In this document: positions 1 to 64,000 of the stretch, piece by piece
Layout of the letters: each line of letters begins with the position of its first letter
Numbering within the stretch: position 1 is the first letter of the stretch
Assembly (NCBI GenBank): GCA_964345045.1
Contig: CAYFPM010000001.1
Coordinates: forward strand, 539,264 to 603,263
Source of the DNA: an uncultured Gammaproteobacteria bacterium
Lineage (GTDB): Bacteria > Patescibacteriota > Patescibacteriia > Magasanikbacterales > UBA922
Reading direction: 5' to 3'
Length of the DNA stretch: 64,000 nt
Notes under the pieces: generated by a model
What the model was told of the DNA's origin: nothing
The model's database searches: none
What the model saw: only the letters and a program-made list of their open reading frames with translations
Position numbers and translations under genes: made by a program

Positions 1-100
1 CAAAAATAACTTATACACATTTTCTTTTGTACTTTACACTTTTAATGCTACAGTAAATATATAACCGGCTAACAAGCCACAGGAGAGAAGGGAGGACGCC

Positions 101-433
101 ATGCAGCGTCTTTTTCTATTGACTCTTCTGGGCCTTTGTCCGGTCTTCGGAGGTTGTGTCTCGATCGAGCTAAAATTCGAGACGGCTGTGAGGACGGTGC
201 ACCACCATCACCACAGTAACAACCGATGCGAGGAGAGACGAGCAAAAGCAAAGACCAAACCTGAATCAGCAACACCTCTTCCGGCGCTGGTCTCGTCGGA
301 GTTGAGCTTTCGCTACGCAGAGGAAGGCGTAGCTAGGACTTCCACAACCTCGAGAGTGGAAGACCTCCTCAGCCTGGTAGTGAAACCAGGCAACATCGAA
401 GAAGACCGCGAAGAGGAAGGCGCGGAAGAGTAA
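101..433 (+). CDS. hypothetical secreted protein (N-terminal signal peptide, His-rich stretch); GC-rich island gene
   Basis: ORF track; hydrophobic N-terminus LLTLLGLCPVFGGC; strong SD GGAGAGAAGGGAGG ~8 nt upstream of the ATG; local GC far above the AT-rich surroundings. Confidence 0.4.
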   Translation: MQRLFLLTLLGLCPVFGGCVSIELKFETAVRTVHHHHHSNNRCEERRAKAKTKPESATPLPALVSSELSFRYAEEGVARTSTTSRVEDLLSLVVKPGNIEEDREEEGAEE

Positions 434-443
434 CAACTAGAGG

Positions 444-489
444 GGTGATCCCGGCTGTAGGAGCCGTCGAGGGCAGCCGGGATCACCTT
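444..489 (+). terminator. GC-rich perfect hairpin (GGTGATCCCGGCTG...CAGCCGGGATCACC) just after the stop of the 101..433 ORF; no clear U-tract
   Basis: inverted repeat read directly in the sequence. Confidence 0.3.
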
Positions 490-564
490 CTCGCCCACTT
501 GCAATCAACCTTGTTTAGGTTGTTTTATTTTTGCTAAATTTAGTTAAATTTATATGTTTTTAGC

Positions 565-593
565 TTGACAAATAGCTTCAAATTTGTTATTAT
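565..593 (+). promoter_or_regulatory. sigma70-like promoter TTGACA-N17-TATTAT, followed by a ~170-nt leader to the 768 ATG
   Basis: TAGCTTGACA at 561-570, TATTAT at 588-593; SD GGGAGG at 756-761. Confidence 0.4.
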
Positions 594-767
594 CACCGAC
601 TACTTTTTAGTAGCTATGTTCTTTCAAATGCGAATTAGCTTGGGATTTTGAGGCGTATATTTGCGCCCCAGTATCTCTAGCTAATTTGCTACAAGCAAAG
701 AGGCTACGAGTGGCAAAAACTGCGTCGTTTTTTCGGCGCCTTTTCCGAAGTTTCATGGGAGGACCAT

Positions 768-1949
768 ATGAACTTCACTCGCTTGGCGAGCATGATCGCC
801 GTTCTGTTCACCCTTTCCGTCGTGGCCTGCGGGCCGAGCTACGACATCAACCTGCCCGAGCCCGAGGTGGTGGTCAACGAGACCGTCACCTCGACCACGA
901 TCGTCATCAACAACACCGAGACGTCGACCACCATCGTGGTCGATGGGAACTGTCGCTACGGCGCCCACACGCAGCGCCACCTCTACATCGGTGACATCAC
1001 GAGAACCGAAGTGGAGGCCGGGCAGAGCCTGGTGGTGGCTGGTGCGGATCTCATCCCCAGTTGCGAGGGCAAAGAAATCTTCCTCCGCTCGGTTGCATTC
1101 CGGATCAACACCAACGAGGTCGGCGAGATCATCACCGACACTCGACTCATGATCGGCCCAGAGTTGGTCACCAACGCGAACTTCACCAACAACCGCGATC
1201 GCATCTTCACCTGGATTCTCCCAAACGCACGGCCAATCGACTACAGCGGCATGGGGTTCAATATCCTGGCCACCACTAGCACGTCGGCACCGCTCGGGTA
1301 CTACGGCATAGACATCGTCGAACTCGTCATCGAAGACGAGAACGGTGATGTTGTAGAAACCAGTCCCATGAACGGAGGCTGGTCCTTCCAGATCGTTGAA
1401 AGAACCGCAGGCTACTGCGAAGGTGCTGGCTGCTGTGGCACGGGGACAACCTGGGACTCAGTCCGAGAGATCTGCATCGCAGATGTACAAATTTCCCAAT
1501 GCGGTGGCAACCTAAACCTAATACCGGCTCTCAACGTAGGCAATAACACCTACGGCCCAGGTCAGGCAGCCGAGTGGTTCTTCGATCTGGAGAACCAGGC
1601 CAGTGAGGCTAGCAACCTTGAGCGACTTACTTTTGTTCTAAGTGGTCAATCGATTCAACCGTGGGTCAACTGCACTTTTGGTACTGCTAGCGGGGTCCTA
1701 CTCGACAGCGGTAGTATCCCCACCACTGCCTATCGTGTAGAATTCTTGCTCAACTCGGGAGCAGGATACATACTGCCAGCCGGAGCCACAGAACGTATGG
1801 TCGTACGGTGCCAACTCTCTTCACAGATGGTCAACTCTGGCCGACAGTGGCTGTCGCTCATCAAGATGGGAGCAGAAGGCAATCGAACCCGGTGCAGCAT
1901 GCCCTGGCTCGGGGCCTTCCACGATTGGGTGGACATCGTCGGCAACTAG
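768..1949 (+). CDS. hypothetical secreted lipoprotein (signal peptide ending in a lipobox-like VVAC); GC-rich island gene
   Basis: 393-aa ORF; N-terminus MNFTRLASMIAVLFTLSVVAC; high GC; other-frame ORFs in the same span are GC artefacts. Confidence 0.55.
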   Translation: MNFTRLASMIAVLFTLSVVACGPSYDINLPEPEVVVNETVTSTTIVINNTETSTTIVVDGNCRYGAHTQRHLYIGDITRTEVEAGQSLVVAGADLIPSCEGKEIFLRSVAFRINTNEVGEIITDTRLMIGPELVTNANFTNNRDRIFTWILPNARPIDYSGMGFNILATTSTSAPLGYYGIDIVELVIEDENGDVVETSPMNGGWSFQIVERTAGYCEGAGCCGTGTTWDSVREICIADVQISQCGGNLNLIPALNVGNNTYGPGQAAEWFFDLENQASEASNLERLTFVLSGQSIQPWVNCTFGTASGVLLDSGSIPTTAYRVEFLLNSGAGYILPAGATERMVVRCQLSSQMVNSGRQWLSLIKMGAEGNRTRCSMPWLGAFHDWVDIVGN

Positions 1950-2059
1950 ATACCCCCCGAGAGAGCCTCTTTGCTTGCGACTCTCCGGTTCGATTCACTT
2001 CGAGCCGGAGGGTCAAAAAGCATTCAATAATTTTAAAAAATTAAAGTTATTGATAAATA

Positions 2060-2096
2060 AAAAATCCTTCTAGACGAAGGATTTTTTATTTTGAAA
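2060..2096. terminator. bidirectional rho-independent terminator (ATCCTTC-TAGAC-GAAGGAT flanked by T/A runs)
   Basis: 7-bp stem with a U-tract on both strands; sits at the dus stop. Confidence 0.55.
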
Positions 2097-3090
2097 AATT
2101 ATTTTTAAATTCTAGGAGCAAATCTTCCAATTCTTCTAGAGAATTAACTCTTACCAATTTTCCTCGAAATTCTTTGATACCCGGAATTTCCAAACCAATT
2201 TTATTAGTTTTGAAATACCAACTAAGATGCTTGCGAAAAGTTACAATCCCCCGTTCGCCATACTGCTCTACATGCAACTTAGCATGACGCAAAACCACAT
2301 CTCCCCTTTCTTCAATTGGAACCAAGAGATCCTTCGACTCCGCTGCGCTTCGTTCAGGATGACTAAGCGCTAGTCTGAAAAACCAAGGGTTGCCAAGAGC
2401 ACCCCTTGCAATCAAAGCTCCGTCTGCATCGGTTTGTTCCAAAACTTCTTTTACTTGATATGGCTCGTGGATGTCTCCATTGGCTAGGAGCGGCACACTA
2501 GCAATTTCTTTGGCTATTTTGATCCTTCCCCAATCACTAACTCCACTATACCCTTGAGCTTTGGTGCGACCATGAATCGTTATCAAATCTGCGCCAGCTT
2601 TTTCTACCACTGGAATAAAATTTTTAAAATCATCTGGATCACTCCAACCAAGCCTTATTTTTACAGATAGAGGGGTATTACCTATAGCGGCTTTCATTTC
2701 TTTTACAATTTTGGCAGCCAGGTCTGGATCTTTCATTAAAGCGCAACCATTAAAATTGCTGGTGATTTTGTAAACCGGGCAGCCCATGTTTATATCTATA
2801 CCTTCGGGTCTGGCATGTTCCATTACAATTGCAGCAGATTTGGCCATGGTCATAGGATCGGCTCCAAAAATTTGTTGCACGATTGGTCGCTCTGCCTCTA
2901 CAAAATCTGTCATGCCCAAGGTCTTTTCGTTTTCTCGCACAATTGCTTCGCTAGATACCATTTCACGAAACACAACACTGGCTCCACCGATTTGACGCAC
3001 TATTTGGCAAAAAGCCGAATCCGTCATATCGGCCATAGGTGACAGAGCCATAATTTTACCTTTATTTTTTAGAGTTTCTTCTATCCACAT
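2086..3090 (-). CDS. dus: tRNA-dihydrouridine synthase (Dus family, TIM barrel)
   Basis: matches Dus motifs (MADMTDSAFCQIVRQ..., GIDINMGCPV, KIRLGW); the true start is probably the internal MALSP... Confidence 0.85.
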   Translation of the reverse strand: MWIEETLKNKGKIMALSPMADMTDSAFCQIVRQIGGASVVFREMVSSEAIVRENEKTLGMTDFVEAERPIVQQIFGADPMTMAKSAAIVMEHARPEGIDINMGCPVYKITSNFNGCALMKDPDLAAKIVKEMKAAIGNTPLSVKIRLGWSDPDDFKNFIPVVEKAGADLITIHGRTKAQGYSGVSDWGRIKIAKEIASVPLLANGDIHEPYQVKEVLEQTDADGALIARGALGNPWFFRLALSHPERSAAESKDLLVPIEERGDVVLRHAKLHVEQYGERGIVTFRKHLSWYFKTNKIGLEIPGIKEFRGKLVRVNSLEELEDLLLEFKNNFSK

Positions 3091-3285
3091 AAACTAAAAG
3101 TTGTTTGAGTTTTCTAAGTTTACTAAGTAACTAAAATAAAAAACTTAGTTAACTAAATAAACTTAGCCAACCTAGCAAACTTAGAATAAGTTATCCCCAT
3201 ACTACCCACTTTTTACCCAAAAATCAACCCTTGCCAAGAATATAGATTGCTGATAATGTGCCTATACAACCAAACACATTTATTG

Positions 3286-3400
3286 TGGAACTGGGGTTAG
3301 AGTCCCCGACTGTGCCGCAACGGTAAAGTCCTCCAACTACTTGAGAGGAACAAGTCCGATCTTCGATAAATGTGCCAATCCCGAGCAGGATAAAAAGTCA
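3286..3400 (+). ncRNA. candidate cobalamin (B12) riboswitch aptamer
   Basis: GGAACTGGGGTTAGAGTCCCCGACTGTGCCGCAACGGTAAAG resembles the E. coli btuB riboswitch core (GGGAATCCAGTGCGAATCTGGAGCTGACGCGCAGCGGTAAGG); the downstream genes are B12-binding-type proteins; the 3' B12-box half was not confidently recognised. Confidence 0.4.
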
Positions 3401-3423
3401 AAATAATTTGACCAAGTCTTAAA

Positions 3424-3448
3424 TCTCTGCTCGCAGCAGATTTTTTTA
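3424..3448 (+). terminator. intrinsic terminator immediately upstream of the 3455 ATG; likely the riboswitch expression platform
   Basis: TCTGCT-CGC-AGCAGA stem followed by TTTTTTT. Confidence 0.5.
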
Positions 3449-3454
3449 TTTAAA

Positions 3455-3895
3455 TTGCCTATGAAAAATTTTCTCAAAAACCACAAAGTGCATTTGGCCA
3501 TTTTTTTGGCTCTGGTAGCCATAGCTATAGTTTCTAACAATTACAGCACTAACAAAGAAAACAGCCCCCCGCAAATAATAAAAGAAGTAAGTACCTTATC
3601 GGCAACTATCCAGATAGAAAACGAGGATAGCCTGACAACCAAAATAAAAGAAGAAAGTACAGTTCTAGACTTAATGAAAAAATTAAAAGAAAAAGAGCGA
3701 CTAACTTTTGAAAGTAAGAATTTTGGATCGGGACTTGGAGAATATATCGAATCTATAAACGGTAAAAAAAGCACAGACAAAGAATTTTGGATTTACTACA
3801 TTAATAACAAAAAAGCTACAGTTGGTGTATCGACCTACAAACTGCAGCCAAATGACATAATAACTTGGAAATATGAACAAGATGAAACAAATTAG
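3455..3895 (+). CDS. DUF4430-domain secreted protein (transcobalamin beta-domain-like, putative B12 binder)
   Basis: signal peptide; C-terminal GxGLGEYIESINGKK...EFWIYYINNKKATVGVSTYKLQPNDIITWKY pattern typical of DUF4430. Confidence 0.55.
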   Translation: MPMKNFLKNHKVHLAIFLALVAIAIVSNNYSTNKENSPPQIIKEVSTLSATIQIENEDSLTTKIKEESTVLDLMKKLKEKERLTFESKNFGSGLGEYIESINGKKSTDKEFWIYYINNKKATVGVSTYKLQPNDIITWKYEQDETN

Positions 3896-5879
3896 TTTGG
3901 GGTTGGGTTTAATCACCCTATTGCTATGGCCAGGCAAAGAGGTACTAGCTGCCAACGAAATAGAAGTAAACGTACGAATAGAGGGACCTTCGGCCAATAT
4001 AGTTGATCAAGCTGTACAAATCCCAGATAGTTGTACAGTTACAGATTCTGCCGGAGGTACCCACACCTTTACCAATTACGAGGCTATCTGTGCTCTACAA
4101 GTACTAAAAGAAGCCGGTACCATTGATTTTCAAGCTACAGATTGGGGCTGGGCTATGGCACTAGACAGCATAACTAACATAAAAAATGCTAGTGATTGGA
4201 GTGAATCTTGGTTTATTCGTATAAATAGCGCTACTTCCAACTTTGGGATAGATTCTTTGGTACTTAATCCAAATGATCGTTTACTTTTGGGCTACGGTGG
4301 TTGGCCTTTTCCAGAACCATTACTTTTTGAAAAAACAGGTAATGCTGCCAAAATTGGAGATTCAGTTACCTTTGTCACAAAAATTTGGAATGACGACAAT
4401 GGAGGTTACGAAGATTATCAAAGTCCTGTTATTTTTTATCTAAAAGGAACTCCAATCTCATCGGAAAATGGAGAGATCACTTGGACAGTAGACACCATTG
4501 ACACTTTTCCTATTTGGGTAGAAGCAGTAGGAAAAATAAGAAGTCCCAAATATCAATTTGAACCAAAAGCTACAGAAGCTAATTACATTGGAAATCAAGT
4601 AGGACTAAATACCAAAGAAGCTGTTGATTTTCTAGAAAAAAATCAAAACAAAGACGGCTCATTTGCCAAAAACCAATTATTTTCCGACTGGGCCGCGATT
4701 GCTTTGTCTACACAAGACACCAACAATTCTGCCAGACAAAAAATCACTAACTATCTATTACAAGGAAGAAAACCCGGAAAAAATACTACAGATTACGAAA
4801 GAAGAGCTTTGGCACTTTTGACATTAGGAATTAATCCCTATGATGTAAATGGTAGAAATTATATAGAACCAATTGTAAATGATTTTGATGGAACTCAAAT
4901 TGGTAACAAAGATTATGTAAACGATGATATATTTGGGCTACTTGTCTTGAGAAAATCTGGATTTGATTTGAGGGAAGAAATAATAACAAAATTGACCAAC
5001 CATATTCTCTCTAACCAAAATAAAAATGGTTCTTGGGCAGAAAGCACAGATATGACCTCTGCTGCTATCCAAGCCCTTCAAACAGTAGAAGGAGCCACAA
5101 ATGTTTACGAAGCTTTGGAAAAAGCAAAAAGATATATAAGAACCCAACAAAAAACAAATGGTAGTTTCAACAACAGTGCCTACTCTACAACTTGGGCAAT
5201 ACAGGCAATTACCACTTTGGGAATGGATGCTTCTGACTGGTACAAAAACGACAATACTCCTGTAAATTATCTAGCCGCCTTGCAAGAGCCCGATGGAGGT
5301 TTGGGAAAAGATTCTCCTATTGAAATGAGGATTTGGTTAACTTCCTACGCTATTCCAGCTTCTTTAGGCAAAAGCTGGGCAGATTTGATGCATGAATTCC
5401 CAAAAGGAGAAATAAAAATAATTGAGAAAAAAGAAGAAACACAGGAAACTTTGGAAGAAACAAAAGAAGAAATAATCTCAGAAAAAACAGAACTTAATAT
5501 CAAAGAAAATATTAAAGAAGACACTGAACCTTTGGAACCTGAACCAAAATTAAGCGAAGAAGTTTTGAAATTAAAAATTGTAGAAGATATATCGGTAGAA
5601 GAACCTAAACAAAATATTATTAGCACAAACCAAATAGAAAGAGAAAGACCTGTAGAGATAGCAGAAGTTGTAGACAATCAAACCGAAGAAAAGATTATTG
5701 AAAACGAAGATCCTGTAATTCTGGAAACAGTATCTGCCGATGGTTCTGTACTGGCTGCTGCCGATAATTTGCCTACAGAAGGATCAAACAGCGCTAGAAA
5801 TGTATTTCGAACAGCTACTACCCTAGCCACCACCCTAGGAGCCTATTTGGCTTGGAGAGCCTTGCAGACTATAGTGTAA
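3873..5879 (+). CDS. surface protein: DUF4430-like domain + alpha/alpha-toroid (prenyltransferase/terpene-cyclase-like repeats), acidic linker, LPTEG sortase signal; transcobalamin-like
   Basis: signal peptide; repeats KDGSF/KNGSW/TNGSF/PDGGL with aromatic residues; LPTEG at 5769-5783 followed by a hydrophobic stretch and a basic tail. Confidence 0.55.
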   Translation: MNKMKQISLGLGLITLLLWPGKEVLAANEIEVNVRIEGPSANIVDQAVQIPDSCTVTDSAGGTHTFTNYEAICALQVLKEAGTIDFQATDWGWAMALDSITNIKNASDWSESWFIRINSATSNFGIDSLVLNPNDRLLLGYGGWPFPEPLLFEKTGNAAKIGDSVTFVTKIWNDDNGGYEDYQSPVIFYLKGTPISSENGEITWTVDTIDTFPIWVEAVGKIRSPKYQFEPKATEANYIGNQVGLNTKEAVDFLEKNQNKDGSFAKNQLFSDWAAIALSTQDTNNSARQKITNYLLQGRKPGKNTTDYERRALALLTLGINPYDVNGRNYIEPIVNDFDGTQIGNKDYVNDDIFGLLVLRKSGFDLREEIITKLTNHILSNQNKNGSWAESTDMTSAAIQALQTVEGATNVYEALEKAKRYIRTQQKTNGSFNNSAYSTTWAIQAITTLGMDASDWYKNDNTPVNYLAALQEPDGGLGKDSPIEMRIWLTSYAIPASLGKSWADLMHEFPKGEIKIIEKKEETQETLEETKEEIISEKTELNIKENIKEDTEPLEPEPKLSEEVLKLKIVEDISVEEPKQNIISTNQIERERPVEIAEVVDNQTEEKIIENEDPVILETVSADGSVLAAADNLPTEGSNSARNVFRTATTLATTLGAYLAWRALQTIV

Positions 5880-5911
5880 TAGTATATCCTGTAGAATATA
5901 AAATAAAAAAT

Positions 5912-6433
5912 ATGAAAAAAAATACTCTAATACTTACAGCCCTATTAATTGCTCTAGGCATTGCTGGTAGGCTACTCCCCCACCCGGCCAATTTTACTCC
6001 AGTAGCAGCGATTGCTCTTTTTGGAGCATTTTACCTGCCCAAACGCTGGGCTGTAGTTTTGCCTCTTTTGGCAATTTTGCTTAGTGATATCTTTATTGGT
6101 TTTTACAATCCAAAGATGATGATCGCTGTTTATGGTAGTTTTGCCATAACTGGTGCTATTGGTCTTTATTTCCGAGAGAAAAAAAGCTTTGCAACAGTAG
6201 CAGCTAGCACCTTGCTTGGTTCGATTATCTTTTTTCTGGTTACCAATGCCGCTGTTTGGGCCTTTGGCACTATGTATACCAAAGATTTAGCAGGACTCTT
6301 GAACAGCTATACCATGGCTATTCCATTTTTTAGAAATAGCTTACTTGGAAATGTGTTTTTTGTAAGTTTGTTGTTTGGTAGTATGGAAATGCTTTTATCC
6401 ACCCAAAAGAAAAAAGCTTCTCTAAAAACTTAA
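5912..6433 (+). CDS. small multi-TM membrane protein, ECF-transporter S-component-like (CbrT-like candidate)
   Basis: ~173 aa, 5-6 TM helices; sits in the putative B12 operon; start taken at MKKNTLIL (5912) rather than the upstream in-frame ORF start. Confidence 0.4.
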   Translation: MKKNTLILTALLIALGIAGRLLPHPANFTPVAAIALFGAFYLPKRWAVVLPLLAILLSDIFIGFYNPKMMIAVYGSFAITGAIGLYFREKKSFATVAASTLLGSIIFFLVTNAAVWAFGTMYTKDLAGLLNSYTMAIPFFRNSLLGNVFFVSLLFGSMEMLLSTQKKKASLKT

Positions 6434-6450
6434 TAAGATTTAAAAATAAA

Positions 6451-6480
6451 AAAACTCCAATGTAAAATTGGAGTTTTTTA
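6451..6480 (+). terminator. rho-independent terminator (CTCCAAT-GTAAA-ATTGGAG + TTTTTT)
   Basis: read directly in the sequence. Confidence 0.65.
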
Positions 6481-6694
6481 TTGGCTATATGTGAGTATAA
6501 CTAAACTAGTGATAAAAAATTTGTTAACTATAGACTTTCTAAAAATGAAATAAAGATCAACTTATACCATAAGTAAAAGTAAAAAGCTCTTCCCTCTCCC
6601 CCCGTTAGCCTGCCCTGATCAAAGCCTCGGGAAGCATATCTGGTAAACAATTTGACCCCACCTAACCTCCCCTCATAGGGGAGGAAAAATTGAT

Positions 6695-8137
6695 TTAACC
6701 AAACTTTACAGTATCCCCATAACCAACCATGTCTCCAGAATCTGTTCGATATTTGCCAGAAGTTGGAGTTTCTTTTTCTTCTGCTTCTTCTTCTGCTACT
6801 GGGGCTACTACCCCCTCTATAGGCAAACCCGGAGGAGGTTCGGCTCGCTTGCCTTGAGCTTTTTGGATAAGCGGTGTTTGTACATGAGACATTGGGAAAT
6901 GCCAAATCGTAGCCAATTCTTCTATGTTCATTATAAAAGGACTGCCTCCACTATTTATTTTTCTTTTCTTAAATGCTTTTACCAAAAGTTTTTTTCTATA
7001 AGATACTCGCTTATCCTTTAGGGCATAAGAAGTGGAGACCGTATACTTGGGTACAATCGAATTTGAACTAGGAATATTAAATTGATTAATAGCTCCAATC
7101 ATAGCTTGAACACCACGTTCTGGTCTAAATACTTCTTTTCTGGCCACATACCCCCCTCTAATCTTGGTTTTAAAGCCTATTTTTGCAATTTTGTTTTCCA
7201 TTGCTTCTACTAGCTTTACTTGCCCTGGTGTCATGTAACGTAATTTATTTGGCTCTCCACTATCGGAATCTTTGCTACTACCAGAAGCTTCTGCTACGCC
7301 TCCACCAGAGAGTTGAGCCCCTATTTCTGCCAAACCTTTGGTAATCTCATCTGCCAACAAATTATCTGTAAGCAAATCGACTGGGCTGGAAGAAGAAGAT
7401 TTGGTTTCTTCACCTATAAATTCTTTTATTTTTTTGATAGATTTTTCTTTCCAACTGTTTCCAGTTGGTTGGAGTAGAATTTGAAACCACATCTGCTCAC
7501 CAGGACCTATTCTACTAAAACTTTCCAAAAATGTTCCCATAGGATCTTTTAGAACTGTATCTTTGGAAATACTGTGTTCAAATTCTGTGTAAGAACGAAT
7601 TGGAAAAGCATCTGATTCTGCCAAGCCAAAATCCCCCATCCAAACATCGTGAGTGTCGTTGGGATATTCGGCTGGAATGTCTTTGGTATAGTCTTCTACT
7701 TCGATAATTTCTGCTTCTGGGTATTGGGCATAGATAGAAGCTTCTACCAAATCTCTAAATTTTGCTTCTGTTCTAACCAAAAACTGAATATAACCCTCTA
7801 TACTAACAACCTCAAAACTAAACCAGCGTTGTTTGTAACCTTGTCGAAATCTTTCTGCCAAATTTGGGGACTCGTAAACCCCGGCAATATGAGCAAACAT
7901 TTGTTCGACCGCTTTTGGAGTCTGAACGTTTAAAGCCGGGATATCTACTGCCAAAAGTACCCACTCCCAATTTTCTTTGTATTTTTCTTCTTTGTATTCT
8001 TCTAGATAATAAACTACCAAAAAAGCAAAAACCCAAAACATTAATATCCAACCAAAAAGCACAAAAAGCTGGTAGATTATAGCTCCAGTAGAATTAGTAC
8101 TAAAAAAATTAGCAATGGTATTGAAATCAAACTGCAT
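6695..8137 (-). CDS. conserved hypothetical membrane-anchored protein (N-terminal TM pair, large soluble domain)
   Basis: 480-aa ORF with coherent composition; no family recognised. Confidence 0.55.
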   Translation of the reverse strand: MQFDFNTIANFFSTNSTGAIIYQLFVLFGWILMFWVFAFLVVYYLEEYKEEKYKENWEWVLLAVDIPALNVQTPKAVEQMFAHIAGVYESPNLAERFRQGYKQRWFSFEVVSIEGYIQFLVRTEAKFRDLVEASIYAQYPEAEIIEVEDYTKDIPAEYPNDTHDVWMGDFGLAESDAFPIRSYTEFEHSISKDTVLKDPMGTFLESFSRIGPGEQMWFQILLQPTGNSWKEKSIKKIKEFIGEETKSSSSSPVDLLTDNLLADEITKGLAEIGAQLSGGGVAEASGSSKDSDSGEPNKLRYMTPGQVKLVEAMENKIAKIGFKTKIRGGYVARKEVFRPERGVQAMIGAINQFNIPSSNSIVPKYTVSTSYALKDKRVSYRKKLLVKAFKKRKINSGGSPFIMNIEELATIWHFPMSHVQTPLIQKAQGKRAEPPPGLPIEGVVAPVAEEEAEEKETPTSGKYRTDSGDMVGYGDTVKFG

Positions 8138-8150
8138 ATTTAGAAAAGCC

Positions 8151-8314
8151 TAAGCATCTATCAGCTTGAGTATAATAAAATAAACTGCAACCAAACCAAT
8201 GGCTGTCCACCACCAACTCTCTTTGCCAGCAAAGTATCCCCCCAAATAAGCCATAAGGCAAGCCATGGTTCCCACAAAAGATATAAAATGCTTCATGAAA
8301 TTTTCAGACATAAC
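8151..8314 (-). CDS. possible small membrane peptide (~54 aa, MSENFMKHFISFVGTMACLMAYLGGYFAGKESWWWTAIGLVAVYFIILKLIDA)
   Basis: manual translation; lies directly upstream of the 480-aa gene on the same strand. Confidence 0.25.
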
Positions 8315-8409
8315 TTTTGCTTTATCTATAAATCTTATTTTTAGTTAGCTATATTCTATCACAAAAACAACCCGCCTGGTAGCGAGTTGTTTAAAATCTT
8401 TGCTAAAGC

Positions 8410-9426
8410 TTATTTTTTGCCCAATTTTGACCAAACTACCAACAAAGGACTGGCCAAGAATATAGAAGAATAAGTACCAATTATAATACCGATAATCAAG
8501 GTAAGCGCAAAATAATGTACCGAATCACCTCCAAAGATTAAGAGGGATAGTAGTACCAACAAGGTTGTAATAGAAGTATTTAATGATCTTGTCAAAGTTT
8601 GATTTACCCCAATGTTAACTGTTTCAGCAAATTTGTCACTACCTCGTTTTACAAGAGTTTCTCTCACCCGGTCAAACACAACAATAGTATCGTTTACAGA
8701 GTAACCCATAATAGTAAGCAAAGCCACTACAAAGGGAATATCTACCTCTACACCATAAACTTTGCCCAATATAGCAAATATAGCCATAGTAATGGTTACA
8801 TCATGAAATAAAGCTATTACCGCAGTTAGACCATATTTCCAAGATTGTACAGGCTTTGAAACTTTTCTAAAGGCATAACCTACATAAAGAATAATAGCAA
8901 CAATTACAGCAATAGCCGCTGAGATTGATCTACTTCTTAGATTGGCACTTACAGTTGGGCCAATCGTCTCAAATCTTTCTTCTAGGACTCTTGGTTTTTC
9001 TTCTTCGTCTCCGGTGCTGACACCTACACTAATCCCATTTTCTCCAACGATATCTATAGTTTCTACTCCCAAATTATTTTCTTCTATAACGGCAGTATCT
9101 TCTTCGGTAGATTCTTCTGCAATCATAGCGCGCAAGGCAGAAAGAACTGTTTGATGCTCTGTTTCGGACAAAAACTTCATTCGGATAATCATGTTTTTGT
9201 CGTCACTTGGTTGGACTAGTACATTGCCTATATCCAATTTTTCAAGTTCTGTTTGTATTTCTTGGTTAGTTGGTCTCTCTGCTGTGTATTCTACTTCTAG
9301 TAGAGATCCACCGGTAAAATCAATCCCAGGTTTTAAACCTACTGTAAACAAAATTACCAAACTAACTGCAAAAAGCAGACTAGAGACTGTAAATGAAATT
9401 TTTCTTTTTGGGATTATGTTCAACAT
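8410..9426 (-). CDS. secF: protein-export membrane protein SecF
   Basis: SecF-like TM pattern and sequence; immediately downstream of secD. Confidence 0.9.
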   Translation of the reverse strand: MLNIIPKRKISFTVSSLLFAVSLVILFTVGLKPGIDFTGGSLLEVEYTAERPTNQEIQTELEKLDIGNVLVQPSDDKNMIIRMKFLSETEHQTVLSALRAMIAEESTEEDTAVIEENNLGVETIDIVGENGISVGVSTGDEEEKPRVLEERFETIGPTVSANLRSRSISAAIAVIVAIILYVGYAFRKVSKPVQSWKYGLTAVIALFHDVTITMAIFAILGKVYGVEVDIPFVVALLTIMGYSVNDTIVVFDRVRETLVKRGSDKFAETVNIGVNQTLTRSLNTSITTLLVLLSLLIFGGDSVHYFALTLIIGIIIGTYSSIFLASPLLVVWSKLGKK

Positions 9427-9427
9427 A

Positions 9428-11464
9428 TTATTTTCTAGCTCCTAGAAAAAATTTACTTCCTTCTTTTTTGAACCAAGGGGTAACAAATCGTAGCATAAGT
9501 CTGGTAATGGTGATAGCTGAAAACATACTTACCAAAACACCAATAGCCAATGTTACAGCGAAACCTTGTACAAAACTAGAACCAAACCAGATTAACAAAA
9601 CACACGTAATAAGAGTAGAAATATTACCATCGCGAATAGATGTCCAAGCTCTTAAGAAACCTTCTTCTACTGAGGCTTTTAGGCTTTTACCTTCTTTTAG
9701 TTCTTCTTTTAACCTTTCAAAAATAAGCACATTGGCGTCTACAGCCAAACCAATCGACAGGATAAAACCGGCAATTCCAGCCAAAGTCAAAGTAACACCG
9801 ATTAGCTTGAACAAAGCCAAAGTCAAAGTAATATAAAGAGTAAGAGCAACTACAGACAATACACCAGGCAATCTATAGTACAAGACCATAAATAGCATAA
9901 CTAATAGCAAACTAATCATCCCGGCTTTTAAACTTTTTTCTAGAGATTCTGCTCCAAGAGTGGCTCCTACAGACTGCTGAGAAACCAAATCAACTGGCAC
10001 AGGCAAAGCTCCGGCATTTAATCTTTGGGTTAGTAGTCTAGCTTCTGCTATATCAAAATTTCCTGTAATTACAGCTCTACCATCGGTAATTGGTTGTTGT
10101 ACCACAGGCACGCTAATAGCCACTCCATCTAGATAAATAGCAATTGGTTTACCAATATTGGCTTCTGTTAATTGTTTGAACAAATCTTTACCTTCTCCAT
10201 CAAACTGCAAAGAAACTTGCAAAGCTCCGGTATTACCATCGCTAACTACTTCGGCTCTTTCCAATTGTGCCCCAGATAATTCTGTTGGTTTGAATGGATC
10301 TTGTGGAGGCAAAATATCTATTTCGGTTTGTTTTGCAATTACTACAGCAGAGATTTCGTATTCTTTTTGAACTTTACGATCTTTTTTGTAAATAATGTGG
10401 TAACCAAATTCGGTTTCAACCGGTCCAATTATTTGACCAACTTCGGCATTGAACACAGCATCTTCAAAAGCGCCTACCATTACTCCTCTACCAAAATAAC
10501 CCAAGTTTCCACCATCATCTTTGTTGGAATAATCGGTTGAGTGCTCGGCAGCTAAGTCGGCAAAATTATTGGCATTAACTTGCTCAAAAATTTCTTGAGC
10601 TTTGGTTTCGGCTTCTTGTTTGGTATAAAGTGGAGCATCACAATTGGCTGCACCCAAGTAACAAATTAGGATATGGCTAGCTTCTATTTCTTCGCCACCT
10701 TCTCTTTCTCCACCTCTTTTTAGAATAGAAAAGGTATTTTCGGTTTCTACCAATTGGCTAGATAATTCTCCTTCGCTAGCGCTGGCGGCCCAATCAAAAA
10801 TTTCTGGAAATGCCGCTGTTTTATTTATAAAGCCAACATAACCATCGTTGTTTCTACTGGCATCTTCGGAATTTTCTCTGGCAGCTTCTGCAAAATCCAA
10901 TTCTTCATTTTTTATTTTGTCCAAAATATCTTGAGCTTTGCTCTTGGCTTCGGCATTAAAATCGTTCATTTGTTGTTTTTCTTCTTCGGTTAGCTCTCTG
11001 GCCGGTTCGGTATTTTCTTCGCGAAATTCCAAAATTGGGGTTTCTCCAATCATTTCAATCGCTTGGTTTACATCTGTTACACCAGGCAATTCTACAATAA
11101 TTCGGTATTGTTCTCCTACTTTGGTAGTTTGAATACTTGGTTCACCTACTCCCAAACCATTAACCCGTCTTTCTATTACATCTCTTACTCCTTCTACAGC
11201 TTCGGCTCTTTCGGCTGGAGCTACTTGTTTGGTATCGGCTTCGTAGATTAGGTGGGCGCCACCTTGCAAATCTAGTCCTAGGGCAAAATCACTTTCCGGG
11301 ATATTTGGCAAGCCCAAAGAAATAGTATTGTTTACTTTGTCTATCCCTTTATTAAAGAATTTTGGAGCAACGTAAAAACTCGTCACTACCAATAGTGCGA
11401 GTATTCCTACTACCCCCCATCTTATTTTGGCTCTTAATTGTGATTTTAACTTATCTGAAGACAT
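9428..11464 (-). CDS. secD: protein-export membrane protein SecD carrying an inserted parvulin-type PPIase domain
   Basis: SecD N- and C-terminal TM bundles; internal ASHILI...GGNLGYFGRGVMVGAFEDAVF...GPVETEFGYHIIYK is a textbook parvulin signature. Confidence 0.9.
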   Translation of the reverse strand: MSSDKLKSQLRAKIRWGVVGILALLVVTSFYVAPKFFNKGIDKVNNTISLGLPNIPESDFALGLDLQGGAHLIYEADTKQVAPAERAEAVEGVRDVIERRVNGLGVGEPSIQTTKVGEQYRIIVELPGVTDVNQAIEMIGETPILEFREENTEPARELTEEEKQQMNDFNAEAKSKAQDILDKIKNEELDFAEAARENSEDASRNNDGYVGFINKTAAFPEIFDWAASASEGELSSQLVETENTFSILKRGGEREGGEEIEASHILICYLGAANCDAPLYTKQEAETKAQEIFEQVNANNFADLAAEHSTDYSNKDDGGNLGYFGRGVMVGAFEDAVFNAEVGQIIGPVETEFGYHIIYKKDRKVQKEYEISAVVIAKQTEIDILPPQDPFKPTELSGAQLERAEVVSDGNTGALQVSLQFDGEGKDLFKQLTEANIGKPIAIYLDGVAISVPVVQQPITDGRAVITGNFDIAEARLLTQRLNAGALPVPVDLVSQQSVGATLGAESLEKSLKAGMISLLLVMLFMVLYYRLPGVLSVVALTLYITLTLALFKLIGVTLTLAGIAGFILSIGLAVDANVLIFERLKEELKEGKSLKASVEEGFLRAWTSIRDGNISTLITCVLLIWFGSSFVQGFAVTLAIGVLVSMFSAITITRLMLRFVTPWFKKEGSKFFLGARK

Positions 11465-11571
11465 ATTTTGTGACCGCTATTTTACCCTAACCTTATTTAG
11501 ACGTCAAGTGATCTTTATATTGGTTATAAACAGGTTGACTTTTTGCTATATTTTGTCTAGTATAACAAACA

Positions 11572-12156
11572 ATGGTGACAACAGACCATTCTCAAAAACC
11601 TTTTTCCAAGGAAGAACAGCAACTTTTAGTTGACGCTCTCGTAGATAGAGCCCAAGCAGCAGCAAAAAACGCCAGGTCCTACCGCGACTTCAAAGTCGGT
11701 TGTGCTTTGCAAGGGGTTTACTACAGCGATCACCTTAAAATTTCGGTTCCCAAAGTCTATACAGGTGCGAACCTCAAACCTGTCCAAGGTGGACCAAAAA
11801 TTTGCGCTGAGCAAGGAGCAATCGCGAGTGCCATAGCCGATGGCTGCACGCACATTACAGCTATTGCGGTTGCCGGCGATCCGCTCAACGAACGAGACCC
11901 GGTGAGTGGCAAAACGCCGGAGACACTGCACCCCTGCCCAACTTGCCGTGCCCTGATGGCCGGACTCCCCGAGATCATCTCAAAAGAGACCTTGATCATC
12001 TTGGCGCCCAACGGTGGCCAGCCAAAGGTGATGACTTTTGGAGAGCTATTGGAGTATCATGCTCCTCCAAAAGTAGAACCAACTGTTTGGAACACAGGTA
12101 CGGGAAGTGGCTACGTCTTCGACACAAGAGGCACGAGATGCCAAGCACCCAAGTAA
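11572..12156 (+). CDS. cytidine deaminase family protein (Cdd-like zinc deaminase) with N- and C-terminal extensions; GC-rich island gene
   Basis: CAEQGAIASAIADG...IAVAGD...HPCPTCRALMA matches the Cdd CAE / PCxxC zinc-binding motifs; TTGACT promoter-like element at 11536; high GC. Confidence 0.55.
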   Translation: MVTTDHSQKPFSKEEQQLLVDALVDRAQAAAKNARSYRDFKVGCALQGVYYSDHLKISVPKVYTGANLKPVQGGPKICAEQGAIASAIADGCTHITAIAVAGDPLNERDPVSGKTPETLHPCPTCRALMAGLPEIISKETLIILAPNGGQPKVMTFGELLEYHAPPKVEPTVWNTGTGSGYVFDTRGTRCQAPK

Positions 12157-12171
12157 AACCAAAGTTAAATC

Positions 12172-12258
12172 AAAAATCACCCACACCTCACATTGTAGCC
12201 AATATTTATTGGAAGCAGTGTAAGGAGTTGGGTGGTTTTTGTTTTGTAAAAAAATTGC
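12172..12258 (+). repeat. ~85-nt structured repeat, copy 1 (second copy at 12597-12690), ending ...AGTGYAAGGAGTTGGGTGGTTTTTGTTTTGTAAAA
   Basis: direct comparison of the two copies; each contains an internal palindrome and a terminal GGTGG-TTTTT. Confidence 0.6.
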
Positions 12259-12301
12259 CCTAAGATTTGACGAGCATGACAATTAATTGTAATGTCTTTT
12301 T

Positions 12302-12577
12302 ATGGATAGAATCACAAAAGCCGTTACCTCCAAAGGCCAGCGACGGGCTCTGCGTAAAAAATTCCCAAATCGGAAGATCCAGTTGTTGGGCGGAATTTGG
12401 TACTTCGTCGATGGAGAAAATCCCGAGGAAATCCCCGGCGCTCCCCAAATGACGGGAGCCAAAGGACTCGCCGCTGCCAGACCCGAACGAGGGCAACACA
12501 AGGTAGCGGCTGCCAGGGACGAACACAGTAGGCCCAAACAAGGCTGGGGGGACTACGGTACCAAGTACAGGTACTAG
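12302..12577 (+). CDS. hypothetical basic protein (91 aa), GC-rich, between the two ~85-nt repeats
   Basis: ORF track only; no SD. Confidence 0.25.
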   Translation: MDRITKAVTSKGQRRALRKKFPNRKIQLLGGIWYFVDGENPEEIPGAPQMTGAKGLAAARPERGQHKVAAARDEHSRPKQGWGDYGTKYRY

Positions 12578-12596
12578 TCCAAAATCACACTCCTTT

Positions 12597-12690
12597 TCTG
12601 TGATAAACAAAAACCACCGACATCTCACATTGCAGTTGCAATATCGACTGCAGTGCAAGGAGTTGGGTGGTTTTTGTTTTGTAAAATTTT
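12597..12690 (+). repeat. ~85-nt structured repeat, copy 2
   Basis: AAAAACCACC...GGTGGTTTTT 10-bp stem enclosing a TGCAGT..ACTGCA inner palindrome. Confidence 0.6.
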
Positions 12691-12736
12691 TCTTGGTAAG
12701 TTCCCTCTCCTAATAGGAGAGGGACAGGGTGAGGTC

Positions 12737-13114
12737 TCAAGACCTAGTTGACTCTAAAATATAAAAACAATCTTCAAGGCATTGCAGTACTGTTTCCCTT
12801 TCAAATAAAACTTCATCATTTAAAAACCTTATTACTACATACCCCTGACTACGCAAATGTAATTCTCGCCAAGTGTCATATTCTTTTTGTTCTTCATGAA
12901 TTGGGCCATCGACTTCAATAATAAGCCTCAACTCATGACAATAAAAATCTACAATAAATCTGCCAATGCTAACCTGCCTACGAAACAAATAACCAACTTT
13001 TTTGTTTCGCAATTCTTGCCACAAAACGCATTCAGCTTTAGTATTATTTCTTCTTAAGGATCTTCTTTTAAATTTTAATTCTTCGTCTTTTACATTACGC
13101 GTTCTTTTCTGCAT
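12737..13114 (-). CDS. DUF559 / Vsr-like endonuclease domain protein
   Basis: ECVLWQELRNKKVGYLFRRQ...FIVDFYCHELRLIIEVDGPIHEEQKEYD matches DUF559; flanked by GC-rich palindromes at 12702-12725 and 13149-13169. Confidence 0.8.
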   Translation of the reverse strand: MQKRTRNVKDEELKFKRRSLRRNNTKAECVLWQELRNKKVGYLFRRQVSIGRFIVDFYCHELRLIIEVDGPIHEEQKEYDTWRELHLRSQGYVVIRFLNDEVLFERETVLQCLEDCFYILESTRS

Positions 13115-13187
13115 ATCCTCCTTTAGTTTTGGTTTAGACCTCCTCCTGCCCTCCTCCTAAAAGGAGGAGGAACTTACTATGAAAACT

Positions 13188-16127
13188 TTATGCCCCATGA
13201 CATTTTTTGAATTTCTTTCCGCTCCCACAGTGACAAGGATCATTTCTACCAATTTTTTTACCAGCTTCATCACGCGGTTTTTGCTCTACCAGACCAGCCT
13301 CGCTAGATGTAGTTTTTTTGGCGCCTTTTAGCGTCATTTTGTCATTGGCCATAATAGTAGGCGCTGCTTGTAAGCCAACCCCCACCTTGAAAAATGAATA
13401 AACTACTTCTTTTTGAATATTAGCTTGCAAAGCGTTAAAAAGATTATAAGTTTCCTTTTTGTATTCTATTAGAGGATCACGTTGGCCATAACCTTGCAAA
13501 CCAATACCGGTACGCAAATAATCAATAGAAATAAGATGTTCCACCCACAAATTATCTATGGCTCTCAAAAGAATACTTTTTTCAATTGATTTAAATACTT
13601 TTTCGGAATCTTCTTCCCCTGGAACATTGGCTTTTACTTTTTCTTGAATATTTTCATACTCTCTTTTGGCAATTGCCATCAAAAACTTCACAATTTTGTC
13701 ACGCTGTTTTACATCGTCAAATTTGTCAGAATCACTAATTTTGTCCATAGACAAAATTTTGTTTTCTTCTTCTTTGGAAAGTGGAAACATGGTTTTGCCC
13801 GTTTCTACAATTTCTTTCATATTCCAATCACTCTTTTTTTCACCTGTTTCACTAGCTACCGGATTGGTATGAAAAGAAACTACAAACTCTATTTCTTGTT
13901 CTATCATGTCTAGGATAACCCCTTTCAAAGTCTTGTATGGCCTACCATCTTCTTTGTGACCTTCTGCCCCAACACCAACCTCGGCCAAAGCCGGGTTCTC
14001 ACCTCTCCCAAGGGGAGAGGTCGACACGACCGTAGGGAGTGCGGGAGAGGGGGAAGAAAGAGCTTTATCCTCTGTAGTCATAACTTCTTTTGCAGTCAAC
14101 TCCAAAATATTTCTACGTCTTTGGTAAATAGCTGCGCGCTGCTTGTTTAATACATCATCGTATTCTAGTAAATGTTTTCTAGTGTCAAAATTATGAGCTT
14201 CTACTTTTTTCTGAGCATTCTCGAGCATTTTGGTAATCATCTTTTGCTCAATAGGCATGTCGTCTGGGACGTTTAATCTTTCCATTACAGATTTCATCCT
14301 GTCGCCCGCAAAAATACGCATAAGGTCATCGTCTGTAGACACAAAAAACTGGGTCTCACCTTTGTCTCCCTGGCGAGCCGAACGACCACGCAACTGATTG
14401 TCGATACGGCGAGAATCGTGACGTTCTGTACCAAGTACAAAAAGTCCACCAGCTTCTAAAACTTTGGTCTCTTCTTCTTTGTTTACCGGGCTACCGCCAA
14501 GTTTGATATCTACCCCACGACCAGCCATGTTGGTAGCGAGAGTGATAGCCCCAGGTCTACCAGCTTGAGCTACGATCTCCCCTTCTCTCTCATGGTTCTT
14601 GGCGTTTAAGGCTTCGTGGGCTATGCCACTAGCTTCTAGATAAGCACTTAGCTCTTCGTTTTTTTCTACAGAAATTGTACCTACCAAAATTGGTTGTCCT
14701 TTGGCTTGGCATTCCTTTATTTTTTCTACAATTGCTTTGAATTTGGCTTTTTCATTTTTGTAAATTCTGTCTGGATGATCGATTCTGGCATCAGGTCTAT
14801 TGGTCGGCATCACTACTACATCTAGTCCATAAATGCTTTGGAACTCTTCTTCTTCGGTAATAGCGGTACCGGTCATTCCAGACAATTTGCTGTACATGCG
14901 AAAAAGATTTTGAAAAGTAATAGTTGCCAAAGTTTGACTTTCGCGTTGGATAGATACATTTTCTTTGGCTTCTATAGCCTGGTGTAGACCTTCGCTGTAG
15001 CGACGACCAGGCATTTTGCGACCAGTAAATTCGTCGATAATTATTACTTCGCCACCTTCTACCACATACTCTTTGTCGCGATTAAACAATACTTCTGCCT
15101 TTAGCGCTTGCTCTAGGTGGTGCACAATACGCATACCACCTTCGGCATAGATATTATCTACGCCCAAAGCTTTTTCCATCTTGGCAATTCCCTCTTCTGT
15201 AAGCGTAGCTGCTCGCATTTTTTCGTCTACATTATAGTCTTCGTTTTCTTTTAGTTGTTTTACCAATTTGGCAAATTGATAGTACTGATCTGCAGCCTCG
15301 GCAGCCGGGGCAGAAATAATAAGAGGTGTTCTGGCTTCATCAATTAAAATAGAATCAACTTCGTCGATAATCGCGTAGCTCATTTCTTCTCCCGGACGCA
15401 TTACCATCTCGGACAGATCTTGCACCATGTTGTCACGCAAGTAATCAAAACCAAACTCGTTGTTGGTTCCATAGGTAATGTCTGCTCTGTAAGCTTCTTG
15501 TCTACTAGCCGGACGCAGGTATTCGTCTTCTACTTTAAAACTACCGGTTTCGTCACGTTCTTTGTCTATTTCTCCACCTTGGGCCTTCTCGGAAGCCAAA
15601 GCGGGTGAAGGGCTCGGTAGTCCACTGTCATAAACAAAAGAAACTCTCTGATTTTGAATAATACCTATAGATAATCCTAGGTAATCATAAATTTGTCCCA
15701 TCCACACAGCGTCACGTTTGGCTAGGTAATCGTTGACTGTAATTACGTGTACTCCTTTGCCAGCTAGAGCATTTAGATAAGTTGGCACAGTCGCTACCAA
15801 GGTTTTACCTTCACCAGTACGCATTTCGGCAATCTTGCCGCGGTGCAAAATAATCCCACCAATAAGCTGCACATCGTAGTGGCGCATGCCAGTAGTACGT
15901 TTGGAAGCTTCGCGCACAGTGGCGAGGGCTTCTACCAAAATATCTTCTAGAGTTTCGCCTTTTTCTAGACGAGCTTTAAATTCTGGTGTTTTGGCTTTTA
16001 GTTCGGCCTCGGATAATTTTTCGTAGTCCTTTTCTAGATTATTAATTTTTTCTACCAATGGTTTTATTTCATTAATTATCTTGGCGTTGGTATCGCCCAC
16101 AAAAATTTTTGATAGTAATTTTCTCAT
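13188..16127 (-). CDS. secA: preprotein translocase ATPase SecA (C-terminal zinc finger CHCGSGKKFKKCHGA); contains GC-rich in-frame inserts
   Basis: DEAD motor motifs and the SecA C-terminus; start set at the internal MRKLLSKIF (SecA-typical) rather than the upstream TTG of the ORF track. Confidence 0.93.
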   Translation of the reverse strand: MRKLLSKIFVGDTNAKIINEIKPLVEKINNLEKDYEKLSEAELKAKTPEFKARLEKGETLEDILVEALATVREASKRTTGMRHYDVQLIGGIILHRGKIAEMRTGEGKTLVATVPTYLNALAGKGVHVITVNDYLAKRDAVWMGQIYDYLGLSIGIIQNQRVSFVYDSGLPSPSPALASEKAQGGEIDKERDETGSFKVEDEYLRPASRQEAYRADITYGTNNEFGFDYLRDNMVQDLSEMVMRPGEEMSYAIIDEVDSILIDEARTPLIISAPAAEAADQYYQFAKLVKQLKENEDYNVDEKMRAATLTEEGIAKMEKALGVDNIYAEGGMRIVHHLEQALKAEVLFNRDKEYVVEGGEVIIIDEFTGRKMPGRRYSEGLHQAIEAKENVSIQRESQTLATITFQNLFRMYSKLSGMTGTAITEEEEFQSIYGLDVVVMPTNRPDARIDHPDRIYKNEKAKFKAIVEKIKECQAKGQPILVGTISVEKNEELSAYLEASGIAHEALNAKNHEREGEIVAQAGRPGAITLATNMAGRGVDIKLGGSPVNKEEETKVLEAGGLFVLGTERHDSRRIDNQLRGRSARQGDKGETQFFVSTDDDLMRIFAGDRMKSVMERLNVPDDMPIEQKMITKMLENAQKKVEAHNFDTRKHLLEYDDVLNKQRAAIYQRRRNILELTAKEVMTTEDKALSSPSPALPTVVSTSPLGRGENPALAEVGVGAEGHKEDGRPYKTLKGVILDMIEQEIEFVVSFHTNPVASETGEKKSDWNMKEIVETGKTMFPLSKEEENKILSMDKISDSDKFDDVKQRDKIVKFLMAIAKREYENIQEKVKANVPGEEDSEKVFKSIEKSILLRAIDNLWVEHLISIDYLRTGIGLQGYGQRDPLIEYKKETYNLFNALQANIQKEVVYSFFKVGVGLQAAPTIMANDKMTLKGAKKTTSSEAGLVEQKPRDEAGKKIGRNDPCHCGSGKKFKKCHGA

Positions 16128-16311
16128 AGGTTTAAAAGCCTGCCTGCCGGTAGGCAGGGCTAAAAAAGCTTGCAAGGCTGGCTGATTTATAATAGTTAAC
16201 TGGACTAGCTTAGCACTTTTTTGGCTCTGTGTCTATGGGTAGAAAAATTACTTTACCCTTGACAAAGTGGCTTATTTATGATAAAAATTTGTCAGGAGGC
16301 TCGTCAATTAC

Positions 16312-16509
16312 ATGACTACCAAATGCAATTCTTGCGGACAAAATAGCAAAGGACATATTTGCAAGAGATGCAAGCACAAAAAAGGACTCGCAAAAGGCAA
16401 CCGCAGATGCAACTGCAGAATCTGCCAAGCTCTCAGAGCCGAAACCCACCATGAGTGGCTCGAGTGGAGAAAGCCATTCGACGTACGACAAGCAAGTCCG
16501 CATCAATAG
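16312..16509 (+). CDS. Cys-rich zinc-ribbon mini-protein (CxxC-x8-CxxC plus extra Cys); GC-rich island gene
   Basis: SD AGGAGG at 16295-16300; TTGACA at 16259. Confidence 0.4.
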   Translation: MTTKCNSCGQNSKGHICKRCKHKKGLAKGNRRCNCRICQALRAETHHEWLEWRKPFDVRQASPHQ

Positions 16510-16659
16510 ATACCACAGGAGGTAGGAGGACTACCCCCGTGCGCCCCCCTTTTCTCCCCCCCTTCGCGCACCCATCCAAAAACAATCCCCCGAATTATCG
16601 GGGTTTTTTATTTGACTTTTTTAAATTAATTAGAAAAAATAACTTGGGGAGTAATACTC

Positions 16660-16887
16660 ATGAAAATTTGTGAACTTTGCGGACATCCAAATAATGATGA
16701 AGCCAGATTTTGTGCTGGTCAAATTCGAGACGAAGTCCTAAGAGGCGTGATCAGATCCTGCCGCCACAAACTTGGGGGCACCCAAGATACTGGCTGCGGC
16801 TGCCAAACTTGCAACTATACGGCCGCCCAAAGGAATGAGGGCAACAAATCCAGGTTTGGTTTGGATGGTTCGCTGAGAGTACGATAA
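16660..16887 (+). CDS. Cys-rich zinc-ribbon mini-protein (CELCGH...RFCAG, CGCQTC); GC-rich island gene
   Basis: SD GGGGAG upstream; followed by the 16592-16615 hairpin + T-run region. Confidence 0.4.
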   Translation: MKICELCGHPNNDEARFCAGQIRDEVLRGVIRSCRHKLGGTQDTGCGCQTCNYTAAQRNEGNKSRFGLDGSLRVR

Positions 16888-16982
16888 ATCAGACTCACAC
16901 ACTCCAAGGAGGAAAAATCAATCAAATTATAGTTATTTACAAAAATATTTAATTATTGCTATATTATTTGTGGAGGTTTGGG

Positions 16983-17189
16983 ATGTTTCGAAAAGAAGAC
17001 TTTCTGAGTTTTCTACGCCGACGTAGGAGCAATCAAGCGCCAGCAGCCCTAGAAGGCCAACTAGGTCCACCAGGCAAAGAAGAAGAGCCACAAGTCGTTG
17101 TCGACATTGCTTTCACTGTGAAAGTTGATCCAGATACAGGCGCAATAACCTTCCCCAATGCAGATGAAGATAACGAAGGCGACAAGTAG
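16983..17189 (+). CDS. small acidic hypothetical protein (68 aa); GC-rich island gene
   Basis: SD GGAGG at 16970-16974 before the ATG at 16983. Confidence 0.3.
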   Translation: MFRKEDFLSFLRRRRSNQAPAALEGQLGPPGKEEEPQVVVDIAFTVKVDPDTGAITFPNADEDNEGDK

Positions 17190-17228
17190 CCACCACCCGA
17201 ACCACCACAAGGAGGACCAATCAAAAAA

Positions 17229-17260
17229 TTAAAACCGGCAACGAGCCGGTTTTAAAATTT
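17229..17260. terminator. bidirectional terminator (AACCGGC-AACGA-GCCGGTT)
   Basis: stem-loop with A/T runs on both sides; lies between the island and the hpf stop. Confidence 0.55.
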
Positions 17261-17271
17261 ATAATTTGAAA

Positions 17272-17616
17272 TTAAATCTGGTATTCCTTTTGACTTCTCA
17301 ATTGCTCTTTGTCTTTGTCTCTCATTTTCTCTTTCATCTTGGTTAGTTCCTCTTTCAAATGATCTTTTACTTTGTCTATAGCCTTGTAAAGATCTTCGGC
17401 ATCTTTTTCTACCCGTACAACGTGCTTGGGAATATGCAAATCAACTTCGGCATAATAAACCTCGCCTTTGTTGTGGTGATGGGTGCGCATACCCACATCT
17501 ATGTCTGCTCTTTGGATATTATCAAAAAATTTTGTTAATCCCCCAAATTTTTCTTCTGCGTAATTTCGAATAGCATCGGTCAAATCGATGCCAGTTCCCT
17601 GGATGTTGATGTTCAT
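17272..17616 (-). CDS. hpf: ribosome hibernation promoting factor (HPF/RaiA family)
   Basis: MNINIQGTGIDLTDAIRNYAEEKF... typical HPF. Confidence 0.85.
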   Translation of the reverse strand: MNINIQGTGIDLTDAIRNYAEEKFGGLTKFFDNIQRADIDVGMRTHHHNKGEVYYAEVDLHIPKHVVRVEKDAEDLYKAIDKVKDHLKEELTKMKEKMRDKDKEQLRSQKEYQI

Positions 17617-17701
17617 AATTTTGAAATGCTTACAAGGCCATAAAGGCTGGCAAAGCTTGCAAGGCCTTGGAGCCTAGCTAGCAGGGTAAGCCTAGTTAGC
17701 C

Positions 17702-18676
17702 TTAAATAATTTTTATCTCCTCTTCTAACTCTATACCAAACTTATCATACACCTCTCCCTTAATCTTTTCAATAATTTCTTTTACTTCGCTAGCAGTGGA
17801 TCCTCCCAAGTTCAATACAAAATTACCATGCTTATCACTAACCATTGCATTTCCTATTTTTAGTCCTTTTAGTCCGGCTTGTTCTACCAACCAACCAGCC
17901 GAGATTTTTTCGCGATGTAAAAATTCTTTTACTTTTTCGTCTTGGCTATCGAAATGCTGCAAAAGCCTGACTCGGTGCGCTTCGCCATGAGAGCCTTCTA
18001 GACTAACATTTTTGAAAATGCAACCAGTAGAAGAATAACCTTGTGGTTGAGTTTCATTTCTATACTTTAGATATTCGAGAGCTTTTTTTATCAATTCTTT
18101 ATTTTTTGTTTTTTCTAATTTTAGATAAACCCGCAAAATTATATCTCGGTTGTGTTTGAACACACTATCCCTATAACCAAATTTACAGGCTTTATTGTTT
18201 AATTCTACTATTTCTCCATCTCTATAAACTTCTACTTTTTCTACATTGTCTTTCATCTCTCCTCCCATAGCTCCGGCATTGCCCCTAGTTGCTCCTCCCA
18301 TAGTACCAGGCACTCCTACCCCCCATTCAAACCCTGTAAGTCTTGCTTTCATACTCTCTTGTGCTATGGCCACAGTGCTACAGCCGGCACCAGCAATCAA
18401 GACATCATTCTCAATTCTAAAATCAACAATCTTCATTTTTACAACTACGCCCTTGAATCCATTGTCACTTACTAGCAAATTACTTCCTCCACCCAAAACA
18501 AAATACTCTACACCTTCTGCCCGCAAAAAATTCAAAACTTCTATAAGTTTTTCTACGCTATCTATCTCCACCAAAAAATCTGCCTCCCCGCCAATTTTGA
18601 AGGTAGTATGTTTGGACAAGGGCTCGTTCGTTTTTACTTTGCCAAATTGTTTTAGTTGGCTGTAGATCTCTTTCAT
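17702..18676 (-). CDS. murB: UDP-N-acetylenolpyruvoylglucosamine reductase MurB
   Basis: FAD-binding GGGSNLL motif and MurB C-terminal domain. Confidence 0.9.
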   Translation of the reverse strand: MKEIYSQLKQFGKVKTNEPLSKHTTFKIGGEADFLVEIDSVEKLIEVLNFLRAEGVEYFVLGGGSNLLVSDNGFKGVVVKMKIVDFRIENDVLIAGAGCSTVAIAQESMKARLTGFEWGVGVPGTMGGATRGNAGAMGGEMKDNVEKVEVYRDGEIVELNNKACKFGYRDSVFKHNRDIILRVYLKLEKTKNKELIKKALEYLKYRNETQPQGYSSTGCIFKNVSLEGSHGEAHRVRLLQHFDSQDEKVKEFLHREKISAGWLVEQAGLKGLKIGNAMVSDKHGNFVLNLGGSTASEVKEIIEKIKGEVYDKFGIELEEEIKII

Positions 18677-19287
18677 AATGTCTGAACTGTATTTGAAACT
18701 TGTTCAAGTTTTTCCCAATCTATATGTTCATAAGTAGTTACAACTACAGCATTAATACCACTTTGAATATAATAAATTGGATACTCTACTTCTACACCGG
18801 TACTTAGTTCCTTGGTGATATTTTGCATTCTTACATTTTGATTATTTATAGTGTAATTTGCTTCATCAATATTTGTAATTCTTTTATCAATTTGTTCAAA
18901 GGCATCAATATCTTGATCTTCGTAAAAATGTACTGTAGCTACAGGGGTGGCGCTAGTCTGGGCGGCATCATCTGGGATGATATTTCCTTCGTAAGCTCCC
19001 CGCATTTTGGATTTGGTTAAACTCAAGGAATACTCCGCTGGAAACTCAATAGCAAAACCTAAATCTGAATTTATATACTGCTCCCACTTGGTATTATACT
19101 TTTCTATATTCTCTTTAGATTCATCCAAAACCTCTGCACTACTATCTTCTATAGAAGATCCAATAGAATTGTCTACCCCCACGACATCTCTGCTATTACT
19201 ATTTAAAAAACGATTTAATAAGGGAACCGCAAATAATAAAACAACTACTCCTATTAATCCATACTTAATAATTTTCATACCTTGCAA
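18673..19287 (-). CDS. hypothetical membrane-anchored protein; 4-nt overlap with murB suggests an operon
   Basis: ORF track; N-terminal TM helix. Confidence 0.5.
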   Translation of the reverse strand: MQGMKIIKYGLIGVVVLLFAVPLLNRFLNSNSRDVVGVDNSIGSSIEDSSAEVLDESKENIEKYNTKWEQYINSDLGFAIEFPAEYSLSLTKSKMRGAYEGNIIPDDAAQTSATPVATVHFYEDQDIDAFEQIDKRITNIDEANYTINNQNVRMQNITKELSTGVEVEYPIYYIQSGINAVVVTTYEHIDWEKLEQVSNTVQTL

Positions 19288-19318
19288 AATTAGCTTAATT
19301 TAGTATAATTATTTAATT

Positions 19319-21205
19319 ATGAATCTACTATACGAGAATTTAAAAAGCAACCCAATTGTCTATGTAACTCGAGATATCGAGCGGGCTTTGGGTTTGCCGG
19401 TAGACACACAAGGCTACTATATTATCTCAAACTCTACTCCCTTTGCCAAGAAAATTGCTAACGAAAGAAAAAATATTTTACTGGTAGAAAATAGCGAAAT
19501 TCTAGACACTTGGCAACTATTGGAAAAACCAGAAACCCAAACCTGGATAGAAGCAATCCAACCCTCCCCCCTTGTAGGGGGGAGCAAGAGGGGGGTAAAG
19601 TCAATCGTCGCCTTCAAAAACTCCAAAAAAATAGAAACTATTTGTGAAAAAAATAATTGGGATCTACTAAACCCCAGTGCCGAAGTAATCCAAAATATAG
19701 AAGGTAAAGTAACCCAAGAAGAATTCCTACCAGAACTCTCTCATCTTTACCCACCACATACAATTTCAGAACTACAAACTACAAACTACAAACTACAAAC
19801 TATCTTACAATTCAACCACTCCCACACTGGAGAAGGCACAATATTGCTTGATAATAAAAAAGAATTGGAAGAGTTAAAAAACAAGTTCCCAAAACGTGAG
19901 GTTCGTCTTACAGATTTTGTAAATGGCCAAGTTTATACCAACAATAACGTAGTAGCAAAAAATAAAGTTTTGGTTGGTAATATTAGTAAACAACTAACCG
20001 GCATTAAGCCTTATACAAATAATCCTTTTGCAACTGTTGGTAACGATTGGGGGGCAGCTGTAGATGAACTAAGTGAAAAGCAAGAAAATGAATTCGCCAA
20101 AATTGCCCAAAAAGTTGGTGAAGAATTAAGAAAGAAGAATTGGAAAGGACTGTTTGGAATTGATGTAATCGTAGAAAAAGAAACTGGTAAATTGTACTTA
20201 ATTGAAATAAATGCCAGACAACCACAGTCAGCGGTTTTTGAATCGGCCTTACAGCGAAAAGCGGAAAGCGAAAAGCAAAAAGCGATAACTATTTTTGAAG
20301 CTCATTTGGCAGCTTTGCTAAATTTGGAAGTTAATCTAGAATTAGTTGAAATTGCAGAGGGTTCACAAATTATTGATAGACGAAATGAAGATATAAAATA
20401 CGTCCAAAAACCTGCTATTAGCTTCCAGCCTTTAGCTTTTCGCTCTAATCAAACAACCCTTTCAAAAAAAGGACAATCTGTCTTAAACAACTACCTCCAC
20501 CTCCCCTTCCAAAACACTCAACCAAAAACTCCATATTTTAATAATAAAAAAAGCAAAGTTCGTGGGGGGCTTCGAGCGCTTATAGGCAAAGGTAGTCCAA
20601 CAGAGATTGTAGAAGAAGCCAAAATATTAGCTTTGAAAAAAAAAGTTGATTTTAATAAGTTAGATGAAAAAACTTTAACTAAATTTTTGGTAGACCATAA
20701 TATTGGGGTAGACTGTTCTGGATTTGTTTATCATGTTTTAAAAGCCGAAAATCCTGAAAAAATAAAAAACTTAAAATTTTCTAAATCAAAAAACCCCATC
20801 AGAAATTTTATTCGCAAATTCCGCCCAACCGAAAACACTAGTGTAAAAGTTTTGGCAGATGATAAAAATAGTAAAAAAATAGACTTAAAAGACGTACAGC
20901 CAGGTGACTTGATTACCATAATTGCCGCTGGAAAGAATGCCGATCGTGATCATGTGCTTTTGATAGACGAGGTACAAAAAAATTCTTTTGGTGAAATCAC
21001 TTTTGTGAGGTACACCCACTCACTCGACTGGAGTACCGATGGCAAATACAATCACGGCATTCGCCAAGGAACTATTGAAATTAACGATATAAACAAACCA
21101 CTTATCGAGCAGCATTGGATAGAAAGTGAAAAAACTGGCCAAGAAAACGAAACTTACGGTAGAACCCTAAGTGGCCAAACTTATCTAAGGCGTTTAAAAT
21201 ATTGA
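19319..21205 (+). CDS. fusion protein: ATP-grasp ligase domain + C-terminal NlpC/P60-like cysteine peptidase domain
   Basis: GLFGIDVIVEKETGKLYLIEINARQ (ATP-grasp); GVDCSGFVYHVL ... DHVLLIDEV (Cys/His pair); carries an in-frame GC hairpin and a 7-nt tandem repeat. Confidence 0.5.
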   Translation: MNLLYENLKSNPIVYVTRDIERALGLPVDTQGYYIISNSTPFAKKIANERKNILLVENSEILDTWQLLEKPETQTWIEAIQPSPLVGGSKRGVKSIVAFKNSKKIETICEKNNWDLLNPSAEVIQNIEGKVTQEEFLPELSHLYPPHTISELQTTNYKLQTILQFNHSHTGEGTILLDNKKELEELKNKFPKREVRLTDFVNGQVYTNNNVVAKNKVLVGNISKQLTGIKPYTNNPFATVGNDWGAAVDELSEKQENEFAKIAQKVGEELRKKNWKGLFGIDVIVEKETGKLYLIEINARQPQSAVFESALQRKAESEKQKAITIFEAHLAALLNLEVNLELVEIAEGSQIIDRRNEDIKYVQKPAISFQPLAFRSNQTTLSKKGQSVLNNYLHLPFQNTQPKTPYFNNKKSKVRGGLRALIGKGSPTEIVEEAKILALKKKVDFNKLDEKTLTKFLVDHNIGVDCSGFVYHVLKAENPEKIKNLKFSKSKNPIRNFIRKFRPTENTSVKVLADDKNSKKIDLKDVQPGDLITIIAAGKNADRDHVLLIDEVQKNSFGEITFVRYTHSLDWSTDGKYNHGIRQGTIEINDINKPLIEQHWIESEKTGQENETYGRTLSGQTYLRRLKY

Positions 21206-21216
21206 CACTCCCTCCC

Positions 21217-21248
21217 AAAAAACAGCTTGATTTATAGGCTGTTTTTTG
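21217..21248 (+). terminator. rho-independent terminator (AAAACAGC ... GCTGTTTTTT)
   Basis: read directly in the sequence. Confidence 0.6.
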
Positions 21249-21279
21249 GTACTATTTCTTACGATAAAAAGAGACAAAA

Positions 21280-22410
21280 ATGCCAATTTCCCCAGACAAT
21301 CTAGAATTACTCAAAATAGCCATTGGATTTGGCTTATTTTCGTCTATAATCGCCTTTTTGTGGGCGCCTCTTTTGATTAAATTTTTGTACAAATACAATA
21401 TCACTCGCTGCGCCGAATACGACGCTACCCTGGCTATGGGTGCCAGAAAAGGCAAAACCGGTGTGCCAGTTATGGGAGGCTTGCTTATAGTTATCACAGT
21501 TTTGGTAATCACATATCTATTTAACTGGGAACGTAGCTTTACCTGGATGCCTATTGGCGTAATGATGCTGTCTGCTTTCTTGGGTGGGATTGACGACCTA
21601 CTCAACATCTACGGTCACAAACGTCGCCACCGCAATTTCAAACAAACTTTACGCCTAATTCGGGTACACAAACACTGGCACTATCGCTTGTGGCTAGCCA
21701 TTACCCTACCATGGACCATGTTCAAACGTATGTCACTTTGGCTAGGTTCTCACCCTGGCAAAGGTATACATGTACACGAAAAACTTATTTTACAATTCGC
21801 TGCCGGGGCTATTGCTGCTTGGTGGATTTACTTCAAACTTGGAGAAGAATGGTTAAATGTTTTTATTCCATTCGACGGCTTTATCTATTTTGGTTGGCTT
21901 ATCATTCCGCTTATTATTTTCTTTGTTATGTTTACTGCCAACGCTGTAAACGTAGCCGATGGTATGGATGGTCTAGCTGGAGGATCACTCCTAGTTACTT
22001 TTGCTGGACTTACTTTGCTTAGCTGGCTAGAGGGTTACCAAGAAATGGCTATTTTGAACGCTACGGTAGTTGGCACACTGATTGCCTATACTTATTTCAA
22101 TATCAAACCAGCCAGATTCCAAATGGGAGATGTGGGCAGCCTAGCCCTAGGTTCGCTACTTGCCATCAACGCTATTATTATCAACCGCATGCTCTTACTT
22201 CCTTTTTTTGGTTTTATTTTTTATGTAGAGCTAATCACTGTTATTATCCAAGTTTTTGGTCGTCAATTTTTGGGCAAAAGAATTTTCAAAATGGCTCCAA
22301 TTCACCATCACTTTGAAATGCGTGGCTGGAGTGAAGAAAAAACAGTAATGCGTTTTTGGATTATGCACATTGCCTTTGTCCTCTTGGGGCTTTGGGTAGC
22401 GCTTTACTAA
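21280..22410 (+). CDS. mraY: phospho-N-acetylmuramoyl-pentapeptide transferase MraY (with a basic His-rich loop insert)
   Basis: NAVNVADGMDGLAGG and APIHHHFEMRGW signatures. Confidence 0.85.
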   Translation: MPISPDNLELLKIAIGFGLFSSIIAFLWAPLLIKFLYKYNITRCAEYDATLAMGARKGKTGVPVMGGLLIVITVLVITYLFNWERSFTWMPIGVMMLSAFLGGIDDLLNIYGHKRRHRNFKQTLRLIRVHKHWHYRLWLAITLPWTMFKRMSLWLGSHPGKGIHVHEKLILQFAAGAIAAWWIYFKLGEEWLNVFIPFDGFIYFGWLIIPLIIFFVMFTANAVNVADGMDGLAGGSLLVTFAGLTLLSWLEGYQEMAILNATVVGTLIAYTYFNIKPARFQMGDVGSLALGSLLAINAIIINRMLLLPFFGFIFYVELITVIIQVFGRQFLGKRIFKMAPIHHHFEMRGWSEEKTVMRFWIMHIAFVLLGLWVALY

Positions 22411-22749
22411 GCAGAGTAAGCAAATTAGGCAGAATAAGCAGAATAACAAAACACTTAGTCTGCTTACCAACTTAATCTGCTATGTCAAAGACTTTTAAAA
22501 TATCTATCTTAATAATTTTTCTGCTAACCGGAGTTGTTTTCCATACAATTGGGAAACAAGCTTGCCCTCTAAATGACTACACACCTGGTAAATGTGAAAG
22601 ATCTTTATATTTGTAAATTAAAGGTTTTTAAAACAAAAGAACAAGCTCAAAAAGAATATGATGAGGCCGTTAAAAATCATTTTATAGGTGAAGTAACCAG
22701 ACCAACCGAGGACATAAAAAGATGTACTCATATACTTTCTTTCTAAATT

Positions 22750-23508
22750 ATGTATCTAAATTGGAACGAACAAACTATCACTGACTTTTCCAACGAAAAT
22801 ATTAACCGCATGTACAATGACGGTTATGTTTTTACTAGACGTGGCAAAGGCGTAATGCAACAAACCAGAAGTGTACGCATTGATCTAAGTAAGTTTGAGC
22901 TCTCTAGCGAAAATAGAAGAATTATACGAAAGGTAGAAGGACTCGAACTAAATATTCTCCCTCTTCCCTACTCTAGCTACACTTGGCAAGTTGGCAAGCT
23001 AGCCAAAGATTTTTATGATGAAAAATTTGGTGTAGGCACTATGAGTGCAAACAAGGTGAAAGAAATGTTAACCGAAGAAAATAAGAGTAATTTTAATGTC
23101 TTATTTTCTTATGTCATTTCGAACCCAAAGGGTGAGAAATCTTTCCGTGAACAAAATGCCCAGACAGAAAGATCTCTGGTCGAGTCTAACGACTCTCCTC
23201 GAGATGACAATAAAATCGGCTACACCATCTGCTACGCCAACGAAAAAATTCTCCACTATTCATATCCTTTTTACAAACTAAACTCTCCCCCTTACGAAGG
23301 GGGAGCTGGAGGGGGTTTACCCCCTAATTTAGGTATGGGTATGATGACCATGGCTGTTAGTGCTGCCAAGGAAAATGGTCTACAATATGTCTACCTTGGA
23401 TCCTTCCAACGCCCAACTGATACTTACAAACTCCAGTTTAGTGGTTTGGAATGGTTTGATGGAGAGAGATGGAGTGAGAATTTGGAGGAGTTGAAAAAAA
23501 CTGTATAA
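22750..23508 (+). CDS. possible aminoacyl-tRNA-protein transferase (Bpt/Ate1-like) carrying an in-frame GC hairpin insert
   Basis: C-terminal YVYLGSFQRPTDTYKLQFSGLEWFDGERW resembles the ATE_C signature; weak. Confidence 0.35.
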   Translation: MYLNWNEQTITDFSNENINRMYNDGYVFTRRGKGVMQQTRSVRIDLSKFELSSENRRIIRKVEGLELNILPLPYSSYTWQVGKLAKDFYDEKFGVGTMSANKVKEMLTEENKSNFNVLFSYVISNPKGEKSFREQNAQTERSLVESNDSPRDDNKIGYTICYANEKILHYSYPFYKLNSPPYEGGAGGGLPPNLGMGMMTMAVSAAKENGLQYVYLGSFQRPTDTYKLQFSGLEWFDGERWSENLEELKKTV

Positions 23509-23515
23509 AAATAAC

Positions 23516-24208
23516 ATGCCACAGCAAGCTATTTGGGAAAAAGAATATAGAAACAGCAAACTGCTACATTTCCACCCGGAACCACAAAAAGATACGGTTC
23601 GTTTTTTTAAATGGCAAAAAAAGAAAACCAAAGCCAATCTCGAAGGTAAACATATCCTTGATCTTGGTTCTGGTACTGGTAGAAATGCCAATTATTGTGC
23701 CGACAAAGGAGCAATCGTTACGGGTATTGAAATTTCTCCTACAGCTGTTAGTATTGCCAAAAAGGAAGCCAAAAAACTAGGCGTTTCTGTAGCGTACATT
23801 TTGGGCAGTTTTGGCGACAAGTTCCCAATAACAGATAATAGTGTAGACATTGTTTTAGACATTACTTCTTCTAACTCTCTTAACGAAGAAGAAAGAAAAG
23901 TTTACCTGTCGGAGATTAATCGTGTCTTAAAACCAGGCGGATTTATATTTGTAAAAACTTTGTCCAAAGAGGGCGACAATAATGCCAAAAGATTGCTAAA
24001 GTTATCTCCAGGAAAAGAAAAAGATACTTACCTAATGAAAGAATTGGGCTTGGTTGAACGGGTTTTTACTCGAGAAGATCTTGTTTCTACATATTCGCCT
24101 TACTTTGATATACTGTCTCTTGATCGAAAAGAGAGTTATACCCATATGAATGGGAGGAAGTACAAAAGGCAGTTTTGGTTATTATATGCAAAAAAATATG
24201 AAAAATAA
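23516..24208 (+). CDS. class I SAM-dependent methyltransferase
   Basis: ILDLGSGTGRNANYCADKGAIVTGIEIS motif I. Confidence 0.75.
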   Translation: MPQQAIWEKEYRNSKLLHFHPEPQKDTVRFFKWQKKKTKANLEGKHILDLGSGTGRNANYCADKGAIVTGIEISPTAVSIAKKEAKKLGVSVAYILGSFGDKFPITDNSVDIVLDITSSNSLNEEERKVYLSEINRVLKPGGFIFVKTLSKEGDNNAKRLLKLSPGKEKDTYLMKELGLVERVFTREDLVSTYSPYFDILSLDRKESYTHMNGRKYKRQFWLLYAKKYEK

Positions 24209-25595
24209 ACACATCCATTTTATAGGAATTTGCGGAGTAGCCATGTCTGCCCTCGCCATAGCCCTACAAAAACAAGGCCACAAAATCACAGGGAGTGACA
24301 AAGGTTTTTATCCGCCAGTTTCCGATAACCTTCGCGAAAGCAATATAGACTTTTACCCAGGCTGGCACCCAGAAAAAATGAGTAAAGATGGCAACCCAGA
24401 TCTAGTCGTAGTGGGCAATGTAGCCGGATCCAAAAATCCAGAATGGCTGTATGTACAAGAAAACAACATACCATACAAATCTTACCCAGAAGTTGTAGAA
24501 GAATTTTTGATAAAAGAAAATTCTATTGTCTGTGCCGGTACCTTTGGCAAATCTACCAACGCTACCCTACTATCTTGGATATTAAAAGAATCTGGAATAG
24601 ATTTGTCGTACATGTTTGGTGGAGTGGCCCTAAACAATTTGGCCCCAGCCGAAATTACAGAAGGAAACTGGAGTGTAGTAGAAGGAGACGAATACAAAAC
24701 CTCTCGTTGGGACGACAAAGCCAAATTCTTCCACTATTCCCCTACTCACCTACTCCTAACAGCCGCTGTCTGGGACCATGCCGATATTTACCCAACAAAA
24801 GAACTTTACCAGCAGGCTTTTGTAGATTTGGTAAACACAATCCCAGACACAGGAGTAATAGTAACAAACAACGAAGAAAAAACTTCTGTAGAAATAATGA
24901 ATATTGCCAATCGTGAGTTTATTTCTTTTGGATCAAAAAAGGCTGATTATATTTATAAAAACATAAACCTAAGCACAGCGGGTACTGGTTTTGATATAGA
25001 AATAAAAGCAACTGGCGAAACTTACCATGTGCAAGCCAAAATGCTGGGTGACTACATTGCCAAAAATTTTACTGGCTGTTTTGCTATGGCTCACCAAGTT
25101 GGAATTGAACCAGAAAAAATTGTAAAAGCAATTGAATCTTTTGAAGGTGTAAAAAGAAGATTGGAAAAAAGATTAGATAGTGAAATAACAATCTACGACG
25201 ACATTTCCCACTCACCAGAAAAAAGCCGCGCTGTACTGTCATCCCTAAAACAAATTTGTACGGGTAAGCTCTATGCTGTCTACGAACCAAATACAGGAAA
25301 CAGACGAGAGGCCTCGAAACCTGGCTATGCTGGCAATTTTGACTCTGCCGACATAGTAATCATCCCTAGACTTACAAAATTAAAAGTAGACCCCAACGAC
25401 CCCGAACCTGTTATGGATGGTGAAGAACTGGCCAACTTAATAAAAGAAACCCAACCAAACACCAAGTATTTTGAAATTGATGATGAATTGGTAAAATTTT
25501 TGGTAGAGGAAACAAAAAAAGATGATATAATCGTCTTCCTAGGTTCGCACGGTTTCCGTGGTATGATAGAAGAAGTGTGCGAAAAACTACAATAA
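24183..25595 (+). CDS. Mur ligase family protein, Mpl/MurC-like (UDP-N-acetylmuramate-peptide/alanine ligase)
   Basis: HFIGICGVAMSALAIAL...GSDKGFYPPVS N-terminal signature; GTFGKST P-loop. Confidence 0.8.
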   Translation, partial: YMQKNMKNKHIHFIGICGVAMSALAIALQKQGHKITGSDKGFYPPVSDNLRESNIDFYPGWHPEKMSKDGNPDLVVVGNVAGSKNPEWLYVQENNIPYKSYPEVVEEFLIKENSIVCAGTFGKSTNATLLSWILKESGIDLSYMFGGVALNNLAPAEITEGNWSVVEGDEYKTSRWDDKAKFFHYSPTHLLLTAAVWDHADIYPTKELYQQAFVDLVNTIPDTGVIVTNNEEKTSVEIMNIANREFISFGSKKADYIYKNINLSTAGTGFDIEIKATGETYHVQAKMLGDYIAKNFTGCFAMAHQVGIEPEKIVKAIESFEGVKRRLEKRLDSEITIYDDISHSPEKSRAVLSSLKQICTGKLYAVYEPNTGNRREASKPGYAGNFDSADIVIIPRLTKLKVDPNDPEPVMDGEELANLIKETQPNTKYFEIDDELVKFLVEETKKDDIIVFLGSHGFRGMIEEVCEKLQ

Positions 25596-25645
25596 AAAAT
25601 GAAGTGAGGTGTGAAATTGAAACTTTTTGACCGGATGAAACAAGA

Positions 25646-25864
25646 CTATACTCCCCACCACATACTACTAGGATCATCGAGATCTTCACTTGAAAATTTA
25701 GGAGCTGGTATATCAACCGGTAATTCTGCTAGTCGCAAACACTGCAACAAACGAAAAGGATCTTCTATCCAGTATTCACACCAATGGCAGAACCTCCTTT
25801 CTTTGGTCTCTATTAGCTTGGCACCGCAAGTGCCACAGGTTTCTTCCACTATTCTTGCCATCAA
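25646..25864 (-). CDS. small zinc-ribbon protein (CGTCG-x11-CHWC)
   Basis: ORF track; CxxC...CxxC pattern. Confidence 0.35.
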   Translation of the reverse strand: MMARIVEETCGTCGAKLIETKERRFCHWCEYWIEDPFRLLQCLRLAELPVDIPAPKFSSEDLDDPSSMWWGV

Positions 25865-25924
25865 GCCTAATTATAGATAACATGTATCTAAATTGCAAAA
25901 ATTATATAATCGACAACAAAAAAT

Positions 25925-26010
25925 AAAGTCATCCTGAGCGTAAGCGAAGGATCCCGAGCATAGCACAAAAGTAAGGGATGCTTCGATTCCGGCTAACGCC
26001 TACACTCAGC
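25925..26010. repeat. ~86-bp MITE-like element with terminal inverted repeats GTCATCCTGAG / CTCAGCATGAC and a nested hairpin (CGAAGGATCCC / GGGATGCTTCG)
   Basis: read directly in the sequence; related copies at 63950-63990 and 45616-45640. Confidence 0.5.
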
Positions 26011-26024
26011 ATGACTACAAAAAA

Positions 26025-26189
26025 TCACTTCCCCTCATCTGTCACTTCTGCTTCTACCTTGTCTCCCTCTATATTAGTAACCATTAGAGTAATCCCGCAG
26101 GTGCCACACTCAATCACTTGATCTTTGGCCAAATTCGGGTAAGATGATAGATCTACGTCGTTTTTACACTCCGGGCAAGTTAATCTCAT
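26025..26189 (-). CDS. small zinc-ribbon protein (54 aa, CPEC-x19-CGTCG, acidic tail)
   Basis: manual translation MRLTCPECKNDVDLSSYPNLAKDQVIECGTCGITLMVTNIEGDKVEAEVTDEGK. Confidence 0.3.
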   Translation of the reverse strand: MRLTCPECKNDVDLSSYPNLAKDQVIECGTCGITLMVTNIEGDKVEAEVTDEGK

Positions 26190-26363
26190 AAATTAAAAGT
26201 ATTATATTAAATTAAGTAAAGTTTATCATTATTGAGAAAAATATCAAGATTATATACCAGTAAATAAGCAGAGTAAGCAGAGTAAGAATTAAGACATTTC
26301 GTTACTTACTCTGCTTATTACTTACTCTGCCTACTCTGTTCACCTTGCCTAAAAATTTTTAAT

Positions 26364-26398
26364 TTCGTATATTCGTACTATTCGTAATTCGTAGATAC
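26364..26398 (+). promoter_or_regulatory. four tandem TTCGTA repeats (spacing 9/9/7) ending 5 nt before the ATG at 26399
   Basis: read directly in the sequence; the same arrangement sits upstream of infB. Confidence 0.4.
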
Positions 26399-27280
26399 AT
26401 GAAAACTCCTCAACAATCCTACCCAGAACTAGCCAAAGCCTTGGGACTAAAAGAGGTTTTTTTGAAACGCGAAGATTTGCACAAATACCAATCTCACAAA
26501 GGGAGATCTATTCCCACCATGATAAAAAATTATGCCAAAGCTGGTTATAAACAGTTTGTAATATCTAGCTCTGGCAATGCCGCTCTAGCGGCAGCTCTGG
26601 CTACCAGCCAACACAATAAAAATAATCCTGGCAAAGAAATCAAACTTACTATTTTTGTAGGAGAAAAAATAGACCAAACCAAACTCACAAAAATCAAATC
26701 ATTGATTACTGATCATTGTTCGCTGATCTCTGCCGAGCGTCCCAAACAAGCCGCTTTTCAAGCTGAAAAAGAAAACCCAGAAACAGTCAAAAATTTACGC
26801 CAATCAACCGATGACTTGGCTCTAGAGGGCTATATATCTCTAGCCCAAGAACTGTGCAAAATAGAAAATATTAGCGCAATATTTTTGCCAACATCTTCTG
26901 GCACTACAGCCGAAGCCCTTGCCAATTACTTTGTAGAGAATAATAAAAAAATACAACTCCATATAGTACAAACAAATTTTTGTCATCCAATAGCAAAAAA
27001 TTTTGACGAGGAAGACCTAGAAAAATCTTCACTAGCCTCTGCTATAGTAGACAATGTTGCTCATCGCAAAAACAAAGTAGTAGAACTAATAAAACAAACT
27101 GGTGGCTTTGGTTGGATAATAAATGATAACGAGATAATAGAAGCCCAAAAACTGGTAAAAATTACCACAGGTATAGAAATCTCTGCCAATAGCGCCCTGT
27201 CTATTGCTGGATTAAAAAAAGCCGCAAAAAGCGGCTTTGATTGCGGCGAGGTTGTCGCCTGTATTATTACCGGTCGGTAA
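26399..27280 (+). CDS. PLP-dependent enzyme of the tryptophan-synthase-beta fold (threonine/cysteine synthase-like)
   Basis: FLKREDLHKYQSHKGRS resembles the PALP lysine motif; glycine-rich loop LPTSSGTTAEA. Confidence 0.55.
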   Translation: MKTPQQSYPELAKALGLKEVFLKREDLHKYQSHKGRSIPTMIKNYAKAGYKQFVISSSGNAALAAALATSQHNKNNPGKEIKLTIFVGEKIDQTKLTKIKSLITDHCSLISAERPKQAAFQAEKENPETVKNLRQSTDDLALEGYISLAQELCKIENISAIFLPTSSGTTAEALANYFVENNKKIQLHIVQTNFCHPIAKNFDEEDLEKSSLASAIVDNVAHRKNKVVELIKQTGGFGWIINDNEIIEAQKLVKITTGIEISANSALSIAGLKKAAKSGFDCGEVVACIITGR

Positions 27281-30200
27281 TTATTCTACACATTGGTTTA
27301 ATTCTGTTTCGAGAGAAAAAGATTTTTCTTGATTCACAGCAGTGTGAGAATCTTCCCAAACTTGCAAATCTCTTATTTCTTCTTCATCTACTACCCATTT
27401 CATTCTGATCTCATGGTGATCAGCAGCCTCTATAGAGATTATTTTGGCATTGATCACCTTGTCGGCACAATCTTTTGTTATTTCCAAAATAACATCATTA
27501 AAATCTTGTTCATGAGGAGCAGTAGAATCTTCAAATCTAACTATTTCATGACCATTAGATAAAATTTCTACTTTGGCCTGGCTAGAATCGGCTCTATACT
27601 CATTACCCGCCGGAGTTACAATATAAAATATAGGCTCTATCAATTCACAACTTAGACATTCTTTTACTTCTTCTATTTCTACAATTGGTTCAATTTCACA
27701 ATCTTCTCCTACATAAACTTTTTCAAATTCTACACTTAAAATTTCTTGGCTTTCTAAAGCTGCATGAGAATCTTCCCAAAGCAAGATATCTTTTACTTCT
27801 TCTTGATTGGCAAAAATCTTAATATAAACTTCGTGGTGCCAGTCAGCATCTACATAAACTACTTCAGAATTAATCACATTTTCTTCACAGTTTTTTTCTA
27901 CATCCACTACAACATCGTCAAAATCTTGTTCATGAGGAGCAGTGGAATCTTCAAAGAAAAATCTAGTTTTACCATTTTCAAGGATGGTTTGTTTTACATA
28001 TTTTGAGTCAAGCTGAATTTCTCTACCTTCCGGAGTTACTATATAAACTTCATAAGTGGTTTTGTCACAATCATATTCACATACAGGTAATACTTCCAAT
28101 TCTTCTGGCTGTGGTTCTACAATATAACCACCTACTCCACAATCTGTTTCTACTTCTTTGGTAACTACATAAACATCGGAACGGGTACCTCTACTATCTC
28201 TAAACTCTACATAAACACTAAATTTATTATCTGTTCCAAGAACAACTTCCCTTTCTACAAAAATTTTATTTTTACCGGTTGGAAATTCTTGCCATACAGC
28301 ATCACTCATGTTTCCACTGTCATTCAATCTGTATTCAACAGCTCTTTGTGAATTCAAGACTAATTTTACTTGACCATTAAATAAACAAGGATCAAAATCA
28401 ACGGTATTTATACTACCTATTGGTAATATATGCGTAGAAGATCCTCCACCCCCACCGCCTCCTCCAGATGGTGGAGGGGTTGGTTCTGGAGTAGGTTCTT
28501 CATAATTATTTTGAACAATTACTTCAATAACATCGGTAGCATTATTATTGCTACTATCTACATCTGCAGGACTAGCTTCTGTATCGTGAGCAATGGTTAC
28601 AGTACTAGTTACAAAGCTAGAAAATTGGCTATCTACAATTAAACCAAAAGTAGCAGAACCACTAGCTCCGACAGCCAAATCTCCTATAATTAGGGAGCAT
28701 ACGGTTCCATTTATAGAACCATCTGGACAACTCCAGCTACCAACACTACCAGCTAGAGAAAAAGTTGTTCCGGCTGGAACCACATGATTCATAAATGCTC
28801 CAGTAGCATTGGCCGTACCATTATTAGCATAATCAAAGGTAAATGATACTTGAGACCCAGGTGTAGTAGAATCTACACTACGGGTATTGGTTACAGAAAG
28901 ATCTACATATGGCACAGAAACTCCTGTGATAACCACAGAATCGCTGTTATTAGTAGAATCATGATCAGAAGTGTAAGGATTACCTCCAAAACAGCCAACC
29001 TCACTATTACAGGTCTCACCTGTACGTACAAATGGACTAATCGTAATTGGAAATACGGCAGTATTTTGAATCTGCAAGGCAAAATCAATGCTTCCTGTAT
29101 CATTGTAACCCAATAAAGCTGGGGTGGTAGAAGCCAGACAAACGGTTCCTGAACCGGATCCATCGGCACAGCTCCAGCTACCAGTACTGCTGGCTGCAAA
29201 GAAAGTAGTATTATTTGGCACAGAAACTTCCAACTCTATACCAAGAATTGGTTGGCTGCCCCGATTACCATAATCAAAGGTAAGTACTACAATATCTCCT
29301 GCGGTTGCTTGTGAAGTAGTGCTAGAAGCTGTTAAATAGACATCTCTAGTCTTGTACCCCATGTCCAAACTAAAATCATTAGTCCCTGCGGCTCCCGTGG
29401 TAAATTCTAAGTAAGAATCACCACCAAAACCTTCTAGTAATGACGAATCCAAATCATCGCTTATAGCTGGAACAGAATTTACATATGTATAGGTAGCGTT
29501 GCTAAGAGAGCTATTTGGGACAAGAAAATAATAAGCTGTATTTGGTAATAGAGAATTACCACCAGTCATATTTAGATTATTTGGTCCACCAAAATAAAAA
29601 TTTCCATTGGCGTCTGTAGTAACACTACCTACCAAGGTTCCATTTGAAAAAGTTCCTTGATAAAGATCTACCTGAACATTGGGAAGATTATCTTCACCAG
29701 CATCTTGTATGCCATTATCATTCAAGTCTATCCAAACTCGATCTCCAATCATTATGTCCGAATAGCTGGTAGTAGTTACAAAAGAACTGTCCAAATTGCT
29801 AGCAGGGGCTTGCCCAAAAATTATATTTGAATTGATATTATTGGCAGTATTTGGGATACCGTAGGTAAAATACTGACTTGGCAAAGTAGTATTTGCTACT
29901 TCTATTCTAAATGATTCTGAATCATTAAATGAAAAAGAATAAAGACCTGCTTGTGTAGTTCTACATTGATCAATTAAATTATTGTTAGCATCATAAGCAG
30001 ATACATAAACATGAGGTCTAACCAAATCAACAGCACTATTATAAGTACCATCGGCATCTACATCTACAAAAACTGTACCAGATACATTGCCATTTGTATT
30101 ACAAACCGATGGTACAGATCCGGTTGGTTGAAAAAAAATATGATTATTTTCTACAAACCCTGAATTATTATCAAGGCTAAAAGTATAATAAGACGGATTG

Positions 30201-30658
30201 CTAGCACATCTTATATCCAAAATACCAGATGGAGAAAAAGCAATATCCTGACCCAAAGTTGTAGTAGCACCTGTTGGAGTATACGGTGTGGCAGAAGGAG
30301 CACAGCCACTAGAAACTTGAAATCCAGCAGGACTAGTGGTAACACTCATAGTGTAGTCACCAGCTACTACCGGGCTGTCGGCCGGTTCCCACTGGTAAAT
30401 TCCTGCAAGGGAACCGTCAAAGTTAGAATTGTTGGCCAAAAATTGCCAAGTTGCCCCTGTTGGAGCTACAACATCTACAGCCCCACCTGTTAGGATTTCT
30501 CCTGTAAACTCATTAATTAAATATCCTTGAGGATCCTTACTACTATAAGAGTCTGCAACAGCTTGAGCTGGTTGACCAAAATTGCTAGCAAGGCTAGCTA
30601 TTATAACTAGCAATGTAGCTAGAGAAGCTCCTATTTTGCCTATTTTCATTTGGTTCAT
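27281..30658 (-). CDS. large secreted adhesin-like protein: SdrD-B/Cna-B-type and DUF11-type repeats, poly-Gly linker, duplicated ~125-aa C-terminal domains
   Basis: signal peptide; GDRVWIDLNDNGIQDAGED...DANGNFYF; two DUF11-like segments; PTPEPTPPPSGGGGGGGG; internally duplicated C-terminus. Confidence 0.8.
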   Translation of the reverse strand: MNQMKIGKIGASLATLLVIIASLASNFGQPAQAVADSYSSKDPQGYLINEFTGEILTGGAVDVVAPTGATWQFLANNSNFDGSLAGIYQWEPADSPVVAGDYTMSVTTSPAGFQVSSGCAPSATPYTPTGATTTLGQDIAFSPSGILDIRCASNPSYYTFSLDNNSGFVENNHIFFQPTGSVPSVCNTNGNVSGTVFVDVDADGTYNSAVDLVRPHVYVSAYDANNNLIDQCRTTQAGLYSFSFNDSESFRIEVANTTLPSQYFTYGIPNTANNINSNIIFGQAPASNLDSSFVTTTSYSDIMIGDRVWIDLNDNGIQDAGEDNLPNVQVDLYQGTFSNGTLVGSVTTDANGNFYFGGPNNLNMTGGNSLLPNTAYYFLVPNSSLSNATYTYVNSVPAISDDLDSSLLEGFGGDSYLEFTTGAAGTNDFSLDMGYKTRDVYLTASSTTSQATAGDIVVLTFDYGNRGSQPILGIELEVSVPNNTTFFAASSTGSWSCADGSGSGTVCLASTTPALLGYNDTGSIDFALQIQNTAVFPITISPFVRTGETCNSEVGCFGGNPYTSDHDSTNNSDSVVITGVSVPYVDLSVTNTRSVDSTTPGSQVSFTFDYANNGTANATGAFMNHVVPAGTTFSLAGSVGSWSCPDGSINGTVCSLIIGDLAVGASGSATFGLIVDSQFSSFVTSTVTIAHDTEASPADVDSSNNNATDVIEVIVQNNYEEPTPEPTPPPSGGGGGGGGSSTHILPIGSINTVDFDPCLFNGQVKLVLNSQRAVEYRLNDSGNMSDAVWQEFPTGKNKIFVEREVVLGTDNKFSVYVEFRDSRGTRSDVYVVTKEVETDCGVGGYIVEPQPEELEVLPVCEYDCDKTTYEVYIVTPEGREIQLDSKYVKQTILENGKTRFFFEDSTAPHEQDFDDVVVDVEKNCEENVINSEVVYVDADWHHEVYIKIFANQEEVKDILLWEDSHAALESQEILSVEFEKVYVGEDCEIEPIVEIEEVKECLSCELIEPIFYIVTPAGNEYRADSSQAKVEILSNGHEIVRFEDSTAPHEQDFNDVILEITKDCADKVINAKIISIEAADHHEIRMKWVVDEEEIRDLQVWEDSHTAVNQEKSFSLETELNQCVE

Positions 30659-30761
30659 ATGAGTTAAATTTTTTATTAATATAATTTTACAAATTGTATA
30701 AAATATATATACACAAATAAGACTTACTTGTCAACTAATAAGTACACCTACCTAGGTTACC

Positions 30762-31481
30762 TTAACATGCCTTTTCAGCTACAGTTACTATATTCATTCC
30801 AAGTTCTATCCCTACTCTTTCACCATGACGAAGAAAATATTGATCTTTTAATTTTAAACCTGTCTTTTTAATTAATCCTTCTAACTCTTCTATTTTAAAA
30901 CCATAATAAAAACGATCCCCCAATACTGTACCATCGGCTTTTTTCCAAGAAAGTTGAAAAAGTCCATTACCCAAATCTTTGTAACTACCTTTTTTAAATT
31001 TTTTATTGGCCCAATCACTATAAGCATTCCAATTTAACATTACTAGTACCCCACCTGGTTTTAAAACTCTTTTTATCTCTTGCAAAGCTTGTTCTTGTGA
31101 ATTTTTGTCTGGCAAATGATGAAAAGCTACCAAACCCAAAACAACATTAAAACTTTCGTCAGAAAAAGGTAGTTCTCTCATATCACCTACCACAAACTCA
31201 ACCCCTTTGTATTTTTCTTTGGCAAAATCAATTAGTTTTTTGCTTATATCTATACCAACAAATTCAACTCCTAATGGTTGCCCATAATCTGTTGACTGAT
31301 CATCAAATAGCTGGTATAATCTACCATTACCACAGCCAATATCGAGTATCTTGTCACCTGGTTTTACAAAATCTCGTAAGAATACCAAATCTTCCCAAAG
31401 AAAAGACCTGGTGCTGGAAAAATGATCTGCAATATCGTTATAAACATCTTTATTTTTATTTATAATACTTTCTGGATCCAT
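30762..31481 (-). CDS. class I SAM-dependent methyltransferase
   Basis: ILDIGCGNGRLYQLF motif I. Confidence 0.75.
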   Translation of the reverse strand: MDPESIINKNKDVYNDIADHFSSTRSFLWEDLVFLRDFVKPGDKILDIGCGNGRLYQLFDDQSTDYGQPLGVEFVGIDISKKLIDFAKEKYKGVEFVVGDMRELPFSDESFNVVLGLVAFHHLPDKNSQEQALQEIKRVLKPGGVLVMLNWNAYSDWANKKFKKGSYKDLGNGLFQLSWKKADGTVLGDRFYYGFKIEELEGLIKKTGLKLKDQYFLRHGERVGIELGMNIVTVAEKAC

Positions 31482-31512
31482 AATTGTTGTATTTTTTAAA
31501 TAGTTCTAAATA

Positions 31513-33324
31513 ATGAAATTCTCCCCGGAACAACTAGAAAAAATGGTTGAATATATCCTTAGTGATAACCCTCAAACTAGGGATGATTTTAATACAGCCA
31601 GACAAAATGCATCTGGTAAGCTAAAGATTACTCCCCCATCCAACCGGGAGCTGTTTGCAGCCTACCAAAATTTGCTCAAATTGAAAAGGGTAAAGCAAAA
31701 TAAACAACTAGAAGAATTTTTGCGCAAAGCCAATATTCGTAGTATGTCTGGAATTGCTGTAGTAACCTCTCTAGTAAAGCCCTACAACTGCCCTGGAGAA
31801 TGTGTATATTGCCCTACAGAGGTGCGGATGCCAAAAAGCTACATAGCCTCGGAACCAGCTGCCGCCAGAGCCCTAAGGCTAGATTTTTCGCCGTACGAGC
31901 AGATGAGAAGGAGAATTCTAATGCTAGAATCTAATGGCCACCCTGTAGACAAAATTGAGTATATTATAAAAGGTGGAACTTGGAATGCTTATCCTATTAA
32001 GTATCAATACTGGTTTATTTTGGAAAGCTTCCGAGCCTGCAACGACCTAACAAGAAGGCAAAAGTCAAAAAAGCAAGAAAACCACCCTTCGGCTGATCAC
32101 CCAGAGGGTGACAATAAAACAAAAAAACAAGTAGATGAAAAATCTAGTTTGGAGGAATTGCAAACTGAGTTAGAAAAAGAGCAAAGATATAATGAAAATG
32201 CTAAACATAGAATAATCGGTCTAACTCTAGAAACCAGACCAGACGCCATTAGCCCAAAAACTGTATACCATATGCGTCACCAAGGTTGCACCAGACTAGA
32301 ACTTGGTTTACAGGCACCGGACGATAAGATTTTGGATTTGGTTAAACGTGGTCATAGTGTAGCCGATTTCAAAAAAGCTATTTTGCTACTAAGACAAGCT
32401 GGTTTCAAAGTTGATCTGCATTTTATGCCAGATTTGCCTGGGACTACTCCAAAACATGATGTAGACATGTACAAATCCCTCTTTAGTGATCCGGCTTTTC
32501 GCCCGGACATGGTTAAGATTTATCCAAACACGGTAATCCCTTCGGCAGAACTATACCAATGGTTTCTTGATGGTAGATACAAACCATACGGCGAAGAAAA
32601 TTTATTCAATGCTTTATTAGAAATGAAATTGGCTACTCCAAAATACTGCCGTATTTCTAGATTAATAAGAGACATTCCAGCCAACGAAATTAAAGCTGGC
32701 AACAAAATAACCAATCTAAGAGAAGAGCTGGCCGCTCATCTAAAAAAACAAGGTCAGAAATGTTTGTGTTTGCGTTGCCGAGAAATTGGCCGCCATCCGG
32801 AAATAAAAAGTACGGAAACAAAAATTTTTGTAGAAGAATATGAAACAGTTGGTGGCCAAGAATATTTTTTAACTGTAGAAGACCCCAAAAGAATAGCTGT
32901 TTATGCTTTTTTACGACTTAGAATCCCATATACAGAAAGAGTGACGAGCGTAAGCTCGTCTGACAAACTAACGTTTGTCACTCCTTTGCCCCACAACCAG
33001 GCTAAAAATAAAAAAATTAAAGATATAAGTTTACTCCCAAAAAACAATTTACTCTACAAACTAATTCCCGAAATAAAAAACACGGCCTTTATCCGTGAAC
33101 TTCATACATATGGTCAATTGGTAAAAGTTGGCAAACGTAGTGCCAAAGACAGCCAACACAAAGGCCTAGGCAAAAGCTTGGTCAAAAAAGCCGAAGAAAT
33201 TACCAAACAAAATAATTTGAATAAACTAGCTGTAATCTCCGGAGTGGGAGTACGTGGCTACTACCGCAAACTTGGGTATAGAAAAATTGGAACCTACATG
33301 ATAAAAAAACTTGACGCCAAATAA
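31513..33324 (+). CDS. Elp3-like radical-SAM/GNAT tRNA modification enzyme
   Basis: radical-SAM Cys cluster CPGECVYCP; Elp3-type CLCLRCREIG zinc motif; C-terminal GNAT (HKGLGKSLVKKAE). Confidence 0.7.
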   Translation: MKFSPEQLEKMVEYILSDNPQTRDDFNTARQNASGKLKITPPSNRELFAAYQNLLKLKRVKQNKQLEEFLRKANIRSMSGIAVVTSLVKPYNCPGECVYCPTEVRMPKSYIASEPAAARALRLDFSPYEQMRRRILMLESNGHPVDKIEYIIKGGTWNAYPIKYQYWFILESFRACNDLTRRQKSKKQENHPSADHPEGDNKTKKQVDEKSSLEELQTELEKEQRYNENAKHRIIGLTLETRPDAISPKTVYHMRHQGCTRLELGLQAPDDKILDLVKRGHSVADFKKAILLLRQAGFKVDLHFMPDLPGTTPKHDVDMYKSLFSDPAFRPDMVKIYPNTVIPSAELYQWFLDGRYKPYGEENLFNALLEMKLATPKYCRISRLIRDIPANEIKAGNKITNLREELAAHLKKQGQKCLCLRCREIGRHPEIKSTETKIFVEEYETVGGQEYFLTVEDPKRIAVYAFLRLRIPYTERVTSVSSSDKLTFVTPLPHNQAKNKKIKDISLLPKNNLLYKLIPEIKNTAFIRELHTYGQLVKVGKRSAKDSQHKGLGKSLVKKAEEITKQNNLNKLAVISGVGVRGYYRKLGYRKIGTYMIKKLDAK

Positions 33325-33490
33325 TTTTGAGAGTAAATTTGTCCCTGGAGGAATCGATTGCAAGGAGAAAAAAAGAGTCTGAAACAAGACTGGCTGATCT
33401 GGGCCTTTGGGATCTTGGCCGTACTGGGAGTTATTGCGGCTATCTCATAACTACTGATACACACACCAAGGAGGAAAATTCAAAAACAAA

Positions 33491-33523
33491 ACTACTTATC
33501 TAGAATAAGTGGTTTTTTATTTT
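33491..33523. terminator. bidirectional terminator (ACTTAT-CTAGA-ATAAGT + GGTTTTTTATTTT)
   Basis: read directly in the sequence. Confidence 0.5.
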
Positions 33524-34416
33524 ATAGATAATATGTATATCCCTAGTACAACAAAAATAAGGGCTATTAGTTTCAAAAATGCATTTTTGGCATCGAATTT
33601 TTCTACAAAAATACTTGGTTTGTATTTGCTAATAAGCAAGGCAAGCCCAAACACAAAAGCAGCTTGCAAACCAGAAAAAGAAACTACCAAGGCTGCTGGC
33701 GCTTTGGACAAAGCAAAAACATTGAGACCATATGCAATCGTATTAAACAAAGAAATAACAATAAGTATTTTAAAAATTGATAGATCTCTATTTTTTCTAA
33801 AAAATTCTTTTACATCCTTGCGATAGCTTCTTTTTGTAAAAAGCGTTAATGACCACAAAAAAATAAAAACTAAATTGAGCACATACACAATCCACTGGTC
33901 TGTAGAAAGCGTGACGCTACGAGTAACTACGGCATAACCGGCATAAGACAAACAAGCCACCACCATATACCAAAATCCTTTGGAAAAATGAATTCTTTCT
34001 TGATGAACGTGAATAGAAGCAATGATAGTTCCAAAAAGCAAAACAAAAAAAGCTAAAAATTGTCTGGTAGAAAGAACTTCTCCAATAAAAAGCCAGCTTA
34101 GTAGCAAACCAAACAGAGGTACTAACCCCCAAAGAATATTAACTCTCGATACTTCTTCTAGCTCTAGCGCCCGAAGATAAGCAATGTCTCCGACAAACCA
34201 AATCAAAGCGCCAAAAGCAATAATTAAAATTATATACAAATCTGGAAAAGAAAAATTTACAAAAGGCAAAATCAATAAACCCAATAGTCCCAAAGCCTCG
34301 ATTAACCAAGCATAGACTAGCGGTTTGTCTATTCTTTTTTCCAAGATGTATTTGTCACCGGTATTGCCAAGGGCCCACAAAAAATGAAAACCAATGACTA
34401 AAAAAATCCAAGTCAT
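33517..34416 (-). CDS. DMT superfamily (EamA-like) transporter
   Basis: 10-TM duplicated EamA-like architecture. Confidence 0.7.
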   Translation of the reverse strand: MTWIFLVIGFHFLWALGNTGDKYILEKRIDKPLVYAWLIEALGLLGLLILPFVNFSFPDLYIILIIAFGALIWFVGDIAYLRALELEEVSRVNILWGLVPLFGLLLSWLFIGEVLSTRQFLAFFVLLFGTIIASIHVHQERIHFSKGFWYMVVACLSYAGYAVVTRSVTLSTDQWIVYVLNLVFIFLWSLTLFTKRSYRKDVKEFFRKNRDLSIFKILIVISLFNTIAYGLNVFALSKAPAALVVSFSGLQAAFVFGLALLISKYKPSIFVEKFDAKNAFLKLIALIFVVLGIYILSIK

Positions 34417-34564
34417 AAATTTGTTTATTCTCTAAAAGAATAACATAATAACGAACAAACATCGAGAAAATGAGATATACACAAGCTATTTGTCAGGTTT
34501 TTTTGAGAGTGTTAACATAGTTTAAATTCGTTCGCTCATTCTAGTTTTCAAAAGGAGGACGAGC

Positions 34565-34738
34565 GTGAGTTACTGGGACACACTGAAACCACCAGACGGT
34601 GGCATTCGTTACGATATACCAGCTTGCAGCAAGTGTGGAAACAAACTGCAAGATAATGGCAACTGTCGTAACTGCTCCGACAGCAAGGTAGCGCGTCCAG
34701 AGAATGTTGAGCTACCCCCACCCAATTCTAAAAAGTAG
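34565..34738 (+). CDS. zinc-ribbon mini-protein (GTG start; CSKCG-x10-CRNC); GC-richer island
   Basis: SD AGGAGG at 34551-34556; manual translation. Confidence 0.35.
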   Translation: MSYWDTLKPPDGGIRYDIPACSKCGNKLQDNGNCRNCSDSKVARPENVELPPPNSKK

Positions 34739-34787
34739 CATAACCAAAGCTCTGTACACACGCTCCCCCATTCATCCCAAAAAAATC

Positions 34788-34817
34788 GCCTAAATGGCGA
34801 TTTTTTAATAATTATAA
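34788..34817 (+). terminator. rho-independent terminator (AATCGCC-TAAAT-GGCGATT + TTTTT)
   Basis: read directly in the sequence. Confidence 0.55.
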
Positions 34818-34875
34818 AACATTGCTTTGTTAGATAATAAGTGCTACGATAACGGAAACTAAACCTAGGAGGAGC

Positions 34876-35061
34876 ATGATGCTTTACGGGTACGAAAGCA
34901 AATCACGAAACTGTCCCAATTGTGGGAGAAGAATGGCCAGACATAACGATCAAGGGGATATATCTTGTATCGGCTGTGGACTGCCGGGAGAAAACCTACA
35001 AAAGAGGTTCAAAAAAGACAAAACCCCCAAGAAGAACGACGATCCCACCGACGAGAAGTAG
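34876..35061 (+). CDS. zinc-ribbon mini-protein (CPNCG-x16-CIGCG) with a lysine-rich tail
   Basis: SD AGGAGG at 34866-34871. Confidence 0.4.
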   Translation: MMLYGYESKSRNCPNCGRRMARHNDQGDISCIGCGLPGENLQKRFKKDKTPKKNDDPTDEK

Positions 35062-35178
35062 TCGGATCCCCCCAACCATCATGCTCAATCATTCAAAACA
35101 AACTCTATGATTTTTGAATCACTAGAACATAAATAAATTAAGTGAATAAGAAAAAACTTATTCATTAATTTTTGTTAT

Positions 35179-36456
35179 ATGGAAAATAATTTAGCCAATC
35201 AAGATCCAGATATAAAAAATCTAATTGACCAAGAAATAAACAGACAAAGCCAAGGACTAGAAATGATTCCTTCGGAAAATCATACTTCCGAAGCTGTACT
35301 AGAAGCGCTTGGCTCTCGTCTAACCGACAAATATTCCGAAGGCTACCCAGGCATGCGCTACTATGGTGGCTGCGACATAGTAGACCAAGTAGAAAACCTA
35401 GCTCGCGACCGTGCCAAAGAGCTATTTGGTGCCGATCACGCCAATGTCCAACCTCATTCCGGCTGCCCAGCCAATATTGCAGTTTACTTTGCCCTACTCA
35501 ATCCGGGTGATACTCTTATGGGACTCAAATTATTTCATGGTGGACACATGACCCATGGTTTGAAACTAAATTTTTCTGGTAAATATTTTAACTCTATCCA
35601 ATACGGTTGTCGCGAAGATGGTTATGTAGATATAGATGAAATGTTTAAACTGGCCAAAGAACACAAACCAAAAATAATTGTTACCGGAGGTAGTGCCTAT
35701 CCCAGACAATACGAATGGGAAAAATACCAAGAAGTAGCCGAAGCTGTAGGCGCTTTTCATCTGGCAGATATGAGTCATGTAGCCGGATTAGTCGCTGGTG
35801 GGGCTCACCCCAATCCAGTTGGAGTAGCCGATGTGGTAACCAGCACAACCCACAAAACTTTGCGTGGCCCACGAGGCGCCATGATTCTGGCCAATGGAAA
35901 TCCTTCTACTCCTCTAAAACCGGTCGAACTAACCAAAGAAAATATTCCAACCCTAATTGATAGAGCGATAATACCCGGAATTCAAGGTGGACCTCACAAT
36001 CACCAAACCGCCGCTATTGCCGTAGCCCTAAAAGAAGCTATGCAGCCAGAGTTTAAAGTTTACGCCAAACAAGTAGTAACCAATGCCAAAACTTTGGCCG
36101 AAGAATTGCTTCAAAAAGGTTATGAACTAGTAACCGGCGGCACAGAAACTCACCTGATACTTTTGAATCTTACTAACAAAAATATAACCGGAAAGAAAGC
36201 AGAAAAAGCTTTGGGAAAAGCCGGGATTACAGTAAATAAAAATACTATCCCACACGATCCTCGCAAACCATTTGATCCCTCCGGCTTGCGTATGGGGACA
36301 CCGGCTCTAACCACTCGTGGAATGAAAGAAACCGAAATGAAAATAGTAGCTAATTTTATAGATAGAGCTTTGCAAAATATGGAAAATGAAGAAGAGTTAG
36401 ACCGAATTCACAAAGAAGTAAAAGAATTATGCAAATCTTTTCCTTTACCTAGTTAA
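35179..36456 (+). CDS. glyA: serine hydroxymethyltransferase
   Basis: full-length SHMT signature including THKTLRGPRG. Confidence 0.95.
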   Translation: MENNLANQDPDIKNLIDQEINRQSQGLEMIPSENHTSEAVLEALGSRLTDKYSEGYPGMRYYGGCDIVDQVENLARDRAKELFGADHANVQPHSGCPANIAVYFALLNPGDTLMGLKLFHGGHMTHGLKLNFSGKYFNSIQYGCREDGYVDIDEMFKLAKEHKPKIIVTGGSAYPRQYEWEKYQEVAEAVGAFHLADMSHVAGLVAGGAHPNPVGVADVVTSTTHKTLRGPRGAMILANGNPSTPLKPVELTKENIPTLIDRAIIPGIQGGPHNHQTAAIAVALKEAMQPEFKVYAKQVVTNAKTLAEELLQKGYELVTGGTETHLILLNLTNKNITGKKAEKALGKAGITVNKNTIPHDPRKPFDPSGLRMGTPALTTRGMKETEMKIVANFIDRALQNMENEEELDRIHKEVKELCKSFPLPS

Positions 36457-36870
36457 GACATCTTCGCTCCAACCAAGTTTTTCCAAAGCTTCTTGCCTGG
36501 TATCACAATAAAAAACTTTGTCACTATTTTTTAGTAACATTGAACGTATAATTCTTATAACAATATAAATGTATCTGCTGGTTACCAAAGCCATTTTACC
36601 AAATTGATCACTCTCGATATTATCTTGGTAAACTTGCCTGGTTCTGTGATCCATAAGTGGGATACCCTTGTGCCCAATCTCAATCAAAATTTCTGATTTT
36701 TTGTTTGGATATTTGAGCATAATATCCTCGGAAATACCGACTGCCCACTTTGCTAGTTCATATGTCCCTTCTTTGTCCTTTGGTCTTTTTATGTAGACCA
36801 CCCAAATCTTACCATCTCCTAAATCTCTAATAACCGTCTTAACAGGTTTATAGACAAATTTTTTCTTCAT
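36445..36870 (-). CDS. hypothetical protein (141 aa)
   Basis: ORF track only; its start is 4 nt from the divergent tsaE start, which is unusual. Confidence 0.35.
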   Translation of the reverse strand: MKKKFVYKPVKTVIRDLGDGKIWVVYIKRPKDKEGTYELAKWAVGISEDIMLKYPNKKSEILIEIGHKGIPLMDHRTRQVYQDNIESDQFGKMALVTSRYIYIVIRIIRSMLLKNSDKVFYCDTRQEALEKLGWSEDVLTR

Positions 36871-36874
36871 AAAT

Positions 36875-37330
36875 ATGAAAAGACAAGAATCTTACAATAT
36901 ACAGGATACACTACATATAGGTGAATCCGCAAGCCAACAATTACAAGGGGGTGATATTGTGTTACTACATGGTGATTTGGGAGCAGGCAAAACAACTTTT
37001 GTAAAAGGTTTGGCCAAGGGGCTGGGAATAGAAGCAAACATTGTTAGCCCTACTTTTACGATTATGAATGTATATGATATTAATCACAAAAACCTAAAAT
37101 CATTAAACCATAAAAGCATTAAAACATTGGTTCATGTAGATACATACAGGTTGGAGGATGAAGAAGAACTGGTAAAAATAGGAATAGAAGATTACCTGGG
37201 CCAACCAGATACGATTTGTATAATCGAATGGCCGGAAAAAATTCCAAATTTGCTAAAAGATAAAAAAATGAAAAATATTTATCTATCTCATACAAAAAAT
37301 GAAAATAGAGTTATAAGTTTTGATTATTAA
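36875..37330 (+). CDS. tsaE: tRNA threonylcarbamoyladenosine biosynthesis protein TsaE
   Basis: HGDLGAGKTTFVKGL ... SPTF. Confidence 0.8.
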   Translation: MKRQESYNIQDTLHIGESASQQLQGGDIVLLHGDLGAGKTTFVKGLAKGLGIEANIVSPTFTIMNVYDINHKNLKSLNHKSIKTLVHVDTYRLEDEEELVKIGIEDYLGQPDTICIIEWPEKIPNLLKDKKMKNIYLSHTKNENRVISFDY

Positions 37331-37344
37331 ACATAAAACCACCT

Positions 37345-38442
37345 TCATCTATTTTTATCACTATGCCAAATCCGATATAGTCTATAGGCTATATTTTCTT
37401 TAAACCTTTGCCATTTGCTTCTTTTTCTCCAAGCTTTTCTATCAAATTTTTTGGAGGTATTTATCCAGCCAGTAAGAATACCTTTTAATTTTTTGACGGT
37501 TAATTTGTCTTCTATTTTTACATTGGCTTCGTAGTAATTGTAAAAACTACCATGTTCGATATTTGAACTGCCTACAATCGCCCATTCATCGTCTACTATA
37601 ACTCCTTTGCCGTGCATCATTTTGTCGGATAAATGAATATTTACTCCGGCCTTGGCCATAAATGCCAACCAAGCATACGCAGCATATGTAGCCAATCGTA
37701 CATCTGTACGAAAAGGAATAAGCAAATCAACTCTTACTCCCCTTCTTTTTGCCTTCCACAGCGCTTTTATTAATTTTCTATCTGGAAAGTAATATGGAGA
37801 AAAAAGAATAACTCTTTCCCTAGCCTTGAGCAAAGCTTCTGTATATTTTTTGCGCATTTTGGAACGCTTGTTGTCGGCATCGTCATAAATAAAATTTATC
37901 AAACTTCCTTTTACTCTAAATTTGTAACGCAAAAGATGTTTGACGTTTTTTTTGTCTCCACCCGAGATAAGATATATTTTGGCAAAAGCTCTAAGCAAAG
38001 AACGAACTGCTTTGCCTTCTATTTTTACATGTATATCTAGCCATTCTTTCATGTGCTTTTGCACATTTACACCACCAATAAAACCAATCTTTTGGTCTAT
38101 TACTAAAATTTTGCGATGAGTGCGAGATATCATTTTGGACCAAAGCCCACGATAACGATGTTTACGTTCATGAAATATTCTTATATCTACCCCAGATTTT
38201 TTTAATTTTTCTATTCTAGATTTAGAAACAGAAAAACTTCCGATTCCGTCTATAATTAATTTTACATCAACGCCCTCTTTGGATTTTTTCTCTAACAAAT
38301 TAAAAAATTTTTTGCCAACTTCATCGTCAATCAAGATATATACTTCCCAATAAATAGATTTTTGGGCAGACAAAATAGCATCGTACATAGCATGCCATGC
38401 TTCTTCGGATGTAGAGTAAATTTGGCAAACCTCACGAGACAT
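37345..38442 (-). CDS. phospholipase D family protein (cardiolipin-synthase-like, two HKD motifs)
   Basis: HRKILVID and HGKGVIVDDEWAIVGSSN. Confidence 0.8.
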   Translation of the reverse strand: MSREVCQIYSTSEEAWHAMYDAILSAQKSIYWEVYILIDDEVGKKFFNLLEKKSKEGVDVKLIIDGIGSFSVSKSRIEKLKKSGVDIRIFHERKHRYRGLWSKMISRTHRKILVIDQKIGFIGGVNVQKHMKEWLDIHVKIEGKAVRSLLRAFAKIYLISGGDKKNVKHLLRYKFRVKGSLINFIYDDADNKRSKMRKKYTEALLKARERVILFSPYYFPDRKLIKALWKAKRRGVRVDLLIPFRTDVRLATYAAYAWLAFMAKAGVNIHLSDKMMHGKGVIVDDEWAIVGSSNIEHGSFYNYYEANVKIEDKLTVKKLKGILTGWINTSKKFDRKAWRKRSKWQRFKENIAYRLYRIWHSDKNR

Positions 38443-38444
38443 AT

Positions 38445-39722
38445 TTATTTTTTATCTTTTCTATCTTTTATATAAGTTGTCCACCTAGTTTTTGGAGAAG
38501 CAAAATAGTTTTTGTTTTGTAATTCTTTTGGCAAATAACTTTGTTCTACTTCTCCATCATAATCTGGATTATACTTGTATCCTTTGCCATAGTCCAGATC
38601 TTTCATTAATTTGGTGGGAGCATTGCGCAGGTGTAGTGGTACGCCAAGGTGAGAAGTGCGTCTGGCATCCATGGAGGCTTCTTCGTAAGCTTTGTAAAGC
38701 AAGTTCGATTTTTGTGATTTGGCACAATAAACCACCGCTTGAGCCAAATGTACATTGCATTCTGGATAACCCAACTTGTGAGAAGCATCATAAGCGGTAT
38801 TGGCTTGTACCATAGCTTCGCTATTGGCCATACCAATGTCTTCGCTAGCAAAACGAAGCACCCGTCTGGCAATATAGATTGGATCACAGCCACCTTCAAA
38901 CATCCTAGCCAACCAATAAAGTGCTGCATTGGCATCACTTCCACGCATAGATTTGTGGAGAGCAGAAATAAGATTATAAAATTCTTCTCCTTTTTTATCA
39001 AAAATCAAATGAGTTCTTTGCAAAGCTTCTTTTATATCGTCTTTATCTAAATTAATTTTTGATTTTAGACTTTTGATTTTAGATTTAACAGCTAGATCCA
39101 ATCCATTCAAGGCTACTCTAGCATCTCCATTAGAAAGTTCTGCCAATAATTCTATAACTTCTTTATCGATCTCAATTTTATAATTTCCTAATCCATTTTC
39201 TTTATCTTTCAAAGCTTGTTCAATTACTTGCAAGATATCTGCTACTTCTAGACTCTTCAAAACAAAAACTCGAGAACGAGAAAGAAGAGCTCCTACAATT
39301 TCAAAAGAGGGATTCTCTGTAGTGGCGCCGATCAATACCACTGTCCCCTTTTCTACATGGGGCAAGAGGGCGTCTTGCTGCACCTTGCTCCAGCGATGAA
39401 TTTCGTCTACAAAAAGTACGGTTTTTTTATTTTCTATTCGCAGTGACATTTCTGCTTTTTCTATCACTTTTCTTAATTCTTTTTTGCCACTATCCACTGC
39501 CGAAAGTTGTACAAAATCAGCTTGTGTTTCTTTGGCGATTATCCTAGCCAGGGTTGTTTTGCCTACTCCTGGAGGTCCCCAAAATATTATGGATGATAAC
39601 TCATCATTTTCTATTAACTTTCGTAGTAACCTCCCCTCACCCACAATTTCAGCCTGCCCAAAAAACTGCCCAAAATGGGCAGGACGCATTCGATTGGCCA
39701 GAGGTTGATTGGTGTTTTTCAT
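38445..39722 (-). CDS. rarA: replication-associated recombination protein A (RarA/MgsA AAA+ ATPase)
   Basis: GPPGVGKTT Walker A and a MgsA-like C-terminal domain. Confidence 0.9.
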
Positions 39723-39767
39723 AGGTAATATCTACTGTATGTCAAAAGAAAAAACTTGTCTAGACCA

Positions 39768-39800
39768 AAAATACTCACTAGATTAGTGAGTATTTTTTAT
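39768..39800. terminator. bidirectional terminator (AATACTCACT-AGATT-AGTGAGTATT + T-run)
   Basis: 10-bp perfect stem. Confidence 0.55.
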
Positions 39801-39826
39801 ATCATCCAATCCCCTGTTTTTATGAT

Positions 39827-40525
39827 TTAATGTTTTAATGTAATTACTGTCCCCTTAAATTTCTTACCATCAAGCGCTTTTTTAACTTCTGCTAGATTTG
39901 TTCCTTTTAGAATAGAAACTCGGAGGCCAAGTTTTTGGGCTTCGCGACTAGCAATAGGATCAAATGGAGCATTTTTTCCAGCTTCCCACTTATTTCCTAC
40001 TACTTCTTTGCGAAAAGTCGCCCAATCTATATTTTCAATTTTTTTAGCATTTTTATATTTATTTGGATCTTTGTCGTAGACGTATTCTATGTTTGATAAA
40101 TTCAAAAGTTCTTTGGCACCATAAGCTTTGGCTAGTAACACAGTATCATAATCTGTAGAACAACCTGGTTTCCAGCCCGCAGCTATTATCAAAGGCTTGT
40201 TAGTTTTGATTTTTTGTCTTGGATCTCTAATTACTTCTTTATAAGCAATATCTTTGAAAAGCATGCGTACAAACTCGGCATTAAAAACGGTGGTATGAAT
40301 TCCAATCCAATCTAGATCTGTGTTGGTTAGTTTTATAGTTTTTGCAGCGGCTTCTTGGTAATTTCTACAAGTGGCTCCCCCACCAATTACCAAAATAAAT
40401 TTTTCACCTTTTTTTATTTTGTCCAAAATAAATTTTCTAAATTTCTTTAGAAAAGCAATATCAAAACCGGTTTTTGGAATAATAATTGATCCTCCAACCG
40501 AAATAATTTTCCAATCTTTTTTCAT
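39827..40525 (-). CDS. amino-acid-kinase-fold protein, archaeal-type UMP kinase-like
   Basis: ISVGGSII ... VIGGGATCR ... GWKPGCSTD pattern. Confidence 0.55.
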   Translation of the reverse strand: MKKDWKIISVGGSIIIPKTGFDIAFLKKFRKFILDKIKKGEKFILVIGGGATCRNYQEAAAKTIKLTNTDLDWIGIHTTVFNAEFVRMLFKDIAYKEVIRDPRQKIKTNKPLIIAAGWKPGCSTDYDTVLLAKAYGAKELLNLSNIEYVYDKDPNKYKNAKKIENIDWATFRKEVVGNKWEAGKNAPFDPIASREAQKLGLRVSILKGTNLAEVKKALDGKKFKGTVITLKH

Positions 40526-40528
40526 AAT

Positions 40529-40882
40529 TTATCTTCTATAATTATCTTGTTTCAAAAGGCTACTGATTACCCAACTTACAATGGTAAGGATAAGCGCTCC
40601 CCAAAAAGCTGGCCAAAAACCAACAACCTCAAAACCTTTCACAATTGTGCTTACAAACCAAAATAACAAGGCATTAATCACAAAAGTGAAGAGTCCAAGG
40701 GTAACAATATTTATGGGTAATGTCAACAAAATTATAATTGGTCTAATTACAGCATTTACAATTCCTAGAACAAGCGCGATAATAAGAGCTGAATAAAAAC
40801 CACTAACAGTAATACCTGGTAAATAATAGGCAATCCCCAATATAGCCAAAGCATTAATTAACCAACGAAATAAAATATACAT
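40529..40882 (-). CDS. small 4-TM membrane protein (phage-holin-4-like / YvlD-like family)
   Basis: hydrophobic repeats; start taken at MYILFRW. Confidence 0.45.
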   Translation of the reverse strand: MYILFRWLINALAILGIAYYLPGITVSGFYSALIIALVLGIVNAVIRPIIILLTLPINIVTLGLFTFVINALLFWFVSTIVKGFEVVGFWPAFWGALILTIVSWVISSLLKQDNYRR

Positions 40883-40917
40883 ATTAATAATTTTAAATTT
40901 ATAATTAAGAACAATAC

Positions 40918-41223
40918 TTAGTAGACTGAATCTTTTATCCACCTCAAAAAATCTTTATTACCATCAATTTTGTTCGAAGCAATAACAGGACATTCATCTC
41001 TGTGGATCTTTCGAACTTCTTCAATTATTTTGTTTTTATGTTTTGCAAGTGAAAAAGCTTCAATATTCCAATACATTTTCTCTTCAATTTTCCCTTTCCA
41101 CCAGTAATGTGAAAGCCCCTTATAAATAGTAGTACCTGCCACTAATCTTTTTTCTACCAATTTTTTTGAAATTACACCTGCTTCTTTCTCTGATGTGGCA
41201 CTAATACTAAATCTACAATACAT
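40918..41223 (-). CDS. cutA: divalent-cation tolerance protein CutA
   Basis: SHYWWKGKIEE ... HRDECPVIAS ... FLRWIKDSV pattern. Confidence 0.65.
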   Translation of the reverse strand: MYCRFSISATSEKEAGVISKKLVEKRLVAGTTIYKGLSHYWWKGKIEEKMYWNIEAFSLAKHKNKIIEEVRKIHRDECPVIASNKIDGNKDFLRWIKDSVY

Positions 41224-41228
41224 ATTAT

Positions 41229-42641
41229 TTATCTTCTATCCAAATATAAACCGTAAAAAATAATTGTTAAGAAAAATGAAGCAAATACTCCGGCCCAAAG
41301 CAATAATTTATTATTCAAAAAATTTCTGTTGTAAACAAGCGGATCGCTGTCTTCGCCATCTATAGTACCATCATCATCACTATCGGCTCTGGCCGGGTCT
41401 GTCCCTTTTTTTACTTCTTCTCCGTCGTTTAGACCATCTTCGTCGCTATCTATATTTTTTGGGTCACTACCACGGATAGATTCATCGGCATCAAGTAGGC
41501 CATCATTGTCGTCGTCTGTGTCAGCATTGTCGCCAGTACCATCTTCGTCAAAATCAAATTGTTCATTTGGATCAACTGGAAAAGCATCGTCACCATCTTC
41601 TACTCCATCGTCATCACTATCTTTTTTGTTTGGATCACTACCCGCAGCTATTTCGTCTCCATCTAGAAGTCCGTCGCCATCGCTATCATTATTCAAAGGA
41701 TCAGTCCCAAGTTCTATTTCTTCGTTATCTGCCAAACCATCTTTATCACTATCGCTACTAGCGGGGTCTGTACCTGCGGCTATTTCTTCTTTGTCATTTA
41801 TACCATCTCCGTCAGTATCTACTTTGGTGGGACTACTACCTTTTTCATATTCTTCTCCATCCAAAATTCCATCTCCATCACTATCTTTGTTATGTGGGTC
41901 ACTGCCCAGTTCTTTTTCTTTGTCGTCTGGTAATCCATCGTTATCGTCGTCTGTGTCAGCATTGTCACCAGTGCCATCACCATCGGCATCGTCCCACTCG
42001 CCGGCATTGTTTGGAAAATTATCATTTTTGTCGTCATAACCATCACCATCTGTATCTTTTTTGTTTGGATCAGTCCCGCCGTCTACTTCTTTTTTGTCTG
42101 CCACGCCATCATCATCTGTATCTACTTTTTTGCTATCTGTACCAAGTTCAGCTTCTTTGGCATCGTTCAGTCCGTCGTTATCATCGTCTGTATCTTCTTT
42201 GTCTCCTACATTGTCTCCATCGGTATCCAAATCTATACTAAAAGAACTAGAGATATTGGCACTTGTGACTTGTTCTCTAGAAACTTCTGTACTGCCACCA
42301 CTTAGATCAATTGCCACAATATCAGTAAGAGCCACCGAAATATTATTTTCTCCTTCTGGCAAAGTATATTCTATCCAAACTTGCTTGGCCTCTTCCAAAA
42401 CCAAATTATTTACTCTGGTTTCTCCAATTTGTTCCCCTTTGTTATAAAACTCGGCAGTGGCGCTAATACTCTGGTAACTATTGTTAACCAAAACTGTATA
42501 AACTTTTACTTTGTCTCCGGCAAAAGCATTTTCGTCGGACAACCAAACACCTTGGGAATTAACAAAACCCACTGTTTGTGTGTAAACAGTAATTGGTAAA
42601 AATAATAAAGCTAAAAATAAAAAAATTTTGACATTTTTCAT
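41229..42641 (-). CDS. secreted calcium-binding protein with many thrombospondin type-3 (DxDxDGxxD) repeats and a C-terminal TM anchor
   Basis: signal peptide; tandem TDDDNDG/DTDGDG repeats; overlapping ORFs in other frames are repeat artefacts. Confidence 0.7.
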   Translation of the reverse strand: MKNVKIFLFLALLFLPITVYTQTVGFVNSQGVWLSDENAFAGDKVKVYTVLVNNSYQSISATAEFYNKGEQIGETRVNNLVLEEAKQVWIEYTLPEGENNISVALTDIVAIDLSGGSTEVSREQVTSANISSSFSIDLDTDGDNVGDKEDTDDDNDGLNDAKEAELGTDSKKVDTDDDGVADKKEVDGGTDPNKKDTDGDGYDDKNDNFPNNAGEWDDADGDGTGDNADTDDDNDGLPDDKEKELGSDPHNKDSDGDGILDGEEYEKGSSPTKVDTDGDGINDKEEIAAGTDPASSDSDKDGLADNEEIELGTDPLNNDSDGDGLLDGDEIAAGSDPNKKDSDDDGVEDGDDAFPVDPNEQFDFDEDGTGDNADTDDDNDGLLDADESIRGSDPKNIDSDEDGLNDGEEVKKGTDPARADSDDDGTIDGEDSDPLVYNRNFLNNKLLLWAGVFASFFLTIIFYGLYLDRR

Positions 42642-42665
42642 AGCTATTATATTTTACCACAAAAC

Positions 42666-43565
42666 CTACTCAAAAATTAATTTTTCTGGGTACAACTTTA
42701 GCTTTATATCTCCCATAGTGTCCGTACGCCAAACTGTAGAATTAACCCGCTCTACTCTTTTTAAAACTCTTCTCGACGGATGCCCAAACCTGTTATCTAA
42801 GCCAGCCGAAACTACAAAATGTTCTGGGCTAGTTAGCTGTACAAAAGGCTCTATAGAAGAGCTAGCACTACCATGGTGCCCAGCTTTTAAAACTTCTACA
42901 TCAAGCTTTTCTCCGTATTTGGCTATTAAATATTCTTCTAGAATATCTTCGGCATCTCCTGTAAAAAGTATTTTATTTTCTCCCAAGGAAAGAAAAAAAG
43001 CAATCGAAGCATTATTAGCATTGGCTGGCTTTTCGGAGCCTGGAATACTCGAATCTCTTTCTAAATTATGATCTGGATAAAGGAATTCAATAGAAGAGCT
43101 GGCAAATTGCCAAATTTGTGGCTCTACAATTTGGTGTTTTACTAAATTTTCTTCTGCTACTGTTTGCAAAAAATATTGCCAACTTTTATTTTCTTCTTTT
43201 CCAAATCCGGTATGAATATAATTCTTCACTTCGAATCTTTTCAAAACATCGGTACAACCACCATAGTGGTCTAAATCTGGGTGAGTAACTAGCAAGTAAT
43301 CTATAGTCTTGTCGTAAAAATCCATATTTCTACCCAATGCTTCTAGCACTCTAGCATCAACTGCACAGTCAATTAGCATTTGTGTGCCATCTGGCCATTC
43401 TACAAAAGTAGCATCGCCCTGGCCAATGTCCAAAAAAGTAACTTCGATAAAATCTTTTGTTTTATTCTCTACTACTTTTTGTGGAGAATTTTTTTGACGT
43501 AAAAAAAATAATAGCCCTAAAGTTATTATTAACAAAATCAAAATTGTATAAAATGCTTTTTTCAT
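42666..43565 (-). CDS. ComEC-associated metallo-beta-lactamase-fold protein (C-terminal ComEC module as a separate gene)
   Basis: FLDIGQGDATFVEWPDGTQMLIDCA ... HPDLDHYGG ... GHHGSASS. Confidence 0.7.
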   Translation of the reverse strand: MKKAFYTILILLIITLGLLFFLRQKNSPQKVVENKTKDFIEVTFLDIGQGDATFVEWPDGTQMLIDCAVDARVLEALGRNMDFYDKTIDYLLVTHPDLDHYGGCTDVLKRFEVKNYIHTGFGKEENKSWQYFLQTVAEENLVKHQIVEPQIWQFASSSIEFLYPDHNLERDSSIPGSEKPANANNASIAFFLSLGENKILFTGDAEDILEEYLIAKYGEKLDVEVLKAGHHGSASSSIEPFVQLTSPEHFVVSAGLDNRFGHPSRRVLKRVERVNSTVWRTDTMGDIKLKLYPEKLIFE

Positions 43566-43723
43566 TTTTCTCCTTTAATGTGCTAGAAAGTTAGCATTTA
43601 TAGTAGACAAAGTCAATAATCAAAAAACAGAGTTGTCTTTAACAAAAACAACTCTGTGATTAGGGTGACGTTTGAGATGGTCACCAAAATAAAAACAAAA
43701 GAGCTGATAAGAAATGTTCGCCA

Positions 43724-44089
43724 TTATTCTTTACGAAATGGCCAACCTTTCCCCGTGCACGCAGGACACTTATAGTTTTTCCAACTCTTTCTAAAACAGA
43801 GAGGAGCCTTTTTTTCATTGAGAGTCTGCAAAGGGTATTTGCCTGGTTCCAATATGTAGACAGTGATTTCCCCCATAAACTTATTCTTCATATAAATCCC
43901 CCCGCCTCCACATTTTTGACAAGGCTTAGAACCAACAGGTACCAACACCTGACCAGAGCCTTTGCAAACATGACAATCGTGAACTAGGCGGAAAGTAAAG
44001 AAAAAAAACTCCTTCCCTGTGTGCACCAGCTTACCGGTGCCCGAACAAAACTGGCAATCTCTAGACTCGTAATTCACTTCATGACTCAT
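43724..44089 (-). CDS. small Cys-rich protein with four DnaJ-type CxxCxGxG zinc-finger motifs
   Basis: CQFCSGTG, CHVCKGSG, CQKCGGGG, CPACTGKG. Confidence 0.5.
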   Translation of the reverse strand: MSHEVNYESRDCQFCSGTGKLVHTGKEFFFFTFRLVHDCHVCKGSGQVLVPVGSKPCQKCGGGGIYMKNKFMGEITVYILEPGKYPLQTLNEKKAPLCFRKSWKNYKCPACTGKGWPFRKE

Positions 44090-44141
44090 AGACTAAATCT
44101 CCTTCACCAAGAAGACTAAGTCAAAAATTAATTTATGTCAA

Positions 44142-45599
44142 TCATAAATATATTTTTTTATAAAAAACAAACGACCAAATATACAAAAAAATCATCACCC
44201 AAACAGAAATAGAAAAGTCATAAGCAGCAAATGGCAAGCGAGCAAAAAATTCCACTACCAAAGTCACATACTTCATACCAAGCCACCCAACCCAAGCCAA
44301 TACCAAACCAAAAGGTTCAAAGACAAAAGCCGCAAATACAGCCAAAAATCCAACTAGCATAATCCAAGGAATAAGCCAAAGAATAAGTACATTTACAATT
44401 GGGGCAACAAAAGACAATCTCCCAAATTGATAGAGAATAAGTGGTAAGGTAATCGTAATAGCCGAGATAGTTGAAATAAAAGATTCTTTTAGACCCATAA
44501 ATTCTGGAATACTCCTAAATCTCTTTTCCAAAATAGGGTTAAAATAAACCAAACCAATAGTAGCCAAAAAAGATAGTTGAAACCCCGCATCCCACACCAA
44601 CACAAATGGATTGTGTAGGGTCATAACTACAGCAGTAAGGGCCATGGCATTGGCTACTTTATTTCTTCGACCCATTTGCCTGGCGAGAAGCACTAGCACC
44701 CCCATAATCCCTGCTCGCACTACCGAAGCACTAGCTCCGGCAAAAATCACAAATAATATTATCCCCAAAACAATTAGCCAAAAAGCTTTTTTTCTATTTA
44801 TTCGTAAGTTAACAAAAATCGCCATCAAAATGCTGGCTACAATAGTAATGTTGTAACCAGAGATGGCAATAATATGCGTAACCCCCGTAATGTTGAATAA
44901 TTCATTCAAGCTCCCCAGCCCCCCACGATAACCATAGAGCAGCCCCGCCATAAACCCAGCATATGGCTCGTGCCATAGCTGATTTACTTTGCTAGCAACA
45001 GTATTTTTTACTGCAAATACTCCAGACAACACTACGTTCCCCTCCCCTGTCCCTATTTTCTCTATTTTTGGATTTCTACAAATAGCAAACACCCCAAAAT
45101 TGGCCAGGTACATATCGTAGCGAAAGTTATCTATTGGCTCTGGATTTTCTAATTTGCAAGTCAACTCCAACTCATCACCATATTTGTATCTCGGGTATAG
45201 TTGTGATTTAAAGTACAATTTCCTTTTGATTCTGTTTACTGTTTTCTGTTCACTGTTTACTAAAACAATGTACCGAACCCCATATTGCCGTACATCCGGC
45301 TCAGACGAGATATAGCCTGTTATAGTTTCTTTATTTTCCGGTAGTTTAAAATCCTTTGGTAATGCAAAGTTATATCTGGTAAAACCAACGAGAGTAATTA
45401 GTAAACAGTAAATAGTGAACTGAATCTTCTTGTCATCTTTGTAAATAAAAACAAAAGCTACCAAAATAAAGGCAGCCAAGTATATAAAAACGAAATCTAT
45501 TTTTTGATTGATAAGAGATGCTATGGCTATACCAATAAGAAAAAAAAAGCAAAAAGTTAGGAATGTTTTTGATTTGCTGTTTATGATGCCCTTTAACAT
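44142..45599 (-). CDS. comEC: ComEC/Rec2 DNA-uptake channel, membrane (DUF4131 + competence) portion
   Basis: polytopic membrane protein with ComEC-typical segments. Confidence 0.75.
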   Translation of the reverse strand: MLKGIINSKSKTFLTFCFFFLIGIAIASLINQKIDFVFIYLAAFILVAFVFIYKDDKKIQFTIYCLLITLVGFTRYNFALPKDFKLPENKETITGYISSEPDVRQYGVRYIVLVNSEQKTVNRIKRKLYFKSQLYPRYKYGDELELTCKLENPEPIDNFRYDMYLANFGVFAICRNPKIEKIGTGEGNVVLSGVFAVKNTVASKVNQLWHEPYAGFMAGLLYGYRGGLGSLNELFNITGVTHIIAISGYNITIVASILMAIFVNLRINRKKAFWLIVLGIILFVIFAGASASVVRAGIMGVLVLLARQMGRRNKVANAMALTAVVMTLHNPFVLVWDAGFQLSFLATIGLVYFNPILEKRFRSIPEFMGLKESFISTISAITITLPLILYQFGRLSFVAPIVNVLILWLIPWIMLVGFLAVFAAFVFEPFGLVLAWVGWLGMKYVTLVVEFFARLPFAAYDFSISVWVMIFLYIWSFVFYKKIYL

Positions 45600-45617
45600 A
45601 AAATTATAATCTAAACG

Positions 45618-45935
45618 TCATTCCCGCGTACGCGGGAATCCAGTTAGCAAATCATTACCACTCAAGTCCACCCAGTTAGGATTATCTTTTTCAATCAACT
45701 CAACCTTCCAAGCTCGATTCCACTTTTTCAATTGTTTCTCCCTTTTTATGGCATCATTAATACTGGGATACACTTCATAGTAAACCAACATATGGACATT
45801 ATATTTTTTGGTAAAGCCTTCATTCCTACCAAAAGAATGCTCAACCATTCTTCTGGATAAGTTATTAGTAACACCAATATAAAGCGTACCATTACGCTTA
45901 CTTGCTAAAATGTAAACAAAAAAATCCCTCCTCAT
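45618..45935 (-). CDS. GIY-YIG nuclease family protein (UPF0213-like)
   Basis: FFVYILASKRNGTLYIGVTNNLSRRMVEH; its C-terminal FPRTRE is encoded by a GC palindrome. Confidence 0.8.
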   Translation of the reverse strand: MRRDFFVYILASKRNGTLYIGVTNNLSRRMVEHSFGRNEGFTKKYNVHMLVYYEVYPSINDAIKREKQLKKWNRAWKVELIEKDNPNWVDLSGNDLLTGFPRTRE

Positions 45936-45985
45936 ATTTACTTTGTGGATGCCCAGTCAAGCTGGGCATGACGAATTGAATATTC

Positions 45986-48900
45986 CTATACAACAACACT
46001 CACCAACCTCCCCTTCACATAAATCACCTTTTTCGGTTCTTTGCCCTCTAGCCATTTTATAACATTCTCTTGTTCTAGAGCTGTTTTCTTCACTTCTTCT
46101 TCACTAATTTCGGCTGGCACTTCTATAGTCGCCCGTACTTTACCATTTACCTGCACCGCGATTTTGACTACATCGTCGACTATTTTTTCTTTGTCATACT
46201 CTGGCCAAACGGATAGTGAAACAAATTCTTCAAATTCAAACATACCCGCAATCTCTTCGGCCAAATGCGGAGCAAATGGAGCCATTAATTTTTGCATGGC
46301 AATAACTGAACTGTAGTTCACTGTAGGAACTTCCTTAGTTCCAATATTCTTTCTTAGGATCATCAATTGGCTCACGGCAGTATTGAATCTCATTCCATCC
46401 AAATCTTCACCAATCTTCTTGATAGATTTGTGCAAAAGCTTTTCAAATTCTGGATTATTCTCACCCATGTACTCCCCATTTTTGTAAACTGCAAAATTGT
46501 CCCCTATATTTTCTTTTAGCTCTGCAAAGTAATCGTACCAACGATCCAAAAATCTGCGTACCCCTTTTACCCCGTCATCATTCCACGGCTTGGTCTGTTC
46601 TAGCGGCCCCATAAACATCTCGTAGGTACGCAAAGTGTCGGCTCCAAACTCATTAACTACATCAGTGGGGTTAATCACATTACCCCAGCGTTTACTCATC
46701 TTTCTATTATCTTCTCCCAATATAAGTCCTTGATGACGATTCTTGGTAAATGGCTCATCGAAATCAATGTAACCTGCATCAAATAAAACCTTGGTAAAAA
46801 AACGTGAGTATAAGAGGTGTCCATTGACATGCTCTTCTCCACCTAGGTAAAAATCTACTGGCATCCAAGCTTTCAAACTTTCTGGAGAAGCAAATTCATT
46901 TTCATTGTTTGGGTCTAGGTAACGGAAGTAATACCAAGAAGAACACATAAATGTATCCAATGTGTCTACCTCGCGCTTCCAACCTGCACCATATTTTTCC
47001 TCTACTCCTTTTTGAAATTCTTCGGAATATGTAAGTGGAGATTGACCAGTTGGTTTAAAATCTACGTCGCTTGGGAGTAATACTGGGAGATCTTTTTCTG
47101 GAACTGGTTTCAAACCAGAAACAAATACTTCTTCCAAAATTGCCGGCTCTACCAAACCAGTCAAATGATCTTCGTTTGCACTGGCATACACTACTCTTGC
47201 ATCAAAGATATTTACTTGTTCGTCTATTTGTTCTTTTTTGATTATAGGATAATTTTTGTCTGCAATAACAACTGTTTCTTGTGGTAAATCTTTTATTGAA
47301 GCAAAATCAAATTGTAATTTTGCTTCATCACGAAATTCTCTTTCTTTTCCATCATTAAATTCTGGTCTTAGCATGGTATCTATCAATACCAATTTGGCAA
47401 TAGGCTGTTTGGTTTTTGCCAAAAGATGAAATGCCACTGGACCACCATGGCTATGAGCTACCACAACGGTATCTTTGTCCAATTTTATATTTTCAAATAA
47501 ATAATTGGCCTGTTCTGTGGCATTTGGTATTTCTGTATTTGGCAAATCTAGCACCACAACTTTGTGACCTTTTGCTTCTACTTGTGCTTTTAACCACGGC
47601 CAAAAATCTGACTCTGCTGTACCACCTCGTCCATGAATAAAAACATATTGTCTTTTGCTCTCTGCTTCTTGTTCATTGACCAGAATTGGCAATGGTGCTC
47701 CCCAAAAACGCTGGCGAGACACAGACCAATCGCGGAGTTTGTATTGAACTTTACTTTCTCCGTAACCACCATCTACAATCTTTTGCAAAATCTTTTTTCT
47801 ACCTTCCTCATAATCAAATCCATCAAATTCTTCTGAATTTATCAATTTAAACTTCTTTTTGTCTTTTTTTATCTCTGCGTAGCTTACAAACTCTTCTTTT
47901 GAATCCACCACACTTATAACTTCCAAACCAAACTTCTTGGCAAATTCATAATCACGTTCGTCTGCTCCAGGCACAGCCATAATAGAACCAGTTCCATAGG
48001 TAGCCAAAACATAATCTGAAATCCACACTGAAATTTCTTTACCGTTTATAGGATTAATAGCTTTTATTCCCTTTAGTTCTACTCCGGTCTTTTCTTTTTG
48101 GGTTTGTCTATCTAATTCTGTTTTCTTGGAAGTTTCTTTTATATACTTTTCAACTTCATCAATATTTTCAACAATTGTTTCTTGTTTCTTGCCTGCCCCG
48201 TTAGCTTGTCTTTCGGGGTTTCTTGTTTCTTCGAGAAGCGTAGCGACGAGCTCATGCTCTGGTGCCAAAACCATAAAAGAAACTCCGTAGATAGTGTCGT
48301 GAGCGGTGGTAAAGACTGGAATTCTGAATTCTGAATTCTGAATTTCAAAATCAATCTCTGCTCCTTCCGAACGCCCAATCCAATTCCTCTGTCTCATCTT
48401 TGTCTCCTCTGGCCAATCAATCTTATCAAGATCTGCCAAAAGTCTGTCGGCATAATCAGTAATTTTCAAATACCATTGCTCCATTTCTTTTTGCACTACC
48501 ACGTCATCACTACGTTCACACTTACCATCTACCACTTGCTCGTTGGCCAGAACTGTTTTACAACCATCACACCAGTTTACACTTTGCTTTTTTCTATAAG
48601 CCAAACCACGCTCGTACATAAGAAGAAAAAACCACTGGGTGAATTTGTAATACCCAGGATCAGAACTACGCACAAACCTATCCCAATCAACCGAAATTCC
48701 AAGAGACTTTACTTGAGACACAAACATCTCACCAGTTTTGTCGATAGTTTCTCTGGGGTGTACATTAGTCTTAATTGCATAATTCTCGGCTGGCAAACCA
48801 AAAGAATCCAAACCAAAAACTTGAAGGACTTTCTTACCCTTCATACGCAAGTAACGAGCATAAATATCGCAGGCAGTATAAACCTCGGCATGGCCTACAT

Positions 48901-49048
48901 GCAGCCCAGATCCAGATGGGTACGGCAGCTGTGGCAGCACATAAGCTTTGTTTTCGGGGGTAGCATCGGCTGGAGTCTTGAACACCTCTTCTTCTTCCCA
49001 TATCTCTTGCCACTTAGCCTCTATCTCTTTTGGGTTATATTCTTTCAT
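45986..49048 (-). CDS. leuS: leucyl-tRNA synthetase with an inserted YdeN/RBBP9-like serine hydrolase domain
   Basis: HVGH class-I motif, CP1 editing domain, KMSKS; residues ~458-645 (YVFIHGRGG...DFWPW...VVAHSHGG) match the Ser_hydrolase fold. Confidence 0.95.
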   Translation of the reverse strand: MKEYNPKEIEAKWQEIWEEEEVFKTPADATPENKAYVLPQLPYPSGSGLHVGHAEVYTACDIYARYLRMKGKKVLQVFGLDSFGLPAENYAIKTNVHPRETIDKTGEMFVSQVKSLGISVDWDRFVRSSDPGYYKFTQWFFLLMYERGLAYRKKQSVNWCDGCKTVLANEQVVDGKCERSDDVVVQKEMEQWYLKITDYADRLLADLDKIDWPEETKMRQRNWIGRSEGAEIDFEIQNSEFRIPVFTTAHDTIYGVSFMVLAPEHELVATLLEETRNPERQANGAGKKQETIVENIDEVEKYIKETSKKTELDRQTQKEKTGVELKGIKAINPINGKEISVWISDYVLATYGTGSIMAVPGADERDYEFAKKFGLEVISVVDSKEEFVSYAEIKKDKKKFKLINSEEFDGFDYEEGRKKILQKIVDGGYGESKVQYKLRDWSVSRQRFWGAPLPILVNEQEAESKRQYVFIHGRGGTAESDFWPWLKAQVEAKGHKVVVLDLPNTEIPNATEQANYLFENIKLDKDTVVVAHSHGGPVAFHLLAKTKQPIAKLVLIDTMLRPEFNDGKEREFRDEAKLQFDFASIKDLPQETVVIADKNYPIIKKEQIDEQVNIFDARVVYASANEDHLTGLVEPAILEEVFVSGLKPVPEKDLPVLLPSDVDFKPTGQSPLTYSEEFQKGVEEKYGAGWKREVDTLDTFMCSSWYYFRYLDPNNENEFASPESLKAWMPVDFYLGGEEHVNGHLLYSRFFTKVLFDAGYIDFDEPFTKNRHQGLILGEDNRKMSKRWGNVINPTDVVNEFGADTLRTYEMFMGPLEQTKPWNDDGVKGVRRFLDRWYDYFAELKENIGDNFAVYKNGEYMGENNPEFEKLLHKSIKKIGEDLDGMRFNTAVSQLMILRKNIGTKEVPTVNYSSVIAMQKLMAPFAPHLAEEIAGMFEFEEFVSLSVWPEYDKEKIVDDVVKIAVQVNGKVRATIEVPAEISEEEVKKTALEQENVIKWLEGKEPKKVIYVKGRLVSVVV

Positions 49049-49059
49049 AAATTATAAAT

Positions 49060-49172
49060 TAATTTTGCTTGCCCGACGAAGCTTTACCGTGTCCGTCCGC
49101 AGCCAAAGGCGTAGGAGGAGCGAAGGCGGGCCATTTTTGTTCTATTTCTTTTGGGTTGTAAATATTATTCAT
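49060..49172 (-). pseudogene. remnant duplicate of the leuS 5' end (MNNIYNPKEIEQKW) fused to a GC-rich element and a stop
   Basis: manual translation; DNA at 49135-49172 aligns with 49010-49048. Confidence 0.4.
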
Positions 49173-49254
49173 ATAGTTTTAACTTTTAGCTTATTCTAGT
49201 TAAATTAGCCTTTTTTTGCAAGTATGATATAGTTTATTAAATATAATCAAAATT

Positions 49255-49938
49255 ATGGAAAGACTACATTCAGAAAGGAGATTAGGAGAGATAGAAGGAG
49301 ATAGTATTAATACTAATGAAAATTCCCGTTTTGAAAAAACCAAAGAAGAACAAGCTTTGGTAGAGAGAGCTGTGGCTGGAGATAGAGAAGCTTTTTCTGC
49401 TTTGGTAATTGAAAACCAAAATATTGTAGAAGCTAGCTTGAGAGCAATAGTTACAGGACTTAGTGATGAGGATGTAGAAGATATTATTTCAACTACCTGG
49501 CTCAAAGCTCTAAATAACATAGATTCTTTCGAGCCACAGGCAAAATTTTCTACTTGGCTTACCCAAATAGCAAAAAATACAGCTTTAGACAGGTTAAGAA
49601 AAAAGAGCAATAAAGATAGAATTATTTCTGGTAGTGCAAATGTCCCAGTCCATGATTCAGAAAATTCCCCAGAATTAATAAACGTAACAGCTGACCCAAA
49701 GGCATTTTTGCCAGATGAAGAGTATTCTTCTAGAGAAGGGATTCATTTACTTAGAAAAGCAATAAATGAATTACCAGAATCATTAAAAAAACCACTGTTA
49801 ATGACCATGTTTGAAGATAAAGACTATGATACTATTGCCGAAGAACTTGGTATCACGAAGCAAGCGCTAAAAAATAGAATCCACCGTGCCAGAACTGAAA
49901 TAAAAGACAAAATTTCTAAAAGAGAAAATTCGCACTAA
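49255..49938 (+). CDS. RNA polymerase sigma-70 family (ECF-type) sigma factor
   Basis: region 2 (VERAVAGDREAFSALV...) and region 4 (TIAEELGITKQALKNRIHRAR). Confidence 0.7.
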   Translation: MERLHSERRLGEIEGDSINTNENSRFEKTKEEQALVERAVAGDREAFSALVIENQNIVEASLRAIVTGLSDEDVEDIISTTWLKALNNIDSFEPQAKFSTWLTQIAKNTALDRLRKKSNKDRIISGSANVPVHDSENSPELINVTADPKAFLPDEEYSSREGIHLLRKAINELPESLKKPLLMTMFEDKDYDTIAEELGITKQALKNRIHRARTEIKDKISKRENSH

Positions 49939-49940
49939 AA

Positions 49941-49975
49941 CAAAACACCTCTTTTTACGAGGTGTTTTTTATTTA
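49941..49975. terminator. bidirectional terminator (AACACCTC ... GAGGTGTT + TTTTTT)
   Basis: read directly in the sequence. Confidence 0.65.
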
Positions 49976-50745
49976 AAAAATTCCATTACCTTCGGGTGTA
50001 GCTTGGGGTTGGCTATTATCATGTCTTGCCTACCACGCTGCCAGGGGTTACCATCGGCATCGGTAATAGTTGCTCCAGCTTCTTTGCAAATAAGATATGG
50101 GGCTAGAAAATCATGATCCAGCCCAGCGTTTTGTAGCCAAAAATCCACTCCTCCCATAGCTAGGTAACAAGTTGCTAGCATAGTACCGTACTGGTGGACC
50201 CAGATATTACTTTCTTCTATCATTCTTACAAAAGCTTTTCGAAATTCCTCTACCTTTGTACCATACGGGCCGGTAATCTCTGGAACTCTGGCAATGTAGG
50301 CATAGGCATGGTCAAGTATTTCGGTGTTATTTACACTAATTTTTTTGTCATTCATATAAGCCCCTTCGCCAACTTTGGCAAAAAAAAGCTCGTCGGCATT
50401 GGGATTGTAAACTGCAGCCATGTATGGCTCACCATTTTTTAATACCGCTACAATTTGGCACCATATAGAGATACCCATGGCAAAGTTACGTGTACCATCT
50501 ACCGGATCTATCACCCATTCGTATTCTGCTCCTGGGTTAATATCTTCTTCCATCTCTTCGCTTTTTATATGGTGATCTGGATATTTGGCATGAATTTCGC
50601 TAACCAAAAATTCGCTAACCGCAATATCGGCATCTGTAAGCAAATCCCCCAGATTGGATTTGACAGTATGTTTGACCCCGGCATCAAAATATTGTTTGGC
50701 CAAGGCTCCGGCTTCTTTTATCTTTTGTTTGAGAAATTCTTCCAT
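49969..50745 (-). CDS. inositol monophosphatase family protein
   Basis: WVIDPVDGTRNF motif. Confidence 0.8.
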   Translation of the reverse strand: MEEFLKQKIKEAGALAKQYFDAGVKHTVKSNLGDLLTDADIAVSEFLVSEIHAKYPDHHIKSEEMEEDINPGAEYEWVIDPVDGTRNFAMGISIWCQIVAVLKNGEPYMAAVYNPNADELFFAKVGEGAYMNDKKISVNNTEILDHAYAYIARVPEITGPYGTKVEEFRKAFVRMIEESNIWVHQYGTMLATCYLAMGGVDFWLQNAGLDHDFLAPYLICKEAGATITDADGNPWQRGRQDMIIANPKLHPKVMEFFK

Positions 50746-50827
50746 AGAGACTTTATCTTAGCGGAATGTGTGGGAAATTACAAGTAATTATGCTAGGATA
50801 TAAAATATTATATTTTAAAATAAAATT

Positions 50828-51535
50828 ATGGAAGGAAAAGAGCATCCCCAAGGAACTCAACCACCAGTGGAGGAGCAAGGAGAAGAAATTAAGGAGAAAA
50901 AAGAAAAAAAACCAGTGGATCCAGAATTAGCAGAGGCTCGCAAAAAAGAATTGAAAGAATTACTTGCTGGAAAAGAAATACAAGCTTACTTACTAAAATA
51001 TATAAATAAATACCATAGCCCCTTATCTTACATAGCAGATGATATTGTTCAAACAGTTTTATTAAAAGCCTTAAACCCCAAAAACCCTTTTAATGGAGAA
51101 TCTAATCCCAAAACTTGGATTCTAGCTATAGCAAGAAATACATGTTTGGAAAAAGCTCGCACTAGAAAAAAACAAATAGAACGTACAGCTCAATCTAAAC
51201 TATTAGATTTATTAGAAGATGAATCTCCTAAAACTCAATTGGAACAAGGGGCTTTTACCAAAGAACAAAAACGGATTCTCCTACAAGCTATTGAAGCTAC
51301 TTTGAGGGTAGAAGATAAACTAATAATGATGATGTTTTATAACGATGGTAAAACTTCTAAAGAAATAAGTGAAATTTTAGACATAACTCCCGTAGCTGTA
51401 CGCCAAAGACTTAATAGAGCTAGAAAAGAAATAAAAAAATATATAAAAACGATTGAGAAAGGAAGGATTCCTCTAGACAAAGACTCCTATATAGAACACT
51501 ACCCAGAAAAATTGGTGGGGCATAAAGGAGTTTAA
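50828..51535 (+). CDS. RNA polymerase sigma-70 family (ECF-type) sigma factor with an N-terminal low-complexity extension
   Basis: region 2 (DIVQTVLLKAL...WILAIARN) and region 4 (ISEILDITPVAVRQRLNRARKEIK). Confidence 0.65.
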   Translation: MEGKEHPQGTQPPVEEQGEEIKEKKEKKPVDPELAEARKKELKELLAGKEIQAYLLKYINKYHSPLSYIADDIVQTVLLKALNPKNPFNGESNPKTWILAIARNTCLEKARTRKKQIERTAQSKLLDLLEDESPKTQLEQGAFTKEQKRILLQAIEATLRVEDKLIMMMFYNDGKTSKEISEILDITPVAVRQRLNRARKEIKKYIKTIEKGRIPLDKDSYIEHYPEKLVGHKGV

Positions 51536-51544
51536 CCTAATTTA

Positions 51545-51572
51545 AAAAACTGCCAATCTGGCAGTTTTTTGA
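51545..51572 (+). terminator. rho-independent terminator (AACTGCCA-ATC-TGGCAGTT + TTTT)
   Basis: read directly in the sequence. Confidence 0.6.
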
Positions 51573-51723
51573 TTTTTGCTTTTCGTCCTTTCTACAAACA
51601 TTTTGGACTCATCAGTGCCGACATTATCGACAGAAGCTTGTGGAGAATCGGTAAGAAAACTCCAGTTGGTACCCCCCTCGCTCGCTTACCCGAGGCCCAT
51701 GATCCAAGGATCACATGATTAGG

Positions 51724-52392
51724 TCAAGAACCCTCTTCTATTCGACGACTCTCATCGCCTACTTTGATAAGATAGTCCACCCTCTCTTCGTCAACTCGCA
51801 GTTTCATACACGACCAAAGGCATAAGCCTAGATAATAACTGAACAAGACGTGACAGATCCGTGTGTATAGGCTGAAGGGCCAGGAGCCCGCATAGCGGTA
51901 GTCATAGTTGTGGATCCACCAGTCTATTACGACAGCCATGAAGGAGGATATCCCACCCAAAATTCCAAAAAACAAGAGTCCGACTACCAATCTAGGTAGC
52001 CACTTGAGAAAAAACATCGGCTGGGCATGAACGAGCTTTCGAACCAAGAAAGTCATGGGGGCCAGAATAGCGATGATCCATGGCACCAGGAATAGATACC
52101 AATAGGACCTCGTACCTGGGTAGAACCAGCTATCGTTAAAGGGACGCCAGCTCTTTAGCCCCAAAATATTGACACCAATCGCGACTAGCAAAATCCAGGC
52201 GACTAAGATTGGAAACAGGGACAAAAACTGTTTGAGAGAAGGATTGCGATCGAGATAAGGCTTAACGAACTTGAAGCTTACCGAGAAGACTCCCTTTATG
52301 AGGGTGACTGCTGATATGAAGACACTCAACACTTTCCGGATCATGTCCAGTCCGTCGTCAAGGTAATCGTCAACGGTTTTGAAGTCTTTCAT
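51724..52392 (-). CDS. hypothetical polytopic membrane protein; compositionally GC-richer than neighbours, strong SD (AGGAGGGGG)
   Basis: ORF track; SD read on the minus strand at 52396-52410. Confidence 0.5.
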   Translation of the reverse strand: MKDFKTVDDYLDDGLDMIRKVLSVFISAVTLIKGVFSVSFKFVKPYLDRNPSLKQFLSLFPILVAWILLVAIGVNILGLKSWRPFNDSWFYPGTRSYWYLFLVPWIIAILAPMTFLVRKLVHAQPMFFLKWLPRLVVGLLFFGILGGISSFMAVVIDWWIHNYDYRYAGSWPFSLYTRICHVLFSYYLGLCLWSCMKLRVDEERVDYLIKVGDESRRIEEGS

Positions 52393-52592
52393 CTTTTTTT
52401 CCCCCTCCTTAAGGGCATCAAAGAGTGCGTAACCTTATGATGGCCACGCATGATTGTAAACTTCCAAAGTGTACTGCCGACCTATGCCGACGTACATCAT
52501 GGATAGTGACGGTAGGTATACCATAAAAAAATCATTCTGTCAATATAAAAAGAACATTCTTTATAGAATGTTCTTTTTGTTTTTAAAAATTT

Positions 52593-53843
52593 TTAATCCA
52601 TCCCCTCGGTAATTCTCTCTACTGCCCGTACAAAAGCAGCGGTTCTCATGTCTATATTATATTTTTCTTTGGTCTCCCATACATCGTCAAAAGCAGGCAC
52701 CATGATTTTTTCTAATTTTTCCAAAACTTCGGCTTCGCTCCAGTGCTCCCCTTTTACATTTTGATCCCATTCAAAATAACTAACTGTTACACCGCCAGCA
52801 TTGGCCAGTACATCTGGTACCACCACAATCCCCTTTTGTTTTAATATTTCATCTGCTTCTGGAGTAGTGGGACCATTGGCTAGCTCTACTATGGCTTTGG
52901 CTTTTATATCGTCGGCATTGTCTGTGGTAATTTGATTTTCCAGAGCTGCTGGTACCAAAATATCTACGTCTAGCTCAAGTAGTTGGCGGTTACTAATTTT
53001 TTCGTGTTCTACATCACTACACACAGAACCTTCGCAATAAACTGCTTTTAGCTCTCTCGTTTCTTGTTTTACCTTATCCACACTTTCTGGATCAAGTCCT
53101 TCTTTTCTATAAATCCCCCCTTTGCTGTCGCTCACAGCTACAATTTTGTAACCAAGCTTGTGCAATATCTTGGCCATGTAGCTACCAGCATTACCAAAAC
53201 CTTGGATGGCTACAGTAGTTTCTTCGGGCTTTAGATTCATTTTTTTGGCTAGCTCTATTGTGCAATAAACTCCACCTTGGGCCGTAGCAAAACTACGACC
53301 TTCGGAACCACCCTCGGAAACAGGTTTACCAGTAATAACGCCTGGATCTTTTTTGCCAACCATTTTTTCGTACTCATCGCGCATCCAGTTCATAATAGTG
53401 GCGTTGGTGTACACGTCTGGAGCAGGCACGTCTTTGTCGCTACCTAGTACTGGCCACATTTTCTGCATATAGCCACGAGAGAGTCTTTCTAACTCACCTT
53501 CGGACAAATCTTTGGGGTGGACTATTACCCCGCCTTTTCCACCACCAAGTGGAATATTAACTGTGGCACATTTGATCGCCATCCAAAAAGACAAGGCTTT
53601 TACTTCGTCTTTGGTTACATCTGGATGGTAACGGATGCCTCCTTTGTATACGCCCAATGTATTGTTGTACTGGCTGCGGTAACCAGCAAAAACTTTGGTA
53701 CTTCCATCGTCCATTTTTACTGGAATCGAAACAGTTACAAATCTATCTGGGAACTGCAAAACTCTATGCAAATTGGGGTCTAGGTCTATAATCTTGGCTG
53801 CTTTGTCTAGCTGAGCCATAGCATTGTCAAAAGGGTTGTTCAT
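52593..53843 (-). CDS. gdhA: Glu/Leu/Phe/Val dehydrogenase (glutamate dehydrogenase)
   Basis: GGGKGG catalytic lysine region and NAD(P)-binding GFGNAGS. Confidence 0.9.
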   Translation of the reverse strand: MNNPFDNAMAQLDKAAKIIDLDPNLHRVLQFPDRFVTVSIPVKMDDGSTKVFAGYRSQYNNTLGVYKGGIRYHPDVTKDEVKALSFWMAIKCATVNIPLGGGKGGVIVHPKDLSEGELERLSRGYMQKMWPVLGSDKDVPAPDVYTNATIMNWMRDEYEKMVGKKDPGVITGKPVSEGGSEGRSFATAQGGVYCTIELAKKMNLKPEETTVAIQGFGNAGSYMAKILHKLGYKIVAVSDSKGGIYRKEGLDPESVDKVKQETRELKAVYCEGSVCSDVEHEKISNRQLLELDVDILVPAALENQITTDNADDIKAKAIVELANGPTTPEADEILKQKGIVVVPDVLANAGGVTVSYFEWDQNVKGEHWSEAEVLEKLEKIMVPAFDDVWETKEKYNIDMRTAAFVRAVERITEGMD

Positions 53844-53992
53844 ATATATTCATTAAAACTTTAAAATATTAAAGCATTAAAACAACTGCTTTATTTGTTC
53901 CTAGTCTATACCTCCTAAAATTAGTACGCAAGTGTTAATAAAATCCCCTCCCCTTTAGAAGGGGCGGGTTAGGGTGGGGTTATTCAATATAA

Positions 53993-54967
53993 TTAACCTC
54001 TATATCTAAACCAAACCTTTTTACCAAGCCAAACTAGCAAAACCAGCAAAGCCCAGAGTGGAATGTAAACTACAAACCAGATTACAAAGTTAGCCAGACT
54101 TTGGAAAACTCCAATTAGATTTCTGGCAGAATCTTTTACTACGGCCAGCGGTTTCCACTTGTCATCTTCGTCTATTACAGGTAATTCTTCTGGATCAGTA
54201 GAGAGATGCACAGTAATAGTAGATAGAGACGCACTAGTTTCTAGATATCTTTTTCTACCTTCCATACGCTCTATTTGGCTGCGAACATTGCTAAGCTCTC
54301 TTTGCACATTCAACACATCTTCGATCTTAAAAGCCTTTTTCATAATTTCCAAAAATTGTTCTTCTGTAGCTTTCAGATTGGCCAGCTGAGCCGATACATC
54401 TACAAACTCTTCGGTTACGTCACGCCCACTTGTTTGCTGACTTTTTATTTCTCCCTCTCCTCTAATCATATCAATCCCTTCGTCAAAACTTCTTGAAGGA
54501 ATTTTTATAGTTACCGAACCAGCCCAACCATTGCCTTGTTTGTAAATATTTCTATTTACTTCGAATCCTCCTTTTTCTACAGCATAACTGGCGATATTAC
54601 CTGCTGCTACAGCTACATCGTCTACCACTACAGATAGGTTGGCAGTGCGAATAATTAATGGTTCGTCTGGGATAAACTCGTCTCCCCCGCCGGTTTCGAA
54701 TCCTGGAGGTTCTGGTGATGGTGGTAGCACAATAGAATTTCTAGAAACAGTATCTACCAATCCGGCCATTTCTTCGGCTTCGAAAGCAGCTACTTTGCCC
54801 ATAGCCATAGCTCCATCATCGGCATAGTCATATTCGGCTACCATAGCATGCTTGGCAAACCCAGGGCTACCTGTGGTAGCTCCCAAACCAAAAAAGTAAT
54901 TGGCGACAAACAAAGCTACTACCAAGAGCAAAACTCCTATAAAAATTTTTTTATGATTTTCTTGCAT
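53993..54967 (-). CDS. DUF4349-like protein (N-terminal TM, coiled-coil, C-terminal TM)
   Basis: architecture and composition; weak family recall. Confidence 0.45.
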   Translation of the reverse strand: MQENHKKIFIGVLLLVVALFVANYFFGLGATTGSPGFAKHAMVAEYDYADDGAMAMGKVAAFEAEEMAGLVDTVSRNSIVLPPSPEPPGFETGGGDEFIPDEPLIIRTANLSVVVDDVAVAAGNIASYAVEKGGFEVNRNIYKQGNGWAGSVTIKIPSRSFDEGIDMIRGEGEIKSQQTSGRDVTEEFVDVSAQLANLKATEEQFLEIMKKAFKIEDVLNVQRELSNVRSQIERMEGRKRYLETSASLSTITVHLSTDPEELPVIDEDDKWKPLAVVKDSARNLIGVFQSLANFVIWFVVYIPLWALLVLLVWLGKKVWFRYRG

Positions 54968-54982
54968 ATATAAATACTTATT

Positions 54983-55360
54983 TTAAGATTTAAATTTGTT
55001 TAATAAATAAAAAATTATTTTAAAAATAAATATATACCAAACTAACAAAAAGCTTAAACCGATGATGGTCATAAATATTTGAAATGAAAAAGAAGGACCT
55101 TCTGAAATATTTATACTCCCACCGACAGGAGCAATACATCTATTGTAATCCAAAAATCCTATCTTGCCTATAAAACAATAGATTTCTCTAATATTCTCAA
55201 CTATCACCATGAACGGAAAAAACAAAATATCTCTAACCGGCCTAAAAAATCTTATAGCTTCTAAATCGTTTATAAAATAAGAAAAAAAGGCGTGTAAAAC
55301 AAAAATAAATGCCACAAAAAGCACACTCCAAAAAACAGATCTTCTAAAATTATTTATCAT
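54983..55360 (-). CDS. hypothetical small membrane protein
   Basis: ORF track; 3 predicted TM helices. Confidence 0.4.
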   Translation of the reverse strand: MINNFRRSVFWSVLFVAFIFVLHAFFSYFINDLEAIRFFRPVRDILFFPFMVIVENIREIYCFIGKIGFLDYNRCIAPVGGSINISEGPSFSFQIFMTIIGLSFLLVWYIFIFKIIFYLLNKFKS

Positions 55361-55619
55361 AAGTTAAATCAACTTATTTAAGATTATACTTTATATAATT
55401 TTATAAGCAAGAACTCCTAGAACACGCTACTACTATCGCAACCTCACACTAGGGGTTGGAGCCTAATGTAATGTGCGAGATTGCCATCCTTCGGCTCCGC
55501 TCAGGACAGGCTCAGGTCTTGCCGACCTACTCGCAATGACAGAAACAAAGAGAGATAACCTAAAAAAAACCCTGAGCTTGAGCCCAGGATTGTTTTAATG
55601 ATTTCAAGATTTGATGTTT

Positions 55620-55946
55620 TTATGAAACATGTTTATCTATAGCTTCTTTCAATTTTTCTTTTTGTACACCACCTACTACTTTTTCTACCACTTCTCCACC
55701 TTTGAAAACAAGAAAAGTTGGAATACTCAGTACTTGGTATTTGCCAGCAGTTGCTTGATTGTCGTCTACATTTAGCTTGGCAATTTTTACTTTGCTAGCG
55801 TCATATTCATTGGCTAGTTCGTCTACCATTGGGCCCATTACTTGACATGGTCCACACCAAGGTGCCCAAAAATCTACAAACACAGGGACGTCGGATTTTA
55901 GAACTTCGGCTTCGAAGTTTGCATCTGTTAGAGTTAATTCTGCCAT
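55620..55946 (-). CDS. trxA: thioredoxin
   Basis: WAPWCGPCQ active site. Confidence 0.92.
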   Translation of the reverse strand: MAELTLTDANFEAEVLKSDVPVFVDFWAPWCGPCQVMGPMVDELANEYDASKVKIAKLNVDDNQATAGKYQVLSIPTFLVFKGGEVVEKVVGGVQKEKLKEAIDKHVS

Positions 55947-56075
55947 AAAAATTTAATTAATATTTAGCCTGAGTATATTAACGCACTTTTCTAAAGCAAG
56001 CAATTGGGGATAAAAAACTGCTCAATTGAGCAGTTTTACTAATCAAAAAAGTTATATACTGTTCACTGTTTACAC

Positions 56076-58106
56076 TTACTCTTCCTTAAACTCAATCTTT
56101 CTAATCTTGGATTCTTCGGTGTAAAATTCTAGCACATCACCCACTTCTATTTTTACTTTACCTTCGTAACGCATACCACACTCGGTTCCGCTTGGGACTT
56201 CTTTTTCGGTTTGTTTACCAATTTGCAAGTTTGTAACCTTGCCCAAACCAATTTCTTCACCATCGCGTTTTACTCGAACTTGAGCATCTTTTTTAATCTT
56301 ACCACTCTCGACTCTACCACCTACGGTCATAGCTTTTTTCTCGGTTCGGAAAATAGCCATTACTTTCAAATTTCCCAGTTCGGTAACAATCTTTTCGTGT
56401 TCTAATAATTTTTCTAATTCTTCTTGAGTCCATTTGATAAGGTCATAAATAACTTGAAACTGTAAAAAATTAACTCCTTTTTCTCGCATAGACTCTTCGG
56501 CCATTGGAGTTGGATTAACATGAAAACCAATCACATGCGCTTTTCCAGCTTCGGCTTTGCTGATATCTGATTCATTGATATTTCCCAAACCTTTTCCAAT
56601 AATCTTAATAGCCACTTCGTCGTGTCTGATTTTTTCTAGTGAACCAATAATCGCTTCTAGCGAACCAAGCACATCGGCTTTTATAAGCAAGTTCAAATTT
56701 TTCTTGCCTTCTTCATCTTCACCAGAATCATCACTTTGCAAAACTACGCTAGTTTTTTGCGCTCCGGTCATTTGGCTGTGTTTTTGTTTTACATCAATTT
56801 TTTCTGCGGTTTCGGCTTTGGCTACGTTTAGGATATCTCCTACTTCCGGAGCTACTTTAAAACCAATAATCTGTACTGGCACAGCTGGACCAGCTTCTTC
56901 TATTTGATTACCCTTGTAATCTTTCATGGCTCTTACCTTGCCATAAATTTCGTTGTTTACTACTAGTGGATCATTTTTCTTTAGGGTTCCGGCTTGTACC
57001 AAAATAGTGGCCACCGGGCCTACGTTTTTGTCTTTGTGAGATTCAATCACAGTACCCACAGCTGGGATACCGGCATCGGCTACTATGTTTTCTCCATTCA
57101 TATCGGCCATTAGCAAAAGCACATCTAGAAGTTTATCTATATTTATTTCGTTCTTGGCAGAAATTTCTACCATTGGCACGTCTCCGCCCCAATCTTCGGC
57201 TTGCACACCTTTGCCACTAAGTTCGGTTTTTACTTTTTGTACATCGGCAGTGTCTTTGTCGATTTTGTTAATAGCTACTACAAATGGTAGTTTGGCAGCT
57301 TTGATAATTTGGATTACTTCTTCGGTTTGTGGTTTTACCCCATCGTCGGCAGCTACTACCAAGATAGCCATGTCGGCGACTTTGGCACCACGGCTACGCA
57401 TAACTGTAAAGGCTTCGTGACCTGGAGTATCGATAAAGGTGAGGGCTCTTTCTTCTTTGCTTTTTGGATCTTTCCAAACTGTTTGGTAAGCCCCAATGTG
57501 CTGGGTAATTCCTCCGGCTTCGGTATCTATAATATTGGCTTTTCTAATGGTGTCTAGTAATCTGGTTTTTCCGTGGTCTACATGCCCCATCACTACTACT
57601 ACCGGAGATCTGGTGGCTTTGTTTTCTCCTTTTGCCAAAGCATCTTCTAGGACTTCACTTTTTTCTGTTTCTTCTTCTACATTTTCTTCATTTTCTCTAT
57701 TTACAGTAAAACCCAAATCTTCGGCCATAATAGAAGCAGTTTCTATATCCAAGTTTTGGTTTTGGTTGGCCAAAATTCCGTTTTTCATAAGCTCGGTAAT
57801 TACTTGAGCTACAGACATATCTAGTCTTTCGGCAAATTCTTTTACTGTAAGTAAATTTGGCAAAGTTACGGTCTTTCCCATTTCTCTACGCAATTCTTTT
57901 TCTTTTTCTTTACGTTCTTCTTCGGCTTTGCTTTCTTGGGCTTCTATTTCTCTTTTTATGTGTCTCCAACGACGCATTATGGTATTGGCCACTTTGTCGT
58001 CTATCTTAATAGCTTTGGCTCCAATATCAAAACCATGCTTAGGTAATATTTCTAGCATTTTTTTGGGATGGACACGGAGTCTTCTGGCGAGTTCGGTTAC
58101 ATTCAT
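56076..58106 (-). CDS. infB: translation initiation factor IF-2
   Basis: GHVDHGKT G-domain plus the IF-2 C-terminal domains. Confidence 0.95.
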   Translation of the reverse strand: MNVTELARRLRVHPKKMLEILPKHGFDIGAKAIKIDDKVANTIMRRWRHIKREIEAQESKAEEERKEKEKELRREMGKTVTLPNLLTVKEFAERLDMSVAQVITELMKNGILANQNQNLDIETASIMAEDLGFTVNRENEENVEEETEKSEVLEDALAKGENKATRSPVVVVMGHVDHGKTRLLDTIRKANIIDTEAGGITQHIGAYQTVWKDPKSKEERALTFIDTPGHEAFTVMRSRGAKVADMAILVVAADDGVKPQTEEVIQIIKAAKLPFVVAINKIDKDTADVQKVKTELSGKGVQAEDWGGDVPMVEISAKNEINIDKLLDVLLLMADMNGENIVADAGIPAVGTVIESHKDKNVGPVATILVQAGTLKKNDPLVVNNEIYGKVRAMKDYKGNQIEEAGPAVPVQIIGFKVAPEVGDILNVAKAETAEKIDVKQKHSQMTGAQKTSVVLQSDDSGEDEEGKKNLNLLIKADVLGSLEAIIGSLEKIRHDEVAIKIIGKGLGNINESDISKAEAGKAHVIGFHVNPTPMAEESMREKGVNFLQFQVIYDLIKWTQEELEKLLEHEKIVTELGNLKVMAIFRTEKKAMTVGGRVESGKIKKDAQVRVKRDGEEIGLGKVTNLQIGKQTEKEVPSGTECGMRYEGKVKIEVGDVLEFYTEESKIRKIEFKEE

Positions 58107-58114
58107 AAGGTATA

Positions 58115-58144
58115 TACGAAATACGAAATATACGAAAGTACGAA
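58115..58144 (-). promoter_or_regulatory. four tandem TTCGTA repeats (gene orientation; spacing 8/9/7) ending 8 nt before the infB ATG
   Basis: read directly in the sequence. Confidence 0.4.
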
Positions 58145-58245
58145 ATTTTGTATTTTATTTTTAAAAAGTGAGTATTATAATTTACCTGATTGTATCTAAA
58201 TTTAGCGAAAAAGTCAAGATTAGGCTTTGGCCAAGTAAAAATAGC

Positions 58246-58275
58246 TTGACATTATTATATTTTTAATGATAAAAT
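58246..58275 (+). promoter_or_regulatory. sigma70-like promoter TAGCTTGACA-N18-TAAAAT driving a ~200-nt structured leader
   Basis: read directly in the sequence; shares the TAGCTTGACA context with the 565-593 promoter. Confidence 0.4.
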
Positions 58276-58380
58276 TTTTCACTATGTATTTTTTGGAGGC
58301 TCTGCATGGCTATATGTGAGTTTTCATTTTTATTAAGAAGACTTAATTGTTCTTTACAGGATAGATAGGAATAAAAAATA

Positions 58381-58436
58381 AAGAGATCGTGAGCAAATGG
58401 CTTATATATGGAGCTTTTTGTTCGCGATCTCTTTGA
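58381..58436 (+). other. 18-bp RNA hairpin in the nhaA leader (AAAGAGATCGTGAGCAAA ... TTGTTCGCGATCTCTTT) with two G-U wobbles that form only on the plus-strand RNA
   Basis: read directly in the sequence. Confidence 0.45.
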
Positions 58437-58485
58437 GATCAAATGATAATGGCGCATTTGCGCCCAACACAAGAGGAGTACCACA

Positions 58486-59736
58486 GTGTCTCACGAGAAG
58501 GAAGGGCCTCGAAGGCCAATCGACATCATCCAAGAATACTCACTCCCGCTCATCGCGGGGGTGATCGGTGCAATGTTGTGGGCCAATCTGAGCCCACACT
58601 CCTACCACGAGTTCATCCACTTCTCTCCGTTCGCGGAGGGGAACCCCCTGCACGTACTGAACTTCCACTTCCTGATGAACGACTTCGTGATGGTCTTCTT
58701 CTTCGGAATCGCTACCAAGGAGATCACCGAAGCCTGCCTCCCCGAAGGAGACCTCAACCCTCCGAGGAAGGCAGTGAACCCGCTGCTGGGAACGCTGGGA
58801 GGAGTGATTGGACCCATCGCGGTCTACAAACTCTACGTCTACTTCACGGGTGCCGAAGCCATCAGCGAAGGCTGGGGCATCCCCACCGCAACTGACATCG
58901 CGCTCGCGTGGCTACTGGCTCGTGTAGTTTTCGGGAAGAATCACCCAGCAGTGAGCTTCCTGCTCCTGTTGGCCGTGGCCGACGACGGACTCGGACTCGG
59001 CATCATCGCCGTCTTCTACCCAGATCCTTCCCACCCGGTGCAGCCAGCCTACTTGGTACTGGTGGCCATCGCCATGGCTGGCGCGTACTACTTGCGAAGG
59101 AAGAATGTACAGAACTACGGGGTCTACCTCGTAGGGCCAGGAGTTCTCTCCTGGGCCGGCCTTTTCCTGGCACACCTCCACCCAGCGCTCGCGCTGGTGT
59201 TCGTGGTTCCTTTCTTGCCCAACATGGGTCATGACGACGGCATGTACGCGGAGATGAGTACTGGAAAAACGTACCTCGATCCGCTCAACAAGTTCGAACA
59301 CGCTGTCAAGCTGCCAGTGGATCTCGGACTCTTCGGGTTCGGCCTGGCCAACGCTGGGGTGGAGTTCTCGAGCATGGGTCATGGTACCTGGGCAGTTCTG
59401 GCCGGGCTGCTACTCGGCAAGACTGTAGGTATCTTCGGCTTCTCGATGCTCGGCCACCTGAGTGGCAAGGCGCCCCTCCCCGAAGGGATGCGCTGGAACC
59501 ACTTGCTGGTCGCCGGCATCGTGGCAGGTCTCGGTCTGACCGTAGCTCTGTTCGTGGCAGGAGTCGCGTTCACCGAACCTATGTTGCAGGGTGCGGCCAA
59601 GATGGGTGCACTGCTTTCGGCATTCATTGCCCCCATCGCGGTCGTGGCAGGTTTCGTCCTGCGTGTGAAGGACGAAGACAAATCACCCGTCGATCTGAGC
59701 AGTGCTGCCGAAGCGCCAGCCACCAGCAGCAGCTGA
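58486..59736 (+). CDS. nhaA: Na+/H+ antiporter NhaA (GTG start); GC-rich island gene
   Basis: GIPTATDIALAWLLA and LLLLAVADDGLGLGIIAVFY signatures; SD AAGAGGAG at 58471-58478. Confidence 0.85.
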   Translation: MSHEKEGPRRPIDIIQEYSLPLIAGVIGAMLWANLSPHSYHEFIHFSPFAEGNPLHVLNFHFLMNDFVMVFFFGIATKEITEACLPEGDLNPPRKAVNPLLGTLGGVIGPIAVYKLYVYFTGAEAISEGWGIPTATDIALAWLLARVVFGKNHPAVSFLLLLAVADDGLGLGIIAVFYPDPSHPVQPAYLVLVAIAMAGAYYLRRKNVQNYGVYLVGPGVLSWAGLFLAHLHPALALVFVVPFLPNMGHDDGMYAEMSTGKTYLDPLNKFEHAVKLPVDLGLFGFGLANAGVEFSSMGHGTWAVLAGLLLGKTVGIFGFSMLGHLSGKAPLPEGMRWNHLLVAGIVAGLGLTVALFVAGVAFTEPMLQGAAKMGALLSAFIAPIAVVAGFVLRVKDEDKSPVDLSSAAEAPATSSS

Positions 59737-59857
59737 CCCCCACCCACCGCGTTTCCCTTCTGGTATTCTCCAGGAAGCTGTTAGAGGACACAGCGAACAC
59801 GCTATTCATTCCTATCTGTCCTCATTCCCTTTGCCCTTAAAAATATTTTAAGATCAA

Positions 59858-59893
59858 AGGAAAATAAAAAACCCTGTACAGATTAATACAGGG
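59858..59893 (+). terminator. rho-independent terminator (ACCCTGTA ... TACAGGGT + TTTTTT)
   Basis: read directly in the sequence. Confidence 0.65.
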
Positions 59894-59947
59894 TTTTTTG
59901 TTTGCCAAGCCAAAATAACTTTGTTAATCTGATAACAAGGAGGACAA

Positions 59948-60208
59948 ATGTCTGCAAAAAAAGAAAAATTGCATCATTTTTTTCTACACTACCTAATCCT
60001 TATAAGCGCAGGGGTCCTCTACACCCTGGTGTCTCTATTTCTCCTCGTCAGAAAAAAATACTTACAACTACTCCTAAGCATCCGCTTTGGAGTACCGTTC
60101 TTCTTCCAAAAAAAAATCCCAAAACCACTGCACCGTCCATCTCTCCGAAAAGCCCTAGAATCTATTGGAGATAGAGAAGATGATAGAACATTTTTTGAAG
60201 CAGACTAA
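59948..60208 (+). CDS. small membrane protein (86 aa), SD-led
   Basis: SD AAGGAGG at 59934-59940; hydrophobic core. Confidence 0.35.
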   Translation: MSAKKEKLHHFFLHYLILISAGVLYTLVSLFLLVRKKYLQLLLSIRFGVPFFFQKKIPKPLHRPSLRKALESIGDREDDRTFFEAD

Positions 60209-60331
60209 AGCCCGCGCCAACGAAAAAATCCAGAGGGCACCCAACTTCATTTTCTCCCCGCACCCAAACGGTGCAGTTTTTTATTTGTAGTAAAAAATAT
60301 TCTCTGTTATGATCAAATCAAGGAGAATGCT

Positions 60332-60523
60332 ATGTCCGAACAAAACATCACACTTTTCTTGCTTGTCATCTTGGGGGTCGTGTTCCTCTACGGATGGTGG
60401 AGAAGAAGAAACAAACCAAATTTGTATACCAGAAAGGAACCCCATCTCCCAGAAAGAAGAACATCGAGCGGTAAAAAAGGTATCCAAGCGATACCGATTG
60501 CAAAACGCAAAAAACCGGACTAG
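60332..60523 (+). CDS. small single-TM peptide (63 aa) with a basic tail, SD-led
   Basis: SD AAGGAG at 60319-60324. Confidence 0.4.
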   Translation: MSEQNITLFLLVILGVVFLYGWWRRRNKPNLYTRKEPHLPERRTSSGKKGIQAIPIAKRKKPD

Positions 60524-60579
60524 CCAGCGCCCAACCATATACCAACAAACTCTTCAGGCTGGGCCATTCATCCAAAAAA

Positions 60580-60615
60580 AACCTGCACCAAAATAGTGCA
60601 GGATTTATTTTTTAA
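60580..60615 (+). terminator. rho-independent terminator (CCTGCAC ... GTGCAGG + T-run)
   Basis: read directly in the sequence. Confidence 0.6.
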
Positions 60616-60658
60616 AAAGTATTAATACTAGTATAATCTCAAATACTACTCACTACAC

Positions 60659-61030
60659 CTAATTCCCCATTTCTAATTTCTCCACCCTTCTTTGTAGTTT
60701 AACTACCAAGCTTCTTAAACTAAGCAATTCAGAAGCTGTGGCATCTGTATCTTCTGCTCCTCTTTTTTCAAGCTCTTCCAATTTTAATTTTACGCTCTCC
60801 AATTCATCTTTAACTTCTCTAATCTCCGCTCGGATCGAATCAAAACCTTCTTGCATTTCTCTACGCAAATCAAGCAAGTCATCTTTGGTAGCGAAATTTT
60901 TTAGATCATCTTTGGTAGCAAAACCTTTCAAATCATCCTTGGTAGCAAAATTCTTAGCATCCTCTTTGGTTACCATATTCTCTTGCAAAAAATCCATTAA
61001 TTCATCAATTGTGACATCATTTTTAGACAT
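60659..61030 (-). CDS. coiled-coil protein with 3x tandem NFATKDDLK repeats
   Basis: 27-bp DNA tandem repeats at ~60880-60960. Confidence 0.5.
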   Translation of the reverse strand: MSKNDVTIDELMDFLQENMVTKEDAKNFATKDDLKGFATKDDLKNFATKDDLLDLRREMQEGFDSIRAEIREVKDELESVKLKLEELEKRGAEDTDATASELLSLRSLVVKLQRRVEKLEMGN

Positions 61031-61134
61031 AGATATTTCTTAATTTCATTATCTAGCAAAAAAGCTTGGCTGTCAACAAAAGATCCTACCTTTTAGAAAA
61101 AAGTAGGATCTAGATTTTATACTTCAATATTCCC

Positions 61135-61665
61135 TTACTTGGCCAACTTTTCGTTATACAATTCCATTGATCTTTTTACAGCAGCTAGAGCAGCTTCTTT
61201 GCCTTCGAATCCATTTACTTCTACTACTTTGTCTTGCAACTTTTTGTAATTTTCGTAAAAGTGTTTCAAAGTTTTTAATTGATGCTGGTTTACGTCGCCA
61301 ATGTCTTGTACATTGTCCCAGCGTGGGTCGTCTACCGGCACGCCAATTACTTTGTCGTCACTGTCACCACTATCTATCATTTTCATTAGTCCCACTGGTC
61401 TGGTGTGAACTACAATCCCCGGATGTAGCGGCTCGGTAGTTAGCACAATTACGTCTAGAGCATCGCCATCGTCCCAAAGAGTTTTTGGAGCAAACCCATA
61501 GTCCATTGGGAATACTTGAGCAGTGTGGCTAACGCGGTCTAACGCAATCAGTCCAGTTTCTTTATCGATTTCGTATTTATTTAACGATCCTCTTGGGATT
61601 TCTATAATAGTGGTAAATATTTCCGGTGCCTTTTCTCCTAGCGGCACATCATGCCATAGATTCAT
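61135..61665 (-). CDS. ppa: inorganic pyrophosphatase (family I)
   Basis: DGDALDVIVL and PVGLMKMID motifs. Confidence 0.9.
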   Translation of the reverse strand: MNLWHDVPLGEKAPEIFTTIIEIPRGSLNKYEIDKETGLIALDRVSHTAQVFPMDYGFAPKTLWDDGDALDVIVLTTEPLHPGIVVHTRPVGLMKMIDSGDSDDKVIGVPVDDPRWDNVQDIGDVNQHQLKTLKHFYENYKKLQDKVVEVNGFEGKEAALAAVKRSMELYNEKLAK

Positions 61666-61880
61666 ATATTTTAGTAATTAGGTGATTAGTAATTAGGTGG
61701 TTAGGTTAGCGTAATATTAACAAAAAGGCAAGCATCTCACAATGTTTAATTTTTAATTATTATTGTCATCTCGAGGAGAGTCCTCAGACTCGACGAGAGA
61801 TCTTTCTGTCTAATTATTTTGCCAACGGAAAGATTTCTCACCCTAAGGGTTCGAAATGACAGTATAACAAATCAGCCGAG

Positions 61881-62831
61881 TTAATGTTCTCGTGTTTTTG
61901 TGTTTTCATGTTTCCTGGCCAAAATCACATACCCTTGGGCTTCTATCCATCTACCTATTAACTTCATTTCAACCAATCCATACAATTCGGCTAGGGCTGT
62001 AGAAACCGGGTGGGTTATTTTCTTAATAAAATACAAAACAAGATTCAACAAACTCAAAAAAGGAAAATTTTTATTATTTTTTAATTTTGGAAAAAATTCA
62101 TCCGGATGTACCAAAAAATGTGACCAAAAAGCATTGTACATTTTTTCTATATCAAATCCGGCTTTGGTTATGAGAGCTTTTAATTTCTTTTTGGAATAAA
62201 GTGAAATATGAAACTCAGCGTGGGGATCAATATTTAATCCTTTTTCAAAAAGATAATTTCTAATATAAGCATGCTTACCGAGCTTTGATTCACTAAACAT
62301 AGCCAGAGGCGCTCCTGTTTTTAGAACTCTTTGAATTTCTTCCAACCAAGCAGGAACATTTTTTACATGCCCCAAAACATCGGAAGTATATACTGCGTCA
62401 AAGTATTCGGCAGGAAAAGGAAAATTTTCTCCATTAAAATATTTGAACTCTGCATGCACCCCATATTTTTTGGCTCTTTCCTTTGCCAATTCTATTTGAA
62501 TTTTTACTACATCTATTCCTATTATCTCGGCTCGTCTACCAAATATTTTTTTAAGATCTATTACAGCGGCTCCTGTACCACAGCCTACATCCAAAATCCT
62601 TATAGGTTCTTTTAGGTCTGTTTTTTTGTTCTTATATTTCAATGATCTTTTTATATATTTGTACAAAAAAAATTTCTTTGGATAAAAAAGAAGTTTTAAC
62701 CAATCGATAGAGTGTACATTGTCCCCTGTAAATACTGGCTTGGTATCCCAAATTTCGGCTCCACTTTCGTCTACCAGCCCCCAACCTAGTTTTTCCTTTT
62801 TTGTTTCATTCATAATGGTATAGTTTACCAC
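61881..62831 (-). CDS. class I SAM-dependent methyltransferase with an N-terminal extension
   Basis: ILDVGCGTGAAVIDL motif I. Confidence 0.7.
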   Translation of the reverse strand: MVNYTIMNETKKEKLGWGLVDESGAEIWDTKPVFTGDNVHSIDWLKLLFYPKKFFLYKYIKRSLKYKNKKTDLKEPIRILDVGCGTGAAVIDLKKIFGRRAEIIGIDVVKIQIELAKERAKKYGVHAEFKYFNGENFPFPAEYFDAVYTSDVLGHVKNVPAWLEEIQRVLKTGAPLAMFSESKLGKHAYIRNYLFEKGLNIDPHAEFHISLYSKKKLKALITKAGFDIEKMYNAFWSHFLVHPDEFFPKLKNNKNFPFLSLLNLVLYFIKKITHPVSTALAELYGLVEMKLIGRWIEAQGYVILARKHENTKTREH

Positions 62832-62935
62832 AGCCTATGAATTGCTAAAAATTTGTATTTTAATATGGGTATGTTGTATCTTGTTTATATAATCTTGTGT
62901 ATATAAATGATGAAGCCCGCCTAGGTAGACGGGTA

Positions 62936-63340
62936 TTACTTGCGAACGCATTTGTAGAGTCTTTGTGCTCTCTTTGCCATAACTACCAAAAGAGCTACCG
63001 TGTACATGGCAAAGACAGCCACCAGGCCGGCAGCAATTGCAAAACTGGCAAACGTCCAAAGACCCGATAGCAAGTTTCCCCCATGCACCACATGGTAGGC
63101 TCCGGTCATGATTGAATAGGCTACGACCAGTGCCCCTCCTACACGAGGAAAGATTTTTACTCTGGACATCTCCAACCAATCTAGTCGTAGAACCAGAGTG
63201 GCCACAAAAGAGTAGCCATAGATAGTGTAGTAGTATAGTTGGTAGCTCTCCTCCAGATCCACCACATAACCAACCCAGGCAAACAAGGCCAGAAAAAAAT
63301 TGAAAGGAAGAACAAATCCCAACCAAAACAAACGTGACAT
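62936..63340 (-). CDS. hypothetical 4-TM membrane protein, GC-richer, strong SD (AGGAGG)
   Basis: start set at MSRLFWLG, preceded by AGGAGGTTTGCG on the minus strand. Confidence 0.5.
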   Translation of the reverse strand: MSRLFWLGFVLPFNFFLALFAWVGYVVDLEESYQLYYYTIYGYSFVATLVLRLDWLEMSRVKIFPRVGGALVVAYSIMTGAYHVVHGGNLLSGLWTFASFAIAAGLVAVFAMYTVALLVVMAKRAQRLYKCVRK

Positions 63341-63376
63341 CGCAAACCTCCTATATCCGTTTTTAGCAAATTTTTT

Positions 63377-64000
63377 ATGCAGAGTCAATCTACAAACAAC
63401 TTATCTGGATTTTTGTTAGTAAACAAACCTGTCGATTGGACTAGCCATGATGTGGTTGGATATATCCGAAAAATTGTTAGAGAATTTTACAAAAAAAATA
63501 ATTTGCCAGACAAAGCAAAAAAAGTGAAGGTGGGCCACGCCGGCACTCTAGATCCATTTGCTACTGGCCTGCTTATAGTAGCCATTGGCCGCGAAGCCAC
63601 CAAACGAATTGACGAGTTTAAAAATCTGAAAAAAGAATATGTTACTACTTTGCAACTTGGAGCCACTTCCGATACTCTCGACAGAACAGGAGAAATAAAA
63701 CAATGGAACAATGGGACAATGGAAAAATTACAAACTAAGTTAAAAGAGCTGGATAAGAAAAAACTTACAAAAGTATTAAAAGAATTCATTGGAAAGCAAA
63801 CCCAAATCCCTCCCATGTACAGTGCCAAAAAAGTTGGTGGTAAAAAACTTTATGAGTTGGCTAGAAAAGGAATAGAGATTGAAAGAAAACCTTGTGAGAT
63901 TGAAATATATGATATTAAACTTTTGGAATTTCCAAGTCATCCTGATCCGCCGCAGGCAGAGAAGGATCCCAGTGGCAGTCCAGAGAGATCCTTCGTTAGC
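63377..64000 (+). CDS. truB: tRNA pseudouridine(55) synthase TruB (partial, runs off the window end); carries a GC-rich in-frame element at its 3' end
   Basis: manual translation MQSQSTNNLSGFLLVNKPVDWTSHDVV ... KVGHAGTLDPFATGLL; not in the ORF track because it has no stop. Confidence 0.85.
   Translation, partial: MQSQSTNNLSGFLLVNKPVDWTSHDVVGYIRKIVREFYKKNNLPDKAKKVKVGHAGTLDPFATGLLIVAIGREATKRIDEFKNLKKEYVTTLQLGATSDTLDRTGEIKQWNNGTMEKLQTKLKELDKKKLTKVLKEFIGKQTQIPPMYSAKKVGGKKLYELARKGIEIERKPCEIEIYDIKLLEFPSHPDPPQAEKDPSGSPERSFVS

Follow-up and report, generated by a model that had tools for sequence, protein, structure and literature searches.

An ordinary two-gene comEC and an unconserved CxxCxGxG zinc-finger gene at its junction in a Magasanikbacterales genome

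The window analysed here is a stretch of 64,000 nt taken from the forward strand of contig CAYFPM010000001.1 in assembly GCA_964345045.1 (positions 539,264-603,263), whose source belongs to the GTDB lineage Bacteria; Patescibacteriota; Patescibacteriia; Magasanikbacterales; UBA922. Three genes from the ORF list, all on the minus strand, make up the locus: the membrane half of comEC (ComEC-N), a 121-aa ORF encoding a putative zinc-finger protein, and a stand-alone MBL protein. Coordinates are exactly those of a first-pass annotation, which had described the membrane and MBL modules of comEC as separate genes on the same strand. Pfam and TIGR00361 matches, together with collinearity with fused ComEC, bear out this description. 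The features of the locus are collected in Table 1; Rfam gave no match anywhere in the 64-kb window at gathering thresholds.

Table 1. Features of the comEC locus, in the order of the minus strand (positions are those of the window)
Feature	Position	Strand	Basis
comEC membrane half ComEC-N, 485 aa	44142..45599	-	ORF, Pfam, NCBIfam, alignment to fused ComEC
22-nt imperfect direct repeat, upstream copy TTAATTTTTGACTTAGTCTTCT	44110..44131	-	repeat family D1
121-aa zinc-finger gene, four CxxCxGxG	43724..44089	-	ORF, Pfam, motif positions, homologue P0123
Intrinsic-terminator-like hairpin	43627..43657	-	terminator scan, RNA fold
22-nt imperfect direct repeat, downstream copy TTGATTATTGACTTTGTCTACT	43602..43623	-	repeat family D1
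comEC MBL half, stand-alone, 299 aa, N-terminal hydrophobic anchor	42666..43565	-	Pfam, TIGR00361, homologues

ComEC-N, the predicted membrane channel half of the DNA-uptake system, matches Competence (PF03772, E=1.5e-48, 166 bits, residues 220-478), DUF4131 of the OB-fold region (PF13567, E=3.6e-14, 53.2 bits against a cut-off of 31.6), and the ComEC_N-term model TIGR00360 (83.6 bits). These are the same domains as in the ComEC/Rec2 'DC' profile, which combines DUF4131 and Competence with no fused Lactamase_B. The MBL protein matches Lactamase_B in Pfam (E=4.4e-16) and, in TIGR00361, the ComEC/Rec2 model of 663 positions, it aligns to positions 440-663 (E=2.5e-31), that is, to the C-terminal third of fused ComEC. 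Its whole-protein score falls under the equivalog cut-off of that model because the protein covers only a third of it. The metal-binding His and Asp residues are kept: HPDxDH and further His/Asp positions (H95, D97, D99, H100, H166, D204, H230/H231, and H262) are invariant across 35 homologues. An N-terminal hydrophobic segment occurs in 61 of 66 stand-alone MBL homologues, and the protein is best described as the membrane-anchored, predicted nuclease half of a two-gene comEC. In the topology of ComEC, the MBL domain is expected outside the membrane. When aligned to a fused 795-aa ComEC, ComEC-N residues 22-473 match residues 15-486 and MBL residues 40-290 match residues 542-783, such that the two halves are collinear with the fused protein. 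A frameshift or assembly error was considered as the cause of the split and rejected: the two-gene form recurs in relatives, and the MBL gene begins with a start codon and a Shine-Dalgarno sequence of its own and encodes an anchor.

Among related genomes, the two-gene state is common. We found it in 41 of 80 loci, mostly from Ca. Magasanikbacteria and other Patescibacteria, always in the same order and on the same strand; a fused comEC was found in 12 of the 80, mainly in Chloroflexota and other non-CPR lineages (as labelled in the records). All four of the closest syntenic metagenomic relatives have a split comEC, and the gene order LeuRS, small nuclease, ComEC-N, junction, MBL, TSP3 is kept in the closest relatives. 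The comparison genomes reach ~61% MBL identity at best. Every one of the best 120 MBL homologues stands alone, with a length of 292-339 aa (~300 aa in most cases), and many come from Ca. Magasanikbacteria; such proteins carry the JGI label 'competence protein ComEC'. The two-gene comEC is thus the normal state in this clade and nothing special. The first-pass annotation had called a holdase-like zinc-finger protein inside a DNA-uptake locus unusual; the zinc-finger gene, which is found in no relative, is indeed so, but the split itself is not.

One study (PMC6744442) describes the ComEC-MBL fusion as 'essentially absent in CPR bacteria', and gains and losses of ComEC domains are documented in another (PMC6299819). 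The passages searched in these two studies do not mention a separate MBL gene adjoining ComEC-N. In contrast to a CPR ComEC that lacks the MBL fusion, the MBL module is retained here as a separate, N-terminally anchored protein directly downstream. In Patescibacteria, the ComEC MBL module is usually not missing; a gene of its own, adjacent to that of the channel, encodes it as an anchored protein. Annotations of 'ComEC without MBL' in CPR genomes should therefore be interpreted together with the neighbouring gene.

The protein encoded between the two halves has four CxxCxGxG motifs, which lie at residues 12, 39, 57, and 108 and are separated by spacers of 19, 10, and 43 residues. Across all six frames of the window, this motif occurs solely at these four sites, and four copies in one ORF are far above chance. 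The ORF is preceded by the ribosome-binding site GAAGGAG, 8 nt 5′ of its ATG. The DnaJ CR domain profile (PF00684, DnaJ_CXXCXGXG) scores 38.6 bits against a gathering cut-off of 32.7, with an alignment that spans residues 8-63 only, and hence motifs 1-3. The NCBIfam DnaJ models match over the CR segment alone (17-35 bits against cut-offs above 330), the best match being TIGR02349 (bacterial DnaJ), aligned at model positions 158-216 within the CR region. A protein of the DnaJ cysteine-rich type between the comEC halves, as first annotated, is therefore present, yet the similarity holds at the level of the motifs and does not extend to DnaJ architecture. The CR domain of E. coli DnaJ is compact and the spacers here are unlike it; further, hmmscan found no J-domain or DnaJ_C at E<=1 and returned zinc-finger families alone, such that the protein differs from type I DnaJ (Hsp40) in having neither the J-domain nor the C-terminal client-binding domains.

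In consisting of CxxCxGxG motifs only, the protein also resembles a set of small proteins that bind other proteins, namely anti-TRAP, BSD2/ZnJ2, DUF5351, and the phage Q-like proteins. Matches to these families are motif-limited and below family cut-offs: Anti-TRAP (PF15777) scores 25.6 bits against 32, RtpA (NF058604) 26.6 bits against 65, and DUF5351 and BSD2_CRD match weakly in Pfam. PHROG 127 ('anti-termination protein Q-like') matches at motif level, with E=8e-6 for the zinc-finger protein and 5e-7 for its homologue P0123. Anti-TRAP has one zinc site per 53-aa chain, whereas the protein studied here combines its four motifs with an insert of 43 residues and a conserved C-terminal CPACxGKGxPF block that it has in common with P0123 only. 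A sequence search of the PDB gave marginal matches (E = 0.07-0.75) to DnaJ CR structures (2ctt, 1exk) and anti-TRAP, and an AlphaFold2 model built from a two-sequence alignment has a mean pLDDT of 37.8, too low to assign a fold. No signal peptide or transmembrane segment was detected in the zinc-finger protein, which is presumably cytoplasmic. By analogy with the DnaJ CR region and anti-TRAP, its eight conserved cysteines most likely form two Zn(Cys)4 sites, and it may act as a small, rigid, protein-binding module.

Few homologues of the zinc-finger protein could be found. A word-indexed search of 5.8 billion proteins retrieved the query alone, and 1.84 billion representative proteins, searched exhaustively with HMMER, yielded seven matches. 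P0123 (109 aa, E=3.3e-9, 39% identity) is the sole one with the full-length architecture, the remainder being repetitive CxxCxGxG proteins; by sequence comparison, the zinc-finger protein is essentially an orphan among these 1.84 billion representatives. P0123 has the same four-motif layout, keeps all eight motif cysteines, and shares the blocks CHVCxGSGQVLV and CPACxGKGxPF. Its cluster is found on contigs of at most 1.2 kb, and the contig that was examined (1.2 kb, 67% GC) carries nothing recognisable nearby. A profile search with the two sequences together found nothing beyond these two. When metagenomes were scanned with the alignment of this pair, three matches emerged, each partial and confined to the motifs: two other small four-motif ORFs (L087 and L088) and a DnaJ, none of them next to comEC.

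Relatives do not carry the zinc-finger gene. An ORF with at least two CxxCxGxG motifs within 6 kb occurs in none of the 80 related loci, and neither tblastn nor a six-frame motif scan detected a remnant of the gene in 95 loci. It lies next to comEC in none of the 41 split loci and in none of the four closest relatives. The junction between ComEC-N and the MBL gene is itself variable. In 17 loci the two genes overlap (often by 4 nt) or are separated by less than 80 bp; in 10 loci a class I SAM methyltransferase lies between them; and single loci hold an MsrAB gene on the opposite strand or a GC-rich non-coding element. Elsewhere the junction holds SOD-like or IS200-like (transposase-like) ORFs, assigned by eye from sequence. 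Different kinds of insertion are tolerated at the comEC junction; the zinc-finger gene would be one such cargo. It is the only unusual element of the locus, and is not conserved.

The composition of the zinc-finger gene sets it apart from its neighbours. Among 12 neighbouring genes it has the highest GC3 (0.443, against 0.22-0.375) and the poorest codon fit (a CAI-like value of 0.586, against 0.65-0.76), a signal drawn from 122 codons only. The gene lies in a 508-bp cassette bracketed by the two copies of the 22-nt repeat, which are identical at 18 of 22 positions. The upstream copy is 21-42 nt 5′ of the zinc-finger start codon, and the downstream copy is 37-58 nt 5′ of the MBL start codon, directly past the terminator-like hairpin. 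A degenerate 22-nt consensus derived from both copies matches only these two sites in the window, where 0.04 matches would be expected, and shuffling of both intergenic regions reached 18/22 in 2 of 2000 trials. The repeat core TTGACTTWGTCT was considered as a general promoter motif and rejected, because the other seven one-mismatch matches in the window all lie inside genes; the relatives' loci lack this motif. Instead of an insertion scar, the 22-nt repeat could represent a regulatory element common to both sites.

Directly 3′ of the zinc-finger gene, the terminator scan identified a hairpin with a 14-bp stem and a 3-nt loop, followed by TTTTTT (RNA fold of 43615-43725(-): -26.1 kcal/mol, z = -3.95). 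By its position the zinc-finger gene, which has its own Shine-Dalgarno sequence, is probably co-expressed with comEC: it follows ComEC-N on the same strand after a gap of 52 bp in which no terminator lies. A transcript of these two genes would probably end at the hairpin, and the MBL gene would therefore need its own start signal; neither intergenic gap contained a promoter that reached the threshold of a sigma-70 consensus scan.

We consider it likely that the locus represents an ordinary Patescibacteria-type two-gene comEC, into the junction of which an unrelated accessory gene was acquired in one lineage. A channel gene accompanied by a separate, membrane-anchored MBL nuclease gene would be the standard arrangement of the clade, and a single lineage would have gained the accessory zinc-finger gene at the variable ComEC-N/MBL junction. 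Atypical composition, the hairpin, the 22-nt repeat, and the varied junction contents of relatives point to an insertion, and the gene was probably acquired laterally. A gain here rather than a loss elsewhere, and the age of the event, would follow from parsimony. As the split is normal for the group and the zinc-finger gene occurs in no relative, nothing ties this gene to DNA uptake, and its target is presumably not ComEC. The locus has little importance beyond annotation hygiene.

The first-pass annotation had proposed that the holdase-like zinc-finger protein might assist the assembly of the split channel and nuclease. In its broader form, this proposal makes the protein a lineage-specific cytoplasmic holdase, assembly factor, or regulator of the two ComEC polypeptides. 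The position of the gene is in its favour, as it lies between both halves, on the same strand, and close behind ComEC-N with no intervening terminator. So is the precedent of the stand-alone plastid chaperones BSD2/ZnJ2, which bind clients by DnaJ-CR-type motifs (PMC5818400). However, the 41 split loci and the four closest syntenic relatives manage without the gene, an absence that the first-pass annotation had itself named as refuting its proposal, and the protein is a near-orphan among the 1.84 billion representatives. Unrelated genes fill the same junction elsewhere, the terminator-like hairpin uncouples the gene from the MBL gene, and the protein has no export signal with which to reach an MBL domain expected on the extracytoplasmic side, behind its anchor. 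We therefore regard a role in ComEC assembly or regulation as improbable. An action on ComEC would offer a handle on the assembly of a two-piece DNA-import machine, but the comparative evidence opposes it. More improbable still is an extended version, whereby the zinc-finger protein and P0123 form a new family of two-zinc, CR-like mini-proteins that moves between very different bacteria and, in this Magasanikbacteria lineage, was co-opted in the cytoplasm to partner or regulate split ComEC, with the repeat marking cassette insertion targeted to the junction.

The protein might alternatively be a regulator or anti-factor derived from a mobile element or phage, which binds a host protein and inhibits or redirects it, much as anti-TRAP or phage Q-like zinc-finger proteins do, and was dropped at the junction as cargo. 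This would fit the weak matches to Anti-TRAP, RtpA, and PHROG 127, the atypical composition and flanking repeat, and the patchy occurrence of the two members in sequences that differ greatly in GC content. Yet every one of these matches is motif-limited or under its curated cut-off, PADLOC gave no match, and no integrase, transposase, or phage gene adjoins it in the window. We consider this origin unlikely, albeit less so than a role in ComEC; it overlaps with acquisition of an unrelated accessory gene, from which it differs solely in the target assumed. Hardly credible is the idea that the ORF is a chance reading frame or a decayed dnaJ fragment, even though its orphan status in very large databases and its poor structure prediction would both suit it. 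All four perfect CxxCxGxG motifs of the window fall within this one ORF, which has a good Shine-Dalgarno sequence, and the motif spacing differs from that of DnaJ, which argues against a dnaJ fragment. In P0123, the eight cysteines and the extra blocks are kept despite a differing DNA composition, and this indicates selection on the protein.

The comEC locus in the window is divided between two genes, and this division is a genuine, conserved two-gene architecture. Three co-directional open reading frames (ORFs) occupy the minus strand between 42666 and 45599, exactly as the first-pass annotation had placed them. The best curated match of the metallo-beta-lactamase (MBL) protein is the C-terminal third of the ComEC/Rec2 model TIGR00361 (positions 440-663 of 663). 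Both products are collinear with fused ComEC: residues 22-473 of ComEC-N align with its residues 15-486, and residues 40-290 of the MBL protein with 542-783. Each of the best 120 MBL homologues stands alone, at a length of 292-339 aa (most ~300). Many carry the label Candidatus Magasanikbacteria or Patescibacteria, and JGI already names some of them 'competence protein ComEC'. Their HPDxDH motif and other metal-binding His/Asp residues are invariant among 35 aligned sequences. With this alignment, 80 loci were fetched from species-representative genomes. A separate MBL gene with ComEC-N upstream on the same strand was found in 41 loci, and a fused protein of ~790-820 aa in 12, chiefly assigned by record title to Chloroflexota and further non-CPR lineages. 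In the other 27 loci the MBL gene stood alone, several times owing to a short contig. Further, 61 of 66 stand-alone MBL proteins carry an N-terminal hydrophobic anchor, as does the one in the window. Because the arrangement is conserved, collinear with fused ComEC and accompanied by this shared anchor, a frameshift is rejected as its cause. The window DNA is also present in several assemblies from one metagenome project (PRJEB17505).

The split is not new in kind and is ordinary for the clade. A ComEC-MBL fusion is described as 'essentially absent in CPR bacteria' in a passage of Méheust et al. (PMC6744442), and ComEC as having repeatedly gained and lost its Lactamase_B domain in one of Pimentel and Zhang 2018 (PMC6299819). 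These passages make no mention of the MBL module persisting as a neighbouring gene. Its survival next door to ComEC-N is a small refinement of the published picture, not a discovery.

Features of the comEC locus and of loci compared with it
Feature	Position	Strand	Description
LeuRS	45986-49048	minus	1020 aa; alpha/beta-hydrolase or Ser_hydrolase domain inserted at residues ~469-623
GIY-YIG protein	45618-45935	minus	small stand-alone nuclease-domain protein
ComEC-N	44142-45599	minus	485 aa; DUF4131 and Competence domains of ComEC
22-nt imperfect direct repeat, copy 1	44110-44131	minus	5' of zinc-finger start codon
Zinc-finger protein	43724-44089	minus	121 aa; CxxCxGxG at residues 12, 39, 57, 108
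Terminator-like hairpin	43657-43627	minus	14-bp stem, then TTTTTT
22-nt imperfect direct repeat, copy 2	43602-43623	minus	5' of MBL start codon
MBL protein	42666-43565	minus	299 aa; metallo-beta-lactamase fold
TSP3_bac protein	41229-42641	minus	470 aa; calcium-binding repeats (bacterial thrombospondin type 3)
Junction, relative L090			23-bp gap
Junction, relative L092			125-bp gap
Junction, relative L093			311-bp GC-rich non-coding stretch
Junction, relative L094			msrAB gene, opposite strand
GC-rich element, relative L093	L093:3725-4000		~275 nt, non-coding, at ComEC-N/MBL junction
Four-CxxCxGxG ORF, metagenome contig	L087:1288-1524		small, stand-alone
Four-CxxCxGxG ORF, metagenome contig	L088:237-536		small, stand-alone

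The interval between the two genes holds the zinc-finger gene. The four DnaJ-type CxxCxGxG motifs attributed to its product are borne out by their positions and by a score of 38.6 bits against Pfam DnaJ_CXXCXGXG (cut-off 32.7). A search of the 64-kb window in all six frames shows no other such motif, which excludes a chance origin. A word-indexed search of 5.8 billion proteins matched nothing beyond the protein itself. HMMER, run exhaustively against 1.84 billion cluster representatives, gave seven matches, and the sole full-length one was the remote homologue P0123 (109 aa, E = 3.3e-9). All eight motif cysteines are common to the pair, as are two blocks that extend beyond the bare motif: CHVCxGSGQVLV..G.KPC and, at the C-terminus, CPACxGKGxPF. 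P0123 comes from a 1.2-kb contig of 67% GC with nothing recognisable nearby, and a profile of the two proteins found no further homologues. The existence of P0123 argues that the ORF encodes a real protein under selection.

This protein is not a DnaJ, since profile scans detected neither the J-domain nor the C-terminal domain that belong to DnaJ. It has no hydrophobic segment and so should be cytoplasmic. Its conserved cysteines imply two predicted Zn(Cys)4 centres. If known structures of DnaJ and anti-TRAP are a guide, one of these would be built from motifs 2 and 3, which a 10-residue spacer separates, while a 43-residue insert would be clamped by motifs 1 and 4. At a pLDDT of 37.8 the AlphaFold2 model could not be used, and sequence matches to PDB entries 2ctt, 1exk and 3lcz were marginal. 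Matches to Anti-TRAP, DUF5351, BSD2_CRD and PHROG 127 (Q-like) were all sub-cut-off or motif-limited, and PADLOC gave none. We commit to a small zinc-stabilised protein-binding module, a holdase or inhibitor/adaptor, carried as accessory cargo. Stand-alone DnaJ-CR-like mini-proteins are a known class, and it is a nearly orphan newcomer among them. Small ORFs with four such motifs also occur on two unrelated metagenome contigs (L087, L088), which suggests that CR-like mini-proteins form a diffuse class in bacteria that is still poorly catalogued.

In the four nearest relatives found, whose MBL proteins are 56-61% identical to that of the window, the genes still run LeuRS, small nuclease, ComEC-N, junction, MBL, TSP3-repeat protein, and in three of them synteny extends to downstream Phage_holin_4_2 and AA_kinase genes. 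The junction itself differs in each. Of the 41 split loci, 17 have the two genes overlapping, in many cases by 4 nt, or <80 bp apart, and in ten a class I SAM-dependent methyltransferase of ~200 aa intervenes. Unrelated ORFs fill the junction in others, with superoxide-dismutase-like and IS200-like sequences recognised by eye. Since its contents vary among relatives, the junction is a site where different genes come and go. The zinc-finger gene is one more occupant, seen in this lineage only. The methyltransferase (Methyltransf_11, same strand; Magasanikbacteria-type loci L012, L020, L022, L023, L025, L027, L028, L030, L031 and L032) is a recurrent companion, conserved much better than the zinc-finger gene. 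The GC-rich element in L093, from an AT-rich genome, folds at -134.6 kcal/mol (z = -4.17; 0/200 shuffles fold as well), matches nothing in Rfam and may be an undescribed structured RNA.

The first-pass annotation had proposed that the zinc-finger protein might assist assembly of the split channel and nuclease. Its description of the locus stands and the position of the gene is compatible with such a role, but the functional link to ComEC is not supported. No ORF with at least two CxxCxGxG motifs lies 6 kb or less from the MBL gene in any of the 80 loci, and tblastn and a six-frame motif scan revealed no remnant in all 95 fetched loci. Dozens of relatives thus have the same split without such a protein. 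Further, a cytoplasmic zinc finger and the MBL domain are expected on opposite sides of the membrane. On both grounds, a role in assembly is disfavoured. The occurrence of two members, the zinc-finger protein and P0123, in very different genomic backgrounds argues for lateral transfer. Composition is supporting, not decisive, coming from only 122 codons: within the set of 12 neighbouring genes, no other has a GC3 as high as that of the zinc-finger gene (0.443; others 0.22-0.375) or fits the codon usage as poorly (0.586; others 0.65-0.76).

The zinc-finger gene starts 52 bp past the ComEC-N stop codon, behind a GAAGGAG Shine-Dalgarno sequence, and the terminator scan found no terminator between the two. 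Nowhere in the scanned region is a terminator-like site stronger than the one in the 158-bp spacer on its 3' side (fold z = -3.95). In neither spacer did the scan call a consensus sigma-70 promoter. Judged from this layout, the zinc-finger gene is likely co-transcribed with ComEC-N, leaving the MBL gene transcriptionally separate. In many relatives ComEC-N and MBL overlap by 4 nt and would be translationally coupled, unlike in the window.

The two repeat copies, identical at 18 of 22 positions (TTRATTWTTGACTTWGTCTWCT), bracket a 508-bp unit of leader, zinc-finger gene and terminator. Their degenerate consensus has no other match in the window (0.04 expected), and when the two spacers were shuffled 2000 times, a match as good arose in only 2. 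The element was not found in relatives' loci. We infer either a duplication scar of insertion or a copied expression signal or shared regulatory site. The repeat core was rejected as a general promoter motif, as other near-matches fall inside genes.

Rfam at gathering thresholds matched nothing anywhere in the window. The LeuRS hydrolase insert, unusual within an aminoacyl-tRNA synthetase, follows the editing domain and precedes the second half of the catalytic core, and is kept in L090 (1041 aa) and L093 (1136 aa, plus a NUDIX domain). Between LeuRS and ComEC-N, three of the closest relatives (L090, L092 and L093) have a PDDEXK_3 protein in place of the GIY-YIG protein, which makes this a second variable slot of the syntenic block. 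Directly downstream of the MBL gene, the TSP3_bac protein begins with a signal-like segment and ends in a hydrophobic tail. TSP3-repeat proteins follow MBL in L092, L093 and L094 as well, and L090 has a 470-aa ORF without a recorded domain there. GC content reaches ~50-53% at 1-2000 and 58001-60000, against ~38% for the window.

Follow-up and report, generated by a model that had tools for sequence, protein, structure and literature searches.

The leuS gene described here encodes a leucyl-tRNA synthetase (LeuRS) into which a second enzyme is built: by sequence comparison and predicted structure, the inserted domain is a complete, autonomously folding serine hydrolase of the YdeN/RBBP9 family. 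The subfamily to which it belongs is tightly linked genetically to LeuRS, being either nested in the synthetase at three sites or encoded by an adjacent gene, in many CPR lineages as well as in DPANN-labelled genomes, and this link spans bacterial- and archaeal-type enzymes in two great radiations of ultra-small symbionts. The association points to an undescribed helper activity of LeuRS. Its nature can only be inferred; we regard it as probable that the domain, nested in a working LeuRS, is a LeuRS-dedicated accessory hydrolase in cis, most likely acting on an alpha-aminoacyl (thio)ester.

Few enzymes are catalogued as thoroughly as the aminoacyl-tRNA synthetases with their proofreading domains. 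No alpha/beta-hydrolase module is listed in the 2024 domain catalogue of these synthetases, AARS Online, and our literature search found no paper describing a LeuRS-linked alpha/beta hydrolase. Most LeuRS lack the insert, and the possibility left in the preliminary description of this DNA, that it is a known domain present in all LeuS, therefore does not apply. In the following, "the window" is the whole stretch of DNA analysed (64,000 nucleotides), to which all coordinates refer.

The leuS gene and its inserted domain

The host gene is a single ORF without interruption, and its product aligns with LeuRS of Thermus thermophilus (PDB 1h3n, E 1.1e-209) in three blocks, aa 1-456, 644-778 and 783-1020. 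Its main features, in the order of the protein, are the following:

45986..49048, minus strand: leuS ORF, 1020 aa, bacterial-type LeuRS and host of the insert (Pfam PF00133, PF13603, PF08264; PDB 1h3n)
48890..48901, minus strand: HVGH, class I 'HIGH' signature, aa 50-53, invariant in alignment A2
47780..48388, minus strand: CP1 editing domain PF13603, aa 221-423 (Pfam, E 6.7e-56)
47681..47740, minus strand: core block KLRDWSVSRQRFWGAPLPIL, aa 437-456, ending in the N-terminal strand of the insert-bearing hairpin (AF2 strand E455-457)
47120..47680, minus strand: insert, aa 457-643, consisting of a linker helix, a complete YdeN/RBBP9-type alpha/beta hydrolase and a return linker (PDB alignment, insert-less relatives, AF2/Foldseek)
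47180..47644, minus strand: hydrolase core, Pfam Ser_hydrolase PF06821, aa 469-623 (28.8 bits)
47072..47119, minus strand: return strand SGLKPVPEK-DLPVLLP, aa 644-659, where the LeuRS core resumes (alignments; AF2 strand E646-648)
46688..46702, minus strand: KMSKR, class I 'KMSKS' loop, aa 783-787 (sequence and alignment)
46100..46444, minus strand: anticodon-binding domain PF08264, aa 869-983 (Pfam)

To judge by its sequence, the leuS product is a working bacterial-type LeuRS with intact synthetic and CP1 editing motifs, its editing activity being inferred from those motifs alone. PF00133 is matched with an E-value of 1.8e-47, and the 1h3n alignment extends to the last residue and thereby includes the C-terminal tRNA-binding domain. 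The T-rich motif of CP1 takes the variant form TTAHDT instead of TTRPDT, and GTG...GADERD is kept with both Asp present; the canonical TTRPDT occurs in 49 of 63 insert-bearing and 52 of 57 insert-less LeuRS, so that the CP1 motifs are retained equally in both. Two elements are missing. The leucine-specific domain (1h3n chain residues 580-636) has no counterpart in the alignment, where the query jumps from residue 778 to 783, and the ZN-2 cysteines are absent from LeuRS of the Magasanikbacteria-like clade, with or without insert, in the 1h3n alignment and the relatives compared. Since both elements vary among bacterial LeuRS, their absence does not exclude membership of the bacterial type. The AF2 model of the full-length protein (pLDDT 84.4, pTM 0.78) is confident in the hairpin stalk.

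The alignment with 1h3n breaks at query residue 456 (chain residue 437) and restarts at query residue 644 (chain residue 442), which gives an insert of 187 residues in a surface loop, namely in the turn of the beta-hairpin that the chain forms after its return from CP1, the place of the ZN-2 knuckle in T. thermophilus LeuRS. The preliminary description had put the domain after the ...SRQRFWGAPLPI block and before ...DLPVLLP, as we find it, and the peptides on which it relied all lie where they were reported (KLRDWSVSRQRFWGAPLPI, aa 437-455; QYVFIHGRGG, aa 467-476; AHSHGG, aa 531-536; LVLIDTM, aa 553-559; DLPVLLP, aa 653-659). Its interval, 47113-47680, corresponds to aa 457-646; by the 1h3n alignment the insert itself spans aa 457-643 (47120-47680). 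The statement that other LeuS have a short zinc-binding insertion here holds for the T. thermophilus type and for many CPR LeuRS, but not for the closest insert-less relatives, which possess a 15-residue hairpin without cysteines (MLYDEKGELHPVPE) at whose turn the insert is placed. The spacing between the flanking motifs is accordingly 198-229 aa with the insert and 15 aa without it. An insert at the same site was found in 63 of the 120 closest LeuRS and is conserved across a whole clade of Magasanikbacteria-like CPR bacteria.

In principle such a gene could arise through chimeric assembly, through the frameshifted joining of two genes, as an intein or by recent insertion of a mobile element, and two observations might be read in that direction: GC3 is 0.214 in the insert against 0.35-0.36 in the flanking parts of leuS, and leuS is directly followed downstream by a small GIY-YIG gene. 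Equally low GC3 occurs, however, in 7.7% of same-sized codon windows in the genome fragment. The identical gene, as one continuous ORF, is present in an ENA contig (run ERR2281803), a Logan contig (ERR2281802) and a 621 kb NCBI contig, and its recovery in independent assemblies excludes a chimera; the insert occupies the same position in over 60 diverged orthologues, and the flanking repeats that we looked for around it are absent. An intein was considered separately and rejected: the junctions (...PILVNEQE... and ...VSGLKPV...) lack the Cys/Ser...His-Asn-Cys/Ser/Thr residues, there is no Hint or intein match in Pfam, and the hydrolase fold occupies the insert and leaves no space for a splicing domain. 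We regard an artefactual or selfish origin as refuted.

The identification as an inserted YdeN/RBBP9-type (PF06821) serine hydrolase, proposed from the letters alone, is borne out at the level of sequence, of profile and of predicted structure, with a similarity far beyond what chance would give. Pfam matches to the insert are confined to alpha/beta hydrolases, namely PF06821 (DUF1234/COG3545; profile positions 2-149 of 172) above the cut-off of 22 bits and Abhydrolase_1 with an E-value of 5.6e-9. Searched alone against the PDB it finds YdeN (1uxo) as the best match (E 4.7e-6), and a profile of 47 orthologous inserts recovers YdeN (E 2.6e-31) and RBBP9 (E 2.7e-19) over the full length. The AF2 model of the insert (pLDDT 96.7, pTM 0.93) displays alternating beta and alpha elements and agrees with a compact, lid-less alpha/beta-hydrolase fold of about 180-190 residues; the top seven Foldseek matches of this model are 1uxo and RBBP9 chains (including 7oex and 2qs9), with TM scores of 0.75-0.81 over 182-189 columns. 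No homology to CP1, INS/YbaK (PF04073), AlaX/tRNA_SAD or DTD was detected, Pfam and the PDB profile search yielding alpha/beta hydrolases only. If the insert edits, it would represent a new kind of editing module.

Catalytic residues of the nested hydrolase

The residues on which catalysis would depend are located as follows:

47630..47635, minus strand: His472-Gly473, 'HG' oxyanion-hole motif after beta1 (alignments)
47450..47452, minus strand: Ser533, nucleophile, in the elbow A-H-S-H-G after beta5, aligned with the YdeN nucleophile and RBBP9 Ser75 (GHS elbow in both)
47378..47380, minus strand: Asp557, directly after beta6, candidate relocated acid (alignment; DSSP on the AF2 model)
47258..47260, minus strand: Asp597, last residue of beta7, second conserved acid and alternative candidate for the triad acid (alignment)
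47249..47251, minus strand: Tyr600, at the family's canonical catalytic Asp position (RBBP9 Asp138, 'DDP' motif, after beta7; alignment)
47165..47167, minus strand: His628, catalytic histidine, located in the loop that follows the last strand, aligned with RBBP9 His165 ('GHF' motif)

The HG motif and the A-H-S-H-G elbow, both already recognised in the preliminary description, are real and invariant or nearly so across relatives. The nucleophilic Ser is present in all LeuRS-nested domains compared (72/72 at site B, 34/34 at site A and 9/9 at site C) and in 76 of 78 other members of the family, the catalytic His in all 115 LeuRS-nested domains, and the His of the HG motif in 185 of the 193 family members compared, the rest being gaps or rare substitutions. 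H472, S533, K552 and H628 show no variation across the relatives in alignment A1.

The canonical acid is the exception. With Tyr600 in its place, the present insert does not meet the family pattern, and we file it, by homology and fold, as a divergent member with a non-canonical acid. The position is D or E in all 64 free-standing members and all 14 members in other hosts, whereas, of the 56 site-B domains with Asp557, 52 have a non-acidic residue there (Y, F, H, C, P and others). Conversely, the Asp557 position is Asp in 56 of 72 site-B domains and A, S or G in all free-standing and nearly all site-A members. The two acids are cleanly anticorrelated, apart from four intermediates that have both; position 597 is D or E in 59 of 72 site-B domains. 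It thus seems that the catalytic acid has migrated, leaving the loop behind beta7 for the end of beta6 (Asp557), an interpretation resting only on alignment and secondary structure.

The loss of this Asp could also mean inactivation, the domain then being a catalytically dead structural or regulatory module such as a spacer, a dimerisation surface or a tRNA-binding surface, and the departure of the elbow (A-x-S-x-G) from G-x-S-x-G would suit such a module, as would the non-acidic residue that this insert shares with most of its subfamily. A dead domain would hardly be expected to keep Ser and His without exception in the LeuRS-nested domains and to retain the HG oxyanion motif, or to pair the loss of the canonical acid with a gained Asp after beta6 and a D/E ending beta7. 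This matching of loss by gain, with four intermediates, is the signature of a maintained triad, and we consider inactivation very unlikely. The inserted esterase-type enzyme is apparently active, although biochemical data do not exist for any LeuRS-linked member.

Genetic association of the hydrolase with LeuRS

Among the best 150 matches listed from an exhaustive search, 63 are at least 300 aa long, and 51 of these are LeuRS, in which the domain is located at 236/243, 381/402 or 456/644. In species-representative genomes (CPR bacteria and DPANN-labelled MAGs), 80 related loci were detected, 78 of them within LeuRS. Most of these (67) use a second site, site A, against 9 at site B, that of the present insert, and 2 are unclassified; one of the remaining two loci lies in ValRS, and the other is free-standing just upstream of an archaeal-type LeuRS. 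A third LeuRS insertion site was seen in metagenome proteins. The motifs used for the genome scan came from LeuRS-resident domains, which biases it towards the LeuRS-resident subfamily.

Free-standing relatives tell of the same association: eight of the nine informative ones adjoin leuS on the same strand, be it of the bacterial or the archaeal type. The gap is 0-37 nt in seven of these cases, and in the eighth (L083) the genes are separated only by co-directional operon genes, in the order hydrolase, hydrolase, YbaK-like tRNA_edit, Ham1, archaeal LeuRS. A neighbour-joining tree of the domain, calculated without bootstrap, is unresolved.

The preliminary description had suggested, with reserve, an extra deacylase or a moonlighting activity. 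Nesting at three LeuRS sites and free-standing homologues beside leuS, once together with a YbaK-like gene, make a role tied to LeuRS far likelier than a moonlighting activity unrelated to it; this is comparative evidence, from which function is inferred.

The same domain occurs, rarely, inside SecA, TsaD, Der, UvrA, AlaRS and ValRS, and in fusion with IMPase and S51 peptidases, the partners of more distant family members being S51 peptidases of the dipeptidase type. NUDIX, methyltransferase and HAD domains are found, too, at a CP1 loop of LeuRS in these lineages.

Proposed function and known counterparts

Among the relatives that have been characterised, the substrates are either small esters soluble in water or alpha-aminoacyl esters and amides whose amine is free, which makes an alpha-aminoacyl (thio)ester produced at LeuRS the most likely substrate. 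RBBP9 requires a free alpha-amine, forms an aminoacyl-enzyme and cleaves a single amino acid from amides (PMC8866121), and it is credited, in a citation within PMC7730578 (Shenoy 2020), with activating valacyclovir, in which a nucleoside analogue is esterified with valine. YdeN lacks a lid, and soluble esters or thioesters have been proposed as its substrates, while the metagenomic ML-005 is a short-chain esterase (PMC6119806). BPHL, the other known valacyclovirase, is an unrelated serine alpha/beta hydrolase specific for alpha-amino-acid esters; it renders harmless the homocysteine thiolactone that synthetase editing generates as a by-product (PMC11312131). By extension, the nested hydrolase would act in cis as an accessory enzyme dedicated to LeuRS and would provide a second hydrolytic site for quality control or clean-up beside CP1. 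Candidate substrates are the 3' end of a mis-acylated tRNA, an aminoacyl-adenylate and cyclised by-products of editing, for example homocysteine thiolactone.

A broader proposal, which we hold only tentatively, is that the YdeN-like hydrolase represents an unrecognised, serine-nucleophile alpha/beta-hydrolase class of synthetase accessory module, attached in cis (at three sites) or supplied in trans (by an adjacent gene) in CPR bacteria and DPANN archaea, and hydrolysing an aminoacyl (thio)ester outside the range of CP1. Mischarged or D-aminoacyl-tRNALeu, released non-cognate adenylate and homocysteine thiolactone from LeuRS editing would be candidates, and together with the frequently co-nested NUDIX domain or the operon-encoded Ham1 the hydrolase might form a composite 'clean-up' synthetase. 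Against an accessory role of the hydrolase at LeuRS, the intact CP1 editing motifs leave no obvious unmet need for a second deacylase, and both the domain in other hosts and the other domains in LeuRS fit a permissive-scaffold view.

The hydrolase could be an autonomous passenger, for example a general esterase whose role is unrelated to leucylation, LeuRS being merely a tolerant carrier; such enzymes would be nested in permissive surface loops of large, constitutive housekeeping proteins of genome-reduced CPR and DPANN organisms. The range of hosts and fusion partners from SecA to the S51 peptidases, the additional inserts at the CP1 loop, the unchanged motifs of the host LeuRS (CP1 included) and the confident folding of the domain on its own in AF2 are all compatible with a passenger. 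A carrier model does not predict, however, that free-standing relatives should stand beside leuS of both types and on its strand in all but one informative case, nor is it favoured by the near-exclusive residence of the genome loci in LeuRS, at alternative sites, or by an operon that also encodes a YbaK-like aminoacyl-tRNA editing protein. We judge a passenger unlikely. The genetic linkage to LeuRS would fit equally well if the enzyme supplied amino acids instead of proofreading, as an RBBP9-like aminopeptidase or amino-acid esterase releasing hydrophobic residues (e.g. leucine) from the N-termini of scavenged peptides to feed LeuRS in amino-acid-auxotrophic symbionts. CPR and DPANN lineages are generally described as such symbionts, RBBP9 is an aminopeptidase dependent on the free alpha-amine of its substrate, and the fusion of distant family members to S51 dipeptidase-type peptidases points the same way. 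Yet the amine-binding Glu108 of RBBP9 aligns with a non-conserved position, no specificity determinants are mapped, free leucine diffuses, so that physical coupling would bring little obvious benefit, and the co-occurring YbaK-like deacylase and nucleotide pyrophosphatases (Ham1, NUDIX) point to quality control; a supply role is, in our opinion, improbable.

Among known enzymes, YdeN of Bacillus subtilis, the best structural match, and ML-005 share family and fold with the LeuRS insert, including the length of about 180-190 residues, the lack of a lid, the HG motif, the nucleophile elbow and the C-terminal His, and the clade profile covers YdeN over its full length. ML-005 demonstrates that the YdeN family includes working short-chain esterases. 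Both are free-standing with a canonical Ser-Asp-His triad, in contrast to the nested insert with its Tyr600 and new Asp after beta6; the ydeN gene of B. subtilis is not known to be adjacent to leuS. Human RBBP9 (2qs9, 7oex, 9fcr) belongs to the same Pfam family and fold at only 14-15% identity, and its chemistry, the release of a free-amine amino acid from amides and a valyl ester, is close to aminoacyl-ester deacylation. It is, however, a eukaryotic, free-standing enzyme with a canonical triad, and its Glu108 is not conserved in the LeuRS-nested domains. We know of no link between RBBP9 and tRNA synthetases.

The INS editing domain of bacterial ProRS and the free-standing YbaK/ProX (PF04073) follow the same genetic logic of a hydrolytic module that is nested or separate, but their fold is unrelated to that of the LeuRS hydrolase and lacks a serine nucleophile. 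Deacylation of mischarged tRNA has been demonstrated for INS/YbaK, while no such measurement exists for the LeuRS hydrolase. CP1 of LeuRS, IleRS and ValRS is the established nested hydrolytic domain and is present here alongside the new insert, from which it differs in being universal in bacterial LeuRS and in its fold and mechanism. At the very hairpin that carries the 187-residue enzyme, T. thermophilus LeuRS has only the few residues of the ZN-2 hairpin. BPHL (human valacyclovirase/homocysteine thiolactonase) offers a precedent for the proposed clean-up reaction by analogy only, as it is a larger, capped enzyme from another alpha/beta-hydrolase family and has no physical or genetic link to a synthetase.

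If the link is functional, it would constitute a novel way of controlling translational quality or of detoxifying by-products, with the same cis/trans modularity as ProRS-INS/YbaK, of which AlaRS/AlaX is another example. It would also place the poorly understood YdeN/RBBP9 family in a concrete physiological context and offer a naturally occurring case of an alpha/beta hydrolase whose catalytic acid has changed position. Annotation is affected as well: several of the synthetases concerned, essential as they are, bear the NCBI label 'alpha/beta fold hydrolase', a naming by which leuS could seem to be absent from their genomes.

The leuS gene and its inserted hydrolase domain

The leuS gene of the window encodes the full bacterial set of leucyl-tRNA synthetase (LeuRS) domains recognised by Pfam, i.e. 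a class I catalytic core, the LeuRS-specific editing domain CP1 and an anticodon-binding domain, and both HVGH and KMSKR are kept.

Features of the leuS gene and its product
window 45986-49048, minus strand: leuS, uninterrupted frame of 1020 aa (ORF calling)
aa 221-423: CP1 editing domain (Pfam)
window 48296-48313 (aa 246-251): T-rich motif TTAHDT
window 48158-48220 (about aa 277-297): extra CP1 segment of ~19 residues compared with T. thermophilus LeuRS, RQANGAGKKQETIVENIDEV
window 47072-47119 (aa 644-659): return strand region
window 46703-46714 (aa 779-782): gap of the leucine-specific domain

Within the same frame, alpha/beta-hydrolase families are matched at aa 469-623, including Ser_hydrolase (PF06821; 28.8 bits, cut-off 22). 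The alignment with T. thermophilus LeuRS (1h3n; E 1.1e-209) falls into three blocks, in which residues 1-456 correspond to chain residues 1-437 and residues 644-778 to chain residues 442-579. The interruption between 456 and 644, against 437 and 442 in the chain, therefore delimits an insert of 187 residues (aa 457-643, window 47120-47680), which stands in place of four 1h3n residues at the first Cys knuckle of ZN-2. The preliminary description, which proposed a hydrolase inserted in LeuS, had set the insert at what corresponds to aa 457-646, and the peptides it cited were all found where it had placed them. All four ZN-2 cysteines are missing in this clade, insert or not, and the leucine-specific domain is likewise missing from the protein and its whole clade, with no equivalent of T. 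thermophilus residues 580-636 in the 1h3n alignment.

The insert alone matches YdeN of B. subtilis (1uxo) with E 4.7e-6, and a profile built from 47 orthologous inserts matches YdeN (E 2.6e-31) and human RBBP9 (E 2.7e-19) over the full length. An AlphaFold2 (AF2) model of the insert, based on the 47-insert alignment, reached pLDDT 96.7 and pTM 0.93; a Foldseek comparison of it with the PDB ranks seven YdeN and RBBP9 chains first (TM 0.75-0.81), with other alpha/beta hydrolases scoring well below. Profile, model and structural comparison thus agree with each other, as with Pfam, and the earlier assignment to the YdeN/RBBP9 type is correct. In the model of the full-length LeuRS (pLDDT 84.4, pTM 0.78) the hydrolase block is the most confident part of the protein and is flanked by predicted stalk strands E455-457 and E646-648. 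Searching a word-indexed database for homologues of the insert alone returned no match, though the identical protein is in that database; this reflects limited sensitivity, not absence of relatives.

The 120 closest LeuRS are mostly labelled Candidatus Magasanikbacteria or Patescibacteria. They form two groups by the distance from SRQRxWGxPxP to DLPVxLP, 15-16 residues (n=57) and 193-229 residues (n=63). The relatives without the insert have a plain hairpin without cysteines, PMLYDEKGELHPVPEEDLPV, and comparison with them places the insert exactly at the hairpin turn, with both strands kept. Across the inserts His472 (in the HG oxyanion motif), Ser533 (in the elbow A-H-S-H-G), Lys552 and His628 are invariant.

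An assembly artefact can be ruled out, as contigs from NCBI (621 kb), ENA and Logan, derived from different runs, encode the identical protein. An intein is likewise excluded: the junctions lack intein residues and the insert has no space for a splicing domain. A search for flanking repeats as an insertion footprint gave only short chance matches around the insert. Third-position GC content (GC3) is lower in the insert (0.214) than in its flanks (0.35), but values equally low occur in 7.7% of equal-sized codon windows of the 64-kb window, so that composition was rejected as evidence of a recent foreign origin.

Insertion sites and other hosts

With the insert as query, HMMER searched 1.84 billion representatives exhaustively and gave 568 matches at E<1e-3. 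Among the 150 best-scoring of these, LeuRS account for 51 of the 63 matches of at least 300 aa. The hydrolase occupies three alternative positions in LeuRS:

site A, between residues 236 and 243 of the LeuRS of the window: entry to CP1
site B, between residues 456 and 644: position of the insert described here
site C, between residues 381 and 402: CP1 surface loop

Other hosts of a nested hydrolase are rare and comprise SecA, TsaD, Der/EngA, UvrA, AlaRS (P0185, where it separates the catalytic from the editing part) and ValRS (L055:1054-4827); N-terminal fusions of the family to inositol-monophosphatase-family (IMPase) proteins (P0264, a direct fusion) and S51 peptidases also occur, and P0173, P0175, P0149, P0187 and P0237 complete this set. 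Three of the family's hosts are synthetases with editing domains.

LeuRS also accepts other domains. A NUDIX domain (PF00293) of ~145-165 aa is nested at site C of many CPR LeuRS, hydrolase present or not (e.g. L095:4062-6935, P0026, P0066, P0121, P0142; 22 of 80 genome loci), and at this site a few LeuRS contain a methyltransferase (P0086, P0078) or HAD (P0013) domain. In these lineages LeuRS has no fewer than three hot spots for insertion.

When GTDB species were scanned, one genome each, the single insert as query found no relatives and an 8-sequence alignment found 109. LeuRS genes harbour 78 of the best 80 among these 109 (site A, 67; site B, 9; unclassified, 2); of the remaining two, one lies in a ValRS and the other is free-standing. 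These proportions are biased upward because the search motifs came from LeuRS-resident domains. The genomes carry CPR labels (Magasanik-, Falkow-, Uhr-, Komeili-, Vogel-, Lipton-, Taylor-, Kaiser-, Campbell-, Berkel-, Doudna- and Saccharibacteria, Paceibacterota) or are labelled Woese-, Pace- and Nanoarchaeota. Several CPR MAGs are automatically labelled 'uncultured Gammaproteobacteria'.

MAGs with these archaeal labels have a bacterial-type LeuRS that bears the site-A hydrolase (L012, L018, L021, L023, L028, L029, L039, L058, L067 and L075, each at about 2280-6000), which reflects either CPR-DPANN gene transfer or mislabelled bins. These LeuRS align to that of the window only to residues 956-996 (956-967 in most), and judging from this alignment their C-terminal tRNA-binding domain seems to be shortened. 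In the DPANN-labelled locus L067, a second, more divergent YdeN-like coding stretch (672-1259; 26% identity to the insert) lies ~1 kb upstream of the LeuRS with the nested hydrolase (2383-5187).

Apparently 'split' LeuRS that start with the hydrolase proved to be frameshifted, with LeuRS going on in another frame; this holds for all truncated ORFs checked in MAGs (L005, L006, L010, L026, L040, L045), which accounts for such split or truncated entries in protein databases, and a frameshift probably also explains metagenome proteins that start with the hydrolase. When 193 domains were placed in a neighbour-joining tree, at ~30% identity and without bootstrap, the categories came out interleaved; the tree is unresolved, gives no count of insertion events and is of qualitative use only.

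Free-standing relatives beside leuS

The gene context of free-standing relatives is a less biased test than the genome scan.

Free-standing relatives of the insert and their position relative to LeuRS genes
L068 (only free-standing match among the best 80 of 109): 11 nt upstream of archaeal-type LeuRS (1wz2, E 2.6e-207)
P0133 (L083:4001-8549): hydrolase, second hydrolase, YbaK-like aminoacyl-tRNA editing protein tRNA_edit (PF04073), the ITPase-type pyrophosphatase Ham1 and archaeal-type LeuRS, co-directional and tightly packed
P0137: 37 nt upstream of bacterial-type LeuRS
P0141: 0 nt upstream of archaeal-type LeuRS
P0143: 3 nt upstream of bacterial-type LeuRS
P0152: 7 nt upstream of bacterial-type LeuRS, on 11 contigs
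P0157: 3 nt downstream of bacterial-type LeuRS, followed by Sua5
P0176: 25 nt upstream of NUDIX-carrying LeuRS
P0125: leuS not adjacent

In eight of the nine informative cases leuS adjoins on the same strand, and this involves two evolutionarily distinct LeuRS types. P0139 and P0209 were excluded as uninformative. The negative control on distant free-standing members is weak, since the contig of P0209 ends at the gene and P0246 offers only a convergent neighbour. Our conclusion is that LeuRS has a dedicated genetic partner in this hydrolase subfamily, which is found either in trans or nested in cis. The L083 cluster is the operon counterpart of proteins in which LeuRS, hydrolase and NUDIX are nested together.

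One could regard the hydrolase as an unrelated passenger enzyme with LeuRS as a mere carrier, and its occurrence in other hosts, like the acceptance of other domains by LeuRS, speaks for this. Such a carrier-only model does not predict that unfused genes adjoin leuS, and is weakened accordingly.

Catalytic residues, editing domain and proposed function

The canonical catalytic Asp of the family (Asp138 of RBBP9) aligns with Tyr600 of the insert. Across the 193 family members compared, all 64 free-standing, all 14 other-host and 30 of 34 site-A domains have the canonical acid, and where these bear it the position of Asp557 is Ala, Ser or Gly. The subfamily of the insert lacks the canonical acid in 52 of 56 members, whereas all 56 have the Asp that immediately follows strand beta6 (Asp557) and nearly all a D/E where beta7 ends (Asp597); both arrangements are combined in four members. 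From alignment and secondary structure alone, the catalytic acid looks relocated, and the clean anticorrelation between canonical acid and Asp557 would argue for selection on catalysis. Ser and His are invariant and the loss of the acid is compensated, which contradicts a dead structural module. The amine-binding Glu108 of RBBP9 falls on a non-conserved position of the insert in the profile alignment.

The hydrolase does not generally replace a decayed CP1. TTRPDT is kept in 49 of 63 LeuRS with the insert vs 52 of 57 without it, GTG...HDERD behaves similarly, and LeuRS with a site-A hydrolase likewise conserve the CP1 motifs; the hydrolase thus comes on top of CP1 and does not substitute for it. 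TTAHDT and GADERD are typical of the small subclade of the window's LeuRS, insert or no insert, the T-rich variant TTAHDT being found in eight proteins, four with and four without the hydrolase. AF2 confidence drops below 50 at aa 283-288, within the extra CP1 segment. Two bacterial-type LeuRS adjoined by a free-standing hydrolase gene (L088:2831-4558, L094:1078-3498) have a degenerate T-rich region, YDSVPQTF vs FTTRPDTL, and an altered GTG...HDERD segment, which hints that the hydrolase may accompany a weakened CP1 in some lineages, although the sample is too small.

Characterised relatives include the short-chain esterase ML-005 and the lidless YdeN, for which soluble esters or thioesters were proposed as substrates (PMC6119806). 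RBBP9, an aminopeptidase, passes through an aminoacyl-enzyme and acts on single free-amine alpha-aminoacyl groups (PMC8866121); its activation of valacyclovir, a valyl ester, is reported by Shenoy 2020 (cited in PMC7730578). BPHL, the other valacyclovirase, is an efficient homocysteine thiolactonase (PMC11312131). The most economical reading, inferred from these relatives, would be a LeuRS-coupled alpha-aminoacyl (thio)ester hydrolase. From Jakubowski's work, LeuRS is reportedly among the synthetases that edit homocysteine to thiolactone. On the (thio)ester hydrolase reading, the domain could give LeuRS a second site for proofreading or clean-up, next to CP1; the orientation of its active site to the tRNA acceptor path is undetermined. 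Its cis/trans pattern parallels that of ProRS-INS/YbaK. Nucleotide pyrophosphatases recur alongside the hydrolase (NUDIX nested, Ham1 in an operon), company which fits a quality-control theme. An aminopeptidase supplying leucine to the synthetase remains a rival to the (thio)ester hydrolase. The function is unproven but directly testable.

The architecture has been public in sequence databases since about 2015, and IMG labels some proteins 'leucyl-tRNA synthetase/predicted alpha/beta hydrolase family esterase'. A full-text literature search found no description of a hydrolase-bearing LeuRS, and the word 'hydrolase' is absent from the synthetase domain catalogue that AARS Online published in 2024. 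The protein is a synthetase with an accessory hydrolytic module, its function unproven, and the fold of this module is not known from earlier work in such a role. NCBI names some full-length LeuRS 'alpha/beta fold hydrolase' and others 'class I tRNA ligase family protein' (P0026, P0029, P0064, P0270), which could make the essential leuS seem missing in automated genome summaries.

Neighbouring features in the window
49969-50745, minus strand: IMPase-family gene, two genes upstream of leuS
45618-45935: GIY-YIG-domain protein directly downstream of leuS (105 aa as ORF, 76 aa by gene callers)
43724-44089: Cys-rich DnaJ-type zinc-finger protein, 121 aa
58450-59733 and 681-1946, plus strand: two long open frames with GC3 about 0.70-0.73

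Downstream, leuS is followed by the GIY-YIG gene, ComEC and the zinc-finger gene; no link between the insert and these neighbours was seen in the gene neighbourhood of the window. tRNA and Rfam scans of the 64-kb window gave no match. An IMPase-family gene also lies upstream of leuS in L094 (1-507), cf. the hydrolase-IMPase fusion; the co-occurrence of inositol monophosphatase, leuS and hydrolase may be coincidence. All other long ORFs in the window have a GC3 of 0.2-0.4, and the two high-GC3 frames are probably non-coding shadow frames of opposite-strand genes.

Follow-up and report, generated by a model that had tools for sequence, protein, structure and literature searches.

The leuS gene in the 64-kb stretch of DNA analysed here (hereafter the window) is preceded by a displaced copy of its own start, and a small GC-rich hairpin repeat, which we call element E, lies between the two copies. 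This arrangement is probably the scar of a mobile element and of recombination, which together relocated the leuS start as they appear to have done in relatives belonging to Candidatus Magasanikbacteria. The recurrent link between a small hairpin repeat and homeologous gene-end duplication in this group is apparently undescribed, and no description of an E-like element or of such a leuS leader was found in the literature.

Layout of the leuS start region

The features of the locus are collected in Table 1. The nearest public leuS loci are those of Candidatus Magasanikbacteria (Patescibacteria) assemblies, with 72-79% identity over the first 260 LeuS residues. The working start, copy B, matches the N-termini of homologous LeuS proteins end to end. 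The displaced start, copy A, is separated from it by 82 nt (E and the spacer) and retains all residues that are invariant at the LeuS N-terminus. A second copy of the leuS start upstream of 49048 had already been proposed in a first-pass annotation of this DNA, and it is real: local alignment of the leuS start with the 205-nt upstream region gave a score of 30, which none of 1000 shuffled sequences reached (mean 15.2, maximum 28). A lack of similarity between the two N-terminal regions on careful alignment had been named beforehand as a possible refutation of that annotation, and the similarity was upheld.

Table 1. Coordinates of the leuS locus and of its E-related features in the window.
Feature	Coordinates	Strand	Description
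Promoter-like site, TTGCAA-17 nt-TAGAAT	49193..49221	(-)	putative; consensus match only
Displaced (remnant) leuS start, copy A, ATG...TGG, MNNIYNPKEIEQKW	49131..49172	(-)	42 nt, 14 codons
Upstream ORF (uORF), MNNIYNPKEIEQKW + PAFAPPTPLAADGHGKASSGKQN, then stop	49059..49172	(-)	37 codons; remnant and E read-through, predicted translation
Composite GC-rich hairpin element E	49067..49130	(-)	64 nt; aligned to short and composite copies
Outer arms of composite E	49120..49130 and 49067..49086		
Nested inner unit of composite E	49087..49119		
AT-rich spacer, E to working start	49049..49066	(-)	18 nt
Working leuS start, copy B, ATG...TGG, MKEYNPKEIEAKW	49010..49048	(-)	sequence alignment
leuS CDS, begins MKEYNPKEIEAKWQ...	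45986..49048	(-)	1020 aa; Pfam tRNA-synt_1, editing and anticodon domains
In-frame insertion ETRNPERQANGAGKKQET, LeuS editing-domain region	48176..48229	(-)	54 nt/18 aa; absent from all homologues
E-like hairpin between two perfect 14-nt repeats AAGAAACAAGAAAC	48191..48217		27 nt; within the in-frame insertion

The promoter-like site resembles the pattern cTTGCAt-N17-TAAAATAag found 5' of leuS in relatives, and the ATG of the displaced start lies 20 nt downstream of it, where the start is positioned in uninterrupted relatives. This agrees with the earlier suggestion that an ancestral start was disrupted. The GC-rich segment between the copies (GC content 0.66 vs 0.39 for the window) had likewise been recognized and read as an inserted element; both the segment and this reading hold, as it belongs to the E hairpin repeat family, and only its limits (49071-49133) had to be corrected by about 3-4 nt, to 49067-49130. 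The uORF, which starts at the displaced ATG and runs on through E, ends with a TAA stop 10 nt before the leuS ATG.

Over 261 nt of this locus the sequence is identical in ENA ERZ930068 (ERR2281803) and in Logan ERR2281802, and because two independent assemblies of two runs agree, the arrangement is no assembly artefact. Downstream of the window leuS, at a distance of 400 nt, is a ComEC competence gene.

Element E and its occurrence in relatives

Element E is a hairpin-forming repeat of about 31 nt with the consensus CCCGTCTCCGCTAAAGCTaCGCCGGGTAAAC, present in Candidatus Magasanikbacteria. Twelve short-form copies can be aligned, the stem consisting of 6 outer and 2 inner base pairs. Among these 12 copies changes on both sides are found in six of the eight stem pairs, a covariation support that none of 500 shuffles reached, and 89.6% of the stem cells are paired, as against 28-47% when the partner is slid. 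The long forms consist of one unit placed in the loop of another and measure 57-64 nt. The window copy is such a composite, and it aligns over its full length with the composites from the leuS leader of lineage L026 and from an internal leuS site of L008. Taken singly, the window copy has a predicted fold that does not surpass those of shuffled sequences (z = +1.2 to +1.4), and strong RNA structure in this copy was therefore rejected.

No gathering-threshold match to Rfam was found in the window, and a permissive search of 48900-49350 gave only a chance-level hit (E-value 5.3); neither the T-box nor any other described RNA family had a curated covariance-model match in the window. Viral contigs scanned with the E consensus gave no match. 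A covariance model of E, built on the short copies and missing the nested window copy, produced no strong match in the 64-kb window, nested copy included. In approximately 88 kb of sequence from L163 to L168, approximately 59 kb of which is made up of four new contigs away from leuS, one match below E-value 0.1 was obtained besides the known L163 leuS copy, namely a weak one at dnaK of L165; the sampled loci are centred on leuS and thus biased, so that these frequencies are not genome-wide. The first-pass annotation had suggested a search for other copies of the GC segment, and none was present in the 64-kb window at up to 3 mismatches. DNA- and protein-level scans for duplications bridged by GC islands returned only the leuS cases and true protein repeats. 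E is rare outside gene ends, which is unusual for a selfish repeat.

At leuS the arrangement is not a scar private to one genome. The same order, i.e., a leuS start copy up to a Trp codon (TGG), E, an AT-rich spacer and the ATG, is found in at least eight other lineages of Candidatus Magasanikbacteria, with the same junction immediately after the Trp TGG. Carriers of this module are L163, L004, L005 (two modules in tandem), L008, L015, L024 and L025, together with L003, where it is degenerate. L163 is a close relative, which also has the hydrolase insert and shows 73% identity to the first 400 LeuS residues of the window. In total the module occurs in approximately 9 of approximately 45 lineages, across four clades. 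Close relatives without it are L006, L007, L084, L107, L012, L027 and L105, and carriers can be set directly against such relatives in three cases: L005 vs L007, L015 vs L107 and L012, and L025 vs L027 and L105. The two N-terminal types of LeuS are patchily scattered over the tree.

The invariant LeuS residues Y, P, K, I, E, K and W are all kept in the remnants, and seven of the nine modules have both an intact start codon and the full set of invariant residues. The remnant of L024 and the outer one of L005 have ATA in place of the start codon. The spacer is 8-18 nt long in the relatives. The uORF of every module closes near the real ATG, at a point anywhere from 13 nt upstream to 4 nt past the first base of this codon, which it then overlaps; stops near the ATG are predicted by the AT-rich composition of the spacer. 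The part of the uORF encoded by E varies in frame and sequence among the lineages. The spacer of L005 and L008 (GAGTAAAATATATTTAGT) duplicates the end of the upstream inositol-monophosphatase gene, with its two final codons and the intergenic region, in the form found in L004 (GAGTAAAATTTATGTCT), and the repeated unit is therefore approximately 56 nt long and abuts E on both sides. L026 and L110 are taken to have E in the leuS leader as well, possibly after a truncated remnant; a 12-nt duplication considered for these two was dropped, because ATGAAAAACTAT could be promoter sequence or a chance match. Split SecA and LeuS genes in relatives were rejected as additional modules, being plain frameshifts.

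E is also found at the ends of two other genes. At the 3' end of gdh in L026 it lies reversed just past the stop codon and is followed by a second copy of the gdh C-terminus and then by the native terminator, the order being KAIERVASKM with its stop, E, and KAIERVAEKIQI with its stop; L026 is alone in this among the approximately 23 gdh 3' ends displayed. At the 5' end of dnaK in L165 the order is ATGCCTAAAATTCTCGGAA, E, a 33-nt spacer and ATGAGCAAGATATTAGGT, the displaced copy reading MPKILG and the working one MSKILGIDLG. In all three gene-end cases (leuS, gdh and dnaK) E is oriented alike relative to the two copies, with its CCCG end next to the displaced remnant and its TAAAC or CAAGC end towards the spacer and the working copy. 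E could not be linked with a transposase, a recombinase or a nuclease. A GIY-YIG gene adjoining leuS was rejected as a linked nuclease, for among the relatives it recurs only in L003.

In addition, E occurs in frame within leuS itself, giving an insert of 20 aa in L008 and of approximately 17 aa in L021, and these internal copies have no long flanking duplication. The insertion in the editing-domain region of the window LeuS contains an E-like hairpin flanked by two perfect 14-nt repeats. Its similar 5' CCCG and 3' CGGGGCAGGC tail hint, weakly, at membership of the E family. The 14-nt repeats cannot be a simple target duplication, since removal of one repeat together with the element (41 nt) breaks the frame.

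Divergence of the paired copies

The differences between remnants and working copies are almost all synonymous or located at naturally variable residues, and the invariant residues are unhit in all eight pairs (pooled pN 0.17, pS 0.90; Fisher P approximately 1e-21). The gdh remnant of L026 differs from its working copy by seven synonymous and no nonsynonymous changes, and since it is positioned after the stop codon, it is beyond selection on the peptide. The synonymous-only pattern, seen even in this remnant, implies that both copies were recently parts of working genes; simple decay after duplication in place appears unlikely. Accordingly, the first-pass idea of an approximately 40-bp duplication that re-created the start is retained as far as the downstream working start is concerned, and abandoned as regards a simple duplication in place.

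The remnants also resemble the working alleles of other lineages. Although the figures for other lineages are the best of 39 comparisons and hence somewhat inflated, the remnant of L025 is 92% identical to L116 and 65% identical to its own working start, and the corresponding values are 90% (L090) and 56% for L015, 90% (L006) and 72% for L008, 90% (L005) and 79% for L004, and 83% (L111) and 71% for the window.

The clearest sign of exchange involves L004 and L005, which share 112 consecutive identical nucleotides, a block that begins 24 nt before the end of the remnant, runs through E and the spacer and takes in the first 30 nt of the next copy. Around this block the neighbouring leuS sequences are approximately 84% identical and the upstream flanks differ. 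Judged by these identities, the 112-nt module is one recently exchanged between the L004 and L005 lineages, and the L005 structure is best described as an L008-like module with an L004-type module recombined into its remnant. Confusion of k-mers cannot yield such junction sequences, since no more than 3 nt are common to the joined strains at that point.

Other traces are found in the working copies. The first 140 nt of leuS in L004 are 76-79% identical to those of L005 and L008, vs 89% for nt 140-660 (P = 9e-5 for the drop relative to L005 and 5e-3 for L008); L005, L007 and L008 are mutually 91-93% alike at the leuS start. Similarly, L015 and L012 are 64-71% identical in the first two 90-nt windows (nt 1-135) and 89-94% identical beyond approximately nt 135. 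The working start of L015 is of a different N-terminal type, YKDFLENKGEKKW, and its remnant is of the L012 type. In L004 and L015, then, the upstream copy has a native look and the working 5' segment, which adjoins E, an imported one; the putative imports reach approximately 100-140 nt beyond the repeat. Other pairs of like closeness show little or no drop in 5' identity; between distant lineages the first 140 nt of leuS generally diverge more than the rest, which weakens this test. The test bears on these relatives and not on the window genome, whose nearest relatives stand at approximately 73-79% amino-acid identity.

Proposed history, alternatives and known systems

In the history that we favour, E marks the junction at which the original start region of leuS (promoter, short leader and codons 1-14) would have been severed from the gene, which would now be served by a second complete start region (AT-rich spacer, ATG and codons 1-13) located beyond E. 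The segment on the TAAAC/CAAGC side would be a diverged (homeologous) allele acquired by recombination, and the remnant on the CCCG side would be the resident sequence, as suggested wherever relatives allow a test. From these relatives we infer the same history for the window module. The module would enter naive genomes by an ordinary double crossover, the remnant providing homology on the left and the gene body on the right, and recombination between the two start copies would remove it cleanly. This history would account for the identical Trp TGG junction in distant lineages, the patchy distribution, the tandem modules, the native-looking remnants, the foreign-looking working 5' segments and the way in which the two LeuS N-terminal types are scattered. 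Translation of the uORF probably proceeds from the native promoter and start, and ribosomes would thereby open the hairpin and finish next to the leuS ATG. The resulting coupling of uORF and leuS may be a tolerated side effect rather than a selected one.

If this history is true, a very small non-coding repeat is able to shift the point at which an essential gene starts, and the translatable decoy that stays behind misleads gene callers. It would also provide a concrete case of recombination between diverged uncultivated Patescibacteria, where DNA exchange is hard to demonstrate, and an explanation for the scatter of the two LeuS N-terminal types across the tree. A bolder version, which we put forward tentatively and rather doubt, is that E is the leading end of an undescribed mode of moving DNA, in which a hairpin of approximately 30 nt tips incoming, diverged gene fragments and brings replacement ends into essential genes such as leuS, dnaK and gdh. 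Such an end would consist of a start and its leader or of a stop and its trailer, and the resident end would be displaced; the displaced remnant would serve as a homology arm for spreading the module, and a hairpin-specific nuclease might drive the process. If so, E would be a minimal, protein-free element for replacing gene ends that causes mosaic N-termini in the Candidate Phyla Radiation (CPR).

An unlikely alternative is that the uORF and the hairpin form a selected cis-regulatory leader of leuS, acting by coupling or attenuation, which arose by one ancient duplication and was inherited vertically with many losses. The first-pass annotation held that relatives with the same arrangement and a conserved small upstream ORF would point to a leader peptide. 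The arrangement does recur, and the same junction is present in lineages of four clades, yet the module is absent from the close relatives of its carriers. Intact start codons and invariant residues in 7/9 remnants and a uORF that in every module stops from 13 nt before the real ATG to overlapping it would suit a leader, but L024 and the outer L005 copy no longer have the remnant ATG, the L003 module is degenerate, L005 has its modules in tandem, and the E-encoded part of the uORF is not conserved, differing in frame and sequence among lineages. A hairpin stem kept by compensatory changes at one orthologous position, and the rarity of E elsewhere, would also be in line with regulation; however, E is found in frame inside coding sequence too, and the gdh 3' remnant shows the same synonymous-only pattern after a stop codon.

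The pheL-pheST and leuL attenuators and the T-box leaders are similar in having a short ORF and a hairpin after the promoter and ahead of a synthetase gene. Unlike them, the leuS modules have no run of cognate codons, no terminator/antiterminator, no U-tract and no T-box, and their ORF repeats the start of the very gene that it precedes. Only one of the 37 codons of the window uORF is a Leu codon (0-3 in the uORFs of relatives), no terminator-like site was found in 48900-49400, and the lack of an Rfam match in the window further speaks against a selected leader.

Plain transposition is still less likely. Here E would have inserted after codon 13 and duplicated approximately 50-57 bp of target, and the copies would have diverged in place. 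Imperfect direct repeats of approximately 47-60 nt do abut E on both sides at leuS and gdh, and in L005 and L008 the repeat takes in the stop codon of the upstream gene and the intergenic region. Some IS1634-type insertion sequences produce long target duplications of variable length, which would give such an insertion a precedent. A decaying copy, however, should gain nonsynonymous changes, and pN of 0.17 vs pS of 0.90 in eight pairs is not what decay would leave; nor would it make the remnants resemble working alleles of other lineages. In addition, the internal in-frame copies of E lack a long duplication, and the apparently imported 5' segments of L004 and L015 extend approximately 100-140 nt past the repeat. 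E also differs from a miniature inverted-repeat element (MITE), as its only inverted repeat is the 6-bp stem, its flanking repeats are 47-60 nt long and diverged, or absent, and no parent insertion sequence was found for it.

Of the known small repeats, the Rickettsia palindromic elements (RPEs) are selfish DNA of approximately 100-150 bp residing within protein-coding genes. Compared by description, E is like them a short palindromic repeat of a small AT-rich genome and lies in frame in an essential gene (leuS of L008, L021 and the window). It differs in its length of approximately 31 nt (57-64 nt when nested), in its location between duplicated gene ends and in its unrelated hosts. To our knowledge RPEs have not been reported between duplicated gene ends or as relocating start codons. 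On the history favoured here, selfish palindromes in protein-coding genes would extend from Rickettsia to a second group with reduced genomes, and the duplicated, homeologous gene ends would be what is new relative to the Rickettsia parallel.

REP sequences are extragenic, present in tens to hundreds of copies, carry a GTAG head, are mobilised by RAYT and are known join points of duplications. As in REP, BIME and REPIN sequences, E is a GC-rich imperfect palindrome of approximately 30 nt with compensatory changes, which occurs singly or nested and clustered. Unlike REP and REPIN sequences, it is rare, lies at gene ends or inside CDS and has a 3' TAAAC or CAAGC tail. The 64-kb window contains one composite and one E-like unit, far from the copy number of REP sequences, no GTAG head is visible in the E alignments, and no RAYT gene was seen.

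Replacement of gene ends by incoming DNA is known from larger elements. The prophage e14 and phage 21 in icd, and islands in tRNA genes, are kilobases long, encode an integrase and carry the replacement gene end. With all of these the E modules share a resident end that persists as a fragment and a restoring copy that differs mainly at synonymous sites, but the element measures 31-64 nt (82 nt for E and spacer in the window) and there is no recombinase between the copies. Homology-facilitated illegitimate recombination takes place in natural transformers, with homology anchoring one side and junctions that are scattered. The leuS modules are similar in that diverged incoming DNA would be anchored by homology on one side and joined without it on the other and a ComEC gene is found near the window leuS, and dissimilar in that the non-homologous junction is always the CCCG end of the E family.

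An artefact or recoding, i.e., a chimeric assembly or a ribosome hop from the upstream to the downstream TGG, is scarcely credible: the two independent assemblies agree fully, many public assemblies show the layout again, and despite the matching TGG codons at the ends of both copies and the GC-rich bypassed inserts known from AT-rich genes of yeast mitochondria, the downstream copy is complete at its N-terminus and begins with an ATG of its own, the gap would be approximately 120 nt, and the would-be take-off TGG is followed by CCC, not by a stop codon. The same CCC, and the downstream ATG, set the locus apart from the bypassing of T4 gene 60, in which the TGG codons would otherwise find a parallel. 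The 37-aa uORF of the window is annotated as a gene in public assemblies.

Inserts within LeuS and other coding sequences

The LeuS protein of the window genome carries two inserts. The shorter one lies in the region of the editing domain and consists of a 27-nt GC hairpin flanked by two perfect 14-nt repeats, AAGAAACAAGAAAC; taking out one repeat together with the hairpin would break the reading frame. GC-rich hairpin islands are also found in frame in three other genes of the window, some of them with a GGGTAAA(C/G) tail like that of E, the family of GC-rich hairpin repeats of about 31 nt (Table). The window genome appears to tolerate many in-frame GC hairpin inserts.

The longer insert, an alpha/beta-hydrolase domain, spans LeuS residues ~469-623, C-terminal to the editing domain. 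It is likewise visible in the LeuS of a related Magasanikbacteria locus, L008, and Pfam matches suggest its presence in two further related LeuS proteins (P0001 from locus L163 and P0004 from locus L021). Another related locus, L166, has a Ser_hydrolase gene immediately after a fragment of a class I tRNA-synthetase, either LeuS or another. Our literature search found no description of a hydrolase insertion within LeuS.

Table. Positions of the features discussed, in the window unless a related locus is named
Feature	Position	Strand	Remark
High-GC stretch	~770-1950		GC far above rest of window; long ORFs inside
In-frame GC-rich hairpin island, SecA gene	13964-14057	-	SSPSPALPTVVSTSPLGRGENPALAEVGVGAEG
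Near-perfect GC palindrome	16138-16160	-	GCCCTGCCTACCGGCAGGCAGGC; 10 nt upstream of SecA start (ATG 16127)
In-frame GC-rich hairpin island, ATP-grasp protein gene	19553-19600	+	
In-frame GC-rich hairpin island, another ORF	23283-23325	+	
105-aa protein	45618-45935	-	GIY-YIG domain alone; ~50 nt downstream of leuS
Alpha/beta-hydrolase (Ser_hydrolase/YdeN-like) insert, LeuS	47180-47644	-	Pfam PF00561, PF06821, PF12697
18-residue in-frame insert, LeuS	48176-48229	-	Unique to window genome
First ECF-type sigma-70 gene	49255-49938	+	Divergent from leuS
Second ECF-type sigma-70 gene	50828-51535	+	
Intergenic gtcattgcgag...ggcaatctcgc	55480-55545	-	
High-GC stretch	~58440-59770		GC far above rest of window; long ORFs inside
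leuS-like module, dnaK 5' end	L165 3160-3310		
leuS-like module, gdh 3' end	L026 1780-1960		
Frameshift-split leuS/secA	L163 ~6260-6330; L165 ~11260; L167 ~11400; L168 ~4680; L021 ~4800-4925		

Palindromes, modules and split genes

The palindrome preceding secA is followed by TTTTAAACCT, and no duplication of the SecA start was seen beside it. A near-identical palindrome is located upstream of leuS at the related locus L090. Intergenic sequences of the gtcattgcgag...ggcaatctcgc type are widespread among uncultivated bacteria; a related sequence, gatccctcgacttcgctcgggatgacaaac, occurs in the leuS leader of locus L164, and locus L165 has a similar unit upstream of its dnaK gene.

Away from leuS, modules composed of a displaced gene-end remnant, E, a spacer and the working gene end were found only at dnaK and gdh, in two other genomes. 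Single frameshifts divide leuS and secA in several publicly available assemblies from relatives. These splits were rejected as E modules and could be either assembly errors or real pseudogenisation.

Gene neighborhood and LeuS N-termini

In the window, the inositol-monophosphatase gene has an ECF-type sigma-70 gene on either side. Since in many relatives it immediately precedes leuS, the first sigma-70 gene looks like an insertion between the two. On the other side of leuS, the 105-aa protein might be a free-standing nuclease; a homologue with 53% identity is likewise found downstream of leuS in the related locus L003. The two high-GC stretches may represent horizontally acquired genes.

Two N-terminal types were recognized among the Magasanikbacteria LeuS proteins, MxxY(N/D)PKxIExKW and MKxY(K/Q)(E/D)FLxxxGExKW (listed loci: L009, L015, L025, L027, L032, L105, L107, L110 and L116). 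In a neighbor-joining tree built on the remainder of the protein, excluding the N-terminal part, the latter type is dispersed across at least three clades.
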